Positions 1-64,000 of a DNA stretch of 64,000 bases are shown here, piece after piece; positions within the stretch are counted from its first letter, which is position 1, and every line of letters starts with the position of its first letter. The position numbers and the translations under genes are program-made. This stretch comes from an uncultured Planctomycetota bacterium (GTDB taxonomy: Bacteria > Planctomycetota > Planctomycetia > Gemmatales > Gemmataceae), in the NCBI GenBank assembly GCA_963849325.1, contig CAWKHF010000001.1:537210-601209 (forward strand). The letters are read 5' to 3'. The notes beneath the pieces are model-generated. The model did no database searches, had not been told where the DNA came from, and saw only the letters and a program-made list of their open reading frames with translations.

Positions 1-72
1 GACGCGATGGCGCAGCTGGGCCACGTCCATCAGGCGGGCCAGCAGGTCGGATTGAGGGATGGTGAGACTCAT
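1..72 (-). CDS. flgB: Flagellar basal-body rod protein FlgB, 5' end only (runs off window)
   Basis: Minus strand from ATG at 72 reads MSLTIPQSDLLARLMDVAQLRHRV, matching the FlgB N-terminus (L..LD...LRH.V); divergent from motA. Confidence 0.7.
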   Translation of the reverse strand, partial: MSLTIPQSDLLARLMDVAQLRHRV

Positions 73-181
73 GCCGGTTGTATCGGTCGTAGCCGCCGCC
101 GACCTTGAACCGTTCCGTCGTCGCATCCTCCGCGAGCGACCGGCTGCTCTCGGGCGGAATGAGGCGAGTGCGCGAAAGCCG

Positions 182-210
182 TCAAGTGCGCGGACGCCCG
201 GCGTCGATAA
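182..210 (+). promoter_or_regulatory. Putative sigma28-like promoter of motA
   Basis: TCAAGTGC-N13-GTCGATAA versus FliA consensus TAAAGTTT-N11-GCCGATAA; spacer is 2 nt longer than canonical. Confidence 0.4.
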
Positions 211-248
211 GAAGGCGCTGTGTCCTCGGCTATCGACAAGGAGCGTCC

Positions 249-1026
249 ATGGACACCGGAACCATCGCTCGGCGCCTTGCTGGGCTTCGCGTTCATCGCC
301 ACGGCCATCCTCATGCACGGCAAGCTGTCCGACTTCGTGGACGTGCCCGGCGCCCTCGTCGCCTTCGGCGGTTCGTTCTCGGCGCTGTTCATTTTCTTCC
401 CCGCCAAGAAAGTGCTCGGCGTCTTCGGCGTGGTCAAGAACTGCGTCCTGCACAAGCTGCCCGACCCGCGCGCCGAGATTCGCCGCCTGACCGACCTGGC
501 CACGGTGGCGCGGCGCGACGGCTTGCTGGCCCTGGAAAAACGCTTGCCGGAAGTCACCGACCCCTTCCTCATCCGCGGCCTGGAGATGGTCATCGACGGC
601 ACGTCGCGGGAGAAGGTCGAAGAGGTGCTGCAAATCGAGTTGCAGTACATCGAGGAGCGGCACGCCGTCGGCAAGAAGATGTTCGACCAGCTCGGCGCCT
701 CGCTGCCGGCCTTCGGCATGGTCGGCACGCTCATCGGCCTGATCCAGATGCTGCACGAGCTGGACGATCCCAGCAAGATCGGGGCCGGCATGGCCGTGGC
801 GATGGTCACGACCTTCTATGGGGCCTTCGTGGCCAACATGATCTTTCTGCCGCTGGCCGGCAAGCTGGAGAACCGCAGCAAGGAGGAAGCCCTGCTCCGC
901 GAGCTGATGATCCAGGGTCTGGTGGCCCTGATCGAGGGCGAAGCGCCGCGGTCGATGGAAGCCAAGCTCAAGGCCTTCCTGGCGCCCAAGGCGCGGAAGA
1001 TCGAGGTCGAGACCGAGGCCGCGTAA
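249..1026 (+). CDS. motA: Flagellar stator protein MotA/PomA (one apparent frameshift near 268)
   Basis: RBS AAGGAG then ATG MDTGTI; continues in ORF 220..1026 with RRDGLLALE, PAFGMVGTLIGLIQML and MAVAMVTTFYG motifs. Confidence 0.93.
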
Positions 1027-1041
1027 CCCAGAGGCGCTACC

Positions 1042-1809
1042 ATGTCCACGCATCCGCACGCCGAAGCGGAGGCCGGATCGCCGCCGGACCACCACGAAAA
1101 GCACGAGGCCGAGCACGTTGGCGGCCATCACGGCGGACGGGGCCAACACAAAAAAGGCCACGGCGATCACGGCGGCCACGGCGGAGGCGGGCACGGCGGC
1201 AGCTGGATCGTCACCTACAGCGACATGATCACGCTGCTGATGGCCTTCTTCATCTGCATCATCACCTTTGCCTCGAAAGAAACCGAGAAATTCGATCCCA
1301 AAAAGGACTCGCTCATCGGCAACGCGGGCGGCTCCGGCATCGCCAGCACCGCTTCCAAGGGCACGTTGGAGCAGGACTCGGCCGTGTGGCGCCTTCGCAT
1401 CCGCCAGGCGCGAGCCAGCGAATCCGGGGCGGAAATGGCGCCGCTGTACCAGAACCCCTCGCTGCAAACGACCGCCCACATCCTGCAAGCCCTGGACGAG
1501 GCCGAAGCAGGGCGGATGCGCGACGACTTCGCCGTCCGTCTGCCGCGCAGCCTGCTGTTCGAGAAAGACGATCGGCTGTCGTCCTCCGGCGTGCGTCTGC
1601 TGCATGCCTTGGCCGTCAACCTGCGCGATCTGCCCTACGATCTGCAATTCCAGGTCGGCCGCGACGACCACGTCGGGCAAGCGGTCAAGCTGTGCGGTTT
1701 CCTGGCGTCGCAGGAAGGGTATGAGCCGGCCCGGCTGGCCGTCGGCGGCCGGCCGCCGCGGGCCGGCGACGGCGATACCATCTGGCTCGTCCTGGTCCGG
1801 CAATTCTGA
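1042..1809 (+). CDS. motB: MotB-like stator protein 1, His-rich N-terminus, degenerate OmpA-like C-terminus
   Basis: WIVTYSDMITLLMAFFI transmembrane motif with the conserved Asp; directly follows motA. Confidence 0.85.
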   Translation: MSTHPHAEAEAGSPPDHHEKHEAEHVGGHHGGRGQHKKGHGDHGGHGGGGHGGSWIVTYSDMITLLMAFFICIITFASKETEKFDPKKDSLIGNAGGSGIASTASKGTLEQDSAVWRLRIRQARASESGAEMAPLYQNPSLQTTAHILQALDEAEAGRMRDDFAVRLPRSLLFEKDDRLSSSGVRLLHALAVNLRDLPYDLQFQVGRDDHVGQAVKLCGFLASQEGYEPARLAVGGRPPRAGDGDTIWLVLVRQF

Positions 1810-1820
1810 AGGGCGTCTCC

Positions 1821-2529
1821 ATGAAACGCAAGCGAGCCGGCGGACACATCAACACCGAAGGTTGGATGATGTCCTACGCGGACATGGCCACCATCCTGCT
1901 GGCCATGTTCATCGTCCTGAGCACGCTGGGCAAGGACCAGACCGGCATCAGCCTGGCCAACGGCACCGGCTCGTTCGTCAACGCCATGAGTTCCTTCGGC
2001 CTGGCCGGCCTGTTCCGCACTTCCGCCCGGCCCATCCCCATGAACAACCCAACGCCCCATTATCTCTATCATCCTCCGCCGACGAGGACAGCGGCCCGAC
2101 GCGACCGCCGCCGCGTCATCGACGGCGAGGAGGAGCACCTGCAGCGCTTCTTGCGCGAACTCCAGCGTCAGTTTCCGGTCGAGCGTCCGTCGCGGCAGGT
2201 CGGCCAGGTGATCGATCGACCTGTACGAGCCGCTGCACAAGGAAGCACCCTACCTGGCGCCGCGCCACCTCGACGTACTCGATCAGGTGCGGCCGCTGCT
2301 GGAACGATCGAGCTTTCGCCTGTACCTGGTGGTGTGGACGCCGACGCCGAGTCCGTCGGCATGGACGCGCACCGCCGTCCTGGCTCGCCTGGTCGCCGCC
2401 GAGTTCGCCGCCAACTCGCACCTGCGGCCAGCCGCTGGCGAACGTCTCATCCCGCTCGCCCAGCCCTGGCGCTACCGCGACATCCGCCGGCCGGTCCTGT
2501 CGCTGGTCGTCGTCAAGACGGAGGAATAG
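1821..2529 (+). CDS. motB: MotB-like stator protein 2 (apparent frameshifts around 2060-2220)
   Basis: WMMSYADMATILLAMFIVL motif; C-terminal part is in ORF 2287..2529, ending VVVKTEE. Confidence 0.75.
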
Positions 2530-2543
2530 CCGCACCTGTTCTC

Positions 2544-2607
2544 GTTTCGCCGCGACGCGCAGCGGAGCGCGGGATGCTCCCGCGCTCCGCTGCGCGTCGC
2601 GGCTAAT
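2544..2607. repeat. Family A REPIN-like palindrome (slightly degenerate)
   Basis: gtttcgccgcgacgcgcagcggagcgcggga...tcccgcgctccgctgcgcgtcgcggctaat. Confidence 0.85.
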
Positions 2608-2726
2608 CGGGCAAGTCGGGGCGCAAAATTCCTCTCTCGACCCAACATCTTTTGACGAACCGGCTCTTATGAGCCAGATTATGAACAGCAATGGTGCTCT
2701 CCGAGGCATTATCGAGATAACAAGCA

Positions 2727-4750
2727 ATGTCGATCCGGATGGCCGCAGCCCTCAAGGACGACGCCGCGATCGCCTCGAACGGGCGCGTGGCCGACCGCGA
2801 TTCGCGGGAGGCGCTGCTGGCCCGCATCGCCGACCATCCCCACTTGCCCAGTCCGCCGGGCGTCGTCTTGCAGGTCCTGGAACGGGCCAGCCGCCTGGAC
2901 AGCACGCCGGCCGACCTGGCCGCGGTCATTCACCGCGATCCCGCCCTGTGCGGCCAAATCCTCAAGGTCGTCAACTCGGCGCTGTACACCCTGCCGCGAC
3001 CGACCACGTCCATCGAGCGGGCGGTGGCCCTGCTCGGCTTCAAGCCGGTTCGTTCGTTGGTGCTCAGCCTATCTCTGCCGGCCATGCAGCGGCAAACGTC
3101 CGGCCCACTGCCGCTGGAGACGTTCTGGAAGGAGTCGGTGGCCGGCGCCATCGTCGCTCACGAGCTGGCCCTGCACCTGGGCCGAACCAATCCCGAAGAT
3201 GATCTGGTGGCCGGTCTGCTGCGCGACCTCGGCACCCTGGCCTTGCAGCAAGTACGCCCCGCCGATTACGCCCGGCTGCTGGCCCATCCGTTCGAGGAGC
3301 GGAGCCTCCGTCCGTGCCAGCTGGAGGAGCAGCTGCTGGGGTTGAATCACGCCGAGGTCAGCGCCTTCCTGCTGCGCCGCTGGCGGCTGCCGGAGGACAT
3401 CATCGAATCCGTCCGCTACCACCATGCTCCCGAGCAGGCGGCCGGACTGCCGCGGCCGGTGGTCGAGCGTGCTCGGCTGCTGGCCTTCGCCAGCCGGGTG
3501 GCCCTGCTGCAACTGGCCGCCGCCGGCGCCGAGTTGCTGCGCGAAATTCTCGCTCAGGCTCGGGAAGATTACGGCATGGACGAGGCCGCCTTGACGGCCT
3601 TCCTCGAACCGCTGGCCGAGAAAATCCAGGAGTTCGCCGCCGTCATGGACATCGACATCGGCGCCTGCGATCATTATCCCCGCGTCCTCGCTCGCGCCGC
3701 CGAGGAGCTGGTCAAGCTGACCGTCGAAACCAGCGTGGACAAGCTGCGCATCCTCGAACAGAAGCGACAGGCCGAAGAACAGACGCAACACTGGCGCGAA
3801 CAGGCCGATCGCCTGCGTCACGAGGTGGTGCGCGACAGCCTGACCGATGCCTTCAACCGCGGCTGCTTCGAGGAAGAACTAACGCTGGCCTTCCGGCGGG
3901 CCCGGCGGCGCGGCACCGTCCTGGGCCTGGTCTTTCTCGACCTCGACGACTTCAAGAGCATCAACGACCGCTTCGGCCATCCCTTCGGTGATCGTGTCCT
4001 CAAGCGAGACGGCCGACAATCTGTTCGCCGCCGTGCGCCACGGCGACATCGTGGCCCGCTACGGCGGCGACGAATTTTGCGTCCTGGTGCAAAACACCTC
4101 GCCGGATGGACTGCGGGCCATGACCGAGCGGCTGTGGCAGGATCTCAACGCACCGGACCATCCGCGGCGACGGCCACACCGTCTCCGTCCGTGCCTCGAT
4201 CGGCGCCGGCCGTGTGCTTGCCGCGCACCTACCCGCACTCGGCGGCGGAGTTCCTGGCCAGCCGTGGACCAGGCCATGTACGCCGCCAAGACCACGGGAA
4301 AAAATCAGGTCGCGCTTCATCTCGCTGCTCGGATGAGGCGGACCTTTGCTTTCTCGGCGCGGTGCGAGCGCCGGCTGTTCAGCGTCTGGCTGGCCGAGCG
4401 CGGCGTCGGGCAAGCCGCAGGACGTGGGCATCGGCGTGCGCCGCGCCGGTTCGTGCTTCGAGGGACTGGGCCGACTGGCCCGCCGTCTCGGCTGGTTGAC
4501 GACGGCCCAGCTGCGCGATCTGCTGCGCGAACGGCGGGCGACGCGGCGACGCTTCGGCGACGTCGCCCTCGCCCGAGGGTCCTTGACCGCCGAGCACCTG
4601 CACGTCTTGTTGGCCTTGCAGCTGGAGCCGCCCGAGGAGATCGCCGCGAACCTGGTCAATCAAGGGATCGCGGGAGAACCGGCGATGCGGGACAATCTGC
4701 GCAAGTATTATCAATGGTTGCGGACTACACTCGACCAGCCGCAAGCGTAA
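2727..4750 (+). CDS. HDOD-GGDEF diguanylate cyclase with C-terminal MshEN-like domain (several apparent frameshifts from about 4005 to 4420)
   Basis: HDOD (LPSPP..., DPALCGQILKVVNSALY, GLLRDLG), coiled coil, DSLTDAFNR, DLDDFKSINDRFGHPFGD, RHGDIVARYGGDEF, then GLGRLARRLGWLT...RFGDVALARGSLT. Confidence 0.85.
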
Positions 4751-4751
4751 G

Positions 4752-4819
4752 GGGCGAACGGCCGGCGTAAGCCGGCTGGTGCTGGTCCGCACCAGCCGGC
4801 TTACGCCGGCCGTTCGCCC
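4752..4819. repeat. Family C palindrome (GGGCGAACGGCCGGCGTAAGCCGGCTGGTGC inverted pair)
   Basis: Perfect ~31-bp inverted repeat immediately after the cyclase stop codon. Confidence 0.85.
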
Positions 4820-4842
4820 TCCCCGCAAATTCCGAGTAATCC

Positions 4843-4871
4843 TCAAGGCCCGCCGGCCCACGAGCCGATGT
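4843..4871 (+). promoter_or_regulatory. Putative sigma28-like promoter of fliL
   Basis: TCAAGGCC-N13-GCCGATGT, the same spacing as the motA candidate. Confidence 0.4.
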
Positions 4872-4926
4872 TGAGTCGGGTGTCCTCACGACCGCCGAGT
4901 CGCGAGACGCCGGAGAAGTGTTCGTC

Positions 4927-5428
4927 ATGGCGAAAGAAACCAACCCGGCACCACCGACCAAGGGCGGCGGCAAAAAAACGCTGCTGCTGCTCGGGGCGTG
5001 CGGCCTGCTGGCGCTGGCCGCCGGCGTGGCCGTGCCCTTCTTCCTGCTGCACGAGTCGGCCAAGGGCGGCCACGCCAAGGACGACGGCGGTCACGATCAG
5101 GCCGCCAAGCACGCCTACGTCCCCTTCGGCGATGTCATCGTCAATCTCAATGAAGATCGTCTTGACTCGCTATTTGAAGGTCAAGCTCCTGCTGGTGGTC
5201 GCCGCCCGCGACGAGAAGTCGATGACCGAGCTGATCGGAAAGAAGAAGCCGGCGCTGAAGAACTGGCTGATCGGTCATTTGTCGGACAAGTCGCTGCAAG
5301 AGGTCAGCGGGGCCTCGGGCGTCAACAAGCTGCGCCGCGAAATTTGGCACGAGTTTAACAAGGAACTCTTCCCCGACGGCTCGGAGAAGGTCCTGGACAT
5401 CTTCTTTGAAGAATTCGTGGTGCAATGA
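4927..5428 (+). CDS. fliL: Flagellar basal body-associated protein FliL (frameshift near 5165)
   Basis: N-terminal TM helix, then YVPFGDVIVNLNE..RYLKVKL and a C-terminal VLDIFFEEFVVQ. Confidence 0.88.
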
Positions 5429-6285
5429 CGCTCAAGCCCTACAACTTCCGCAAACCGGATCGTCCCGCCGGGACGCTGGAACACCGGCTGACGGCCTGGC
5501 TGCGGGCGGCCGGGCCGCTGGCCGCGGAGAGGGGAGCGCAGCACCTGCCTTTCCGAATCGAAATGGCGCTGCGCGGCGTCGAGAGCGTGGCGCCGTCCGA
5601 GGCGCTGGGGCGTTTGCCCGACGCCGCCGTTGGCTATCGCGTCGCCTTCGCCGGCGAAGCGCCGAGCATGTTGTTCGTCCTGGCCGCGGCCGTTGGCCCT
5701 GGCCCTGGTCAACGGCGCCCTGGGCGAGACGCCCACCGAGCTGCCGGCCGACCGCACCTGACCGTCGTCGAGCAATCGCTGTGCGAATACCTGATGCAAA
5801 ACCTGTTGGCCGCCGTCCTGCAGAGACGTGGACCGGGACGGCGCCGCTGGCGCTGACCGTGAGCGAACGCGAGCCGTCGCCGCGCTGGACAAGGCTGTTC
5901 GTCAAGGCGGAGCAGGTCGTGCAATGCACCTTTAGCCTGCGCGGCCCGTTCGGCGAGCAGGATTGGTGCTGGCTGGCCCCCTACCAGGCGCTGCACGAGC
6001 GCGTCAACCGCGCCGACGCCGTCGTCCAGGGACAGGCCGAGCAGGACATGCCGCGCAAGCTGGAATCGCTGGTCCGCGAATTGCCGGTCGAGGTGATGGT
6101 GGAGCTGGGCATGGTCGAGTTGCCGATCGCGCAGCTGGCGGCCTGGCGCCAGGGGACTTGCTCCTGCTTAACCAGCGCGTCGGCGAGCCGCTGACGGCGC
6201 GCGTGGATGGGCGTCCGAAGTTCCGCGGTTGGCCCGGCCGGGTCGGCTCGCGGCAATCCTGCAGATCGAATCCGCCCGCGAGTGA
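5425..6285 (+). CDS. fliM: Flagellar motor switch protein FliM (several apparent frameshifts)
   Basis: KPYNFRKPDR start, LTVVEQSL, C-terminal SpoA-like LPVEVMVELG...PGDLLLLNQRVGEPL...GRVGSRQ; lies between fliL and fliN. Confidence 0.8.
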
Positions 6286-6294
6286 GGGGACACA

Positions 6295-6702
6295 ATGACC
6301 GAGAGCGAAAGCCGTGTCGCGCAAGCGGCCAGCGTCGTCCACCCCTCCGCCGCCTTCAAGGGCGCGGAGCCTACCGCTCGCCCGGCCCGTTCCGACGTGG
6401 TGGCGCGCGTCGCCGATTTCGCGGAGTTGACCGCGCCCGCGACGCCGGGTACGCCCGCGCCGCTGGACCGCCTTCTCGACGTCACCGTCACCGTCACCGC
6501 CGAGCTGGGCCGCGTCACGCTGCCGATCAGCGAGGTCCTCAATCTCAACGTCCATTCGGTCCTGGAGCTGAATCGTTCGGTGTCCGAACCCGTGGATCTG
6601 ATGGTCCAGGGCGTGCTGCTGGCGCGCGGCGAGGTCGTCGTCGTCGACGATTGCTTCGCCGTCCGCATCAAGGAGATCGCGGAGCCGAAAAAACGCGGTT
6701 GA
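6295..6702 (+). CDS. fliN: Flagellar motor switch protein FliN
   Basis: LDRLLDVTVTVTAELGR...ARGEVVVVDDCFAVRI. Confidence 0.93.
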   Translation: MTESESRVAQAASVVHPSAAFKGAEPTARPARSDVVARVADFAELTAPATPGTPAPLDRLLDVTVTVTAELGRVTLPISEVLNLNVHSVLELNRSVSEPVDLMVQGVLLARGEVVVVDDCFAVRIKEIAEPKKRG

Positions 6703-6731
6703 TCGTACGTCCCATCGTCCCCGCCAAGTTG

Positions 6732-6790
6732 GTTTAGCCGCGACGCGCAGCGGAGCGCGACCTGCGCTCCGCTGCGCGTCGCGGCTAAAC
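6732..6790. repeat. Family A REPIN-like palindrome between convergent fliN and flgE
   Basis: gtttagccgcgacgcgcagcggagcgc...gcgctccgctgcgcgtcgcggctaaac. Confidence 0.9.
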
Positions 6791-6807
6791 GGAGAACTTG
6801 CCGCGGC

Positions 6808-8479
6808 TCAATGAATGAGATTGGCCAGGTCTTGCATCACCTGGCTGCTGATGGAGATGGAGCGTGAGTTGGCCTCGAAGCTCTGCTGCGCCGTGATGAG
6901 CTGCGTGAACGACTGCGACACGTCCACGTTCGACGATTCCAGGGAGCCGCCCTGGACGGAGCCACGTCCGCCGGCTTGCCCGCCCGCGACCTGGCGGCAG
7001 TCCCGAATTGATGGTCTGGCTGTAGTAATTGCTGCCGTCGAGGCTCAGGCCGGCCGGGTTGCTGAATTGAGCGATGGCCAGCTGCGCCAACGGGAAAATC
7101 TGGCCGTTGGTGAAGACGCCATTGATGGTGCCGTCCTGGGCCACCGACACGCTGGACAGCGTGCCGGCGGCGTAGCCGTCCTGGTTCGTCGCCGCCGCCG
7201 ACGATTGCCCGCCGAACTGCGTCAGGCCGTTGAAGCCGTTGGCCGAGCCGAAATTGAAGGACACCGTCTGCGGCGCCGACAGGCCGTTGATCTGGAAGGA
7301 AACGGTGCCGCTGCCGCTGACCTGGCGGAACGAGCCGTTGTCGTTGAAAGTGATGCCCGTGACCGTGCTGTTGATCATGGTGCCGTCCGTGGACGGCAGC
7401 GATGCGGTCATGTTCCAGGTGTTGTCGGCCTGCTTCTGGAACGTCAGCGACAGGTTGTGCGCCGTACCTTGCGTGTCGAAAATCTGGATGGTGCCGTTGA
7501 CGATGGCGCCGTCCTCGCCGGCCGTCGTCGCTTGCATGGCGTGATTGCTCCAGCTCGTCGCCCCCGTGTCGCTGGCGCCGTCGCTGACGGACACCTGGAG
7601 CTTGGACGGTCCCGTGGTCGCGGATTGCACGACCAGGTTACCGTTGACGATCGAGCGGCCTGGGCGCCGGCGAAGTCCGTGTTGATGGCGGTGACGACGT
7701 CCCCTAGCTTGGTGCTCGGACTGACGTTCAGCGTGGCATTGACGGCGTTGCCCGCCGCGTCGGTGCCCTGCAGGACGAGCGTGTCCGTGCTCGTGGCCAC
7801 GGGCGGATAGGGCGTCTGGTTGTCGGCGAGGTTGTTCAGGAGCGTCGCGGAGGTAGCGTCGCTGGTGACGCCGCCGCTCGTGGTCTGGAAGGGCGACGCC
7901 GAGGTCAGGGTTTGGGCCACCGGGCCGGCGGCCGTGGCACTGAGGTTGCCTTGCAAGGTGACGTTGGCCGTCGCCTGGCCGGCGACGCCGGTCCCCAGGG
8001 GGATTTTGATGTCGCTGGTGCCGGGCGTCTGGAAGCCGGGACTGGTCGCGGTCGCCTCGCCGACCGCGCCGTGCGCTGGATTGCATAGCCGGTCGCCGGA
8101 TCGACCAGATAGCCGTTGGCGTCGATGCTGAAGGCGCCGGCGCGGGTGTACACGTCCTGGCTGCCGTTGTTGGCCACGAAAAAGCCCGAGCCTTGGATGG
8201 CCATGTCCAGCGGGATTGCCGGTCGTCGTCAACGCGCCCTGCGTGAAGTTGGTGTCCATGCTCGAGGTCTTGGTGCCGAAGCCGGCTTGGACGGGGTTGG
8301 TGCCGCCCGTGCTGGACAACGAGGCCGGCGACAGCGTCTGATAGAGCAGGTCCGAAAACAACGGCGTCTGCGACTTGAAGCCGGTCGTGTTGAGGTTGGC
8401 GAGATCGTTGCCCACCACGTCGAGCATCTGCTGGCTGGCCAGCAAACCGGACACGCCCGGCTAACAGAGAACTGGACAT
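6808..8479 (-). CDS. flgE: Flagellar hook protein FlgE (at least 4 apparent frameshifts)
   Basis: SGLLASQQMLDVVGNDLANLNTTGFK, AIQGSGFF, YTRAGAFSIDANGYLV, QDGYAAG, LAIAQFSNPAGL; reconstructed end ESSNVDVSQSFTQLITAQQSFEANSRSI...DLANLIH*. Confidence 0.9.
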
Positions 8480-8520
8480 CGATGCTATCTCCTGTTGCGA
8501 TTCCTTGACTCGTCGTACTC

Positions 8521-8584
8521 CCGAGCGGGGGGCGTCAGCCCCCTGAATGTTCGCGGACTCAGGAGGCTGACGCCCCCCGCTCGG
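8521..8584. repeat. Family B palindrome (CCGAGCGGGGGGCGTCAGCC inverted pair) between flgD and flgE
   Basis: ccgagcggggggcgtcagcc...ggctgacgccccccgctcgg. Confidence 0.85.
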
Positions 8585-8593
8585 CGTTTGTTC

Positions 8594-9014
8594 TTAGCTG
8601 GCCCCCTGGACGATGCCGGTGACCTGGGCGACCGGCACCTGCTGGTTGCCGACCTGGACTTGCAGCTGTCCATTCTGCACGCTGACCCCCTGCACGACGC
8701 CCTGGCTGTTCGGGCTGGAACCCGATTGCGTGAACGTCACCGTCTTGCCCATCAGGGCGGCCCCCTGAGCGAGTTGCTGCAACTGGAGCATCTGCTGCAC
8801 GGTGGTATTGAGCTGCTCGATGCCGCTCATGGTGGACATCTGGGCCAGCTGCGAGGTGAAGTCCGTGGCGCTGACCGGGTTGAGGGGGTCTTGCGCCTTC
8901 AGCTGCGCCGTGAGCAGTTGCAAAAATTGCTGCTGGTTGAGCATCGCTGGCGAGGACGTTCCACTCGCGGACGACGACGATGAGGTTGCGTTCGATACGC
9001 CGGAGATCGGCCAT
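8594..9014 (-). CDS. flgD: Flagellar hook capping protein FlgD (frameshift near the start)
   Basis: QFLQLLTAQLKAQDPLNP...FTSQLAQMS...LMGKTV; RBS AGGAGA upstream of ATG at 9014. Confidence 0.9.
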
Positions 9015-9048
9015 AACTCTTCTCCTGTCTCGTTGCCGACATCCCGGC

Positions 9049-10488
9049 TCAGGCCAGGACGTTGATTCCATTCGTGGGGGCGAGCGCGGCGCCGCTACGG
9101 CGGCGGCGGGGCGCACCGGCGGAGAGACCGGGGCGACGGTCTGGGTCGGCGCTGGGGCGGCGGTTGCTGTCCGCCACGGGAGCCACTGCCGCCGCTGCTC
9201 ACGTCGAAGCCGGTCAGCGACACGCCGGCTTGCGCCAGGGACTGGCGCAGGTGGTGAGCCTGGTCTTGCAGCAGTTGCCGCGTCCCATCCTGGGCGGTCA
9301 CGATGCGGGCCGAGATCGTGTGGTCGGTGGCGCGAAGGTGGATCTGCACCGTGCCCAGCTGCGGCGGCTCCAGGCGCAGGTGGAAAACGGTCTGTCCGTC
9401 GCGGTGGACCACGTCGGCCTGGGCGACGAACGCTCGCGTCAGCTGGTCGGCAACCGGAGCGGCCGGCTGGTTGTCGGCAGGTCCGGGCGACGGGGGGGCC
9501 GACGGGGCGGCGATCCCGACGGCAGCCACGGCCGGCGGCGGAGGCGTGGAGACGGTCGCGTCGGACGTTTGCGGGGGTCCGTCGTGTCGTTCGGGAGTGG
9601 ACACCGAGGCCGCGACGGCCGGCGCGGCCTTCTCGACCTGGCCGGTCGTCGCCATCCCGATCGTCTGCCGCAGCACGGTCGAGGGAAGGCTTTCCGCGAC
9701 AGTCGATGACAATGGGATGTCACTGATTGCCTCGGAGGTCGCAGCGGGGTGAACCGCCGTCGTTTCGTGAGTGCTTGCACTCGGGCGCTCGCGGCGACGG
9801 CAGACTCGCCCGGAGCGATGGTCCCGAACGCCGCCGCGACACCGGAGCCCTCCGGCGTTCCTTGCGGATTCGGGCCACGGACGCCAAGCAGAGACGGAGC
9901 GGAACTGTTGGTTCCCGGCTCTTCGTGCTCCGCCGCCGACACCGATGTCGGGGTCGTTTCCGGAGACCCCACGGGTCGGGCGACGGGAAGGCTTGGGGAC
10001 GCCGTTGCCGCCCTGGCCGCCTGCGCTCGCGCGGCCATCGCCCCGGAGGGTGCCGGGGAGGACGGCCGGATGGAAGCCGCCGCCGGGGCCGCCGCTGTCG
10101 ATGCGGAGGGTGCCACCCGCTTCACCGCCACGGCCGTGGCCACGGCCAGGGCCGAAGCGGCCGGTGGCGCGGCGACGGCGATCGTCGAACCGGAAGCCGA
10201 CCCGCTCGGCGTATCCTTGCCGATTTTCGGCGTCCCCTTCTTGGCGCGGAGGCGGGAACGATGGTGGACGCCGCCGGTGGGATGATCGCGTGCGAGGCGC
10301 TGACAGCGGCCAGGCAGGCCGCGAAGGCATTCGCGGGGTTCGTCGGGTCCGTGGCGGTCTTGTCCGCGTCCGGCGGCTTGACCGGCGCCGTGCTTGCCGG
10401 CGCCGGTTGAGGCGGAGGAATGAGCGAGACCGATCGCCGTGCCGACGATGCTGACGAGCTTGCTGGGCACGAAGGCAATGGCGGGCAT
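9049..10488 (-). CDS. fliK: Flagellar hook-length control protein FliK (several apparent frameshifts)
   Basis: Low-complexity Pro/Ala/Thr N-terminus; C-terminal FHLRLEPPQLGTVQI...LRQSLAQAGVSLTGFDV; upstream of flgD. Confidence 0.85.
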
Positions 10489-10580
10489 GGCGACCGAGTC
10501 CGTGGTGCGGTGCGGAGAGCAATCCCGATGCATCCTACCACACGCCGCTTCGCGGCGCGGCCGGTCGTGGCGACAGCGCT

Positions 10581-10955
10581 TCACGATTTCCTCAGGTAAG
10601 CGCGTTGCATTTGGCGCCGACGGTTGCAGGCGTCAAGTTCGGCCGCCAGGACGTCGCGGCGAGCGCGAGCCGACTCCTCGATGGTCCGCAGGTGGCCGGC
10701 CAACTGTCGAATGAGGTCGGCGGCGCGGGCCATGACGCCGCGCAAGGCGACGCCGGCGCGGCGGCCCTCCTGCTCCCAACGACGCTTCTCCGATGCGATG
10801 CCGGCCTCCGAAGCGGCAACCTCGTCGAGCAGCTCCAGCACCCGGCGCAAGCGGTCGTCGGGGTGCTCGCCCCGGCCGCACGCCTCGGCCAACTCGGCGG
10901 CCAGCGGCACGGCCCGCGCGTAACAGTCCGCCTGCCGCACGAAGGCCGCGTGCAA
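10581..10955 (-). CDS. Small helical protein, possibly FlgN/FliT-like flagellar chaperone (true start may be 11050)
   Basis: All-helical ~125 aa ORF ending RRQMQRAYLRKS, as FlgN/FliT-like proteins often do; inside the flagellar operon. Confidence 0.5.
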   Translation of the reverse strand: MHAAFVRQADCYARAVPLAAELAEACGRGEHPDDRLRRVLELLDEVAASEAGIASEKRRWEQEGRRAGVALRGVMARAADLIRQLAGHLRTIEESARARRDVLAAELDACNRRRQMQRAYLRKS

Positions 10956-10965
10956 GACAACTTCC

Positions 10966-11039
10966 AGTTCTGAGTTCTGAGTTCTGAGTTCTGAGTTCTG
11001 AGTTGGGTCTTCACTCAGAACTCGGAACTCAGAACTCAG
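10966..11039. repeat. Heptamer tandem repeat (AGTTCTG)x5 followed by inverted (ACTCAGA)x~4
   Basis: Directly visible in the sequence. Confidence 0.9.
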
Positions 11040-11046
11040 GATTCGC

Positions 11047-12056
11047 TCATGGCTTCCTCGGAGTCACGGCCTGGCGTCGCGGCCGCAGCTCGTCCAGCTG
11101 CCCTTCCAGCTCGCGCCGCTCTTTCATCGCCCGTAGATACCAACGGGCGTTCTCGACCAGAACGTCGTTGCCGTCGGAGTTGGCCACTTCGCGGTACAGC
11201 ATCGACGCCTCGTCCGTCTTGCCCAGCTTGCGCAGACAGCAAGCCATCATGTACTGGATGGTGACCCGAGCGTCCGTCCGCTGCTCGTCCTGCTGGAGCT
11301 GACGATACTGCTGCAGGGCGGCGGCGTGATCGCCCGCCAGGAAGAGCGACTGGGCCAACGACAGCGGATCGACCGGGGCGGTTGTCAATAACTTGGCCGA
11401 AGCGTCCGCCTGTTTCGCGGGCGGCCCGGATGGCAGAGGTTGCGCCGAATGGGCCGACGAGGCCGACGACGGTGATGGCGCGACAGAGGTGGTTGGCGGT
11501 TTGACGGCCGTTTGCGGATTGGGCGGGGTTTTCTTGTCCTCGTTCGGTTTCGCGGATGGCGCCGGTGCCAGCCCTTTGTTGTTCATGCGGACGGCCTTGC
11601 CCACCAGCTCGGTGATGCGGCGGCGCAGCCGGGCGGCATCGTCGCCGCCGGCGCGAGACTCCCGAACGGTGAGCAAAGACATCTCCTCGTTGAGCATCGC
11701 CTCGCGCTCCATGCGCAGACCCTCGATCTCGCGGTGTAGACCCTGGATTTCGGCCGGAGGAGCGGTGCGGAGGTAGCCCGGTAGGGCCAGGCGCGGCGGG
11801 GCCGGCGTCTGCTCGTGCGGCATGGGCGCGGCCTCCTCGCCGGGCGACGACGGCGGCATCGGGACGCCGCCTGCCGGACCAGGCAGCTCCCGAGGAGCGG
11901 GCGCCGGCTCTTCGCGCGGCGTCGATGCGGGCACCGGCCGCGGCGCGGGCAAGGCATCCTCGCCGGGCGCAGCGCCGGCGGCGCCCCGGGCGGCGGCTCC
12001 GCCGCCAGCAGACCGACACCCACGAGTACGACCAGACATCTCGCCGACCTGTGCAT
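11047..12056 (-). CDS. Secreted Pro-rich / coiled-coil / TPR protein (frameshift near 11980)
   Basis: Signal-peptide-like MHRSARCLVVLVGVGLLAAE, then ORF 11047..12039 with a coiled coil and TPR-like LAQSLFLAGDHAAALQQY / YMMACCLRKLGKTDEASMLY. Confidence 0.75.
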
Positions 12057-12179
12057 GGTTGTTCGATCCCGCTTGACGGCGGAGGGAGGACCGGCTTCAA
12101 TTGGGCCGCCACGGTTGGCGTGGCTGGAAGTCCCTCACCCCTCGCCTTGGTTGGGGGCTGTCGAAATAACAGGTTCTTC

Positions 12180-12237
12180 GTTTAGCCGCGACGCGGAGCG
12201 CGTCTGTCTCGCGCTCCGCTGCGCGTCGCGGCTAAAC
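12180..12237. repeat. Family A REPIN-like palindrome (left arm partly deleted)
   Basis: gtttagccgcgacgcggagcgcg...cgcgctccgctgcgcgtcgcggctaaac. Confidence 0.85.
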
Positions 12238-12259
12238 TTACCCGGATGTCCCCCCAGTC

Positions 12260-12676
12260 ATGGAAAACCGACGCCAGACCTATCGCCACTCCTTCGTCCC
12301 CGCGGAAGCTCTGCGCGTGGAACTCTACCGGCCGGGAACGCAGGACAAGATCGACTGCGATTTGCTGGACCTCTCTCTCGGCGGCATGCGGGTGCGGCTG
12401 CGGAACGCGGTCCAGCGCCTCCGCGCCGGCGACTCGGTCATCACCCATCTGCTCGGCCGCGAGGCGCCGTCGCCGGTGGAGCTGAGCCTGTCCCTGCCTT
12501 CCTGCGTCGCCCACGTGGACCGGCACCGCGATGGCATCATCTACGGCGTCCAATTTCTGCCCAGCGCCAACCCCGGCGCCAACGAGAAGGTCGAGAAGAC
12601 GCTGGCGCGTTTTCTCATCGCGGAGCAACGGCGGTTGCGACGGCAGGCGCAAGCCACGGATGACGCGGAGGCGTAA
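12260..12676 (+). CDS. Stand-alone PilZ domain protein
   Basis: RRQTYR (RxxxR) and DLSLGG (DxSxxG) c-di-GMP-binding motifs; YGVQF. Confidence 0.85.
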   Translation: MENRRQTYRHSFVPAEALRVELYRPGTQDKIDCDLLDLSLGGMRVRLRNAVQRLRAGDSVITHLLGREAPSPVELSLSLPSCVAHVDRHRDGIIYGVQFLPSANPGANEKVEKTLARFLIAEQRRLRRQAQATDDAEA

Positions 12677-12680
12677 CGCT

Positions 12681-12802
12681 CTCGTTCCCAAGCTCTGCTT
12701 GGGAACGTACGGTTGCGAAGCTCTGCTTCGCGGACTGTCCCTGACCGAGCGGGAAGCAGAGCTTCCCAGACCTGCGTTCCCAAAGCAGAGCTTGGGAACG
12801 AG
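12681..12802. repeat. Compound palindromic element (CTCGTTCCCAAGCTCTGCTTGGGAACG family)
   Basis: Terminal inverted ~27-bp arms with internal GAAGCTCTGCTTC / GAAGCAGAGCTTC units; between convergent genes. Confidence 0.85.
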
Positions 12803-12818
12803 GATTCTCCGAGACCCA

Positions 12819-14979
12819 TCACGGCGGCAATTCGCCGGATAGACAGCGGATGGCCTTGTCGCGCTCGCCGATCTGTTCGTAGGCGCCGGCCATGAGACGC
12901 AGCACGGCCGGCACGTCCACGCCGCTGGACTGCTGTAACAATTCTCGACAGCACTTCAGACAATCTTGCGGTTTTTTTTCGCGCAGGGCGATCTCGGCCA
13001 GGCGCAACCGGGCGCGTGTCGCCTCCGTCCGACGGCCCGGCGGCGATCAGCTTGCGGTACAGCGCGACGGCATCGTCGCGGCGGTCGGCCGCCGTGTACG
13101 CCTCGGCCAGGGACATCGACACCTCCGCCGCTAGCGGGCCGCCCATCCGGGGCAGGGCCTTCTCGTATAGCCGCACCATCTCCTCGTGCATGCCCATCTC
13201 TTGATACGCCTGGCCGCGGAGCACCAGTCCCGCGGGGCCGAGAATGGGATCGTCGCGCACGGCCAGAAGGGCGGCCAGCAGGTCGGCCGCCTCGCGCTGA
13301 CGACGGCGGCGGTCGGTGGTGACGGCACGGAAGCGGGCCAGGGTATCCAGGAAGGCGGCGGCGTTGCGGTAACGGTCCTGGCCGACCAGTTCGCGGTGTT
13401 CCAGCAGGACGGCGTTGGCGGCGCGCGGGTTGTCGGTCAGCAGGTGAGCGGCGGCCATGGTGATCGCCGCCGCCGCGTGGGCCGGCGAACCGGGACCGCT
13501 GCCCAGTCCACGCCGCAATGGCGACAACGCCTGTTCGGGATCGCCTTCCTCCAGATAGATGCGGCCGACGCGCCAGTAGGCCAACGGCGCCAGCTCGTGG
13601 GCCGGCGCCCGATCGACGACCCGGTAGAACGCCTGGCGCGCCCCGGCCGATCGCCCTGACGGCCGCGCAGCAGGCCGAGATTGTAATGGGCCTCGATGGC
13701 CAGCGGCGAACGCGGCCATTCGCGGACCAGTCGGCCGTACCAGGTGATGGCCTCGTCGAGCCGGCCGTCCAGCGCCTCCAGGTCGCCCAGTTCGAGATAG
13801 GCCGCCGGCGTCAGCGGATGGCGCGAGTAGGTCAGCACCGCCTCGCGCAGCGCCCGCCGAGCGTTGCTGGCCCGCAGCGTCTTGAGTTCCTCCGCCGACG
13901 TTTCCTCCTCGCTGGCAAACGTCAGCCGATCGCCGCGAATGTGCCACACCAGCCCCAACGATTCGGCCAGGACGCGCAGGGCGTCCGGCAGCGACGTGCG
14001 CTCCAGGGCGACTACCACGCTGCGCCCCTCCACCTGCTGGCGGGCGCGGGGCGTCCATTCGATGCGCAAACGGGCCTGCTCGGCCAGGCGATCAAGCAGG
14101 CCGGTGACGGCCATTTGATGCACGCAAACGCGGACCAGGGCGACGGCGCCTGGCTGGACCTCGATGACCTCCTCGCCCTCCGCCGCCTCGACCTCCGGCT
14201 CGCGGCCTGGTCCCCCCCAGTCCACGGCGCGCTCCAGGCACCAGTCGGAGGTGAAGGGGCTGACCGGGTCGTCGCGGAACGGTCCCGGCGGCTCGTTGGG
14301 CAAGATCTCCAGCGGGCCGGCCAGGGCGAGCAGGTAACGAGCGTCGGCCAGGAACGGTTGACCGCGCAGGTTCGGCGCGGCGGAGCGGCGGATCAAATCG
14401 CACAACAGCGCCTTGGCCTCGGCCGGTCGGCGCAGTGCGCAGCCACACCCGCGCCTGTCCCAGAAGGGCGATGGCGGCGGTTCGCGCCGACGGCGTGCGG
14501 CCGGCCAGCTTCCGGTAGGCCGTCAGCGCCTCGTCCCAGTGGCCGATTCCCTCCAGCGACAGACCGAGACGATACTGAAAGGCGTCGCGCAGCTCGGCGG
14601 CGGCGCGGTCGCTGAAGGAGCGACACAGGACCAGGGCCAGCTCGAATCGAGACACGCGGAGGAGACGGTCCACCTCGTCCAACTCGGCCTGGGCGGCGCG
14701 GCCCTCCGCCGGCGCCGGAGCCGCCGGCGGCTGAAGAACGGCGGCTTGCGGATGCTCGGCTGACACCGACGGCTCGGGCGTCTCGGGCAAGACCAGGCGC
14801 GAGCCGAGACGGAACGTGCCGGCGACCAGGCCCAGCTGAAACAGACACACCAACGGCCAGCCGAACGAGCGCAGCCAGCCGCGTACCCCGCGCCGGAGCG
14901 GCCGGGGCGGATCGGGCGCATCGTCGGCCGTCGGGGCGTTGCCACGGCCAACCTCATCGGGGGCCTTCCCGGGCCGCAT
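12819..14979 (-). CDS. Large membrane-anchored TPR protein with internal STN-like segment (about 3 apparent frameshifts)
   Basis: Joined from ORFs 14092..14979, 13437..14405, 12541..14058 and 12819..13007. N-terminal hydrophobic segment WPLVCLFQLGLVAGTF; many TPRs (YRLGLSLEGIGHWDEALTAY, YLELGDLEALDGRLDEAITWY); STN-like VTGLLDRLAEQARL...LPDALRVLAESLGLVWHIRGD. Confidence 0.75.
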
Positions 14980-15025
14980 GATCGATTCAACCCTTCAAAC
15001 CGTTAGACTCTGCCTCTTCCACCCT

Positions 15026-15053
15026 TTATCGGCACACGGAAAATCACTCTTGA
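15026..15053 (-). promoter_or_regulatory. Putative sigma28 promoter of the large TPR gene
   Basis: Minus strand TCAAGAGT-N12-GCCGATAA, with a perfect FliA -10 box. Confidence 0.55.
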
Positions 15054-15066
15054 GGTTGAAAGGGAA

Positions 15067-15093
15067 GCAACTTTCCGCCGGGCCGTTCGATAA
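15067..15093 (+). promoter_or_regulatory. Putative sigma28 promoter of flgM
   Basis: GCAACTTT-N11-TTCGATAA, canonical FliA spacing. Confidence 0.55.
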
Positions 15094-15139
15094 GGAGAGA
15101 GAGGGAATGGAGTTTCCTCGCACGACGAAGGAGTTCCAG

Positions 15140-15445
15140 ATGCGGATTACCAACTCGACGAACCAGACCGCGGGCAGTCCGGCCGACGGCGCGACGCCGC
15201 CAACCCCGCGTACCGACGCGGCCACGTCGGCCCTCGCGGGCACCCATCTGTCGTCGTCGTCCGTCTCCGCACCGGCCTCTAGCCTGGCGCCGTCCTTCGA
15301 TCTGCTCCGCCTGAATACTCTCTTGCAGCAGATCCCGCCGGCCCGTCCCGACGCGATCGCCGAAATCCTCCAGCGGCTCACTTCCGGTCAGCTGAACACG
15401 CCGGACGCCCTCGATTCGACTGCTCGCGCCATGCTGGGAATTTGA
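15140..15445 (+). CDS. flgM: Anti-sigma28 factor FlgM-like protein
   Basis: RBS AAGGAG; disordered N-terminus and C-terminal LQQIPPARPDAIAEILQRLTSGQL...TARAML; upstream of fliC. Confidence 0.7.
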   Translation: MRITNSTNQTAGSPADGATPPTPRTDAATSALAGTHLSSSSVSAPASSLAPSFDLLRLNTLLQQIPPARPDAIAEILQRLTSGQLNTPDALDSTARAMLGI

Positions 15446-15580
15446 TCACCAAGCCTGAAGCGTCCTGGCCTCTGCGTCCGCGCCTTTCCGTCCCCTCCTC
15501 CCGATTTTTCCGAATGCGCCTATCGCAGCGATCGCGCCCAAGGCGCCGGCGCGGGAAAAATCGTCCCCCTGCCTTTTCGG

Positions 15581-15607
15581 GCAAGTTCGCGGAGTAAAGA
15601 TCGATAA
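15581..15607 (+). promoter_or_regulatory. Putative sigma28 promoter of fliC
   Basis: GCAAGTTC-N11-ATCGATAA about 75 nt upstream of the flagellin ATG. Confidence 0.6.
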
Positions 15608-15681
15608 GACAGGACAACCACGCTGACGTGGCGGGTTACGCAAGGTCCCCTCATCTTCCCATGTAGGAGAGGCAACACGGT

Positions 15682-17883
15682 ATGCTGTCCCTTGTCAACA
15701 ATCTGTCGGCGTTGACCGCCGAGAACAACCTGAACAACGCGAACAGCGCGCTGAGCACCTCGCTGCAGCGTTTGTCGTCGGGCTTGCGCATCAACAGCGG
15801 AGCGGACGACCCGGCCGGCCTGGTCATTAGCCAGGAGCAGCAGGCGCAGATGAGCGGCCTGCAAACGGCCATCTCCAACACCTCCACGGCCACCAACGTG
15901 GTGCAGATCGCCGACGGGGCGCTCAACGAGACCAGCTCACTGCTGCTGCAGATCCGCGGCCTGGCGGTCAGCGCCGCCAACTCCGGCACCAACGATGCTA
16001 CCAGCTTGGCCGCCGACCAGGCCCAGATCGCCAACGCCCTCCAGACCATCGACAGCATCGCCAACACGACGCGGTTCGGTAGCACGACCCTGCTCGACGG
16101 CAGCCACAACGGGACGGCCGGCGCGACGACCAGCGGCAATACGACCGGAGTGACCGCCACGGCCACGGGTGCGACTGCCGGCACCTATACGATTAGCGGC
16201 GTGACGCTGGCTACCGCGGCGACCGTCAAGGGAAGTGTCTCCGGTGGTGGATACGCCAGCACCGTTAGTACGGCCCTGGCTGTCGGTCAGAAGGAAACCT
16301 TCAACATTTCCGTCGGTAGTGCCCCGAACTCGGCGATCACGGTCGACAACAGCAGTGGCACGACGGCCATGACCGTCCAGAATGTCATGGACGCGATCAA
16401 CACGCAGTTAACCTCGGATTCCATCGCTGCCAAGGCTTCCTTCGCCTCCAATCAGATCGAAATCACGTCCACGGCCACGGGCAGCAGCGCTAGCGTCGCG
16501 ATTTCGAATGATAACGTGAGCGGTACTCTCCCGGCAGGTACAGCATTAGGTGGAGGAGTATCGACCAACTCGGTCTTCGGTACGGATGCTACCGCAGCTA
16601 CCATCACCGGAAGCACCACCTACGGCGCCACCACTAGCACTGCCCTGACTTCCAGTCAGACGGAATCCTTCACGATTACAGACGGGAATGGCAACTCTAC
16701 CACTGTCAGTCTCAACGGCAGTACCCAGAGCACCGTCGGGCAGATCATCACCGCGATCAACAACGATGCTACCACTAACAACGTCGGCGTCTCGGCTTCG
16801 TTTTTAGGCGGCCACATCGTACTTACGTCCACGGCTACCGGCAGCAGCGCCAGCATCTCGATTTCGAGTGATACCCCTCCCTCCTCGGGAGGTACCGGGT
16901 TCACGAACACCGGCACCCCGGTCACCGGTACGAATGCTAGCAAAGCTACCCTCACCGGAAGCGTCCCCGGTGGATACACCAACGTTAATAGCGCTGCCCT
17001 GAATGCCGGTCAGAAGGAAACATTCACGATTTCCGACGGAACCAACACGGCCTCTGTCAATCTCGACAACACAGCCGGCACGAGCGCCATGACCGTCCAG
17101 GACGTCATCAACCAGATCAACTCCGATGCTACCACTCACAGCGTCGGTCTCAAGGCTTCGTTTGCAGGCAACCAAATCGTACTTACGTCCACGGCCACCG
17201 GCAGCACTGCCAATGTTCAGGTTCAAAATGATACTCTTACCAACCCGGCAGGTACAGGATTCACAGCCACATCGACGACGGGAGCGGATATCAAGGCCAC
17301 GGTCAACAATGGCACCACCAGCAGCAGCGTGACGGGAACCGGCAACACGCTGACGGTCGCCACGGGCCTCACCTTCACGGCGGATCCGACCACGTATAAC
17401 ACCGGCGGTGGCAACACGACGATAACGGTGGCGGCCTCCAACGCCCTCGTCTTCCAGATCGGCGCCAACGCCGGCGACACGGCCAGCCTGTCCATCGCCA
17501 GCGCCCTGAGCACGGCGCTGGGCAAGAACGCCTCCGCCACGCCCGGCAGCGGCGAAACGACAAATCAATTCTCCAGCCTCAATACCATCGACGTCACCAA
17601 GAATGCCTCGGACGTCATCGAGGTGGTGGACAAGGCGATCAGCGACGTCTCGAGCTTGCAAGGCAATCTTGGCGCCTTCCAGGACAATACGCTGCAGGCG
17701 ACCTCCGCGAATCTGCAGTCGGCCTTGCAGAACACCACGGCGGCCGATTCGACCATCCGGGACACCAACTTCGCCACGGAGACGGCCAACTTCACCCAGG
17801 ACCAGGTGCTGGTGCAGGCGGGCACGCAAGTGCTCAAGAACGCCAACCAACTCCCGCAGCTGGTGCTGACCCTGTTGCAGTAA
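15682..17883 (+). CDS. fliC: Flagellin, 733 aa, with three ~120-aa internal repeats
   Basis: LQRLSSGLRINSGADDPAGL, QIADGAL, FQIGANAG, LGAFQ, IRDTNFATE...VLVQAG. Confidence 0.97.
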   Translation: MLSLVNNLSALTAENNLNNANSALSTSLQRLSSGLRINSGADDPAGLVISQEQQAQMSGLQTAISNTSTATNVVQIADGALNETSSLLLQIRGLAVSAANSGTNDATSLAADQAQIANALQTIDSIANTTRFGSTTLLDGSHNGTAGATTSGNTTGVTATATGATAGTYTISGVTLATAATVKGSVSGGGYASTVSTALAVGQKETFNISVGSAPNSAITVDNSSGTTAMTVQNVMDAINTQLTSDSIAAKASFASNQIEITSTATGSSASVAISNDNVSGTLPAGTALGGGVSTNSVFGTDATAATITGSTTYGATTSTALTSSQTESFTITDGNGNSTTVSLNGSTQSTVGQIITAINNDATTNNVGVSASFLGGHIVLTSTATGSSASISISSDTPPSSGGTGFTNTGTPVTGTNASKATLTGSVPGGYTNVNSAALNAGQKETFTISDGTNTASVNLDNTAGTSAMTVQDVINQINSDATTHSVGLKASFAGNQIVLTSTATGSTANVQVQNDTLTNPAGTGFTATSTTGADIKATVNNGTTSSSVTGTGNTLTVATGLTFTADPTTYNTGGGNTTITVAASNALVFQIGANAGDTASLSIASALSTALGKNASATPGSGETTNQFSSLNTIDVTKNASDVIEVVDKAISDVSSLQGNLGAFQDNTLQATSANLQSALQNTTAADSTIRDTNFATETANFTQDQVLVQAGTQVLKNANQLPQLVLTLLQ

Positions 17884-17893
17884 CACCGGCCGG

Positions 17894-17952
17894 GGAGGGT
17901 GGAGGGTGGAAGGTGAATTCTTCCCTCCACCCTCCATCCTTCACCCTCCACC
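17894..17952. repeat. Heptamer repeat (GGAGGGT)n plus inverted copies; possible terminator or mRNA stabiliser after fliC
   Basis: ggagggtggagggtggaaggtg...ccctccaccctccatccttcaccctccacc. Confidence 0.8.
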
Positions 17953-17955
17953 GTA

Positions 17956-17964
17956 TGCTATAGT
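17956..17964 (+). promoter_or_regulatory. Possible extended -10 element upstream of fliD
   Basis: TGcTATAGT matches TGnTATAAT at 5/6 hexamer positions. Confidence 0.3.
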
Positions 17965-18041
17965 TCGGCAGAGGAACAGTCGTCCGACGGCCGCGCCCGA
18001 CGGAGGCTGGCACCGTGTAACGGTCGATCAGGAGTACAGCC

Positions 18042-20487
18042 ATGTCCGCCATCTCGTCGGCCGGCAGCAGTTCGCCCGCTAGCAGCCTCAGCAGTAGCAC
18101 CGGCACGAACAGCAACTCCATCACCGGCCTGAATACCAGCGGCATCTCCTTCCAGGGTCTGGTCAGCGGATTGAACACCGACCAGATTGTCCAAGCCCTG
18201 CTCGCTCCCGAGCAACAGCAGATAACCGACCTGCAAAATCAGCAGGCCCAGATTACGCAGCAAGAATCGGCCTACAACAACATCCAGTCGTACTTGACGG
18301 CCCTGCAAACGTCGCTGAGCGGTCTGTCGTCCACGACCAACAGCGTCTTCGACGGCCGAACGGCCACTTCCAGCAACAGCAGCGTGGCGACGGCCTCCGC
18401 CAGCAGCGGCGCCGCGCCCGGCGTGTACAATTTCACCGTCAACAGCCTGGCCCAGGCACAAGAAATCTCGTCGCAGGGCTTCGACTCGTCCAGCAGCGCC
18501 ATCACGCAGGGGACGTTCCAGTTCCAGGTCGGCAGCGGCGCCGTCAACACCATCACCATCGACGGCAGCAACGACACGCTGCAAGGCTTGGCCAACGCCA
18601 TCAACAGCGACAACGCCGGCGTGACCGCTTCCATCGTCAACGACGGCAGCGCCTCCCAGGGCAACCACCTGCTGCTGACCTCGGATAACAGCGGCACCGC
18701 CAACGACATCACCATCACCAACAACCTGGCCGCCGACGGCAGCGGCGCCATGCGTCCGGAGTTCAACGCCACCTACGTCGGCGCCGCCGTCACCGGCTCG
18801 AATTGGAGCGGCACGTCCACGCCGACTTCCAACGCCGGCAGCGGCAACTACACGGGAACGAGCAACGACACCTTCACCTTCACCGTCACCAACGGCGGCA
18901 ACTTCAACGATCCGGCGACGCAGATCACCTACAGCAACAGCAACGGCTCCATCACCGGCACGATCACCGGCTCTCAGCTCCAGGCCGGCCAACCAGTCAA
19001 CGTCGCCGAGGCCGTCCAGGTTTCCTTCAGCAGCGGAACACTGACGACAGGGCAGAGTTTCACCATCAAGGCGTTCGATCCCAACACGCAGGCGGCGGCC
19101 GACGCCTCCGTGACGGTCGGCTCCGGCAGCGGCGCCTTGACCGTCACCAGCTCGAGCAACCAAGTACAAAATCTGTTCAACGGCATCACGCTGAACCTTG
19201 TTGGCACCAGCTCCACGCCGGTCAGCGTCACCGTGGCCAACAACGCTTCAGTCCGCCGCCACCAGCATCGACAATTTCGTCAGTGCCTACAATCAGCTCA
19301 TCGGCTACATCAATCAGAACGATAGTTACAATGCGCAGACCAACCAGGCCGGCATCCTGCTCGGCGATTTCAACGCCACCAGCATTAACTATCGCCTCGG
19401 CGAAGCCGTCACCAGCGCCGTGTCCGGCGTCAACCAGCTGGCGGACTCGCTCGGCGCCGTCGGCATCACGGTGAACGCCGACGGCACGCTGTCGGTGAAC
19501 AACACCACGCTCAACCAGGCGTTGAGCGGCCAGGTCGCCGGCGTCTCGGCCAACGACGTGCGCCGCCTGTTCGTGCAGGACGGTCAATCGTCCAATCCGC
19601 AGGTGCAGTACGTCTACGCTCCCAGCACCCTCCAGGCGGTCGGCGGCCCGGTCCAGGTGCAGATCACGCAGGCGGCCACGCAGGGCGCCGCCACGGCCAC
19701 CAACGCCCTCGCCGCCTCCACGACCCTTTCCTCCAGCAATGACACCTTCAGCGTCACCGTGGACGGTCACACGTCCGGGACGATCACGCTGGCCGACGGG
19801 ACGTACACATCCGCGCAGCTGGCCCAGCAGGTGCAATCGGCCATCAACGCCGACAGCCAGCTCGACGGCGCCTCGGTGACGGCCACGGTCAACGGCAGCG
19901 GCCAGCTCGTGCTGACCTCGGCCAGCTACGGCTCGCAATCGCAGGCGTCCATCGGCAGCGGCACCGCCCTGTCGGCGCTGGGATTCACTGGCAGCGAGTC
20001 GGGCCAGGGACAGGACGTGGCCGGGAATTTCATCTACAACGGCGTCACCGAGACGGCCACCGGCAACGGGCAAGTCCTGACCGGCAATTCAGGCAATCAA
20101 TACACCAGCGGCCTGGTCGTACTCTCCACCTTGACGCCGGCGCAGGTCAGCGGTAGTCCCGAGGCCAACGTCACGGTCACCCAGGGCGTCGCCGCTCAGC
20201 TCGGCAACGTGCTCAACCAGATGCTCGATCCGGCCACCGGCCAGATCCCGACCGCCACCCAGGGCTTGCAGGCCCAGTCCACCAACATCGGCCAGGCCAT
20301 CACGCGGCAGCAGCAGCAAATGCAGCAGATGCAGCAGGCCTTACTCGCAGAGTTCACCAACATGGAGACGGTGCTGGCGCAGCTGCAGTCCGCCGGCAAT
20401 AGCCTGAACGCCTCGCTGACCGGCCTGAACTCCTCAAGCGGGTCGAGCAACAGCAGCAGCAGCGGCAACAGCAGCACTACCCTCTAA
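18042..20487 (+). CDS. fliD: Flagellar filament cap FliD, ~815 aa (frameshift near 19248)
   Basis: FQGLVSGLNTDQIVQALL, VNSLAQAQ, SSSNQVQNLFNGITLNL, FVSAYNQL, C-terminal AEFTNMETVLAQLQS. Confidence 0.93.
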
Positions 20488-20518
20488 CCGCGTCCCTCGG
20501 CTCCCGCGAAGAAGGTGC

Positions 20519-20936
20519 ATGATGAACCCCTATGCGAAATATCAGCAGCTCACCCCCAGTTGGACGCGCATCGACATGCTCCTGGCCCTGTACGATGGGG
20601 CCGTCGAGCGCGGCGAGCAAGCCCTGGCCGCGCTGGAGCGCCAGGACCAGGCGGCCGCCCGCAAGCTGCTCGTCAAGGCCCGCTTGATCGTGATGGGCCT
20701 GGCCTCCGGCGTCATCCCCGACGGCGATCCGGTGACGACGAACATGCTGCGGCTCTACGAGTTCGCCCAGCACGCGCTGGAGCAGGGGAGCGTCGAGGAC
20801 GTGCGCGGGGCGCTGAAGGTGCTGCGTATCCTGCGTGAAGGGTTTCAAAAAGTCCGTCCCGAGGTCGTCGCCCTGGAGCGCAGGCGGGGCGCTCCCGCCG
20901 ATCCCATCCGAATCGACGCTGCGAATGTTGGCCTGA
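20519..20936 (+). CDS. fliS: Flagellin chaperone FliS (probable frameshift near 20880)
   Basis: MNPYAKYQ, RIDMLLALYDGAV, NMLRLYEF, LRILREGF; the alternative frame ends GALPPIPSESTLRMLA*. Confidence 0.85.
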
Positions 20937-20947
20937 CGCCGGCATCC

Positions 20948-21012
20948 GTTTAGCCGCGACGCGCAGCGGAGCGCGGGAGAGTCCCGCGCTCCGCTGCGCG
21001 TCGCGGCTAAAC
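20948..21012. repeat. Family A REPIN-like palindrome; supplies the psd stop codon
   Basis: Full inverted pair; psd ends ...CCA TCC GTT TAG inside the right arm. Confidence 0.9.
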
Positions 21013-21978
21013 GGATGGCCCTTTGAGGCGCAGCAAAATCGTGCTGCCGCCGTGGACCGTATCGCCCACCTTGACGTCCACCTTCTCAACCAGCTCCACC
21101 GGCACCGATACCTCGGTGCGCGAGCCGAACTTGATCATGCCCAGCCGTTCGCCGGCGCGTACCTCCTCGTCCGGTTTGAGCCAGCACACGATCCGCCGGG
21201 CGATGGCGCCGGCGATCTGCTTGACGCGCACCCGGCCGCCGGTTCGCGCATCGATGAGGTCGATCCAGAACTGCTCGTTGCGGACGGCGCAGTCGGCGGC
21301 GCGGGCGTCGAGAAATTCGCCGGGATAGTAGCGCAGGGCGGCAACGCGGCCGGCGCGCGGCAGACGGTTGACGTGGACGTTGAACACCGACAGGAAGATG
21401 CTGATAGTGAAGGCACGGCCGCCGGGGAAGTCGGCGTCGGCCGTTTCGCCAACGTGTGTCACGGTGCCGTCGGCGGGGCTGAGCAGGGCGTCCGCGTCGG
21501 TGGGGATGGTTCGCTCCGGATCGCGGAAGAAGGACAACACGAACAGCCACGGCGCCAGCACCAGGACCAGCAGGAAAAAGAGCGCGGGGTGTACCAGGAC
21601 GCCGAGCAGGACGGCACCGGCGGCGACGAGGAGAAAGACGCCGCTGAAGACGAGCAGCTCGGCCAGGCCGGCGCGGGCGAGGCGGAGCCGGCCGCGCCAG
21701 GCGAACGGATCGTCCTCCGGTCGAAACCAGTAGCCGCACACATTGCGGTAGAGCTTCACGTCGCGCGGATCGAGGATGTCGTGGGGGCAGTTAGGACAAT
21801 GGCCCTGACGGCGCTCGGCCATGCGGCGGACGTAACCCGGCCGAAAGCGGCGCAGCCAGGCACGGCGGCAGCGGCCCCAGGCGCGTTCGAGTCCGAAGCA
21901 GAAGCCGCCACCGGGCTGGATGCTGGTTATGGGGGCGCTCTGGAGGGAAGTCGGAAGCGGTGCGATCGTCGTTGCCAT
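21007..21978 (-). CDS. psd: Phosphatidylserine decarboxylase proenzyme
   Basis: FFRDPER, SPADG, SIFLSVFNVHVNR, QIAGAIARRIV, GMIKFGSRT. Confidence 0.93.
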   Translation of the reverse strand: MATTIAPLPTSLQSAPITSIQPGGGFCFGLERAWGRCRRAWLRRFRPGYVRRMAERRQGHCPNCPHDILDPRDVKLYRNVCGYWFRPEDDPFAWRGRLRLARAGLAELLVFSGVFLLVAAGAVLLGVLVHPALFFLLVLVLAPWLFVLSFFRDPERTIPTDADALLSPADGTVTHVGETADADFPGGRAFTISIFLSVFNVHVNRLPRAGRVAALRYYPGEFLDARAADCAVRNEQFWIDLIDARTGGRVRVKQIAGAIARRIVCWLKPDEEVRAGERLGMIKFGSRTEVSVPVELVEKVDVKVGDTVHGGSTILLRLKGPSV

Positions 21979-22011
21979 ACCCGACAGGATAGCAACGAAG
22001 CGGTGCCGCGC

Positions 22012-22503
22012 CTATTCGTCTGGAGGTGGCCGCAGCTGCGTGCCGGAGTTCGTGACCGAGCGCGAGCGGAATTTTTCCAGCACGCTCGATTTGATGGCCA
22101 GCGGATTGCGCGGTGTCGGCGCGGCCGTCGCGCTCGGCGCGACTGGCGGGGCGGCCGTGGTCGATTCCGTCTCGGCAGGCGTCGCCGCGGCAGGGGCAAC
22201 CGGCGAGGGAACGGCGACGGCCGCGCCGCTGGGGATGTCCAGGCTGCCGAACAACTCGTGGAACTCGGCCTCCTTGACCGGCTGCTGGAAGCCGAAATAG
22301 TCGATGTGCGAGTAGGGGATGAAAAAAACACGGCCGGCGTCCGTGCTGCCGGCCAGGCGTCCCCGAATGGCCAGGCACTCCGGGTCGATGCGCAGCAGGC
22401 ACTGGATGGCGATCTCGGTGCCGCTGACCGTCATCAGCATCAACTTGTCCTGCTGCGCGGCCGGAATGTGGCGCAGCAGTTTCATCCACGCGGCACTGTG
22501 CAT
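22012..22503 (-). CDS. Hypothetical protein
   Basis: 163-aa ORF with a globular-looking N-terminus (IRGRLAGSTDAGRVFFIPY) and a low-complexity tail; co-oriented with psd. Confidence 0.75.
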   Translation of the reverse strand: MHSAAWMKLLRHIPAAQQDKLMLMTVSGTEIAIQCLLRIDPECLAIRGRLAGSTDAGRVFFIPYSHIDYFGFQQPVKEAEFHELFGSLDIPSGAAVAVPSPVAPAAATPAETESTTAAPPVAPSATAAPTPRNPLAIKSSVLEKFRSRSVTNSGTQLRPPPDE

Positions 22504-22619
22504 GGTACCCCTCGGCGGGAACTCGCCCTCCGTCCGGGCGCAGCGCTCTCGACGAGGCGCCGGCGGCGACTATTCCCTGCCCAATCCTAGCTCACAAATC
22601 GTCCAACAAAAAGTTCCCC

Positions 22620-22677
22620 GTTTAGCCGCGACGCGCAGCGGAGCGCTCTCGCGCTCCGCTGCGCGTCGCGGCTAAAC
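22620..22677. repeat. Family A REPIN-like palindrome; supplies the HAD gene stop codon
   Basis: Gene ends ...GGT CCC GTT TAG in the right arm. Confidence 0.9.
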
Positions 22678-24401
22678 GGGACCCACCGCGTTGACCGGGA
22701 CGGTGTAGTGCTTCTCGACGGCCGCGCGGATGCGCGTGCGACTGTCGGCGGCGGACAGACTCGTCTCCCGTTCGACGGACTCCACCTCGTCGGCCAGGGT
22801 CTTGTCGCCGATGCTGTCGCGGAACCAGCGCGAGTATTCGCCGCCGCGGAGATGGTGCAGCCAGGTATCGTCGTCCACGCCGTCGGCCAGCGCCAGAAAC
22901 ATCCACAAGTTATGGGCGCGCAAATTGAGCTTCTGGTCCGGCCCCCGAAAGTAGAAGCTGCGCTCGGGGACCAGCACGCCCTCGGCGTATTTCCGGCTGT
23001 GACGGCGGCGCTCGGTTCGCGCCGGCTCCACTTCGACGACAAACGGCGGTCGGCCGTCGGGTTGACGATACCAGGCCGCCACCTCTCCCTTCTTCAACGC
23101 CGCCGGCACGTCGCGCGGCGGCGCTTCGCCGAACGCCTCGGTGAACTCGCGCAGCGTAGCGCCGGGGTTTTCGCCCACGGCCAACGCGATGTTGACTTGC
23201 TGGAGCACTCCCGGCGACACCATGCCGGGATGGACCGTAATGAGCAGGGTCGAGTTGAGCTGCTGCGGCAGGGCGTCGGGGGCCAGCTGCCCCGCCGTCG
23301 GGCACAGGTGATGCGCCTCGTCCAGAATGAGCCAGTGCGGCCGGCCGATGGTCGCCCGCAGTTCCTGCAAGCGCGGCAGCAAACCGGCGAAAAACGCCGG
23401 CCGATCGGTCAGCGGCACGTCCAGCAGGTTGACGACCACGTTCTGCCGCGATTGACGTAACAGCTGCAACACCTCGTCGGTGCCGGGCACGCGCTTGGGG
23501 TCGCCCAGGACGATGGCCTCCTCCAAATTCTGGTAATCGCCCTCGGGATCGATGACGCAGAACTGGTAGCCGGCCCCGGCCAGGCGTTCCATCAAGCCGG
23601 TCGTCACCGTCGATTTGCCGCTGCCGGACGGCCCGGCGACGAGGAGGGTGCTGCCGTAGGGCGGCACGCCCACTTCGTCGCCGTCCGGCCGCCGGCCCAG
23701 CAGGACGTGATGGCGCGTCAACCGCTCGTCGCGGTCGCGCAGGTCGTCGTCGAGCAGCTCGTCGATCAGCTCGACCACTCCCCGGCCGTGATCGGCCGCG
23801 GTGACGAAGTCGGCGGTCTCCTTGAGCTTGGGCAGAGCGTTGGACACGGCCGCCGAGCACTCGCACAGCGACAGGAACGCATGGTCGTTCTCGGCATCGC
23901 CGATGCCGACGACGTTGTGCGCGGACAGGCCCATCTCTTTCAGCGCCGCTTTCAGGCCGGTCGCCTTGTTGACGCCGGTGGGCAAGACCATGACCGCGTC
24001 CTTATTGAAGATGACGTGCATCTCCAATCCCAGGTCGCGGATCACTTCTAGCACGGAGACCTCGTGCGGCCGCCAGGTCGCCACGATGCTACGGCCGACG
24101 GAGATCGGCAGTCGGCGGGCGCGCAGGCGCGGACGAAGTCTTCCGGCGGGGCAGGCGCCAGGATCTTTTCCTCGCGGCGGCCCGGGTAGTAGAGCAGACC
24201 GCCATTCTCGGCGACAATGGTGTCGAACAGCTCCAGATGGGAGCAGACGGTTTTCAGGTCGTCCAGCTCGCGGCCGGTGACGAGGAAGACCTTGCGTCCC
24301 GAAGCGCGCAGCCGCCGCACGGCGTCCCAGATGTCGTCGGACACCCGGCCGTCGGTGGCGAGAGTGCCGTCGTAATCCGTCGCCAGGACGAGGTAACGCA
24401 T
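22672..24401 (-). CDS. HAD-IIB hydrolase fused to a P-loop ATPase (frameshift near 24115)
   Basis: ATDYDGTLA, LVTGR, GVNKATG, GDAENDHAF; then GPSGSGKST, IDPEGDY, LILDEAHH. Confidence 0.88.
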
Positions 24402-24469
24402 ACACACCTCCGGCGTGGCCGAACGAGGAGAATTCGTCCACAACAGAGGTAGGCAATTGTCGTGCCGAT

Positions 24470-24679
24470 CTAGTTGAGCGAGAAGCGAAGGTCGAACGCG
24501 GGGGTGGGGCGGAGCAGGGTGCGAAGACTACCGGACACCGCGAGGACTTCCATCTGCCGCAGGCGTGTGCCGCCCGTCGAGGCAGGTTCCGAAACCGAGG
24601 AGCGAACTCCTCGAGTGGCCGAGGCCAGGGCGACCAAACCCGCGGCCACGACCAGGGCGCCGACCAGACAACGAGCCAT
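24470..24679 (-). CDS. Small putative exported protein (69 aa)
   Basis: RBS GGAGA then MARCLVGALVVAAGLVALASA (signal-peptide-like). Confidence 0.5.
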   Translation of the reverse strand: MARCLVGALVVAAGLVALASATRGVRSSVSEPASTGGTRLRQMEVLAVSGSLRTLLRPTPAFDLRFSLN

Positions 24680-24897
24680 ATTGTTCTCCGAGTTGGTGCG
24701 ACGTTGCACACGGCGGACCAGGACACCAATGTCCCGGAATCGCCCCAAGCCCAACCCTGACCGGCATTACCGGCGGGCGAGCTTGTCTTCAGGCCGAAGA
24801 AGCCTGAATAATATAATTTTACGCCGAAAGGCCAAATTGTGACAAGAACAGATTTCGATGTGTTCGCCTGTGCGAACATGGATAGAAGGGAGAATGT

Positions 24898-25284
24898 ATG
24901 TCCGGGCCGTTCATCGTGCATCTGGACCACTGCTCCGTCATCATCACGGATGTGGAGCGCAGCCGGCGTTTTTACGGAGAGTTGCTCGGCCTGCGCGAGA
25001 TCGCCAAGCCGCGCACCTTCGATTTCGTGGTGATCTGGTACGACCTGGGCAATCAGCACCTGCACCTGCTGCTCAAGGACGAAGCGGACAGGCTCAGCGC
25101 CCGCCACTTCGCCCTGCGCGTGGCCGACATCCGCGCCGCCCGCGCTCACTTTGCCGCTCGCGGTGTAGCGATGCAGGAGACGACGCCCATTCCCGGCGCC
25201 GACCGTTTCTTCATCCACGATCCGGACGGCAACCGCATCGAGATCATCCAGTGGTTGCGACCCTATGATCCCTCCGAGCAATGA
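24898..25284 (+). CDS. VOC/glyoxalase family protein
   Basis: LDHCSVIITDVERSRRFY, HFALRV, FFIHDPDGNRIEI. Confidence 0.9.
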   Translation: MSGPFIVHLDHCSVIITDVERSRRFYGELLGLREIAKPRTFDFVVIWYDLGNQHLHLLLKDEADRLSARHFALRVADIRAARAHFAARGVAMQETTPIPGADRFFIHDPDGNRIEIIQWLRPYDPSEQ

Positions 25285-25299
25285 GGTGCGAGCGGACGG

Positions 25300-25653
25300 T
25301 CACTTGGGGGCCGGTTGTTCGGCCGGCAGCGCGGCGCCAGGACCGTTCGACGGCCTGGGACCGCAAGGTTGCCGCAAAATGTCGTTCAAAACATCCACGG
25401 CCCAGCGATCCTCGAATCGTGACAGGTCAGCCACAAGGTCGATCATTCTCTGGAGCAGGGCACCTTCATCGGTTTGGAGCGGCAACAGAATGGTCGGCGC
25501 ATCCTCATCCTCTCCAGGAGCTTCAAACAGCAGCATCACGGAATTGACGGCCGGGCCAAGGAGTTTCCAGCCGTGGCTAAGCAGGTAAGCCTGCGCCGCT
25601 TCCGGCCGAACCTGGGTGATGCGCGGATCAATCCAACGATTGTGGAACTTCAT
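25300..25653 (-). CDS. Hypothetical protein translationally coupled to the DUF4365-like gene
   Basis: ATGA overlap at 25650-25653; AYLLSHGW...ILLP...LSRFEDR pattern. Confidence 0.7.
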   Translation of the reverse strand: MKFHNRWIDPRITQVRPEAAQAYLLSHGWKLLGPAVNSVMLLFEAPGEDEDAPTILLPLQTDEGALLQRMIDLVADLSRFEDRWAVDVLNDILRQPCGPRPSNGPGAALPAEQPAPK

Positions 25654-26156
25654 GAACGTCTCCTTTTCCGGGCTTGGCGCAGCAAGGTTCGCACCGTTTC
25701 GCTGGTGAAGCGATTCGCCAACGGGATGGTCACACGGATCGAGCGACGCGCGGCGAGTGGCGGCGCTCCTTCCAGCGATAACCAGTAGGCACAGTGCCGA
25801 ATCGATAATTCGTTCGGCGATTGACTCAACCAGTGTTCCTCTTCTTTCGGTAAGACAAGGACGACGAGGAGGCGCGGGCATCCCGCGGAGACAATCCGCA
25901 AGTCATTATACGTATCCATGTCGAGGTCATAGTTCAGGGTGGTATCTGTCCGGTTTGCGCGGGTCGTGCCGCGCAATTGGAGATCGATCTGGACGCTCGT
26001 GTCGTGATAGCGTCGGTCTCGGACAGCGATCTCTCGCAAGGAGAGATCAATGCCGTAGTCCGGCTCGGGCTTGGAAGAGGTCGCGCCCGCCAACGCCGCG
26101 ACGGCCTGCACGTAGGCCCGGCACAATGCTTCCTGCCGATGATTCCGCGTCATCAT
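25650..26156 (-). CDS. DUF4365-like (PD-(D/E)XK nuclease-fold) protein
   Basis: RBS GGAGG; QEALCRAYVQAVAA, DYGID, IDLQLR, YNDLR, PRLLVVLVLP, CAYWLSL. Confidence 0.8.
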   Translation of the reverse strand: MMTRNHRQEALCRAYVQAVAALAGATSSKPEPDYGIDLSLREIAVRDRRYHDTSVQIDLQLRGTTRANRTDTTLNYDLDMDTYNDLRIVSAGCPRLLVVLVLPKEEEHWLSQSPNELSIRHCAYWLSLEGAPPLAARRSIRVTIPLANRFTSETVRTLLRQARKRRRS

Positions 26157-26176
26157 CCTTCGGCCTCCTGCCCTCG

Positions 26177-26915
26177 CTATCGGACCCGGCGCGGCGGTTT
26201 CGGCTGGGGCGGCGGCCATTGCTGGACCGGCGGCGCCGGCTGGATCGTGGGCCGCGTATTGAGCGGACGGTTGTTCTCGGTCGTACCAGAAGAGGCCGAT
26301 GAAGCCCAGACAGCCGAGTGTCAGCAGACCGTTGAGGAGAGTGCCGAGGATGCCGCAGATCCAGCCGGCCTGCGTGATGCCCTGGCCGTTAACGTCCATG
26401 TCGCCGCGCTTCATCTTGCGCAGGTCGGCCTGGCCCATGATCCACGAAAATAGACCCAGGATCAGCCCGATGGGGACACAGGAGAGGGTCAGGCAAGCCA
26501 GGCTGAGGATGCCCAGCGTCAGGACCAGGGGACCGCGATCCGGTTCGGCGTCGCGCCGCCGGCCGCGATGGCGGAACGACGGCAGATCCTCGTCCGCGTC
26601 GTCGGACAGGCGCGGCGGCAGCGTCCTTTTGGGCGGCCCCGAGCGCGGCGGCTCGGACGGAGAGGACGCTTCGTCGTCCCGCGACCGTTTCAACTCGACG
26701 GCGCCGATCAGGCCAGGCGTGCCGCCTGCCGGCGCGGGACGCGGCTGCGAAGGCTCGTCGAGCGCCAGCTGGAGCGGCAGGTCCGGCGGCGGGTCGTTCG
26801 CCGGGTCCGTGTCAAAGGTGTGGCCGCACGCCGGACAGCGAACCGATCGTCCGCGCAGCTCGTCGGCGACGCGCAGCTTCCCTCCGCAGGACGGACACGC
26901 AACGATGCTTGGCAT
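26177..26915 (-). CDS. Zn-ribbon + DUF4190-like membrane protein (frameshift near 26280)
   Basis: CPSCGGKLRV...VRCPACG; C-terminal VLTLGILSL...AGWICGILG. Confidence 0.8.
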
Positions 26916-26942
26916 GAACACCTCAACCGATGAATTCAGCGT

Positions 26943-27552
26943 TTATCTGTCGAAATAATCTTTTACTTCCGGATCGCCCAGGAAGACCAGGACCAGGATA
27001 CCCAGCGTCAGGTTGATGAGGTCGCAATTAATGGCATTGATAATCATCATGATAGCGATGCCCTGCGGCGGGGCCTCCTTGTGGGCCTGCTCGCCCATCA
27101 AGTGGACGCCCTTGATGAGGCCCATGATGCCCAGCACGAGGGCGTAATAGGTGCCCGGCCACAGCAGCCCGACGCAGGACACGGCCCCGATGGCCAACCC
27201 CGCCAGGCCGGAGATGAGGGCGAGGATACCGCCAATCAAAATCATGATGCCGATGGCCTGCACCTTGCTCGGCTTCGCGCGGCGGCGACGACGCGGGCGG
27301 TCCTCAGAATCGTCGTCGCGCGGCCAGCGCTTCGAGGGTCGCGGCTCGTCGTCATAATCGTCGTCCGGCGGCGGAGCGGTGCGGCGCGAGGAGCGCTCCG
27401 GGGGCGGCGCGGCCGGCGCGGCGCTTCCTCCTCGGCCTCATCCGGGGCCGTGAAGTTGTGCGCGCAGGACGGACACTTGACCGCTTGGCCGAGTAAATTC
27501 TCGGGGACGCGCAGAGGCGCTCGCAGGAGGGACAGGAGATCGTGGTACTCAT
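26943..27552 (-). CDS. Zn-ribbon + membrane domain protein (frameshift near 27515)
   Basis: MSTTISCPSC...VKCPSC, Arg/Asp-rich linker, 3-4 TM helices ending LGDPEVKDYF. Confidence 0.75.
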
Positions 27553-27634
27553 GGGGATGCTTCCCGGAAGGAGGTCGTTCTCACGTCGAGGGCCGCCCTT
27601 GGCTGGCACCGAATACTTCGTTGTACCGCCCCGC

Positions 27635-28261
27635 TCATTTGGCCAGGTAGACGAAGGTGTAGAAAGCGGCGAAAATCAATCCCAGGAGGAGGCCGGCGAT
27701 GGCGCCGCTTCGGCCGGTCTCCGTCTGCGCCTTGCCGCGCGGGTCCATGCGGCCGTCGCGCATGTGTTCCAGGTCGCGGTTGGCCATCAGCCAGACCAGC
27801 ACGCCGACGGGCACGCTGACCAGGGCGCCGATGCCGAACGTGCAGAGGGTCAGCCCGCCGACGATCATGCTGAAGTTGCCGAGGCCGACGAGGAGCGGCC
27901 CGCGGTGCGGCTCGCAATCGCGGCGGATCTCGTCGGCGGCGCGGCGTCGCCCGCTCGGGAGGTCGTCTTCCGGCTCCAACTCCTCGCCGCAGTGCGGACA
28001 ACACGGGTCTTCCCAGGTGATGCGCCGGCCGCAGCCCGGACAATAGGGACCGCGCCTTCGGTCCCCTGCTTCGTCGTCGGCGGGTGGTTCCAGGGGAGAC
28101 CGAGGAACGGCTGGCACCGAGCGCCAGGACGGCGGGCCAGGCCGAGCCGGGGTGGCGACGAAGGGGTAATGACACCCGAAGCAACGGACGCGCCGCCCCA
28201 GCAGGGCGTCGGCCACCTGGACGCTACATCCGCAGGCCGGACAGGTGACGAGTTCAGGCAT
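27635..28261 (-). CDS. Double Zn-ribbon + DUF4190-like membrane protein
   Basis: CPACG..CFGC, CPGCG..CPHCG, RRDCEPHRG, two TM hairpins. Confidence 0.8.
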   Translation of the reverse strand: MPELVTCPACGCSVQVADALLGRRVRCFGCHYPFVATPARPGPPSWRSVPAVPRSPLEPPADDEAGDRRRGPYCPGCGRRITWEDPCCPHCGEELEPEDDLPSGRRRAADEIRRDCEPHRGPLLVGLGNFSMIVGGLTLCTFGIGALVSVPVGVLVWLMANRDLEHMRDGRMDPRGKAQTETGRSGAIAGLLLGLIFAAFYTFVYLAK

Positions 28262-28375
28262 GATTCCATCCCGCCGGGGGTCCGGCACCGGCAATCCGGC
28301 TTGAGTTTATCGCATGGATGGCCGCCTGTATAGGGAGTCGCGCTCGTTTTTCCGCTGCTGTATCAAGGTGGAGTC

Positions 28376-29132
28376 ATGACGTTGCGAGGGGATCGACCGG
28401 GAAGACGGGTGCAGCTGCATCGGGCCGTGTCGAAGCTGGGCTGGGGTTCGCGCGGCCAGGCGTGGGCGTGGATTCGGGCTGGCGAGGTGCGCGTCGATGA
28501 TCGCGTCGTCACTGAGCCGCTGACGTGGGTGGACCTGGATCGCCAACGGATCACGCGCCACGAGCAGTCCGCTCCGGCGTCGGCCGGCCCGCTGACGTTG
28601 GCCCTGCACAAGCCGCGCGGTGTTGTCACCACGCGCCGCGATGAGCGCGGCCGACAGACGGTTTACGACCTGCTGCCGCCGGGCCTGCCCTGGATCTTCC
28701 CGGCTGGCCGTCTCGACGCCGATTCCGAGGGTCTGCTGATCCTGACCAGCGACGCCGCCCTGGCCATGCGCCTGACCGAGCCGGAGCACCACGTCGCCAA
28801 GACGTATCACGTCACCGTCTCGGGCCGGCCGACCGCGGACGTGCTCGATCGGCTCCGTCGCGGCGTCGATCTTGCCCGATGGCCGCACGCGCCCCGCTCG
28901 CGCGCGGCTGCTCCAGGCGGGAGAGAAGAGCAGCGTGGTCGAAATCGTTTTGACCGAGGGGCGCAATCGCCAGGTTCGCCGCATGGCCGCCGCCGTGGGT
29001 CATCGCGTGCGCCGGCTGGTGCGCGTGGCGATCGGCGCGTATCGGCTGGGCGACTTGCCGCCGGGAGCGCATCGGACCCTGGACGAAGTGGATCGGGAAC
29101 GGTTGCTCGGCTCGTCCGAGCCTGAAGCGTAA
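28376..29132 (+). CDS. RsuA/RluB-family pseudouridine synthase (frameshift near 28873)
   Basis: S4-like start, HKPRGVVTT, GRLDADSEGLLILT, LTEGRNRQVRRM. Confidence 0.92.
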
Positions 29133-29218
29133 GCGAAGGAACGACAATCCTCTCGGCTCGTCCGAGCCTGAAGCGTAAGCGAAGGAACGACAATCCTCTT
29201 CGCTTACGCTTCAGGCTC
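29106..29218. repeat. Family D element (CCGAGCCTGAAGCGTAAGCGAAG) with a 46-bp direct duplication
   Basis: 29106-29151 repeated at 29152-29197, then the inverted arm; contains the pseudouridine synthase TAA. Confidence 0.9.
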
Positions 29219-29240
29219 CGATGGGTTTGGTCTGATGGCC

Positions 29241-29919
29241 CTAAAGGGCCTTCCGGCCGTTGAAGCCACCCATGCCTTTGCCGGCGAAGCCGCCCATGCC
29301 CATGCCACCCATCATCATGCCGCCCATGCCCATGCCACCCATGCCGCCCATGCCGCCCATGCCCATCATGCCGCCACGCATGCCCATGCCGCCCATCATG
29401 GACATGCCGCCGCCCATCATGCCCATGCCGCCGCCCATCATCATGCCGCCCATCATGCCCATGCCGCCGCCCATCATGCCCATGCCGCCGCCCATCATGC
29501 CCATGCCGCCCATCATGCCCATGCCGCCGCCCATCATGCCCATGCCGCCCATCATACCGCCGCCGCATGCCCATCATGCCCATGCCGCCGCCCATCATGC
29601 CACCCATCATGCCCATGCCGCCGCCCATCATGCCGCCGCGCATGCCCATCATGCCGCCGCGCATGCCCATGCCGCCGCCCATCATGCCCATGCCGCCGCC
29701 CATCATGCTGCCGAGGCCACCCATGCCGCCGCCGATGCCGCCGCTGGCGAAACCGCCCGTGGAGTCGGTCATGGCGTTATGCATCGCCGGCATCATCGGC
29801 AGGGGGGGCATGGCGCCGCGGAACTGGCCCCTCGACAGGCTCGGTCGCAGCAGGAAAGCAAGGAACAGGGACAGAGCCAGGACGTAGCCCAGGCGCGTCC
29901 AACGAATCGTTGAGAACAT
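29241..29919 (-). CDS. Signal-peptide-bearing Gly/Met low-complexity protein, ~225 aa (frameshift near 29565)
   Basis: RBS AGGAG; MFSTIRWTRLGYVLALSLFLAFLLRPSLSRG-Q; (GGGMGMM)n repeats; ends GFAGKGMGGFNGRKAL. Confidence 0.75.
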
Positions 29920-30370
29920 GACGGGTCTCCTGAGAGGATGAGACAAAGCGTGACCGGGACGGCACCTCCAACCGCCGCGTCGGCATCGACGTCACGGCGG
30001 GCAGGGAAGGGACGACCGTGATTCGCTCGCCGGACCATCGACAAGCGACGACCGGCGGCTTGCGCGGACGTGCTGTGGAGGAGGGCTTCGTGGACGACCC
30101 GCGGGCCGCGCAAAACGGACCCCGGATCCAGACCGGCCGCTTTGACCCATTCGAGGAAGGAGGTCCCAATCGCGGGAATTGGAAAGTCTAGAATCAGTAT
30201 GAGAACTTATGAAATCGATGTCAAGTAACTGTCGAACAATTAATCTCCCGGCCCTCTGCGCCAATGTCAAGGAGATGTCGTGACGATGGGCTGACAGTAG
30301 TTTGGCCGCTTGCGGTCAAGCGTTCCCGTGCTACAAAGGCTGTATAAGAGAGGACGGGGCATAAACCATC

Positions 30371-30895
30371 ATGACGGTACAAGAACTGCCGATCGTCCGC
30401 CGGACGTTCGGGTTTGAGCGAACCCAATGCGGTTGTGAATATTGCAAGGCTTATTGCCGGCACCTGCCGGGCGCACTGGATCCGTCCGATCTAACACGCC
30501 TGGGCCCGGACGGCCCGAACGTCTTCGCCTGGGCGGAACACCATCTGCGCGCCTTGATCCAGCAACCGTATCCTTTGCTGGTGCCCGCCCGCAACGAACA
30601 AGGTCCTTGTCACTGGTACTTCGACGGCCAATGCGCCGTGCATGAAAACGCCCCCTATAGCTGCGCTTTTTTCGACGCCCACATGCCCGATGCCGAGGTG
30701 GGCCGGCGAGCGGCCGCGACGATCCAGGCGTGCAAGGACGATGCGGCGGCGAACGGGTTGTACCATCGCGTCTGGCTCCATCTGTGGCGGAGGGGGTTGG
30801 TCGGCCAACCGGGAGACCGGGAGGCGCTGCTCGCCGAGGTCCGCAAGAGGAGCCGCAGGGCCGAGGGTCGTTTGCGGAGAATGCGACAGGGATGA
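30371..30895 (+). CDS. YkgJ-like cysteine-cluster (Zn/Fe-chelating) protein
   Basis: CGCEYCKAYC, CHWY.DGQCAVHENAPYSCAFF. Confidence 0.75.
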   Translation: MTVQELPIVRRTFGFERTQCGCEYCKAYCRHLPGALDPSDLTRLGPDGPNVFAWAEHHLRALIQQPYPLLVPARNEQGPCHWYFDGQCAVHENAPYSCAFFDAHMPDAEVGRRAAATIQACKDDAAANGLYHRVWLHLWRRGLVGQPGDREALLAEVRKRSRRAEGRLRRMRQG

Positions 30896-31000
30896 GCGGG
30901 CCGAGAGAACCGTGGCCCCGAAGAAGACATCGAACAAGTGGCCGCCGGGTGGATATAATCGGCGTTAGCGCGTCATTCTCGTTGCCTGGAGGAGGTAGCC

Positions 31001-31747
31001 ATGCCCATCCACGACTGGACCCGTGTCGATGCGGGATTGTTTCACGACTTTCACCAGAGTTGGATAGTCGCCCTGTGCAACTCTCTTAACACGGGCCACC
31101 TGCCGTCGAACTACTTCGCCCTCGTGGAGCAAAGAATCCGGGGGCCGATCCCGGACGTCTTGACCTTGCAGCTGCCGCCGGGGTCACAAGGGCCGAGCAA
31201 CGGCAGCGTTGGCCTGGCGGTGGCGACGGCGCCGCCCCGAACACGCCTGGTCCGGCGGAGTGAAGCGGAAATCTATGCCGGCAAGGCCGATCGCATCACC
31301 GTCCGGCATCGACACGGCGATGTCGTCGCCATCATCGAGATCGTCTCGCCGGGCAACAAGGCCAGCCGCGCCGAGATGCGCGCGTTTGTGGAGAAGGCGG
31401 CGAAGCTGATCCAGCAGGGCGTTCATCTGCTGGTGATCGACCTCTTTCCACCGGGCCGCCATGATGGGGGCGGCATCCACAAGGCCATCTGGGACGAATT
31501 TGAGGATGAGGATTTCGAGTTCCCACCGGGCAAGTCGCTCATCCTGGCGGCCTACGACGCGGGGCCGGAATACGTGGCCTACGTCGAACCGGTCGCGGTC
31601 GGCGATGTCCTGCCCGACATGCCGTTGTTTTTACGACCGGATTTCTACGTCCCGACTCCTCTGGAATCGACCTATCAGCAGACGTGGAGCGGTTTCCCTG
31701 CCGCCCTGAAACGATTGCTGGAGGGACCGGCCGCATCGCCCCCGTGA
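31001..31747 (+). CDS. DUF4058-family protein
   Basis: MPIHDWTRV..G.FHDFH..W, PDV, IEIVSPGNK, HLLVIDL, LPDMPLFL. Confidence 0.85.
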   Translation: MPIHDWTRVDAGLFHDFHQSWIVALCNSLNTGHLPSNYFALVEQRIRGPIPDVLTLQLPPGSQGPSNGSVGLAVATAPPRTRLVRRSEAEIYAGKADRITVRHRHGDVVAIIEIVSPGNKASRAEMRAFVEKAAKLIQQGVHLLVIDLFPPGRHDGGGIHKAIWDEFEDEDFEFPPGKSLILAAYDAGPEYVAYVEPVAVGDVLPDMPLFLRPDFYVPTPLESTYQQTWSGFPAALKRLLEGPAASPP

Positions 31748-31810
31748 GCGTGAATGTTGAAACGCTCGCCGCGATGGCTACCATCCCGCCGACTCCCCGG
31801 AGACCGCCGC

Positions 31811-34800
31811 ATGACACGTTTGACCCTGGCCGGTGTTGCCCTGTCCGTCATCCTCCTCGCCGCCGTAACCGCCGCAGCCGACCCGGAAGTCCGCAAGACA
31901 CACCAGGTCGAGCTGAACGGCCACACCTTTACGCTGCCGGCCGACTTCGACATCGAGCTGGCCGCCGGGCCGCCGTTGATCGATCGACCCATCGTCGCCG
32001 ACTTGGATGACGAGGGACGACTCTACGTCGCCGATTCGTCCGGCTCCAACGAGCCGACGGCCGTGCAGGTCGTCAAGAGGCCGCACCGCATCGTCCGCCT
32101 GGAGGACGCCGACGGCGATGGCCGCTTCGACCGCCGCACCGTCTTCGCCGACAAGATGATGTTCCCCGAGGGGTGTATGTGGCTGGCGGGATCGCTGTAC
32201 GTGGCGGCGCCGCCGTCGATCTGGAAGCTGACCGACGCCGACGGCGACGGCGTGGCCGAGCGGCGCAGCGAGTGGTTCCAGGGCAAGACGCTCACCGGCT
32301 GCGCCAACGACCTGCATGGACCCTACCTTGGACCGGACGGCTGGGTCTACTGGTGCAAGGGGGCATTCGCCAAACAGACCTACGAGCGGCCCCCCTCACC
32401 CCAACCCTCTCCCCCCTCCGGGGGGAGAGGGAGTAAGGGTGAGGGGGGCAAGCCGCCGTTGGTGACACGGGCATCGCACATCTTCCGTTGCCGTCCTGAT
32501 GGCTCGGGCATCGAGCCGGTGATGACCGGCGGCATGGACAATCCGGTCGATGTCGTTTTCACGCCCGGCGGCGAGCGCATCTTCACCACGACGTTCTTCC
32601 AGCATCCCGGCGGCGGCCGCCGCGATGGACTCATCCACGCCGTTTACGGCGGCATCTACGGCAAGGACCACGACGTCATCCACGATCCCGTCCACAAGTG
32701 GACCAGTCCCGCACTCATGCCCGTGTTGACGCATCTCGGCGCCGCGGCGCCGTGCGGCTTGACCCGCTATGAATCGCGCGTCTTCGGCGCCGACTACCAG
32801 GACAACCTGTTCGCCTGCCTGTTCAACATGCACAAGGTAACGCGGCACGTCCTCATCCCCGACGGCGCCACCTTCCGCACGCGCGACGAGGACTTTCTGG
32901 TCTCCAGCAATCTCGACTTCCATCCGACCGACGTACACGAGGACGCCGACGGCAGCCTGTTGGTGATCGACACGGGCGGCTGGTACAAGCTATGCTGCCC
33001 GACCTCGCAGCTGCACAAGCCGGACGTTCTGGGGGCGATTTATCGCATTCGCCGCAAGGGAGCGCCTCGCCTCAACGACCCGCGCGGCCGCAAGCTGGCG
33101 TGGGCGAAGATGTCGCCCGCCGAGCTGGCGGGGTTGCTCGGCGACGCGCGGCCGGCCGTGCGGCGGCGCGCCGTGGAGACACTGGGGCGAAATGGGGCGG
33201 AGGCGGTGCCGGCCTTGGCGGACGTGATTCGTTCGGGGAAATCGGCCGAGGCGCGGCGCAATGCCGTGTGGGCGGCGACGCGCATCAACGATGCCGCCGC
33301 TCGCGCCGCGGTGCGGCGAGCGCTGACTGATGCCGACGAGACCACCCGGCAGGCAGCGATTCATTCGATCAGTGTTCGCCGCGACCGTGAGGCCGTGCCG
33401 TCGCTGCGCAAGCTGCTGGAAACCACCTCGCCGCACAACCGCCGTGCCGCCGCCGAAGCGCTCGGCCGCCTCGGCGACAAGTCCGCCGTGCCGGATCTGC
33501 TCGATGTGTTCGCCGGGGCGGACGATCGCGCTCTGGAGCATTCGTTGATATTCGCCCTCATCGAAATCGCCGATGCCGAAGCGACCTGGGGCGGATTGAA
33601 CGACACGACCGCCCGCGTTCACCGAGCGACCCTCGTCGCCCTCGATCAGATGGAGGGCGGCGGACTGAGGGCGGAGACGGTCGCCGACAAACTCGCCTCG
33701 ACCGATGCGGCGTTGAAGGAAACCGCCTGGTGGATCGCCGGCCGTCATCCGGAATGGGCCGAAACCATGACGGGGTTCCTGCGCGATCGACTGTTTACCG
33801 CGGAGAGTCTGTCCCCGGCCGCGCGCGACGAGTTGGTGCAGCACTTGACGCGCTTCGCCGCGGCACGCCCATCCAGCAGTTGCTCGCCGAGCGTCTGCGC
33901 GATCGCTCCGCCGGCGGCAACGTCCGCCGCGTCGCCCTGCGCGCCATGGCCGCGTCGAACCTGAAAGAAGCGCCGGCAATCTGGATCACCACCCTGGCGG
34001 ATGTCCTCGCCGAGGATAACGCCGAGTTGCGAGCCGAGGCGATCGCCACCGCCAGAGCCTTGCGTGTTCCGTCGAAAGGTGCCGCCAAGCTCAATGCGGC
34101 CCTGCTCCGGATTGGGGAGGACGTCCAGACCGAGGACAAGGCGCGAGTCGCCGCCCTCGCTGCCGTACACGGCGGGCTGACGAAGGTTGATCCGTCGCTG
34201 TTCGTCTTCCTGCGTTCGCACCTGGATTCGGCGCAGTCGGTCGCCGTCCGCACGGCGGCGGCCGAGGTGCTGGCGCGGGCCAGGCTGGACGCGGGGCAGC
34301 TCACGGCCCTGGCCGAAACGCTGAAAACGGTCGGGCCGCTGGAGGTGAACCGTCTGCTGGACGCCTTCGTGCAATCGACCGACGACAAGGTAGGCCGCAG
34401 CCTCATCGCCGCCTTGCAGACGTCATCGTCCCGCTCGGGCCTGCGCGCCGAGACGCTCCGGCCGCGCCTGGCGAAGTACGGACCCAACGTCCAGCGTCCG
34501 GCCGAAGAGCTGTACGCGGCCCTGGACGTGGACACGGCCAAGCAGAAGGGACGATTGGAGCAGCTGCTGTCTTCGCTCAAGGACGGCGACGTGCGCCGCG
34601 GTCAGGCCGTGTTCAACGGCAGCAAGGCGGCGTGCTCGTCGTGTCACGCCATCGGCTACCTCGGCGGCAAGGTCGGACCCGACCTGACGCACATCGGCAA
34701 GGTCCGCAACGAGCGCGACCTGCTGGAGTCGATCGTCTTCCCCAGCGCCAGTTTCGTGCGCAGTTATGAGCCGGTGCAGGTGACGACCAAATCCGGCAAG

Positions 34801-35001
34801 GTGTACAACGGCCTGGTGCGCACGGACGCGGCGGACGAGGTTGTGTTGGTGACGGGGGCCAACCAGGAGACGCGCATCGCCCGCGACGACATCGATGATA
34901 TGCAGCCCAGCAAGGTGTCGGTGATGCCGGCGGGACTCGATCAACAGTTGACGCCGCGCGAGTTGGCCGATTTGGTGGCGTTCCTGAAAGCGTGTCGGTG
35001 A
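31811..35001 (+). CDS. PVC-type membrane-bound dehydrogenase-like protein with HEAT repeats and C-terminal cytochrome c (frameshift near 33865)
   Basis: Signal peptide, LEDADGDGRFD propeller, HEAT-like repeats, CSSCH, GPDLT, SVMPAGL. Confidence 0.9.
32389..32449. repeat. Palindromic element inserted in frame within the CDS
   Basis: gccccccTCACCccaaccctctccccc...gggggagagggagtaagGGTGAggggggc, encoding PPSPQPSPPSGGRGSKGEGG. Confidence 0.85.
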
Positions 35002-35022
35002 TAGGGAATCGAAGGTCGTGTC

Positions 35023-35367
35023 ATGGATTACTATCGTCTTGGGCTGGGGAGCGCTTCCTCGCTCATCCAATCGGTCCACGTCGCTGACTGGGGAGCCAGC
35101 GTGCTGGTGGACTGCATCTACGACCCGCTGGGCGAACGCCGGGCGTATCAGCTGTCGTTCCGGGGTTGTTCGCAACTGCGGATCGATATGATCCCTGACG
35201 CGCCCATCCAGGAACCGCAGGCGGATCTGCTCGGCATCCGCCTCGGACAAGAGGGCGGTCGCCAACCAGCAGTCCTGACCACGGATTTATTCGAGATGCA
35301 CATCACGTATCAGCAGTTTCAGTGCATCAAGCCAGGGCAAACCGTGGGGGTTGCCCGACGGGGTTGA
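35023..35367 (+). CDS. Hypothetical protein
   Basis: 114-aa ORF with balanced composition, co-oriented with neighbours. Confidence 0.6.
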   Translation: MDYYRLGLGSASSLIQSVHVADWGASVLVDCIYDPLGERRAYQLSFRGCSQLRIDMIPDAPIQEPQADLLGIRLGQEGGRQPAVLTTDLFEMHITYQQFQCIKPGQTVGVARRG

Positions 35368-35422
35368 CCAGGCATTGCCACGAACTGAGCCGACCCGTCG
35401 GCTATGGGGCCGAGGAGCAGCC

Positions 35423-35665
35423 ATGATCGACCTGCCTTATTCCTTGGTCATTGAGGCCACACAAGAGCCGGATTTCTTCGGCTTCTATTCCGAGGAGTTG
35501 GAGGGTTTCGCGGGAGTCGGTCACTCGGTCGAAGACTGCCTCTACCAGGCGAAGTGGGCCATGAAGGAGCACATGGAATTGCTGGCAGAGCGAGGTCTGC
35601 CGGTCCCGCCGCGCAACCCCGACCCGGTTGTCACGATCCGTAACGAGCACGAGGAAGCGGCCTAA
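35423..35665 (+). CDS. HicB-like antitoxin domain protein
   Basis: RBS GAGGAG; YSLVIEAT...ELEGFAGVGHSVEDC...ERGLPVP. Confidence 0.75.
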   Translation: MIDLPYSLVIEATQEPDFFGFYSEELEGFAGVGHSVEDCLYQAKWAMKEHMELLAERGLPVPPRNPDPVVTIRNEHEEAA

Positions 35666-35685
35666 CTATTTCCGGAGAAATCTTC

Positions 35686-36630
35686 ATGACACAGGAATGG
35701 ACGCGGCGCGGCTGGTTGACGGCAACCACGGCGGCGGCCGGCGCTGGTTTATCGCTGGAGCCATCCGCGATCGCGGAGCAAAGCAAGCCGGACGAGACGT
35801 TCCGTTACGGCCTGAACACGGCCACGCTCATGGGCCAGAAGCTGTCGATCGTCGAGGAGGTCGAGATCGCCAGTCGCGCCGGCTATCAAGCCCTCGAACC
35901 GTGGGTGCGCGAGCTGGATTCCTACGTCAAGAGCGGCGGCAGTTTGAAGGATCTCGGCAAGCGCATCGCCGACCGCGGCCTCCGCGTCGAGAGCGCCATC
36001 GACTTCCCCGAGTGGATCGTGGACGACGACGCCCGCCGCAAGAAGGGTCTGGAGAACGCCCGTCGCGGCATGGACATGGTGAAGCAGATCGGCGGTACAC
36101 GGATCGCCGCGCCTCCCGCCGGCGCGACCGATCGGGCCAACATCCCGCTGCTGACCGTGGCCCAGCGCTATCAGGCGCTGCTCGACATCGGCACGCCAAT
36201 CGGCGTCGTCCCGCAGGTCGAGGTGTGGGGGCACTCGAAGTTGCTCGGCCGGCTGGGCGAGGCGGCGCTCGTCGCCGTCGAGAGCGGCCACAAAGACGCC
36301 TGCATCCTGCCGGACGTTTATCATCTCTACAAGGGCGGCTCCGGCTATTCGGGTTTCCATCTGCTCGCTCCATCGGCCGTACACGTCCTGCACATGAACG
36401 ACTATCCCGCCGATCCGCCGCGCGCCGCCATCACCGACGCGCACCGCGTCTATCCCGGCGAAGGCGTCGCGCCGCTGAAAACACTGCTGCGCGACCTGCG
36501 CCGCAGCGGCTTTCGCGTCGTGCTGTCGCTGGAGCTGTTCAACCGCGAATACTGGAAGCGCGACGCCCTGACCGTCGCCCGTACCGGCCTGGAGAAGATG
36601 CGCGCCGTCGTGGCGAGCAGCCTGGGATAG
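35686..36630 (+). CDS. Tat-exported sugar phosphate isomerase/epimerase (xylose isomerase-like TIM barrel)
   Basis: TRRGWL twin-arginine signal; EVWG, DVYH, HMND, SLELFN. Confidence 0.9.
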   Translation: MTQEWTRRGWLTATTAAAGAGLSLEPSAIAEQSKPDETFRYGLNTATLMGQKLSIVEEVEIASRAGYQALEPWVRELDSYVKSGGSLKDLGKRIADRGLRVESAIDFPEWIVDDDARRKKGLENARRGMDMVKQIGGTRIAAPPAGATDRANIPLLTVAQRYQALLDIGTPIGVVPQVEVWGHSKLLGRLGEAALVAVESGHKDACILPDVYHLYKGGSGYSGFHLLAPSAVHVLHMNDYPADPPRAAITDAHRVYPGEGVAPLKTLLRDLRRSGFRVVLSLELFNREYWKRDALTVARTGLEKMRAVVASSLG

Positions 36631-36631
36631 T

Positions 36632-37642
36632 TCATGCCTCGCGCCATTCTTCGGGCGTCACCAGGTTGAGCAGCGGCCGGCCGGCCAGATAGCGCTCGAC
36701 GTTCTGTGCGAACAGGTCCGCCATGCGTCCGGGAAAGGCCCGGCTGTGATCGGCGCCGGAGACGTGCGGCGTCAGGATCACGTTGGGCATGCGCCACAGC
36801 GGATGCTGTGGCGGCAGCGGGTAGGCGAAGTGCGTGTCGAGGGCGGCCCCGGCGATCCAGCCCTCGCGCAGGGCCGTCAGAAGCGCCGCCTCGTGAACGA
36901 TCGGACCCCGAGCCGGGTTCAGCAGGAACGCCGTCTCGGGCAGCGCTTGCAGCTCGCGGGCGCCGATCCGGCCCGTGGTCCGCTGCGTGTGCGGCAGGGC
37001 GAGGACGAGGAAATCCAGGCCGGCGAGAAAGTCCAGTTCCTGACCCGGCGTGAAGAAGCGGTCGGGCAGAACGCCCTCCGGGTCGCCGCTGCCGGGCAGC
37101 GTGTAGGCGTCGTGGCGCGGGCCGCCGCCCGAACGCGACATCGCATACACGGTCAGGCCGAACGCCTTCGCCAGACGCGCCGTCTCGCGGCCGATGCCGC
37201 CATAGCCCCACAGGCCAACCACCCGGCCGCGCACCTCCTGCTGAAAGCGCGCGTCCCGGTCCCAGACAGCGCGGTCCTGATTGTGCATCAGGCCGCGTAG
37301 GTCGCGCGTCAGGTTAATCATCATCGCCAGGTTCCACTCGGCGATGGCCGTGTCGAACAGGCCGCGCGCGTTGCAGACACGCACGCGGCGGTCGGCCAAC
37401 CCCAGATGGCGCAGGTGCTCGTAACCGACGGTGGCCAGTTGCATCAACTCCAGGTCGGTCAGATCCTCGAAGTTTTTCGGCGGCCTCTTGCACAGCAGCA
37501 CATGCGCGCCGCGCAGCAGATCGGCGGCGACCGGCTCGTCGGCGGCGCGAGGCGGCAGCGCTTCCACCGTCACGCCGGGCAGTTCGCGCAAGCGCCGAAG
37601 GCCGGCTTCGTCGAGGGCGAGGTCGAGGAGGATTTTCTTCAT
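36632..37642 (-). CDS. D-2-hydroxyacid dehydrogenase
   Basis: GYGGIGRE, LLNPARG, AALD, ILTPHVSG. Confidence 0.92.
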   Translation of the reverse strand: MKKILLDLALDEAGLRRLRELPGVTVEALPPRAADEPVAADLLRGAHVLLCKRPPKNFEDLTDLELMQLATVGYEHLRHLGLADRRVRVCNARGLFDTAIAEWNLAMMINLTRDLRGLMHNQDRAVWDRDARFQQEVRGRVVGLWGYGGIGRETARLAKAFGLTVYAMSRSGGGPRHDAYTLPGSGDPEGVLPDRFFTPGQELDFLAGLDFLVLALPHTQRTTGRIGARELQALPETAFLLNPARGPIVHEAALLTALREGWIAGAALDTHFAYPLPPQHPLWRMPNVILTPHVSGADHSRAFPGRMADLFAQNVERYLAGRPLLNLVTPEEWREA

Positions 37643-37750
37643 CGCACGTCGGTCATTGGTCCAGGGGATCGAAAAATATATTCTACGTTTAGCAGCGGCA
37701 CCGATTCGACAACCTACCTGGACCGGCCCACCACCCCGAGAGTACCCCCC

Positions 37751-39000
37751 ATGATACGACAAGCGTTTGCCGTAATGGCCCTGCTCGTTCCGTGTCTCTG
37801 CGCCGCGATCCGCGCCGACGACTGGCCCGAGTTCCGCGGGCCGACCGGACAGGGACTTGTCCCCAAGGGCGATCTGCCCCTCTCCTGGGGCAAGGACAAG
37901 AACGTCGCATGGAAGCAGACCATCCCCGGCCGAGGATGGTCTTCGCCGGTCGTGGTCGGAGGACGAGTTTACCTGACGACGAGCGTGCCGGCCCGCGACG
38001 GCAGCGATCAGCTGCTCGAAGCCATCTGTCTGAATGCGGACAAGGGCGAGGTGCTTTGGGAGAAAGAAGTCTTCCGCCAGGACGGCAAGAAATCGCCGCG
38101 CATCCACGCCAAGAACAGCCACGCCAGTCCGACGCCGATCGTGCGCGGCGATCGGCTGTTCGTCCACTTCGGCCACCAGGGGACCGCCTGCCTCGACCTG
38201 CAAGGCAAGGTGCTGTGGCGCAACACCAGCCTCCGCTACGCGCCGGTACACGGCAACGGCGGTTCGCCGATCCTCGTCGGCGACGCGCTGGTCTTCAGCT
38301 GCGACGGCGGCGACAAGCGTTTTGTCGCGGCGCTGAACGTCGCCGACGGCAAGGTACTCTGGAAGACCGAACGCACCGGCGAGGCGGCCAAAAAGTTCTC
38401 CTTCAGCACGCCGCTGTTGATCGAGGTCAAGGGACACAAGCAGATCATCAGTCCGGGCAGCAACGTCGTCTGCGCCTACGACCCGGCGGACGGCCGTGAA
38501 ATCTGGCGCGTGCGCTACGACGGTTATTCGGTCATCCCGCGTCCGGTGTACGGTCACGGACTGCTGTTCATCAGCACCGGCTACGACCGGCCGAGCCTGC
38601 TGGCGATCCGCGCCGACGGCAACGGCGATGTCACCGATACGCACGTCGTCTGGAGGACGAACAAGGCGGTGCCGCACGCGCCGTCGCCGCTGCTGGTCGG
38701 CGACGAGCTGTACCTGGTGTCGGACAACGGCCAGGCCAGCTGCCGCGATGCCCGGACGGGCCGGATATACTGGCAGGAACGGATCGGCGGCAGTTACTCG
38801 GCGTCGCCCCTGTTCGCCGGCGGCAAGCTATACTTCCAGAGCGAACAGGGCAGCGGCGTCGTCCTCCAGGCGGGCAAGGAGTTCAAGCCTGCTGGCGCAG
38901 AATGAGCTCGACGAGCGTTCGCTGGCCTCGCCGGCCGCCGCCGACGGCGCCCTGTTCCTCCGCACGGAGCAAGCACCTGTATCGCATCGGCGCCCGCTGA
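37751..39000 (+). CDS. Secreted PQQ-like beta-propeller (BamB-like) protein (frameshifts near the 3' end)
   Basis: Signal peptide, DWPEFRGPTGQG, repeated SP/W motifs, ASPAAADGALFLRT. Confidence 0.88.
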
Positions 39001-39018
39001 GCGGAGAGAGCCACCCTC

Positions 39019-39873
39019 ATGAGCAACGCCATCCTGCGCGTCCGCTGTCCCGACCGGACCGGCATCATCGCCGCCCTGTCGGATTTCGTGTTCCGCCACG
39101 GCGGCAACATCCTCGACCTGGATCAGCACACCGAGCCGGAGAGCGGACGTTTCTTCATGCGGCTGGTGTTGGTCGGCGGACGACTTCAACCTCGACGCCG
39201 AGGGCATTCGCCTGGCGCTGGAGGTGCTGGCCCGCGGTTTCGGCCTGCACTGGGAGCTGAACTTCGACGACGAGCCGCGATCGCGTCGCCATCTTTTGCA
39301 GCAAACAGCCGCACTGCCTGTACGATCTGCTGCTGCGGCAGCGCCTGGGCGAGCTGGCCGGCGACATCGTGCTGGTCGTCTCCAATCACGCCGACGCCCG
39401 GCCGGCCGCCGAGTATTTCGGCCTGCCGTTCGTCGTCGTGCCGGTGACGCCCGAGACGAAGGAACAGGCCGAAGCGCGCGCAGCAGGCGCTGCTGCAGGA
39501 GCACCGCATCGACCTGGTGGTGCTGGCGCGGTACATGCAAATCCTGTCGCCGGCGTTCGTCGAGCGCTGGACGGGACGGGTCATCAACATCCATCACTCG
39601 TTCCTGCCGGCCTTCGCCGGAGCCCGGCCCTACCACCAGGCCCAGGCGCGCGGCGTCAAGCTGATCGGAGCGACGGCCCACTACGCCACGGCCGACCTCG
39701 ACGAGGGGCCGATCATCGAGCAGGACGTGACGCGCGTGACGCACCGCGATACCGTGGACGACATGGTGCGCAAGGGGCGCGACCTGGAGCGGCAGGTGCT
39801 GGCGCGGGCGGTGCGCCTGCACCTGGATCGCCGCGTCCTGGTCGAAGGCAATCGCACCATCGTTTTCGGCTGA
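39019..39873 (+). CDS. purU: Formyltetrahydrofolate deformylase (several apparent frameshifts)
   Basis: [51 protein letters not shown]. Confidence 0.93.
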
Positions 39874-39960
39874 ACCGCGCGCCGGCGCGGCGCTTGCCCT
39901 CGGCCCGCCGGACGGTTACAGTGCGGCTAGCACCTCCCCACGGGGACAAAGGAGCCGGCC

Positions 39961-40338
39961 ATGTCACTGGGCCTTTACGAGCACTTGCTGGAAGTTCAGC
40001 ACCTCGAGCAAACGACCATCGTTCGCTTCAAGCGGCGCACCATCCTCGATAACTCGGCCATCGAGGCGATCGGCGATGCCCTGCTCCGCCTGGCCGCCGA
40101 AGAGGGCCGGCGTGTGTTCGTGGTCAATTTCGCCGGCGTCGAGAGCCTGACTAGCGGCATGCTCGGCAAGTTCGCGGCCCTGCACCACACGTTGACCGAG
40201 GCCGGCGGGCGCCTGGCGTTCTGCTCGGTGGACCCGTTCCTGATGGAGATTTTCAAGGTCATACACATGCCGCAGCTCATCCCCATCCACGCCGATGAAT
40301 CGCAAGCCATACAGGCCCTCTCCGCCGAGCCGTCATGA
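39961..40338 (+). CDS. STAS-domain anti-sigma-factor antagonist
   Basis: VVNFAGVESLTSGMLG with the phosphorylatable Ser position; GGRLAFC. Confidence 0.85.
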   Translation: MSLGLYEHLLEVQHLEQTTIVRFKRRTILDNSAIEAIGDALLRLAAEEGRRVFVVNFAGVESLTSGMLGKFAALHHTLTEAGGRLAFCSVDPFLMEIFKVIHMPQLIPIHADESQAIQALSAEPS

Positions 40339-40352
40339 ACCGAACCTTGCAA

Positions 40353-40406
40353 GTTTAGCCGCGACGCGCAGCGGAGTGCGCGTTCCGCTGCGCGTCGCGG
40401 CTAAAC
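40353..40406. repeat. Family A REPIN-like palindrome
   Basis: gtttagccgcgacgcgcagcgga...tccgctgcgcgtcgcggctaaac between convergent genes. Confidence 0.9.
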
Positions 40407-40427
40407 GAAGTTATGGTCGGACGAGTC

Positions 40428-41942
40428 TTAGTGCCGTGCGAACAGATCCGTGAGCAGATCATAGTAAAACGCTTCCGCCAGCGGGACGGTCAAGGATGGG
40501 TTGCTGGAGATGACGGACTCGACGTTCCGCAGACCCAGGAAGAAGAGGGAGGCGTTGCCCGACTTCCAACCTTGCACCACGAGCAGCGCATCCTGCGTCA
40601 TCTCATCGAAGGGATTCGGCGGCGCCGGCGAACTCGGCTGCGGTTGCGGACTGGCCGGCGGGCTGGGAGATGGACTCGGCGACGTGGATGGCGGGCCGCT
40701 GACGAGCGCGGACTGCGCCAAGGCCGCCGCCACGCGATCGGCATAGGGACTACCGCGTCCGGTAACGAGGTCGTAACCGGACCCGGCGGCGTAGCTGGGA
40801 CTGCCGTTGCTGCTGCCGGCGGTGATGTCGTGAAAGTCGGACGCCGGCAGAGCGTACAGGTCGGGCAAGAGCTGGGAAGGTCCGTCCAGGGCACCCAGGC
40901 CATTGAGAGCACGTCCCTGGTCGGCGATGGCAACCAGGGCGGCCCACTGCGGCGCGCCGGCGCTGGTGCCGCCAACCTGTTGCCACGGCGCCGAGGCGGA
41001 GTTGCTGTAGCTGTTGTAGACCGCGATGCCGGTGCTCGGGTCGGCATCGTAGGCCACGTCGGGACTGCCGCGTTGGGTAGTGCTCTGCGCGACCACGCCT
41101 TTCTGATAGGCCGGCTGCGCCTCGTCGGCGCTGAGGCCGCCGGTGCTGCCCGACCAGGCGGACTCGCTGCCGTAGCTCGAGCCATTCAGGTACAGGCTGG
41201 TGCCGCCAACGGCGAGCACGTTGGGCGAGGCGGCCGGATAGGAGGCCGGAGCGCCGCTGTCGCCGGAGGAGGCGACGAAGGCCACCCCCGAATGCCCGGC
41301 CGGCGTCGTGAAGACGTTGTCATAGCCGGTCTCCGACGCGAACTCGCCGCCGCCCCAGCTCATCGACACCACCGACACGCCCGGCTGGCCGGCGGCGAAG
41401 CGGATCGCCTGGAACAGGTCGGCATCGGTGTTGCTGCTGGCCTCGACCAGCAGAATGTTGGCGCCGGGAGCCAAGGCGTGCGCCCACTCCACGTCCAGGG
41501 CGATCTCGGTGGCCCAGCCGGCGTTGGCCGCCGGCAGCGTACTGCCGCCGCTCTGGTTGACCTTGGTCAAGATGGTATCGGGCAGGCCGAAAGCCTGGTC
41601 GAACTGGTGCAGGTCGGAGGCGATGTTCGGATCGTCGTAGGCATCGACGATGGCGATGGTCTGACCCGAGCCATCGCCCTTGATGCCGTCGAAGCGGATT
41701 TGGTTGAAGCCGTAAGCCTGGCTGACCTGGGCGGGCGTGTACCCGGTAGGCGCGGCGGTGGACAGCGGCGCGGCGCCGTTGACCTGGTCCAGGACGTAGA
41801 ACGGGCTGAACGTCGTCAGGAGGTCTCGGCGTTCCAGACTTTCGACCGTGAGGAGGGTGCGCCTCGAATCGACCGGCCGCTCGCGGCGCGGCAGGGCGCG
41901 GGCATTCCTCTGTCGCCATCGACGCCAAAGGGTGCGCAACAT
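40428..41942 (-). CDS. S53 (sedolisin-type) peptidase with planctomycete export motif
   Basis: VESLERRDLL motif; EIALDVEW, SMSWG, SSGDSG, GGTSAGAPQWA, GYDLVTGRGSP. Confidence 0.9.
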   Translation of the reverse strand: MLRTLWRRWRQRNARALPRRERPVDSRRTLLTVESLERRDLLTTFSPFYVLDQVNGAAPLSTAAPTGYTPAQVSQAYGFNQIRFDGIKGDGSGQTIAIVDAYDDPNIASDLHQFDQAFGLPDTILTKVNQSGGSTLPAANAGWATEIALDVEWAHALAPGANILLVEASSNTDADLFQAIRFAAGQPGVSVVSMSWGGGEFASETGYDNVFTTPAGHSGVAFVASSGDSGAPASYPAASPNVLAVGGTSLYLNGSSYGSESAWSGSTGGLSADEAQPAYQKGVVAQSTTQRGSPDVAYDADPSTGIAVYNSYSNSASAPWQQVGGTSAGAPQWAALVAIADQGRALNGLGALDGPSQLLPDLYALPASDFHDITAGSSNGSPSYAAGSGYDLVTGRGSPYADRVAAALAQSALVSGPPSTSPSPSPSPPASPQPQPSSPAPPNPFDEMTQDALLVVQGWKSGNASLFFLGLRNVESVISSNPSLTVPLAEAFYYDLLTDLFARH

Positions 41943-42278
41943 GGATGAAGGCTCTCCGAAAAAGAGCACGGAAAAGCGACGGCCTCTCGTCGAACCGCAT
42001 CGAGGCGCGGAACGTCCCCGACCGGCGCGAGCCTGCGAAAAAGCAAGCGCGTCCGAGAGCCGATGGCCGAGAAGGATTCGGCGAAAGAATTCTCCGTGTG
42101 CGTTCGAGGAGTGAGAGAATGGCGCTGGAAGGGATCGCCTCACTCCGAGGCCATTCTTAGGGCGGACCGGAACGGGCGTCAAGATATTGAAATCAAAATA
42201 ATTTCAAATGCTGAAGTATTCGGGATTTGGGACCAGGTAGGGAGAAGCTGCTATCCTCCGCGTGCCTCGGGGAGTAAC

Positions 42279-43658
42279 ATGGCGGCAGCGCCGAGCCGTG
42301 AGTACGTCTCGTTTCCCCGGACGAGGATCGCGTCCATGACCCGTGCAACTGCGTCGCGCCGGCATTTGCTGTTACCGTGGACCGTGCAGGAGCGGGAAGA
42401 CCCGGTCCTCGAATTCGAGCGCGGCGAAGGAGTGTACTTCTTCGACCGCCAGGGGCACCGCTACCTGGATTTCCTGTCGCAGCTGTTCAACTGCAACCTC
42501 GGCCACGGCAATCGCCGGGTGATCGAGGCGATCGGACGGCAGGCGGAGCGGGCCTGCTGCGTGACGCCGCAATTCCTGACGCCGGAGCGATCCGACCTCG
42601 GCACCGCCCTGGCACGGCGAACGCCGGGAGATTTGAACGTCTGTTATTTCGTCAACAGCGGCAGCGAGGCCGACGATCAGGCGTTCATCCTGCGCGGCTG
42701 TTCACCGGCCGGCCGAAAATCTTCGCCAAGTACCGCAGTTACCACGGCACGACGCTGGGCGGCCTGGGCGTCGGCGGCGATCCGCGCCGGTCGGCGGTCG
42801 AGCCGGGACCGCCCGGCACCGTGCGCTTCTTCGACCCGTACTGCTACCGCTGCGATTTCGGCAAGGAGTTCCCCTCCTGCGGCATCCACTGCCTGGACGC
42901 CCTGGAGAGGCAGTTGCAGTTGGAGAACCCGGCGACGGTGGCGGCGGTGGTCGTCGAGCCGGTGACGGGAGCGGCCGGCGGTTTCCCCCTGCCGCCGGGC
43001 TACCTGACCCGGCTGCGCGCTGTGCGATCAGTACGGCATCCTCCTGATCGCCGACGAGGTCATCACGGGCTTCGGCCGAACCGGAGCGTGGTTCGGGGTC
43101 GATCATGAGGGCGTGGTGCCGGACATACTGGTGCTGGCCAAGGGGCTGACGTCGGGATACGTGCCGATGGGCGCCGTCGTGGTGCGCCAGCCGATCGCCA
43201 ACCATTTCGAGAAGCGGATGCTGCCGTTGGGCAGCACGTACACGGCGCACCCGCTGGCCTGTGCGGCGGCGTTGGCCTGCCTGGCGGAGTACGACGAAGG
43301 CGGACTGATCGAGAACGCCCGCCGCATGGGCGAGCGTTTGCTGTCGGCGTTGCGCGAGCTGGCCGAGCGTCATCCGTGCGTGGGCGACGTGCGCGGCCAG
43401 GGTTTGCTCGCCTGCCTGGAGCTGGTGCGCGATCGGGCCGCGAAGACGCCGCTGGTGCCGCCGAACGTGGATTCACTCCTGCCCTTGCAGATACGGCGCC
43501 GTGCCTGGGAGGAAGGATTGCACCTGTTGGCCCGCGGCAATTTGCTGCTGCTGGCGCCGCCGCTCATCCTCCGCGAGGAGCACCTTGTCGAGGGCGTGGC
43601 GAAACTGGATCGCCTTCTGACGTGGGTGGAGGAGAACGCCGGCCTCCTCCGAGCCTGA
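42279..43658 (+). CDS. Class III (PLP) aminotransferase (frameshifts near 42690 and 43018)
   Basis: YLDFLSQL, NSGSEA, SYHGTT, DEVITGFGRTG, DILVLAKGLTSGY, GDVRGQGL. Confidence 0.92.
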
Positions 43659-43710
43659 AGCGTAAGCGAAGAGTGCCGTTTCTTCGCTTACGCTTCAGGC
43701 TCGGAGGAGG
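43643..43710. repeat. Family D palindrome; supplies the aminotransferase stop codon
   Basis: cctcctccgagccTGAagcgtaagcgaaga...tcttcgcttacgcttcaggctcggaggagg. Confidence 0.9.
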
Positions 43711-43716
43711 TTTGGC

Positions 43717-45004
43717 TCAGATCACCGTGCCGTCGGGGACCACGGCGCCGTTGGGAATGACCACGATGCCGTCGCGGATGACGTAGTTGTCGCCGTCGGC
43801 GTGCTGCACGTTACGGAGGTTGACGATCTGCACGCCGGCGCCGATGCGGCAATCCCGATCGAGAATGGCCCGCTCGATGACCGCGTTGTCGCCGACGCCG
43901 AGGTCGGGCAGGCCGCGCTGGCGGTTGAGCAGTCGTTCGCGCTCCAACTCGATGCGGTCGGCGCCGTTGACGACCGTGTCGCGCAGGGTGACGTGCCGGC
44001 CGAGACAGGTGCGGACGCCGATGACACAGCGTTCCAGGCGTGGCGCCGGTCCCGATCCGGCAACCGTCGCTGATGAGGCACTGCTCCAGGTGGGCCGCGT
44101 GGACTTGCGAGGCCGGCAGGTTGCGCCGGCGTGTGTAGATGACGCCTTCGGGACTGTGGAAGTCGAACGGCGGCGTCGGGCCGGCCAGAGCGAGGTTGGC
44201 CTCGTGATAGGACTTGATGCTGCCCAGATCCTCCCAGTAGCCGTGAAACAGAAACGACTCGATGACGTGGCTGCGCAGGCTGCGCGCGAGAATCTCCGTC
44301 ACCAGGTCGATGGCTTGCGGCTGCGCATCGAGCAGATCGAACAGCGCCTGCCGATCGAACACGTAGATGCCCATGTTGGCCAGGTAATCCTGCCCCCGGC
44401 CGGCCAGGCTGCGGCGCTCCAGCCAGGCCGACGGAGCGCGCAGGCCGTCGAGCTGCTCGGCGGTACTCGGCTTCTCCACCAGGTCGAGGATGCGGTTGTG
44501 CTCGTCGAGGCGGACGATACCCAGGCGCGTCGCTTGATGGCGATGCACCGGCAGCACGGCGATGGTGACGGCGGCGCGGCGGTTGCGGTGGGTCTGGATC
44601 AGCTCGCGGAAATCCATGCGATAGAGCTGGTCGGCCGACAGGATGAGCACCTGGGAGGCGCGATCGCTTTGCAGGTAAGACAAGTTCTGGCGGATGGCGT
44701 CGGCGGTGCCGCGATACCAGTCGGCGGTCTCATTGGTCTGCTGGGCGGCGAGCACCTCGACGAAGCCGTCGGTGAAGGGGTCGAACTTGTAGGTGTTGGC
44801 GATGTGGCGGTGCAGGCTGACGCTGAGAAACTGCGTCAGGACGTAGAGGCGTTTCAGTCCGCTGTTGATGCAGTTGCTCAGCGGGATGTCGATGAGGCGG
44901 TATTTGCCGGCGATGGGCACGGCCGGCTCGCTGCGGTGCTTGGTCAAAGGATAGAGGGGAGCGCCGCGGCCCCCGCCGAGAATCAGGCTGAGAACATCGT
45001 GCAT
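43717..45004 (-). CDS. glgC: ADP-glucose pyrophosphorylase-family protein with altered catalytic motif (frameshift near 44045)
   Basis: PAVPIAGKYRLIDIPLSNC, WYRGTADA, DQLYRMD, EKP, YWEDLG, IRDGIVVIP. Confidence 0.88.
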
Positions 45005-45161
45005 GACGATCGCTCCTCTGCTCCCCTTCTCCTGTATCGCACCGATTCGCGCGGTCGGCAAGAGAAATCGGCCGGATGGATCAGCCGTCCTCGACGATTG
45101 ACTTTGCCGTCCCATCTGGAATCATGGGAGCGAGGGGCCCTCGGCAAAGGGAGAATACCGC

Positions 45162-45692
45162 ATGGCACGCATCCGGCCGCTGGAGTACGAGCGGGCCGAA
45201 GCCGCCGCCCGCGTCGAACTCGATCGTCAGCTCGCCGCCCACGGGCGCGTGACGAACATGAAACGCACGCTCGCCCACGCGCCGGCGGCCCTGCACGCAC
45301 TCATGCAGTGGTATCCGCTCCGCGAGACGGTGCTGCCGTTTCTGGGCGAACGGCTGACGACGCTGTTCGCTCACGCCGTCTCGACGCAGGCCGATTGCCT
45401 GATCTGCTCGACGTTCTTTCGGCGTCTGCTCCTGGAGTCGGGCGAAAACCCGGATGGGCTGACGCTGGACGAACGCGAACAGGCCGTGGTGGACTATGGC
45501 CGGCAGCTGGCGCGCGATGCCAACAACGTCTCCGATGAATTGTACGATCGAGTGGCGCGCTACCTGCAACCGGAGCAGATGGTCGCGCTGACGGCCTTCG
45601 GCGGGTTGATGATCGCCACCAATGTCGTCAACAACGCCCTGCGCGTGGATCTCGACGAGTATCTGCAACCGTTCCGCAAAAAACCCGTTTAG
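45162..45692 (+). CDS. Carboxymuconolactone decarboxylase/AhpD-like protein
   Basis: NMKRTLAHAP, VSTQADCLIC (CxxC), NVVNNALRVDLD. Confidence 0.8.
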   Translation: MARIRPLEYERAEAAARVELDRQLAAHGRVTNMKRTLAHAPAALHALMQWYPLRETVLPFLGERLTTLFAHAVSTQADCLICSTFFRRLLLESGENPDGLTLDEREQAVVDYGRQLARDANNVSDELYDRVARYLQPEQMVALTAFGGLMIATNVVNNALRVDLDEYLQPFRKKPV

Positions 45693-45743
45693 CCGCGACG
45701 CGCAGCGGAGCGCGATGCGCTCCGCTGCGCGTCGCGGCTAAAC
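45687..45743. repeat. Family A REPIN-like palindrome; supplies the AhpD-like gene stop codon
   Basis: Gene ends ...AAA CCC GTT TAG in the left arm. Confidence 0.9.
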
Positions 45744-45765
45744 GAAGAGCATGGGCAGGCAGCGC

Positions 45766-46572
45766 ATGACGAACGAACGGACAGGCCGAGTCGCCCTCAT
45801 TACCGGCGCTGCTCACGGGCAGGGTCGCGCTTCGGCCCTGGCGCTGGCCCGCGAGGGCGTTCACATCGCGGCGCTGGACGTGGCCCGTCCCCTGCGCTAT
45901 CCGGGCTACGCGCTCGGCTCACCGCAGGCGCTGGATACCCTGGCCGAAGAGTGCCGCCGACTCGGCGTCGAGTGTCTGACGTTCGCCGCTGACGTGCGCG
46001 ATGACACCGCGGTGACAGCGGCCGTGGACGAGACCGTCTCCCGCCTGGGCCGGATCGATATCCTCTTCAACAACGCCGGCATCTGTGCCTACGGCCTGGC
46101 CCACGAACTGACCGAGGAGGCGTGGGACGCCATGCTCGACATCAACCTCAAGGGGGCATGGCTGGTGGCGCGGCGCGTCATCCCGCACCTGATCGCGCGC
46201 AAGGCGGGAGTCATCATCAACAACTCGTCGATCGCCGGCCTGCGCGGCATGGCCCGGCTGAGTCATTACGCCGCGTCCAAATGGGGGCTGGTCGGCTTGA
46301 CGAAATCGTGGGCCATTGAGCTGGCCCCGCACAACGTCCGTGTCGTGTCGCTGCACCCGACCGGCGTCAACACGCCGATGAACGACGGCCTGGCCGCGCT
46401 GGAGGGGGCGACGCCCGAGCAGATCGCCGAGCGCTCGGCCGGCAACCTGCTGCCGGTGCCGTGGATCGAGCCGGAAGACGTGGCGGCGGCCGTCGTGTAC
46501 CTGGCGTCCGACCAGGCGCGTTTCATCACCGGCTCGCAATTCGTCCTCGACGCCGGCCTGCTGACACGCTGA
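45766..46572 (+). CDS. SDR oxidoreductase resembling the carveol-dehydrogenase / mycofactocin-associated subfamily
   Basis: TGAAHGQGR, insertion DVARPLRYPGYALGS, NNAG, YAASK, HPTGVNTPM. Confidence 0.88.
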   Translation: MTNERTGRVALITGAAHGQGRASALALAREGVHIAALDVARPLRYPGYALGSPQALDTLAEECRRLGVECLTFAADVRDDTAVTAAVDETVSRLGRIDILFNNAGICAYGLAHELTEEAWDAMLDINLKGAWLVARRVIPHLIARKAGVIINNSSIAGLRGMARLSHYAASKWGLVGLTKSWAIELAPHNVRVVSLHPTGVNTPMNDGLAALEGATPEQIAERSAGNLLPVPWIEPEDVAAAVVYLASDQARFITGSQFVLDAGLLTR

Positions 46573-46602
46573 CATCTCATTGTCACCAAGGGAGACTCGG
46601 GG

Positions 46603-48945
46603 ATGTGCCGTTGTGTCCTTATCGGTTGCTGGATCGCCGCGCTGACAGCCCCGGGCATGGCCGCGGCGCACGCGGAGAGTTTGACGGCGGTGCCGTTCCA
46701 GGAGGTCCACGTCACCGACGCCTTCTGGGGACAGCGCATCCACATCAACCGCACGGCGACCATCGAAGCGAACCTGCGACAGTGCGAAATCACCGGGCGC
46801 ATCCGCAACTTCGCCGTGGCCGGCAAGCTGCAAGAGGGCAAGCACAAAGGTTTGCTGTTCGACGACTCCGATCTCTACAAGGTGATCGAGGGCATCGCCT
46901 ACACACTGAGCAGCCGGCGCGACGCCGAGCTGGAAAAGCGAACCGACGCCATCATCGACCAGATTGCCGCCGCCCAGCAGGCGGACGGGTATTTGAATAC
47001 CTATTACACGCTGGTCAAGCCGAACGAGCGCTGGAAGAACATCCAGTACGGCCACGAGCTGTACTGCGCCGGCCATCTCCTTGAGGCGGCGGTCGCTTAC
47101 CACCAGGCGACGGGCAAGCGCAAGCTGCTCGACGTGGCGATCAAGCTGGCCGACCACATCGACCGCACGTTCGGACCCGGCAAGAAGGTGGACACGTCGG
47201 GACACGAGGAGATTGAGTTGGCCCTGGTCAAGCTCTACCGGGCGACGAAAGAGGAGCGTTACTTGACGCTGGCGCGGTTCTTTCTCGACGTGCGTGGGCG
47301 AAAGGACAAGCGACGACTGTTCGGCGAGTATGCCCAGGACCACAAGCCGATCCGCGAACAGGCCGAGGTCGCCGGCCATGCCGTGCGGGCGATGTACCTC
47401 TACTGCGGCATGGCCGACGTGGCGGGCCTCAGCGGCGACAAGGAATTGCTCGACGCCATCACGCACATCTGGCACGACGTGGTCGATCGCAAGATGTACG
47501 TCACCGGCGGCATCGGGCCGTCGGCCAGCAACGAGGGCTTCACCGTGCCCTACGACCTGCCCAACGACTCGGCCTACGCCGAGACGTGCGCCGCCATCGG
47601 CATGGCCCTGTGGAACCATCGCATGTTCCTGATGAGCGGCGAGGGCAAGTACGCCGACGTCCTGGAGCGCGAGGTCTACAACGGCCTGCTGTCCGGCGTG
47701 TCGCGGAGCGGCGATCGCTTCTTCTACGTCAACCCGCTGGGCAGCGTCGGCCGGCATCACCGCGTCCCGTGGTTCGATTGCTCGTGCTGTCCGACCAACA
47801 TCGTCCGTTACGTTCCCGGCATGGGCGAGCGCGTCTGGGCCCACCGAGACAACGCGGTCTGGGCCGTCCTCTACATGGGCAACCGCGCCGCCATCCCGCT
47901 CAAGGACGGCAAGGTGCGCCTGACCGAGAAGACGCGCTATCCGTGGGACGGCGACGTCGAAATTCTCGTCGAGCCGGAGAAGAGCTTTGCTTTTGACGTG
48001 TACCTGCGGGTTCCGGGCTGGTGTCGATCCGAGCCGAGCCTGACCGTCAACGGCGAGAAAGTCGCGGTCAAGCCGGAGAAGGGCTACGTCCGCGTCGCGC
48101 GGACGTGGAAGACGGGCGATGTCATCCGCCTGTCACTGCCGATGCCGGTCGAGCGCGTCTACGCCGACCCGCACGTCCAGGCGGACGTCGGCCGGGTGGC
48201 GCTTCAGCGTGGGCCGGTGGTCTATTGCCTCGAAGGCGTGGACAACAACGGTAGCGTGCGCAACCTGTGTCTACCGAAGGAGGCGAAGCTGTCGGCGGAA
48301 TTCGAGAAAGACCTGCTCGGCGGCGTCGCGGTCATCAGGGGCGAAGCGTTGGCGGTAGCGCGGACGGAGGAGAAGCGGACGACGAAGGCCGTGGCGTTCC
48401 GGGCGGTGCCGTACTTCGCCTGGGACAACCGCAAGCCGGGACAGATGATCGTCTGGCTGGCGGAGACGCCCGAGCGCGCCGAGCTGCCGAACGAGGAGGG
48501 CGTGAACGTCAACGGCATGCATATCCGCGCTTCCCACCTCAACCCCACGGACACCCTGGAGACACTCAACGACGGCGCCGTACCGAAATCGTCGAAGGAC
48601 CACTCCATCCGGCGGATGACCTGGTGGGACCACCGAGGCGGCAGCGAATGGCTGTCGTATCGGACGGCGAAGCCGCGCACGCTCGGCGCGGCGGAGGTGT
48701 ACTGGTTCGACGATACGGGCATCGGGGCGTGCCGCGTGCCGGCCGAGTGGCGGCTGCTGTGGCGCGACGGCGAGCAGTGGAAGCCGGTCCCGCTGCTTGC
48801 GGGCCAACGATACGAGACGCGGCCGGATCAGTTCAACAAGGTGTCGTTCGAGCCGGTGATGACGCGGGAATTGCGGCTGGAAGTTAAGCTGCGACCGGAA
48901 TTTTCGGGCGGCGTACTGAAATGGCGCGTTCGGGAGGCGAAGTAA
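46603..48945 (+). CDS. GH127 beta-L-arabinofuranosidase-like glycoside hydrolase with C-terminal discoidin-like domain
   Basis: FDDSDLYK, HELYCAGH, GHEEIELAL, GHAVRAMY, YAETCA, CSCCPTN. Confidence 0.93.
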   Translation: MCRCVLIGCWIAALTAPGMAAAHAESLTAVPFQEVHVTDAFWGQRIHINRTATIEANLRQCEITGRIRNFAVAGKLQEGKHKGLLFDDSDLYKVIEGIAYTLSSRRDAELEKRTDAIIDQIAAAQQADGYLNTYYTLVKPNERWKNIQYGHELYCAGHLLEAAVAYHQATGKRKLLDVAIKLADHIDRTFGPGKKVDTSGHEEIELALVKLYRATKEERYLTLARFFLDVRGRKDKRRLFGEYAQDHKPIREQAEVAGHAVRAMYLYCGMADVAGLSGDKELLDAITHIWHDVVDRKMYVTGGIGPSASNEGFTVPYDLPNDSAYAETCAAIGMALWNHRMFLMSGEGKYADVLEREVYNGLLSGVSRSGDRFFYVNPLGSVGRHHRVPWFDCSCCPTNIVRYVPGMGERVWAHRDNAVWAVLYMGNRAAIPLKDGKVRLTEKTRYPWDGDVEILVEPEKSFAFDVYLRVPGWCRSEPSLTVNGEKVAVKPEKGYVRVARTWKTGDVIRLSLPMPVERVYADPHVQADVGRVALQRGPVVYCLEGVDNNGSVRNLCLPKEAKLSAEFEKDLLGGVAVIRGEALAVARTEEKRTTKAVAFRAVPYFAWDNRKPGQMIVWLAETPERAELPNEEGVNVNGMHIRASHLNPTDTLETLNDGAVPKSSKDHSIRRMTWWDHRGGSEWLSYRTAKPRTLGAAEVYWFDDTGIGACRVPAEWRLLWRDGEQWKPVPLLAGQRYETRPDQFNKVSFEPVMTRELRLEVKLRPEFSGGVLKWRVREAK

Positions 48946-48969
48946 GGACTGATCTAACCCCTCCATTTC

Positions 48970-49034
48970 GTTTAGCCGCGACGCGCAGCGGAGCGCGATG
49001 CAGACCCGCGCTCCGCTGCGCGTCGCGGCTAAAC
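48970..49034. repeat. Family A REPIN-like palindrome
   Basis: Full inverted pair downstream of GH127. Confidence 0.9.
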
Positions 49035-49135
49035 GGAGGACTTGATTTTGGTTAGACCTTTGCTCCCACCTGAAAGGCAAGCTAGGATTGCGACATACCC
49101 TGACCAGTGGGTTCGCCCTTCGCAATGGGTCGTTC

Positions 49136-50350
49136 ATGATAAGCCAGCCGCAGACGCCCTCGCTGCCGACCGCCGTGGCGGCGGAACGAACCTTCTTGCA
49201 AATCCCCAGCCAGCCGGAGTGGATCGCGCCGACCGTCGAGTACCTCAAGGAAAAGGCCCTCCTGTGCGGAGCGTGCGACGAAGCGCGGGCCAGCAAGCTC
49301 ACCCTCGCCCTGCACGAGGCGCTGACCAACTCCATTATCCACGGCAACCTGGAGCTGTCTTCCGACCTCAAGGAACGATCCGACAACGCTTTCGCCGAGG
49401 CGCTGGCGGCGCGATCCGTCGATCCGCGCTACGGCAATCGGCCGGTCGAAGTCTGTATCGATTACGACGGCGAACGCTGCCACTGGACGTTCACCGATCA
49501 GGGTCCGGGCTTCGACGTGGAGCGCGCCCTGGCGCGAGCGGAACACCCCGACCCGGAGACGATGCTCGCCAGCGGCCGGGGCCTTGTCCTGATGCGGGCG
49601 CTGCTCGATGACGTGCGTTACGAGGCGGGTGGACGGCGCGTCGTGCTCACCATGATGCGGCCCTCGGGCGAGGAGAGGCGGCGCGAGGCGCGTTTGCCGG
49701 TACAACGGCCGGTTCGCGTCGCGCCGGTGCGGACCGACGGCACGGTGGACTGGGAGGCGGCCTACGAGGGCGTCTCGCAGAACCTGTCCCACGACGGCAT
49801 GGCCATCTTGCAGGCGCGCCTGGCCAGCAGCGACCGCATCCTCATCGGCATCGACTGGGAGGGACAAATGCTGTACGTCCCCGCCGAGGTGCGGCATTGT
49901 CAGTCGGGCAACGGCGAGGTGGTCGAACTGGGCTGCCGCTTCCAGGTCTCGTCCGTCGCCGCGGCGCGGTCGGCGACAACAACGGGACACGTCGATCGGG
50001 CCATCAGCGCGATGATGGAGCAGTTGAATTGCCCGAGCGTGCCTCACGATGAGCGGCGGGCGCATCCACGGGCCGCGTACACCGCGCGCATCCTCATCCG
50101 GACCCGAGCGGACAGCGAGCCGGTCGTCGGCTTTGGCCGCGATCTGTCCAAGGGCGGCATCGCCTTCCTGACGAGCACGCCGTTGCCGCGCGAGAACGTG
50201 ATGGTGTCCTTGCCCCAGCGCGATCGGACGGCGCTGTGCATGGTGGCGCGAATCATCCGCTGCAACCAGCTCCTGGCGGGCATCTACGACGTGGCGGCGC
50301 GATTCCTGGACGTGGCGGATCACGACGAGATACCGAGCCGCGACCGTTAG
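49136..50350 (+). CDS. RsbW-like HATPase fused to two PilZ domains
   Basis: HEALTNSIIHGN, DQGPGFD, SGRGLVLM; RRREAR/NLSHDG; RRAHPR/DLSKGG. Confidence 0.85.
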   Translation: MISQPQTPSLPTAVAAERTFLQIPSQPEWIAPTVEYLKEKALLCGACDEARASKLTLALHEALTNSIIHGNLELSSDLKERSDNAFAEALAARSVDPRYGNRPVEVCIDYDGERCHWTFTDQGPGFDVERALARAEHPDPETMLASGRGLVLMRALLDDVRYEAGGRRVVLTMMRPSGEERRREARLPVQRPVRVAPVRTDGTVDWEAAYEGVSQNLSHDGMAILQARLASSDRILIGIDWEGQMLYVPAEVRHCQSGNGEVVELGCRFQVSSVAAARSATTTGHVDRAISAMMEQLNCPSVPHDERRAHPRAAYTARILIRTRADSEPVVGFGRDLSKGGIAFLTSTPLPRENVMVSLPQRDRTALCMVARIIRCNQLLAGIYDVAARFLDVADHDEIPSRDR

Positions 50351-50390
50351 GGAGCGAGGCTCCCCCCGCTCCCTAACGGTCGCGGCTCGG
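50333..50390. repeat. Family E palindrome (GAGCCGCGACCGTTAGGGAGCG); supplies the stop codon of the HATPase-PilZ gene
   Basis: ccgagccgcgaccgtTAGggagcg...cgctccctaacggtcgcggctcgg. Confidence 0.9.
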
Positions 50391-50391
50391 C

Positions 50392-54516
<4,125 letters not shown>

Positions 54517-54754
54517 GTCGCGCTCCTCGCCGGGTGCCTGGGGACTACCGTTCATTTTGGCCCGGCGGGGAGCATGGTCAAGGCAAGCTCCCTTGCTCCG
54601 GGGGAGAAGAACAGACGGAACCGGACAATCGGCGGGAATTTGCTTGGCTCCCGGTACACTCCGGGGTAAACTTCATTCCGCCTTCCTCACCCCGGCCGAA
54701 CCGCGGGGGTTCCCGGCCGGCGGCTACCGTCCCACCTGCAACTGGAGGTTGTCC

Positions 54755-55279
54755 ATGCGCAAACTCATGCTCGTCGCCCTGGCCCTGGCCTGGCTGCCCC
54801 TCGCGCTCCACGCCGAGGACAAGGCCAAACAAGCCCCCAAAGTCGTCCTGCAATCGCCCGACGGCAAGAAATCGTATGACCTCGACAAACTCACCAAGGA
54901 TGGGCCGGTCCTGGTGCGTCTGACGTGCGCCTGCTCCGGCTGCGATCAGGAGCTGCCGCACTTTCAGAAGCTGCAGGCCGCCTACAACGCCAAGGGCTTG
55001 CAGACCTTGGCCGTCTTCCGCGAGAAGCCGGAGGCCGCCAGCAATTACGCCGTCAAGAAGGGCGTCAAGTTCCTGTGGTTGGCCGATCCCAAGGGCGAGC
55101 TGTGGAAGACCTTCGACGCCAAGGTGATGCCGACCAACATCCTCATCGACAAGGGCGGCCGAGTCGTCAAGGTCGTGTCCGGCTGCACCAAGGACGGCAA
55201 GAACGCCCAGGTGCTGTCCGGCGAAATCGCCCGGCTGCTCCAGACCCCCGAAGCCCCCATCATCGAATCGAAGAAGTAA
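54755..55279 (+). CDS. Exported thioredoxin-fold (TlpA/peroxiredoxin-like) protein
   Basis: RBS GGAGG; signal peptide; CACSGC..ELP; MPTNILIDKGG. Confidence 0.82.
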   Translation: MRKLMLVALALAWLPLALHAEDKAKQAPKVVLQSPDGKKSYDLDKLTKDGPVLVRLTCACSGCDQELPHFQKLQAAYNAKGLQTLAVFREKPEAASNYAVKKGVKFLWLADPKGELWKTFDAKVMPTNILIDKGGRVVKVVSGCTKDGKNAQVLSGEIARLLQTPEAPIIESKK

Positions 55280-55281
55280 GA

Positions 55282-55362
55282 AGGGAATAGGGAATAGGGA
55301 ATAGGGAATAGGGAAGAAATCTCGCCCCTCTTCCCTATTCCCTATTCCCTATTCCCTATTCC
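55282..55362. repeat. Heptamer repeat (AGGGAAT)x~5 plus inverted (TTCCCTA)x~4
   Basis: Directly visible in the sequence. Confidence 0.9.
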
Positions 55363-55464
55363 GTGGCGTTCGCCTTGCACGATTGGGACCACTCGCCTAC
55401 AATCCGCCCGCTCGTCTCCACGGCAGGGGGGCGAGAGAGCCAATCCAAGAGGCGAGCGGAACTC

Positions 55465-58301
55465 ATGGTCCCGGAACCGATCTCCCCGCACGAGCGCTCT
55501 CCCGTCCGCCGCCTGCTGGGCCGCCTGGTGGCCGGGTGTGCCGCTATCCCCTGCCGGTGCTTCTGCTGTCGCTCGCTCTCGCCGGCCTCTCGATCTACGC
55601 CGCCGTCCACCCGCTTGCAGTACAGGACCCAGCGCAACGACCTCATCAGCCCGCACAAGGACTACCAGCAGCGCTGGCGCGCACTACCTGGCCGAGTTCG
55701 GCGACGACGATGACATCGTGGTCGTGGTCAAGGGCGACGATCGGCCGCGGATGGAGAAGGCCCTGGAAGCGTTGGCCGGCCGCGTGCAGGCGCGGCCGGA
55801 CCTGTTCGACCGGCTGTTTTACAAGGTCGATCTGCGGTCGCTGCGCAACCGCGCCTTGCTGTTTCTGTCCACCGAGGAAATCCAGGCGATCCAGCACCAT
55901 CTGCGCGACATGGGCTTGCTGCTGCAGATTGGCCCGATCGCCTGGCGGAACCTGACGCTGGCGAGTCTGCTGAAAGAGGCCCAGCAGCGCGCCGCCAAGA
56001 TGAAAGCGGGCGAGCGGCTGAAGCCGGGCGACGAGGAATTGCTGACGCAGGTGTGGAACATCACGCGGAACGCCCGCGACGTGGTCGCCGACCCGGCCCG
56101 CTACAAGACGCCCTGGGGCAGCCTGCTGGCCCGGCCGCCGGAACAGAAAGACCTGCTGGCCGAGCCGCAGTATTTCTTCAGCGATCCGCCCGGCAGCGAC
56201 GGCCAGGGCGAGACGCTGGCCTTCCTGCTCGTGCGGCCCATCAAGGAACAAGGCTCGTTCACTTCGGCGCTGAAAAGCGTGACGGCCCTGCGCGACATCG
56301 TGGCCCAGACGCGGCCGGACTATCCCGGCGTCGAGTTCGGCCTGACCGGCCTGCCGGTGCTGGAAACCGACGAGATGACCGCCGCCGACCACGACACGCG
56401 CCTGGCCTCGTGGCTGGCCATCGCCGGCGTCAGCGCTGCTGTTCGTCCTGGTCTATCGCGGCCTCTGGTATCCGCTGCTGACCGTGGCGACGCTGCTGAT
56501 CGGCACCGCCTGGGCGATGGGCTGGCTGACGCTGACGGTCGGCCATCTGAACATCCTGTCGGCGACGTTCGCCGTCATGCTCATCGGCATGGGCGATTAC
56601 GGCGTGCTGTGGGTGATGCGTTACGAGCAGGCCCGGCAGCGCGGGGCGGACGTGCGGACGGCGCTCTTGCACACGACGACGCACGTCGCCATCGGCAACC
56701 TGACGGCGGCCAGCACGCTGGCCCTGGCGTTCTTCGCCGCCATGTTCGCCGACTTCCAGGCCGTCGCCGAGCTGGGCTGGATCGCCGGCTGCGGCGTGCT
56801 GCTGTGCGCCTTCGCCTGCTTCACCGTCCTGCCCGCCCTGCTCATGCTGTTCGACCGGCGAAAGATATCCGATTGAAGGAGACGACGGGCCTCGTAACAT
56901 TCTTTCTTTTTCTCCGTCCTCCCTTCGGGACGCCTGGCTGCCGGGACTCGCTCGCCGCGCCGGCTGGGTGGCCTGCGCCGGCGTGGCGCTGACGGCCGGC
57001 CTGGGTTACTGCGCCTGGCGCGGCGTGACCTACGATCACAACCTGCTGCACCTGCAGGCGCGCGACCTCGATCGGTGAAATGGGAGCTGACGCTGATCGA
57101 GCACACCGCCGGCGCCAACTGGCACGCCGTCAGCTACACCGACACGCCGGCGGAAGCGCTGGCCCTCAAGGCGCGCTACGAGCAGCTGCCGGAGGTGGCC
57201 CGCGTCGTCGAGGTCGCCTCGCTGGTGCCGGCGGACCAGGAACAGAAGATTCGACTGCTCGCCGACATCCGCCAGCGCCTGCGCCATCTGCCGCGGCGCG
57301 GCCAGGTCATCGAGCACGCCCGGCCCCAATGCGCGGACCTCATCGAGCGCCTTGACCAGCCTGGCCGAGCAATTGCAGCCGTTGGCCGGCTCCGCTCGCA
57401 ATGCCAAGGACGAACCCTCGACCCTGCTGGCCGACCTGCGTAACAGCGCGCAGGATCTCCACATGCAGCTGACGGTCCTGCCGGCGGAGACGGTGGAGGA
57501 GCGGCTGCAAATGTTCGAGCAACGCCTGGCCGGCGACCTGGCCGAGGACCTGCACCGCCTGCGCGAGGTGGCCACGCCGGCGCCGATCGCCTTGGCCGAC
57601 CTGCCGCCGGACCTGCGCGTCCGCTACGTCGGCCAAAGCGGCAAGTGGCTGCTGCGCGTCTTCGCCCGCCAATCGCTGTGGGAGTTCCCCCAACTGGAGC
57701 AGTTCACCGAGAAAATCCACGCCATCGATCCCGAGCGCCACCGGCAAGCCGTTCGGCACCGTCGAGGGGTTGCAAGGCGATGAAGAACGGCCTGGAGCGG
57801 GCCGGCATCTACGCCTTCCTGGTCATCGTCGCCGTGCTTGTGGCTCGACTTCCGCAGCTGGAAGCGCACCGCTGCTCGCCGTCGCGCCGCTGGTGCTGGC
57901 CGTGGTCCTGTCGCTGGGCGTCCTGGGCCTGCTGGGCGTGCCGCTCAACCCGGCCAACATGATCGCCTTCCCGCTGATCCTCGGCGTCGGCGTCGATAAC
58001 GGCGTCCACGTCCTGCACGATTACCTGCTGCGCCGCCGCGGACAGGAGGCGACCATCAGCTACGCCATCGGCCGCGGCGTGCTGGTCAAGGCGCTGACGA
58101 CGATGATCGGCTTCGGCACGCTGATGATCTCCAGCGAGCGCGGCCTGGTCGGGACTGGGTCTGATCCTCACGCTCGGCGTCGGCTGCTCGATGCTGACCG
58201 CGCTGGTCTTCCTGCCGGCGGTGCTGCATCTGCGGGCGCGGCGCCGGCCGGCGACAGTGCCGCCGATGGAGACGCCGGCGGAATCGCCGCTCGCCGCCTA
58301 A
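55465..58301 (+). CDS. MMPL/RND transporter, HpnN-like (many apparent frameshifts)
   Basis: YRTQRNDLI, GLTGLPVLETDEM, LIGMGDYG, VAELGWIAG, LILGVGVDNGVH, LTTMIGFG. Confidence 0.85.
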
Positions 58302-58317
58302 CCCACAAACGGCTTCC

Positions 58318-58374
58318 TCCGAGCCTGAAGCGTAAGCGAAGCAACAGCAACTTCGCTTACGCTTCAGGCTCGGA
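58318..58374. repeat. Family D palindrome
   Basis: tccgagcctgaagcgtaagcgaag...cttcgcttacgcttcaggctcgga. Confidence 0.9.
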
Positions 58375-58442
58375 CTTGATACCATAACAATCTCCGTGGT
58401 CTGCCTCTCCCACCGCGTACCCGCACCGATCTGGAAGCGACG

Positions 58443-59615
58443 ATGAGCAACGGCACCCTCAAGGATCCCGAAGATTTCTTTTCCGAAACCCGGATGACCT
58501 TCGGCGATCACATCGAGGAACTGCGCGTCCACCTGTGGCGCGCCATCGCCGGCTTTGGCGTGGCCCTGTTTTTGAGCTTCTTCATCGGCAAGCACGCCGT
58601 CGATTTCATCACCGCCCCCGTCAAGCAGCAGCTCGGCGAGTTTCACAAACGCCGCGTCGAAAAGACGCTCAAGGAGCTGCAAACCGATCCCAGCTATCAG
58701 AAGGCCAACGAGGCGACCGGCTTCACCAAGGTCTACTTCCGCCGCGATCAACTGTTGGCCGTCCTCCAGGGCGCATCGGCCGAGGAGCTGGAGAAATACA
58801 AACGCCCCCTTCGCCGCGGTAACGAGAAGAAGAACGAGGAAAGTTCGTTGCTGGACCGGCTCATTGGCCGCTCCGGCGGCAAGGAGCAACCCAAGGAAGA
58901 CGAGGAAATTGTCGCTGAAAACGATCTCGTTCCTCTCTGGCAGGCGCACGGCGAACCGCTCCAGGAAACGGCGTTGCTTCAGCACGCCCTGCGCATCGTC
59001 GGCGGTTTTGACGACATGTCCACGTTCAACGTCATGGAAGCGTTCATGGTCTGGTTCAAGGTGTGCATTGTCTGCGGCATCGTCATCGGCAGTCCGTGGA
59101 TCTTCTGGCAGATCTGGATGTTTATCGCCGCCGGGTTGTATCCGCACGAGAAACGCCTGGTCCACGTTTATCTGCCGGTCAGTCTCGGTCTGTTCCTGCT
59201 GGGCGTGGCTATCTGCGAGTTCCTCGTCATCCCCCGCGCCATCGAGGCGCTGTTGTGGTTCAACGAGTGGATGGGTTTCAAGCCGGACCTGCGGCTGAGC
59301 GAATGGCTCGGCTTCGCCATCTGGATGCCGCTGATCTTCGGCGCCTCGTTCCAGACGCCGCTGGTAATGCTGTTCGCGGCCAAGCTCGGCGTCGTCAATG
59401 CCGACACCTTCCGCAACAAGCGGCGCTACGCCTGGTTCGGCATGGCCGTATTCGCCGCCCTCGTGACCCCCACGCCGGACGCCCTGACCATGCTGTTCTT
59501 GTGGGTGCCCATGAGCCTGCTGTTCGAGTTGGGCATCTGGCTCATCCAGATGTCGCCGAGCGAGCCGGAACTGGGCGAGGACGTGCCCTCCTCCGAGGAA
59601 ATGATCGAGGTGTGA
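58443..59615 (+). CDS. tatC: Twin-arginine translocase subunit TatC with long first periplasmic loop
   Basis: MTFGDHIEELR, QIWMFIAAGLYPHEKR, FQTP, TPTPD, LFELG. Confidence 0.93.
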   Translation: MSNGTLKDPEDFFSETRMTFGDHIEELRVHLWRAIAGFGVALFLSFFIGKHAVDFITAPVKQQLGEFHKRRVEKTLKELQTDPSYQKANEATGFTKVYFRRDQLLAVLQGASAEELEKYKRPLRRGNEKKNEESSLLDRLIGRSGGKEQPKEDEEIVAENDLVPLWQAHGEPLQETALLQHALRIVGGFDDMSTFNVMEAFMVWFKVCIVCGIVIGSPWIFWQIWMFIAAGLYPHEKRLVHVYLPVSLGLFLLGVAICEFLVIPRAIEALLWFNEWMGFKPDLRLSEWLGFAIWMPLIFGASFQTPLVMLFAAKLGVVNADTFRNKRRYAWFGMAVFAALVTPTPDALTMLFLWVPMSLLFELGIWLIQMSPSEPELGEDVPSSEEMIEV

Positions 59616-59629
59616 GGCACCGACGGGGG

Positions 59630-61195
59630 ATGGGGATGATGGAGCCGGATTCCAGCCGCGACCAGCCGTCTTCTCCCCCTCCTTCCGCCTCCGTCGCCCT
59701 TGTCGGAGCCGGACCCGGCAATCCCGGCCTGCTGACGCTGCGTGCGGTCGAATGCCTCGCACGGGCCGACCTGGTCCTGTACGACCGGCTCGTCCCCGTT
59801 CGCTTGCTGGATCACGTCCCGGCGACGGCCCAGCGGATTTGCGTCGATGCACTGCACGGCTCGCATCCGGAGGCGCTGGCCGGAGATTTATCAGATCATG
59901 ATCGACGCCGCTCGCCGAGGACAGCGCGTCGTGCGTCTCAAGGGCGGCGATCCGTTTCTGTTCGGCCGTGGCGGCGAGGAGGCCGAGGCGCTGCGGCGGG
60001 CCGGCATCTCCTACGAGGTCGTGCCCGGCGTGACGGCGGCGCTGGGCGCGGCGCCTTCGCCGGCATTCCGCTGACGCACCGCCAACACGTCAGCGCCGTG
60101 GCTTTCGTCACCGGCCACGAAAAGCCGGACAAGACTGACAGCTTCCTCGATTGGCCGGCGCTGGCCCGATTTCCGGGAACGCTGGTCATCTACATGGGTA
60201 TGGCCCGGTTGCCGCATATCGTGCAGATGTTGACGGAGCACGGCAAGCCGGCGGAGACGCCGGCCGCGGCGGTCCACTGGGCGACGACCGGCCGACAGCG
60301 CACGGTGACGGCGGCGCTGGGCGACCTGCCCGCCGCCGTGCGCGAGGCGGGGCTGACGGCGCCATCGCTCGTTATCGTCGGCTCCGTGGTGACGCTCCGC
60401 GCGGAATTGGCCTGGTTCGAGACACGGCCGCTCCTGGGCCGGCGCATCCTGGTGACACGTCCTCGTCACCAGGCGGGGGAAATGGTCGCCCGGCTGGAGG
60501 AACTCGGCGCCGTCGTGTCGCTGCTGCCGGCAGTCGAGGTCCGCGAGCCGGCGGACTGGGCGCCGGTGGACCGAGCGCTGGCCGAACTGGCGAGCTATCA
60601 ATGGCTCGTCTTCACCAGCGTCAACGGCGTGGATGCCTTCGTCCGCCGTCTGCGCCAGACGGGGCGCGACCTGCGTGCCCTGGGTTCGCTGCGCCTGGCC
60701 GTCATCGGTCCCGCCACCGCCGACGCCCTGCGCCGCTATCATCTGGAGCCGGATCTCATCCCGCCCGTCTACGATTCGGAAAGCCTGGCCTCGGCCTTGA
60801 AGGAACGGACGGCCGGACAGCGCGTGCTGCTGGCGCGAGCGGATCGAGGGCGCGAGGTGTTGCGCGAACAGCTGACGAGCGTGGCGGAGGTCGAGCAGAT
60901 CGCCGTCTATTCCCAGGTGGATGCCGTCGAGCCGGCGTCGGAGGCCGTCGAAGCCTTGCGACGGGGTGACATCGATTATGTCACCTTGACCAGCTCCAAC
61001 ATCGCGCGGTCGCTGGTCCGCGGACTCGACGAGGAAGCGTTGCGGCGCATCCGTGCCGGCTCCGTGCGACTGGTGAGTATCAGTCCGGTGACGAGCGCGG
61101 CGATCCGGGAGCTGGGTTTGCCGGTGGCGGCGGAAGCGCGGGAGTTCACCGCCGAGGGGGTAGTGCAAGCGCTGCTCGATCTGGCCCACAAATAA
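59630..61195 (+). CDS. cobA-hemD: Uroporphyrinogen-III C-methyltransferase / synthase fusion (compensating frameshifts about 59872-60050)
   Basis: [55 protein letters not shown]. Confidence 0.92.
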
Positions 61196-61199
61196 CTTC

Positions 61200-61260
61200 G
61201 TTTAGCCGCGACGCGCAGCGGAGCGCGGCAGCCGCGCTCCGCTGCGCGTCGCGGCTAAAC
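61200..61260. repeat. Family A REPIN-like palindrome
   Basis: Full inverted pair between convergent genes. Confidence 0.9.
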
Positions 61261-61267
61261 TTGGAAC

Positions 61268-61474
61268 TTAACGTAAATCGCGGAAGGCGTCGTAGGCCAG
61301 GTAGAGCACGGCTCCGCACGAGAGAATGACGAGAACGTCCACGAACTTGCTGATCCCGCCGAAGGGAAAGTTGAAGATCAGGTCGAGAAGGAACAGGAGG
61401 AGAAGCAATCCGGCGACTCCCATGGAGCCCCAGCACAGCCATTTTTCCATGAAGAGCCCTTTCACCGCCTGCAT
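61268..61474 (-). CDS. Small two-TM membrane protein (start 61474 or 61450)
   Basis: MEKWLCWGSMGVAGLLLLLFLLDL..PFGG...LYLAYDAFRDLR. Confidence 0.75.
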   Translation of the reverse strand: MQAVKGLFMEKWLCWGSMGVAGLLLLLFLLDLIFNFPFGGISKFVDVLVILSCGAVLYLAYDAFRDLR

Positions 61475-61718
61475 GATGCCGCCCCGGCTCGACAGGTGAA
61501 TCCGCGGACCCGCGCCGCTGCGTGGTACGGGCATCGGCACTCTCCCCATTCAATTGCAACATTGTAGCGGTTCCGACTCAAGCCGCCACTCCCGCCCCAG
61601 CCGGAAAAATGTCTCCGCGCCGGCCGCAGAACGCGCACCATCCCTACGGATCGCTTGACAAACCGGCCTCCTCTCGGCACTCTGGCGGAAAGTATCTGTC
61701 GCTCCGGGGAGGAGACCC

Positions 61719-62724
61719 TTGGCTACACCTGTCGTCTTGATCGCCGGCGACGGCATCGGGCCGGAAGTGACGGCGGCCATGCAGACCGTCGTCCAGGCGG
61801 CGGGCGCGGACGTGACCTGGGTCGAGGCGATGGCCGGCCTGGGCGCCGCCGAGCGCTACGGCGATCCGCTGCCGGCCGCCACCCTCGATCTCATCCGCCG
61901 CTATCGCGTCGCCCTCAAGGGACCGTGTACCACGCCGGTCGGCAAGGGCTTTCGCTCCATCAACGTCCGTCTGCGCAAGGAGCTGGACCTGTACGCCAGC
62001 GTCCGTCCCGTGTGTACGCTGCCGGGCGTGGCCGTGCCCTACGAAAAGGTCGATCTCGTCGTCGTCCGCGAGAACACCGAGGGGCTGTACTCGGGACAGG
62101 AGCACGTCGTCGTTCCCGGCGTGGTCGAGAGCCTGCGCATCATCACGCGGACGGCGGCGGAGCGCATCGTCCGCTACGCTTTCGAGCTGGCCCGGCACGG
62201 TGGACGCCGCCGCGTCACCTTCTGCCACAAGGCCGACGTCATGCCGCTGAGCGACGGCCTGTTCCTCACCACGGCGCGGGCCGTCGCCGACGATTATCCC
62301 TTCCTCGAATTTGAGGAGATGCACGTCGATCACCTGTGTTTGCAGCTGGCCCTGGACCCGACGCACTTCGACGTGCTGGTGATGGAAAATCTGTTCGGCG
62401 ACGTGGTGAGCGACCTGTGCGCCGGCCTGGTGGGCGGCCTGGGCCTGGTGCCGGGCGCCAACCTGGGGCAGCGCTATGCCGTGTTCGAGGCGGTGCATGG
62501 CAGCGCGCCGGACATCGCCGGCAAGGGACTGGCCAACCCAATCGCCCTGATCCGCTCGGCGGCGATGATGCTGGAGCACATCGGCCAGCGGCAATCCGCT
62601 GGCCGCATCGAGGACGTCGGTACGGCGAACGCTGGCGGCGAAGCGCGGCCTGACGCGCGACCTCGGCGGCGACGGCAACACCGCCACGCTGACGCAGCAG
62701 CTGATCGCCAACTTGCAGGTTTAG
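61719..62724 (+). CDS. NAD-dependent isocitrate dehydrogenase-family protein 1 (frameshift near 62617)
   Basis: GDGIGPEV, SINVRLRK, RENTEGLY, FGDVVSD, HGSAPDIAG; corrected end LTRDLGG...IANLQV*. Confidence 0.9.
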
Positions 62725-62782
62725 CCGCGACTGCGCAGCGGAGCGCGGCTAGCCCGCGCTCCGCTGCGCGTCGCGGCTAAAC
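62719..62782. repeat. Family A REPIN-like palindrome between the two idh-like genes; supplies the first gene's stop
   Basis: ...TTG CAG GTT TAG ccgcgactgcgcagcggagcgcgg...ggctaaac. Confidence 0.88.
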
Positions 62783-62797
62783 GAGAAAGGTGTGCGC

Positions 62798-63818
62798 ATG
62801 GCCTTACGTGTCACGCTGGTTCAGGGCGGCGGGGCGGGACTCGATCAGGTGCCGGCCGTGCAGACGATTTTCGCCGCAGCCGGCGTCGCGATCGACTGGG
62901 ACGAACATCTGGCCGGCTGGGCGTCGATGGAGCGCGGCGGCCCGGCCACTGCCCCGAGGAGTTGCTGCGCTCGGTGCGCGACACCGGCCGCGTACTGAAG
63001 ACCAAGCTGCTGCCGCCGCCGGGACCGGCCTCCGGACCTCGACCGGAGAAGTTCAACTTCAACGTCCAGCTCCGCCGCGAACTGGGCCTGTTCGCCTCGG
63101 TTCGGCCGCTGAAGAACCTGCCCGGACTGCCGGCCCGCTTTCAGGGCGTGGACATGCTCGTCATCCGCGAGCTGACCGAAGACCTGTACGCCGCCATCGA
63201 ACACGAGATCGTGCCCGGCGTGGTGCAGAGCATCAAGGTCGTGACCGAGGCCGCCAGCCGTCGCTTCTTCCGCTTCGCCTTCGAGTGGGCCGCGCGGCCG
63301 GCCGCAAGACCGTGACCTGCGTCCACAAGGCCAACATCCTCAAGCTGGCCGACGGCCTGTTCCTGGAAGCGTTCCGCACGGCGGCGCAGGACTTCCCCGA
63401 ATTGCAGCCGCGCGAGATCATCGTCGACAACTGCTGCATGCAGATGGTGTCGCGGCCGCAGCAGTTCGACGTGCTGGTCATGGGCAACCTGTACGGCGAC
63501 CTGGTGAGCGACCTCGGCGCCGGCGTCGTCGGCGGCATCAGCGCCACGGCCGGCATCAACGTCGGCGACGGCGTGCGCGTCTACGAAGCGTTCCACGGCG
63601 GCAGCCGCGAGCTGATCGGCGTCAACCGCGCCAACCCGCTGCCGCTGCTGCTGCCGGCCATCGACCTGCTCGACGCCGAAGGGCAGGACGTCCTCGCTCG
63701 CCGCCTCCTGTCGGCGGCCGAGCGCGTGCTGAGCGAACGTCGGGCACTGACGCCCGACCTGGGCGGACAGGCGACGACGACGGACATGACGGATGCCATC
63801 ATCGCGGCGTTGCAATGA
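62798..63818 (+). CDS. Isocitrate dehydrogenase-family protein 2 with degenerate coenzyme motifs (frameshifts near 62955 and 63295)
   Basis: NVQLRRELGLFASVRP, RELTEDLY, HKANILK, VDNCCMQ, YGDLVSD, TPDLGG. Confidence 0.88.
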
Positions 63819-63846
63819 CCGAGCCGTTGCTTCCCTTGCCTTGGTT

Positions 63847-64000
63847 TTACGGGATCACCACCTTGGGAGTCGCTGGCGCCGTCGCGGGCTTCTTGGGTTT
63901 CTCGGCCGGCTTGTCCTTCTTTTCGCCCGGATCGCGCCGGCGTTGCAGCCGGAGCTTTTCTTGCTCTTCCAGCAAGGCACGCGCGTTGTCCTTGCTCGTC
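63847..64000 (-). CDS. 3' end of an unidentified gene entering from beyond the window
   Basis: Open minus-strand frame ...DNARALLEEQEKLRLQRRRDPGEKKDKPAEKPKKPATAPATPKVVIP*. Confidence 0.55.
   Translation of the reverse strand, partial: TSKDNARALLEEQEKLRLQRRRDPGEKKDKPAEKPKKPATAPATPKVVIP

Follow-up and report, generated by a model that had tools for sequence, protein, structure and literature searches.

Two adjacent genes of an uncultured planctomycete as candidate subunits of a heteromeric isocitrate dehydrogenase

The active sites of the isocitrate dehydrogenase (IDH) family are composite: the substrate, metal, and cofactor residues of one chain are completed by a Lys-x-Asn and an Asp donated from the partner chain. 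The eukaryotic NAD-dependent enzyme (NAD-IDH) assembles as an octamer. Passages of two papers treat NAD-IDH as a standard case of an enzyme that is homomeric in bacteria and turned into a heteromer of catalytic and regulatory subunits in eukaryotes (PMC7480870, PMC8333347), and the mitochondrial-like branch of bacterial NAD-IDHs, encoded by single genes, is described as homotetrameric (PMC4360740). In the case of human IDH3, passages of PMC5241874 place Lys173 and Asn175 of the alpha subunit in contact with the ligand in the site of gamma, and Asp215 of gamma at the metal of the alpha active site; in the eukaryotic regulatory subunits, according to the same passages, the metal Asp residues have given way to Asn or Thr. 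No bacterial heteromeric IDH was found in the literature searched, the design of a catalytic with a non-catalytic subunit being described so far only for mitochondria.

The locus presented here lies in a 64,000-nucleotide stretch of DNA (the window) from an uncultured member of the Gemmataceae; the host of the pair is a soil planctomycete. The products of the two genes (Table 1) are probably the subunits of a single heteromeric isocitrate dehydrogenase, which would probably be NAD-specific. This reading draws on sequence features, conservation, co-occurrence, and phylogeny.

Table 1. Features of the paired IDH-family locus (positions within the window)
Feature	Position	Strand	Remarks
Gene 1, predicted catalytic-type IDH subunit	61719..62724	+	TTG start 61719, stop 62722-62724
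Frame break 1, gene 1	62613..62616	+	one base extra vs relatives
Intergenic stem-loop	62725..62776	+	7 + 16 pairs, no T run behind
Purine-rich GAGAAAGG, putative ribosome-binding site	62783..62790	+	7 nt before gene 2 ATG
Gene 2, predicted non-catalytic partner-type IDH subunit	62798..63818	+	ATG 62798, stop 63816-63818
Frame break 2, gene 2	62949..62951	+	two bases extra vs relatives
Frame break 3, gene 2	63289..63291	+	one base short vs relatives

Read through its frame break, gene 1 gives a product of ~334 aa, in which the first 299 aa are 93% and the last 33 aa, in another frame, 88% identical to an intact same-genus orthologue. Gene 2 (~340 aa when read through) is split into three pieces, each in a different frame; compared with P0001, the intact orthologue from the same genus, these show 79%, 79%, and 86% identity. 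An alternative GTG is located at 62792, ahead of the gene 2 ATG. The stem-loop between the genes has a dG of -52 kcal/mol and a z of -6.3 relative to 100 mononucleotide shuffles. In relatives, too, the intergenic region contains long hairpins, unrelated in sequence, and in 18 of 25 such regions z is <= -4.

The sequence-only reading of this DNA named two IDH-family genes and quoted their motifs, every one of which was recovered in the three-frame translation. The translation shows LIAGDGIGPEV, RSINVRLR, RENTEGLY, HKADVM, VDHLCLQ, GDVVSD, and HGSAPDIAG for gene 1, and QGGGAGLDQ, NFNVQLR, RELTEDLY, HKANILK, VDNCCMQ, GDLVSD, and HGGSRELIG for gene 2. The frameshifts noted there are also present, as three indels of 1-2 bases when compared with L026 and L029, relatives of the same genus that have both IDH genes open. 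At break 1 the window reads GAGGACGTCGG, compared with GAGGA-GTCGG in L026 and GAGG-CGTCGG in L029; at break 3 it reads GAGTGGGC-CGCG, compared with GAGTGGGCGCG in L029 and GACTGGGCACG in L026.

All three breaks are most likely indel errors of the assembly and not gene decay, because the relatives are intact and the same assembly also carries rpoB in at least four and rpoC in at least three frame pieces. That the breaks are real in the window's strain, with both IDH genes decaying as pseudogenes, is very improbable. They do stand in the deposited sequence, and the best sequencing run matched just 0.13 of the sampled words, but essential genes (rpoB, rpoC) and the neighbouring cobA/hemD gene are similarly broken, the IDH pieces contain no in-frame stops, and, besides the indels, their products show 79-93% identity to intact orthologues. 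Moreover, marker completeness is 85% (the window's own assembly, 14 contigs), 74% (5 contigs), and 78% (8 contigs) in the few-contig assemblies of the genus, and ranges from 64% to 97% in the many-contig ones. No sequencing run of the window's strain was found, and no RNA run was listed. Four soil runs yielded short contigs of relatives only, with indels located at, or close to, two of the three breaks: in a contig of run X3 single bases are missing at 62949 and at 62951, and a contig of run X5 has a base inserted behind 63295. Each is one low-depth contig of a related organism, and they therefore cannot settle the state of the window's strain. A GC3 frame-plot of the window, with thresholds that were too strict, gave no switches, the known ones included.

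In respect to family assignment, both genes match the Pfam profile of the isocitrate/isopropylmalate dehydrogenase superfamily (PF00180) above its curated cut-off of 27 bits (308.5 bits for gene 1, 132.7 and 58.6 bits for pieces of gene 2). The best NCBIfam matches of gene 1 are IDH models, all under their cut-offs, with TIGR02088 and AksF2 ranking next. Intact orthologues likewise score under both IDH equivalog cut-offs (510 bits for NF006529 PRK08997 and 432.4 bits for TIGR00175 mito_nad_idh), with 414/382 bits (G001) and 429/403 bits (G027) for gene 1 and 278/320 bits for gene 2. Gene 1 carries the Ser-x-Asn pair typical of IDHs. A homoisocitrate or isopropylmalate dehydrogenase was considered and judged less likely, the IDH models scoring highest for gene 1. 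A separate LeuB/tartrate-dehydrogenase-like gene is present in the same genome. The NCBI product names, "isocitrate/isopropylmalate family dehydrogenase" or "isocitrate dehydrogenase (NAD+)" for both genes, hide that one of the two is unlikely to be an enzyme alone.

The site residues were compared in 44 orthologues of gene 1, 70 orthologues of gene 2, and 10 single-gene relatives (residue numbers are labels given by motif equivalence with the alpha-type P0138, not by structural superposition). The own residues of gene 1 (GDGIGPE, Thr, Ser, Asn, three Arg, Tyr, and two Asp) and its loop HGSAPD(I/L)AG are canonical in 43-44 of 44 sequences. Change is limited to residues beside the donated Lys and Asp: the position of the donated Asn is occupied by Asp (34 sequences), Ser (6), or Glu (4), and the donated Asp is followed by a variable residue (H12 R11 A7 T7 N4). 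One metagenomic gene 1 (L183) retains the donated Asn. The donated Lys and Asp themselves are kept in 44/44, and the complementary motif loss proposed for the pair thus holds for the donated Asn of gene 1 but not for these two residues.

Gene 2 shows canonical donated residues, H-K-A-N-I and D-N-x-C-M-Q, in 69-70 of 70 orthologues, and retains the Arg triad, the Tyr, and the metal Asp pair to the same extent (the latter in all 70). In its pocket Ser is changed to Asn and Thr is lost. The cofactor loops are rebuilt and newly conserved as Q-G-G-G-x-G-x-D and H-G-G/A-x-R-E/D-x-I/V-G, with Q and D each in 67 of the 70 sequences, Arg in 62, and either Glu or Asp in 58. The single-gene relatives carry all motifs in one chain (10/10), with Asn after the donated Asp in 9 and Ala in 1.

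The changed residues of both genes all lie in a single one of the two composite sites, the one made of gene 2 own and gene 1 donated residues, and the other site is canonical and invariant. The contacts in human IDH3 (PMC5241874) identify the changed and kept positions as the trans-acting ones. This pattern fits a gene 1/gene 2 heterodimer with one catalytic site. Neither product has in a single chain the full set of the bacterial homomeric NAD-IDHs, the donated Asn being present in 0/44 gene 1 sequences and gene 2 being without the Ser and the cofactor loops; the IDH3-type feature of one paralogous subunit with complete own-site residues is found in gene 1.

In the proposed enzyme, site A would consist of the own residues of gene 1 and the HKAN and DN donated by gene 2; it would be fully canonical and catalytic. 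Site B would consist of the own residues of gene 2 and those donated by gene 1, keeping the Arg triad, Tyr, Asn, and both metal Asp residues, and receiving Asp, Ser, or Glu instead of Asn from gene 1. It is predicted to be unable to use NAD in the usual manner, because Ser is changed to Asn, Thr is lost, the donated Asn is replaced, and both cofactor loops are rebuilt. Site B would most likely take a metal-tricarboxylate and/or a phosphorylated effector, and may be a regulatory, or at least structural, pseudo-site, like that of the mitochondrial gamma/IDH1 subunits. A bolder proposal is that the Q-G-G-G-x-G-x-D and H-G-G-x-R-E loops of gene 2 could make up a novel site that takes a nucleotide or another phosphorylated metabolite as its effector. 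Physical association of the products, catalysis by site A alone, and any regulation are what we infer from the sequences. A gene-1 homodimer might still be active, because the donated Lys and Asp are kept, and gene 2 may have an activity of its own, because the whole Tyr/Lys/metal set is kept.

These kept residues also bear on a different reading, to which we give a slim chance: two separate homomers, with gene 1 an ordinary NAD-IDH and gene 2 a diverged dehydrogenase/decarboxylase that has another substrate or another way of holding the cofactor, the genes being neighbours by tandem duplication. The donated Lys and Asp of gene 1, the catalytic Tyr, Lys, three Arg, and metal Asp residues of gene 2, and its glycine-rich Q-G-G-G-x-G loop, which could in principle hold phosphate, are all in keeping with it. 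However, in a gene-1 homodimer the lost Asn and the variable neighbours would fall within the enzyme's own active sites, while the donated Asn is kept in all 10 single-gene relatives, and a gene-2 homodimer gives no evident reason for canonical donated residues beside a remodelled pocket. The distribution of the genes also speaks against this reading. Among 41 Gemmatales genomes, both genes are found in 30, neither in 9, and a single one in 2, so that they are jointly present or jointly absent in 39/41; these counts ignore kinship among the genomes and therefore overstate independence. The exceptions are incomplete genomes, with gene 1 alone in G010 (64% complete) and gene 2 alone in G015 (75%). 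In 11 of the 30 genomes the genes are on separate contigs, which is a point for separate homomers, and the tandem arrangement described earlier is common but not universal (genes adjacent in 19/30). Of 58 informative loci, 47 have gene 1 directly upstream of gene 2, separated by -9 to 793 nt, and 11 have no gene 1 upstream. Given the unlinked cases and the strong hairpin often present between the genes, the two need not share a transcript.

Conservation of the pair is borne out by the relatives, in which both genes are intact and are gained and lost together. Gene 2 is evidently under constraint: its mean column identity is 75% (33 orthologues), Q9, G10-G12, and H274 of the remodelled loops do not vary, and among the matches listed there are at least 120 clusters, each at least 73% identical to gene 2. 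On account of its conservation across orthologues, a pseudogene reading of gene 2 was rejected. A search with gene 2 at E <= 1e-100 gave 0 hits in 301 genomes of the phylum and missed the window's own broken copy as well; since it had no positive control, this result supports nothing.

The conserved columns of gene 2 also weigh on the question of whether site B binds anything. In a heteromer with a purely structural gene 2, the partner would complete the gene 1 site and its own pocket would bind and regulate nothing. We regard this as unlikely, yet the strongest of the competing readings of the pair. The likeness to the human beta subunit speaks for it; according to the abstract of PMC6827300, citrate and ADP do not allosterically activate the human alpha-beta heterodimer, in contrast to alpha-gamma. 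The ligand-contacting Ser and Thr are changed in gene 2, and in 38/44 cases the residue that gene 1 contributes to the pocket is acidic and could repel a carboxylate. On the other hand, the cofactor loops of gene 2 are not degenerate, being newly conserved with invariant columns, and the retention of the Arg triad, Tyr, and metal Asp residues is hard to square with an empty pocket. The preferred reading is a heteromer in which site B would most likely be a pseudo-site with a ligand of its own.

Two further types of pair were found in bacteria. In the second type a catalytic HKAA/HKAP subunit occurs with a GDW-type partner (G156, G107, and L119; L171 has a partner of this type), and in the third a catalytic HKAS/HKGA subunit occurs with a YESPN-type partner (L120, L134, and L153). 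The catalytic gene is always upstream in both. A metagenome scan with the partner alignment gave 80 loci, 71 of them ordinary single-gene IDHs and 7 with pairs, and a phylum-wide search with P0128 returned mostly ordinary single-gene IDHs and the two pairs of G156 and G107; the many single-gene matches in both searches are due to the generic search patterns.

In the phylogeny, the 14 paired catalytic subunits all fall into a single clade (support 94/96) and the 24 partners all into another (100/98); each clade unites all three pair types, a further point against separate homomers. The eukaryotic clade (12 rows, 100/95) excludes every bacterial subunit, which places the bacterial partners outside IDH3. 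The best trees favour separate duplications, but the AU tests do not reject trees that join the regulatory subunits with the partners, and alpha with the bacterial catalytic subunits (p-AU 0.18 and 0.198), so that a shared origin is not rejected and the convergence suggested by the sequence-only reading is tentative. Because each subunit class is one clade across at least three pair types, a single ancient bacterial origin is conceivable. We find it rather doubtful that the catalytic/partner split is one ancient bacterial invention and that mitochondrial IDH3 descended from such a two-subunit enzyme; under that reading, IDH3 may not stem from a duplication in the eukaryotic stem.

If the heteromer is real, the heteromeric complexity of IDH would not be a eukaryotic speciality, and the pair would be a natural second case of paralogous subunits turning mutually dependent. 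It would also offer a tractable two-gene system, expressible in E. coli, for the passage from pseudo-active site to sensor.

The closest solved relatives of gene 2 by sequence are single-gene bacterial NAD-IDHs from the mitochondrial-like branch (6lky, 6ltf, 6m3s; 236-237 bits). Gene 1 is 49-56% identical to single-gene NAD-IDHs of other phyla and shares all own-site motifs with them, but those enzymes, unlike gene 1, have own-site and donated motifs in one chain and no adjoining partner gene. The Thermus-type homoisocitrate and the archaeal-type isopropylmalate/homoisocitrate dehydrogenases are similar in length and fold (225-229 bits to gene 2); gene 1 differs from them in the presence of Ser-x-Asn and in its highest scores on IDH models.

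The eukaryotic mitochondrial NAD-IDHs (human IDH3 alpha with beta/gamma; yeast IDH2 with IDH1) likewise consist of two paralogous subunits of the same fold. As in the bacterial pair, one subunit has a complete active site, the partner keeps the donated Lys-x-Asn and Asp and apparently lacks the usual NAD binding, and the second composite site keeps an Arg/Tyr substrate-type pocket. The bacterial pair has no presequences, unlike the eukaryotic enzyme. The degeneration pattern also differs from that of eukaryotic regulatory subunits, as had been proposed: both metal Asp residues are retained throughout the gene 2 orthologues, whereas the regulatory-type P0146 and P0161 have N/T and N, and these two largely keep the Ser and the GDGIGPE loop, which in gene 2 are changed to Asn and rebuilt, respectively. 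On the catalytic side, the alpha-clade sequences P0221, P0238, and P0240 also replace the donated Asn (HKAT), like gene 1.

The window carries two genes of the isocitrate dehydrogenase (IDH) family, gene 1 of the catalytic type and gene 2 of the partner type, and their coordinates and motifs were read from a six-frame listing and a three-frame translation. The translation of gene 1 contains GDGIGPE, RSINVRLR, RENTEGLY, HKADVM, VDHLCLQ, GDVVSD and HGSAPDIAG, and that of gene 2 contains QGGGAGLDQ, NFNVQLR, RELTEDLY, HKANILK, VDNCCMQ, GDLVSD and HGGSRELIG; all motifs listed for the two genes by the sequence-only reading are present. Both genes exceed the Pfam PF00180 cut-off.

Features of the window around the IDH pair
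Feature	Position	Strand	Details
Gene 1	61719-62724	+	TTG start at 61719, stop 62722-62724
Gene 2	62798-63818	+	ATG start at 62798 (GTG at 62792), stop 63816-63818
Long near-perfect hairpin	62725-62776		spacer between gene 1 and gene 2; dG -52, z -6.3
93-residue ORF, two hydrophobic stretches	61268-61549	-	between cobA/hemD gene and gene 1
390-residue ORF, TatC-like by eye	58443-59615	+	by-eye inspection

In the assembly containing the window (8.16 Mb, 14 contigs), gene 1 changes frame once (near 62613-62616) and gene 2 twice (near 62949-62951 and near 63289). Alignment with the DNA of two same-genus relatives reduces each of the three breaks to an indel of 1-2 bases, and both genes are uninterrupted from start to stop in same-genus and more distant relatives. 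In the same assembly rpoB is split into four or more frame pieces and rpoC into three or more (G000:C1:334967-343005), the cobA/hemD-type gene just upstream of the pair (window 59742-61195; uroporphyrinogen methyltransferase/synthase fusion) is frame-broken in comparison with its same-genus orthologue, and a LeuB/tartrate-dehydrogenase-like gene (G000:C2:58714-59741) is also split between frames. Marker completeness of the few-contig assemblies of the genus is 85% (the window's own, 14 contigs), 74% (5 contigs) and 78% (8 contigs), and that of the many-contig assemblies ranges from 64% to 97%. Given the open genes of the relatives, the broken rpoB, rpoC and cobA/hemD genes and the low completeness of the few-contig assemblies, the three breaks are most likely indel errors of the assembly. 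Public sequencing runs searched for the window shared at best 0.13 of the sampled words, and four runs assembled over it yielded short contigs of relatives only. The frame-broken genes were left unmended, and intact orthologues were used in later comparisons. With single-base indels so frequent, any pseudogene call in this genome needs comparison with relatives.

With the intact same-genus gene 2 (P0001) as query, a word-indexed protein search found at least 120 clusters, with 73-100% identity among the matches listed. The names attached to near-identical proteins point to the Gemmataceae (Planctomycetota) for the window. The locus scan, with one genome per species, returned 80 loci: a gene-2-type gene is present in L025-L093 and the partial L103, all of Gemmataceae/Gemmatales type, and the remaining ten (L094-L102, L104), all of other phyla, hold ordinary single IDH genes with every motif present. 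Of the Gemmatales loci L025-L093 (69 in all), 47 have gene 1 immediately before gene 2, at a distance of -9 to 793 nt; 11 lack it despite at least 1300 nt of upstream flank, and in 11 the flank is too short to score. Among 41 genomes of the family, order and class, related by kinship so that the counts are not independent events, 30 hold both genes, 9 neither and two only one: gene 1 alone in G010 (64% complete), and gene 2 alone in G015 (75% complete), as a fragment at a contig end. The pair proposed earlier as a heteromer candidate is thus conserved, its genes occurring or lacking together in 39 of 41 genomes. Where both are present, they are neighbours in 19 genomes and lie on different contigs in 11. 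From this co-occurrence and adjacency, the pair is retained or lost as a unit, not always in tandem. Six loci titled 'uncultured Alcaligenaceae bacterium' (L053, L064, L066, L072, L075, L079) have Gemmatales-type pairs and nest within Gemmataceae clades in both trees described below; their organism labels look wrong.

The residue comparison uses an alignment of 44 gene-1 and 70 gene-2 orthologues with 10 single-gene relatives and three representatives of eukaryotic type; rows that cover fewer than 300 query residues and two duplicate loci were excluded. Residues are labeled as in human IDH3 alpha, by motif equivalence with the alpha-type row P0138 and not by structural superposition. In gene 1, GDGIGPE is found in 42-44 of the 44 orthologues, and the own-site residues Thr74, Ser82, Asn84, Arg88, Arg98, Arg119, Tyr126, Asp230 and Asp234, together with the HGSAPD(I/L)AG loop, in all of them. 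The donated Lys and Asp are likewise retained throughout. The donated Asn175 is replaced in every orthologue, by Asp in 34, by Ser in 6 and by Glu in 4, the Ile that follows is always Val, and the residue after the donated Asp varies (H12, R11, A7, T7, N4). All 70 gene-2 orthologues carry the canonical donated H-K-A-N-I and D-N, and 69-70 of them the C-M-Q that follows. Its own site retains Asn84, three Arg, Tyr (69/70) and both metal Asp, with Asn at position Ser82 in all 70 and Pro, Ser or Ala at Thr74. The N-terminal loop reads Q(67)-G-G(68)-G-x-G-x-D(67) and the cofactor loop H-G-(G54/A14)-x-R(62)-(E48/D10)-x-(I56/V11)-G(56), counted over the 70 sequences; across 33 orthologues Q9, G10-G12 and H274 do not vary. 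The 'complementary motif loss' of the sequence-only reading was therefore overstated: gene 1 has replaced its donated Asn but kept the Lys and Asp. In gene 2 Ser82 is lost, and the cofactor loops are rebuilt and newly conserved, not decayed.

In human IDH3, according to the account in PMC5241874, alpha Lys173 and Asn175 hydrogen-bond citrate/isocitrate bound in gamma, and gamma Asp215 helps to bind the metal of the alpha active site. If this geometry is adopted, all changes of both proteins belong to one composite site (site B), formed by the gene 2 pocket and the residues donated by gene 1, while the other (site A), the gene 1 pocket with the residues donated by gene 2, is canonical and invariant. 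In a gene-1 homodimer the altered residues would fall in the protein's own active sites, and a gene-2 homodimer would leave no evident reason for perfect donated residues. That the changes are confined to one composite site, and that neither homodimer accounts well for the pattern, is the chief reason to propose a heterodimer with a single catalytic site. In the eukaryotic alpha clade, P0221, P0238 and P0240 have HKATIM in place of HKANIM, so that the donated Asn is replaced there in parallel with bacterial gene 1.

Among the NCBIfam models, those of IDH score best for intact gene 1 and gene 2, yet below every equivalog cut-off. The Asp-Ile of the gene 1 HGSAPDIAG loop is what we take to be an NAD-type signature, as opposed to Lys-Tyr in NADP enzymes. 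The pair is an additional IDH, since the genome also encodes an NADP-IDH of the E. coli type (NF005425, 500.9 bits, cut-off 490), besides the frame-broken LeuB-like gene. Relatives without the pair retain a match in an open frame of 460-485 residues, the kind seen for the E. coli-type NADP-IDH.

When 1.84 billion representatives were scanned, gene 2 matched diverged members with degenerate cofactor loops as well as its own family. A GDW-type tandem occurs in G156 (L111, G156:C22:2964-5032) and G107 (L112), both of another planctomycete family; the donated motif of its catalytic-type gene is HKAAVV or HKAPVV, and the partner has GDWVGPE, HKSNIMK, the donated Asp and HGKAPHLVG or HGRAAELVG. The 80 metagenomic loci retrieved with an alignment of such partners comprise 71 ordinary single genes, two lone Gemmatales-type gene 2 on short contigs and seven pairs, all with the catalytic-type gene upstream. 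Two pairs are GDW-type (L119, L171), two Gemmatales-type (L183, L196; gene 1 of L183 retains the donated Asn), and three (L120, L134, L153) represent a third type, with HKASIM or HKGAIM in the catalytic gene and YESPNVRLR and HKANIM in the partner. The cofactor loop of this YESPN-type partner lacks even the His.

In the first tree (FastTree, 140 rows), built from 15 pair loci of our choice, 10 single genes and every representative 315-520 residues long, gene 2 falls in a 31-row clade with degenerate representatives and gene 1 among bacterial single genes. Three representatives were typed by sequence searches of the PDB: P0138 is of the alpha type, with 531 bits to human alpha, P0161 of the gamma type (416 bits), and P0146 of the regulatory type, with 337 bits to beta. 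In the second tree (IQ-TREE, 81 rows, 333 columns, LG+C20+F+G4 by PMSF), eukaryotic alpha and regulatory subunits form one clade (12 rows, support 100/95), all catalytic subunits of bacterial pairs another (14 rows, 94/96), and all bacterial partners with the degenerate representatives a third (24 rows, 100/98). How these three connect to the bacterial single genes is left open by a poorly resolved backbone. These three clades favour one old bacterial duplication behind all three pair types, probably separate from the eukaryotic one. With constraint groups named after the first tree had been seen, joining eukaryotic regulatory subunits with bacterial partners lowers the log-likelihood by 21.5 units (p-AU 0.18), and joining also alpha with the bacterial catalytic subunits costs 21.2 units under LG+F+G4 (p-AU 0.198). 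The convergence with IDH3 suggested earlier thus agrees with the separate clades, but the joint-origin trees are not rejected. In the free tree under LG+F+G4 the whole eukaryotic clade adjoins the partners, which may be long-branch attraction.

Hairpins like that between the two genes recur in relatives: among gene 1-gene 2 spacers of 40-300 nt (pair spacers only), z is at or below -4 in 18 of 25, and L026, L029, L031, L036, L048, L050, L069, L081 and L087 are among the hairpin-bearing loci. Their sequences are unrelated between genomes, with no T run behind. The element may act as a terminator that lacks the U run, as an attenuator or in mRNA stability, or it may be a mobile palindromic repeat. 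The 93-residue ORF is conserved in same-genus L029, where an ORF matches it at 90% over 86 aa. The TatC-like ORF has a long charged insertion behind its first hydrophobic segment and is much longer than typical TatC, of about 250 residues.

As predicted from the sequences, the two proteins would assemble as a dimer, as to our knowledge every member of the IDH/isopropylmalate dehydrogenase family does. Site A would oxidise and decarboxylate isocitrate with NAD. Site B would lack canonical NAD binding but retain a putative metal-tricarboxylate pocket, with a new conserved glycine-rich and Arg-Glu surface at the usual cofactor position. The main alternative is a purely structural role of site B; the rebuilt and newly conserved loops of the gene 2 pocket, with Q9, G10-G12 and H274 invariant, speak for a function of that pocket. 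Full-text searches of the literature open without subscription turned up no heteromeric IDH from bacteria, and hetero-oligomeric NAD-IDH is described as mitochondrial, and its bacterial relatives as homomeric, in PMC4360740, PMC8333347 and PMC7480870. Most likely, site B would bind an effector or a second isocitrate and tune site A across the interface, on the model of alpha-gamma IDH3 and yeast IDH1/IDH2.
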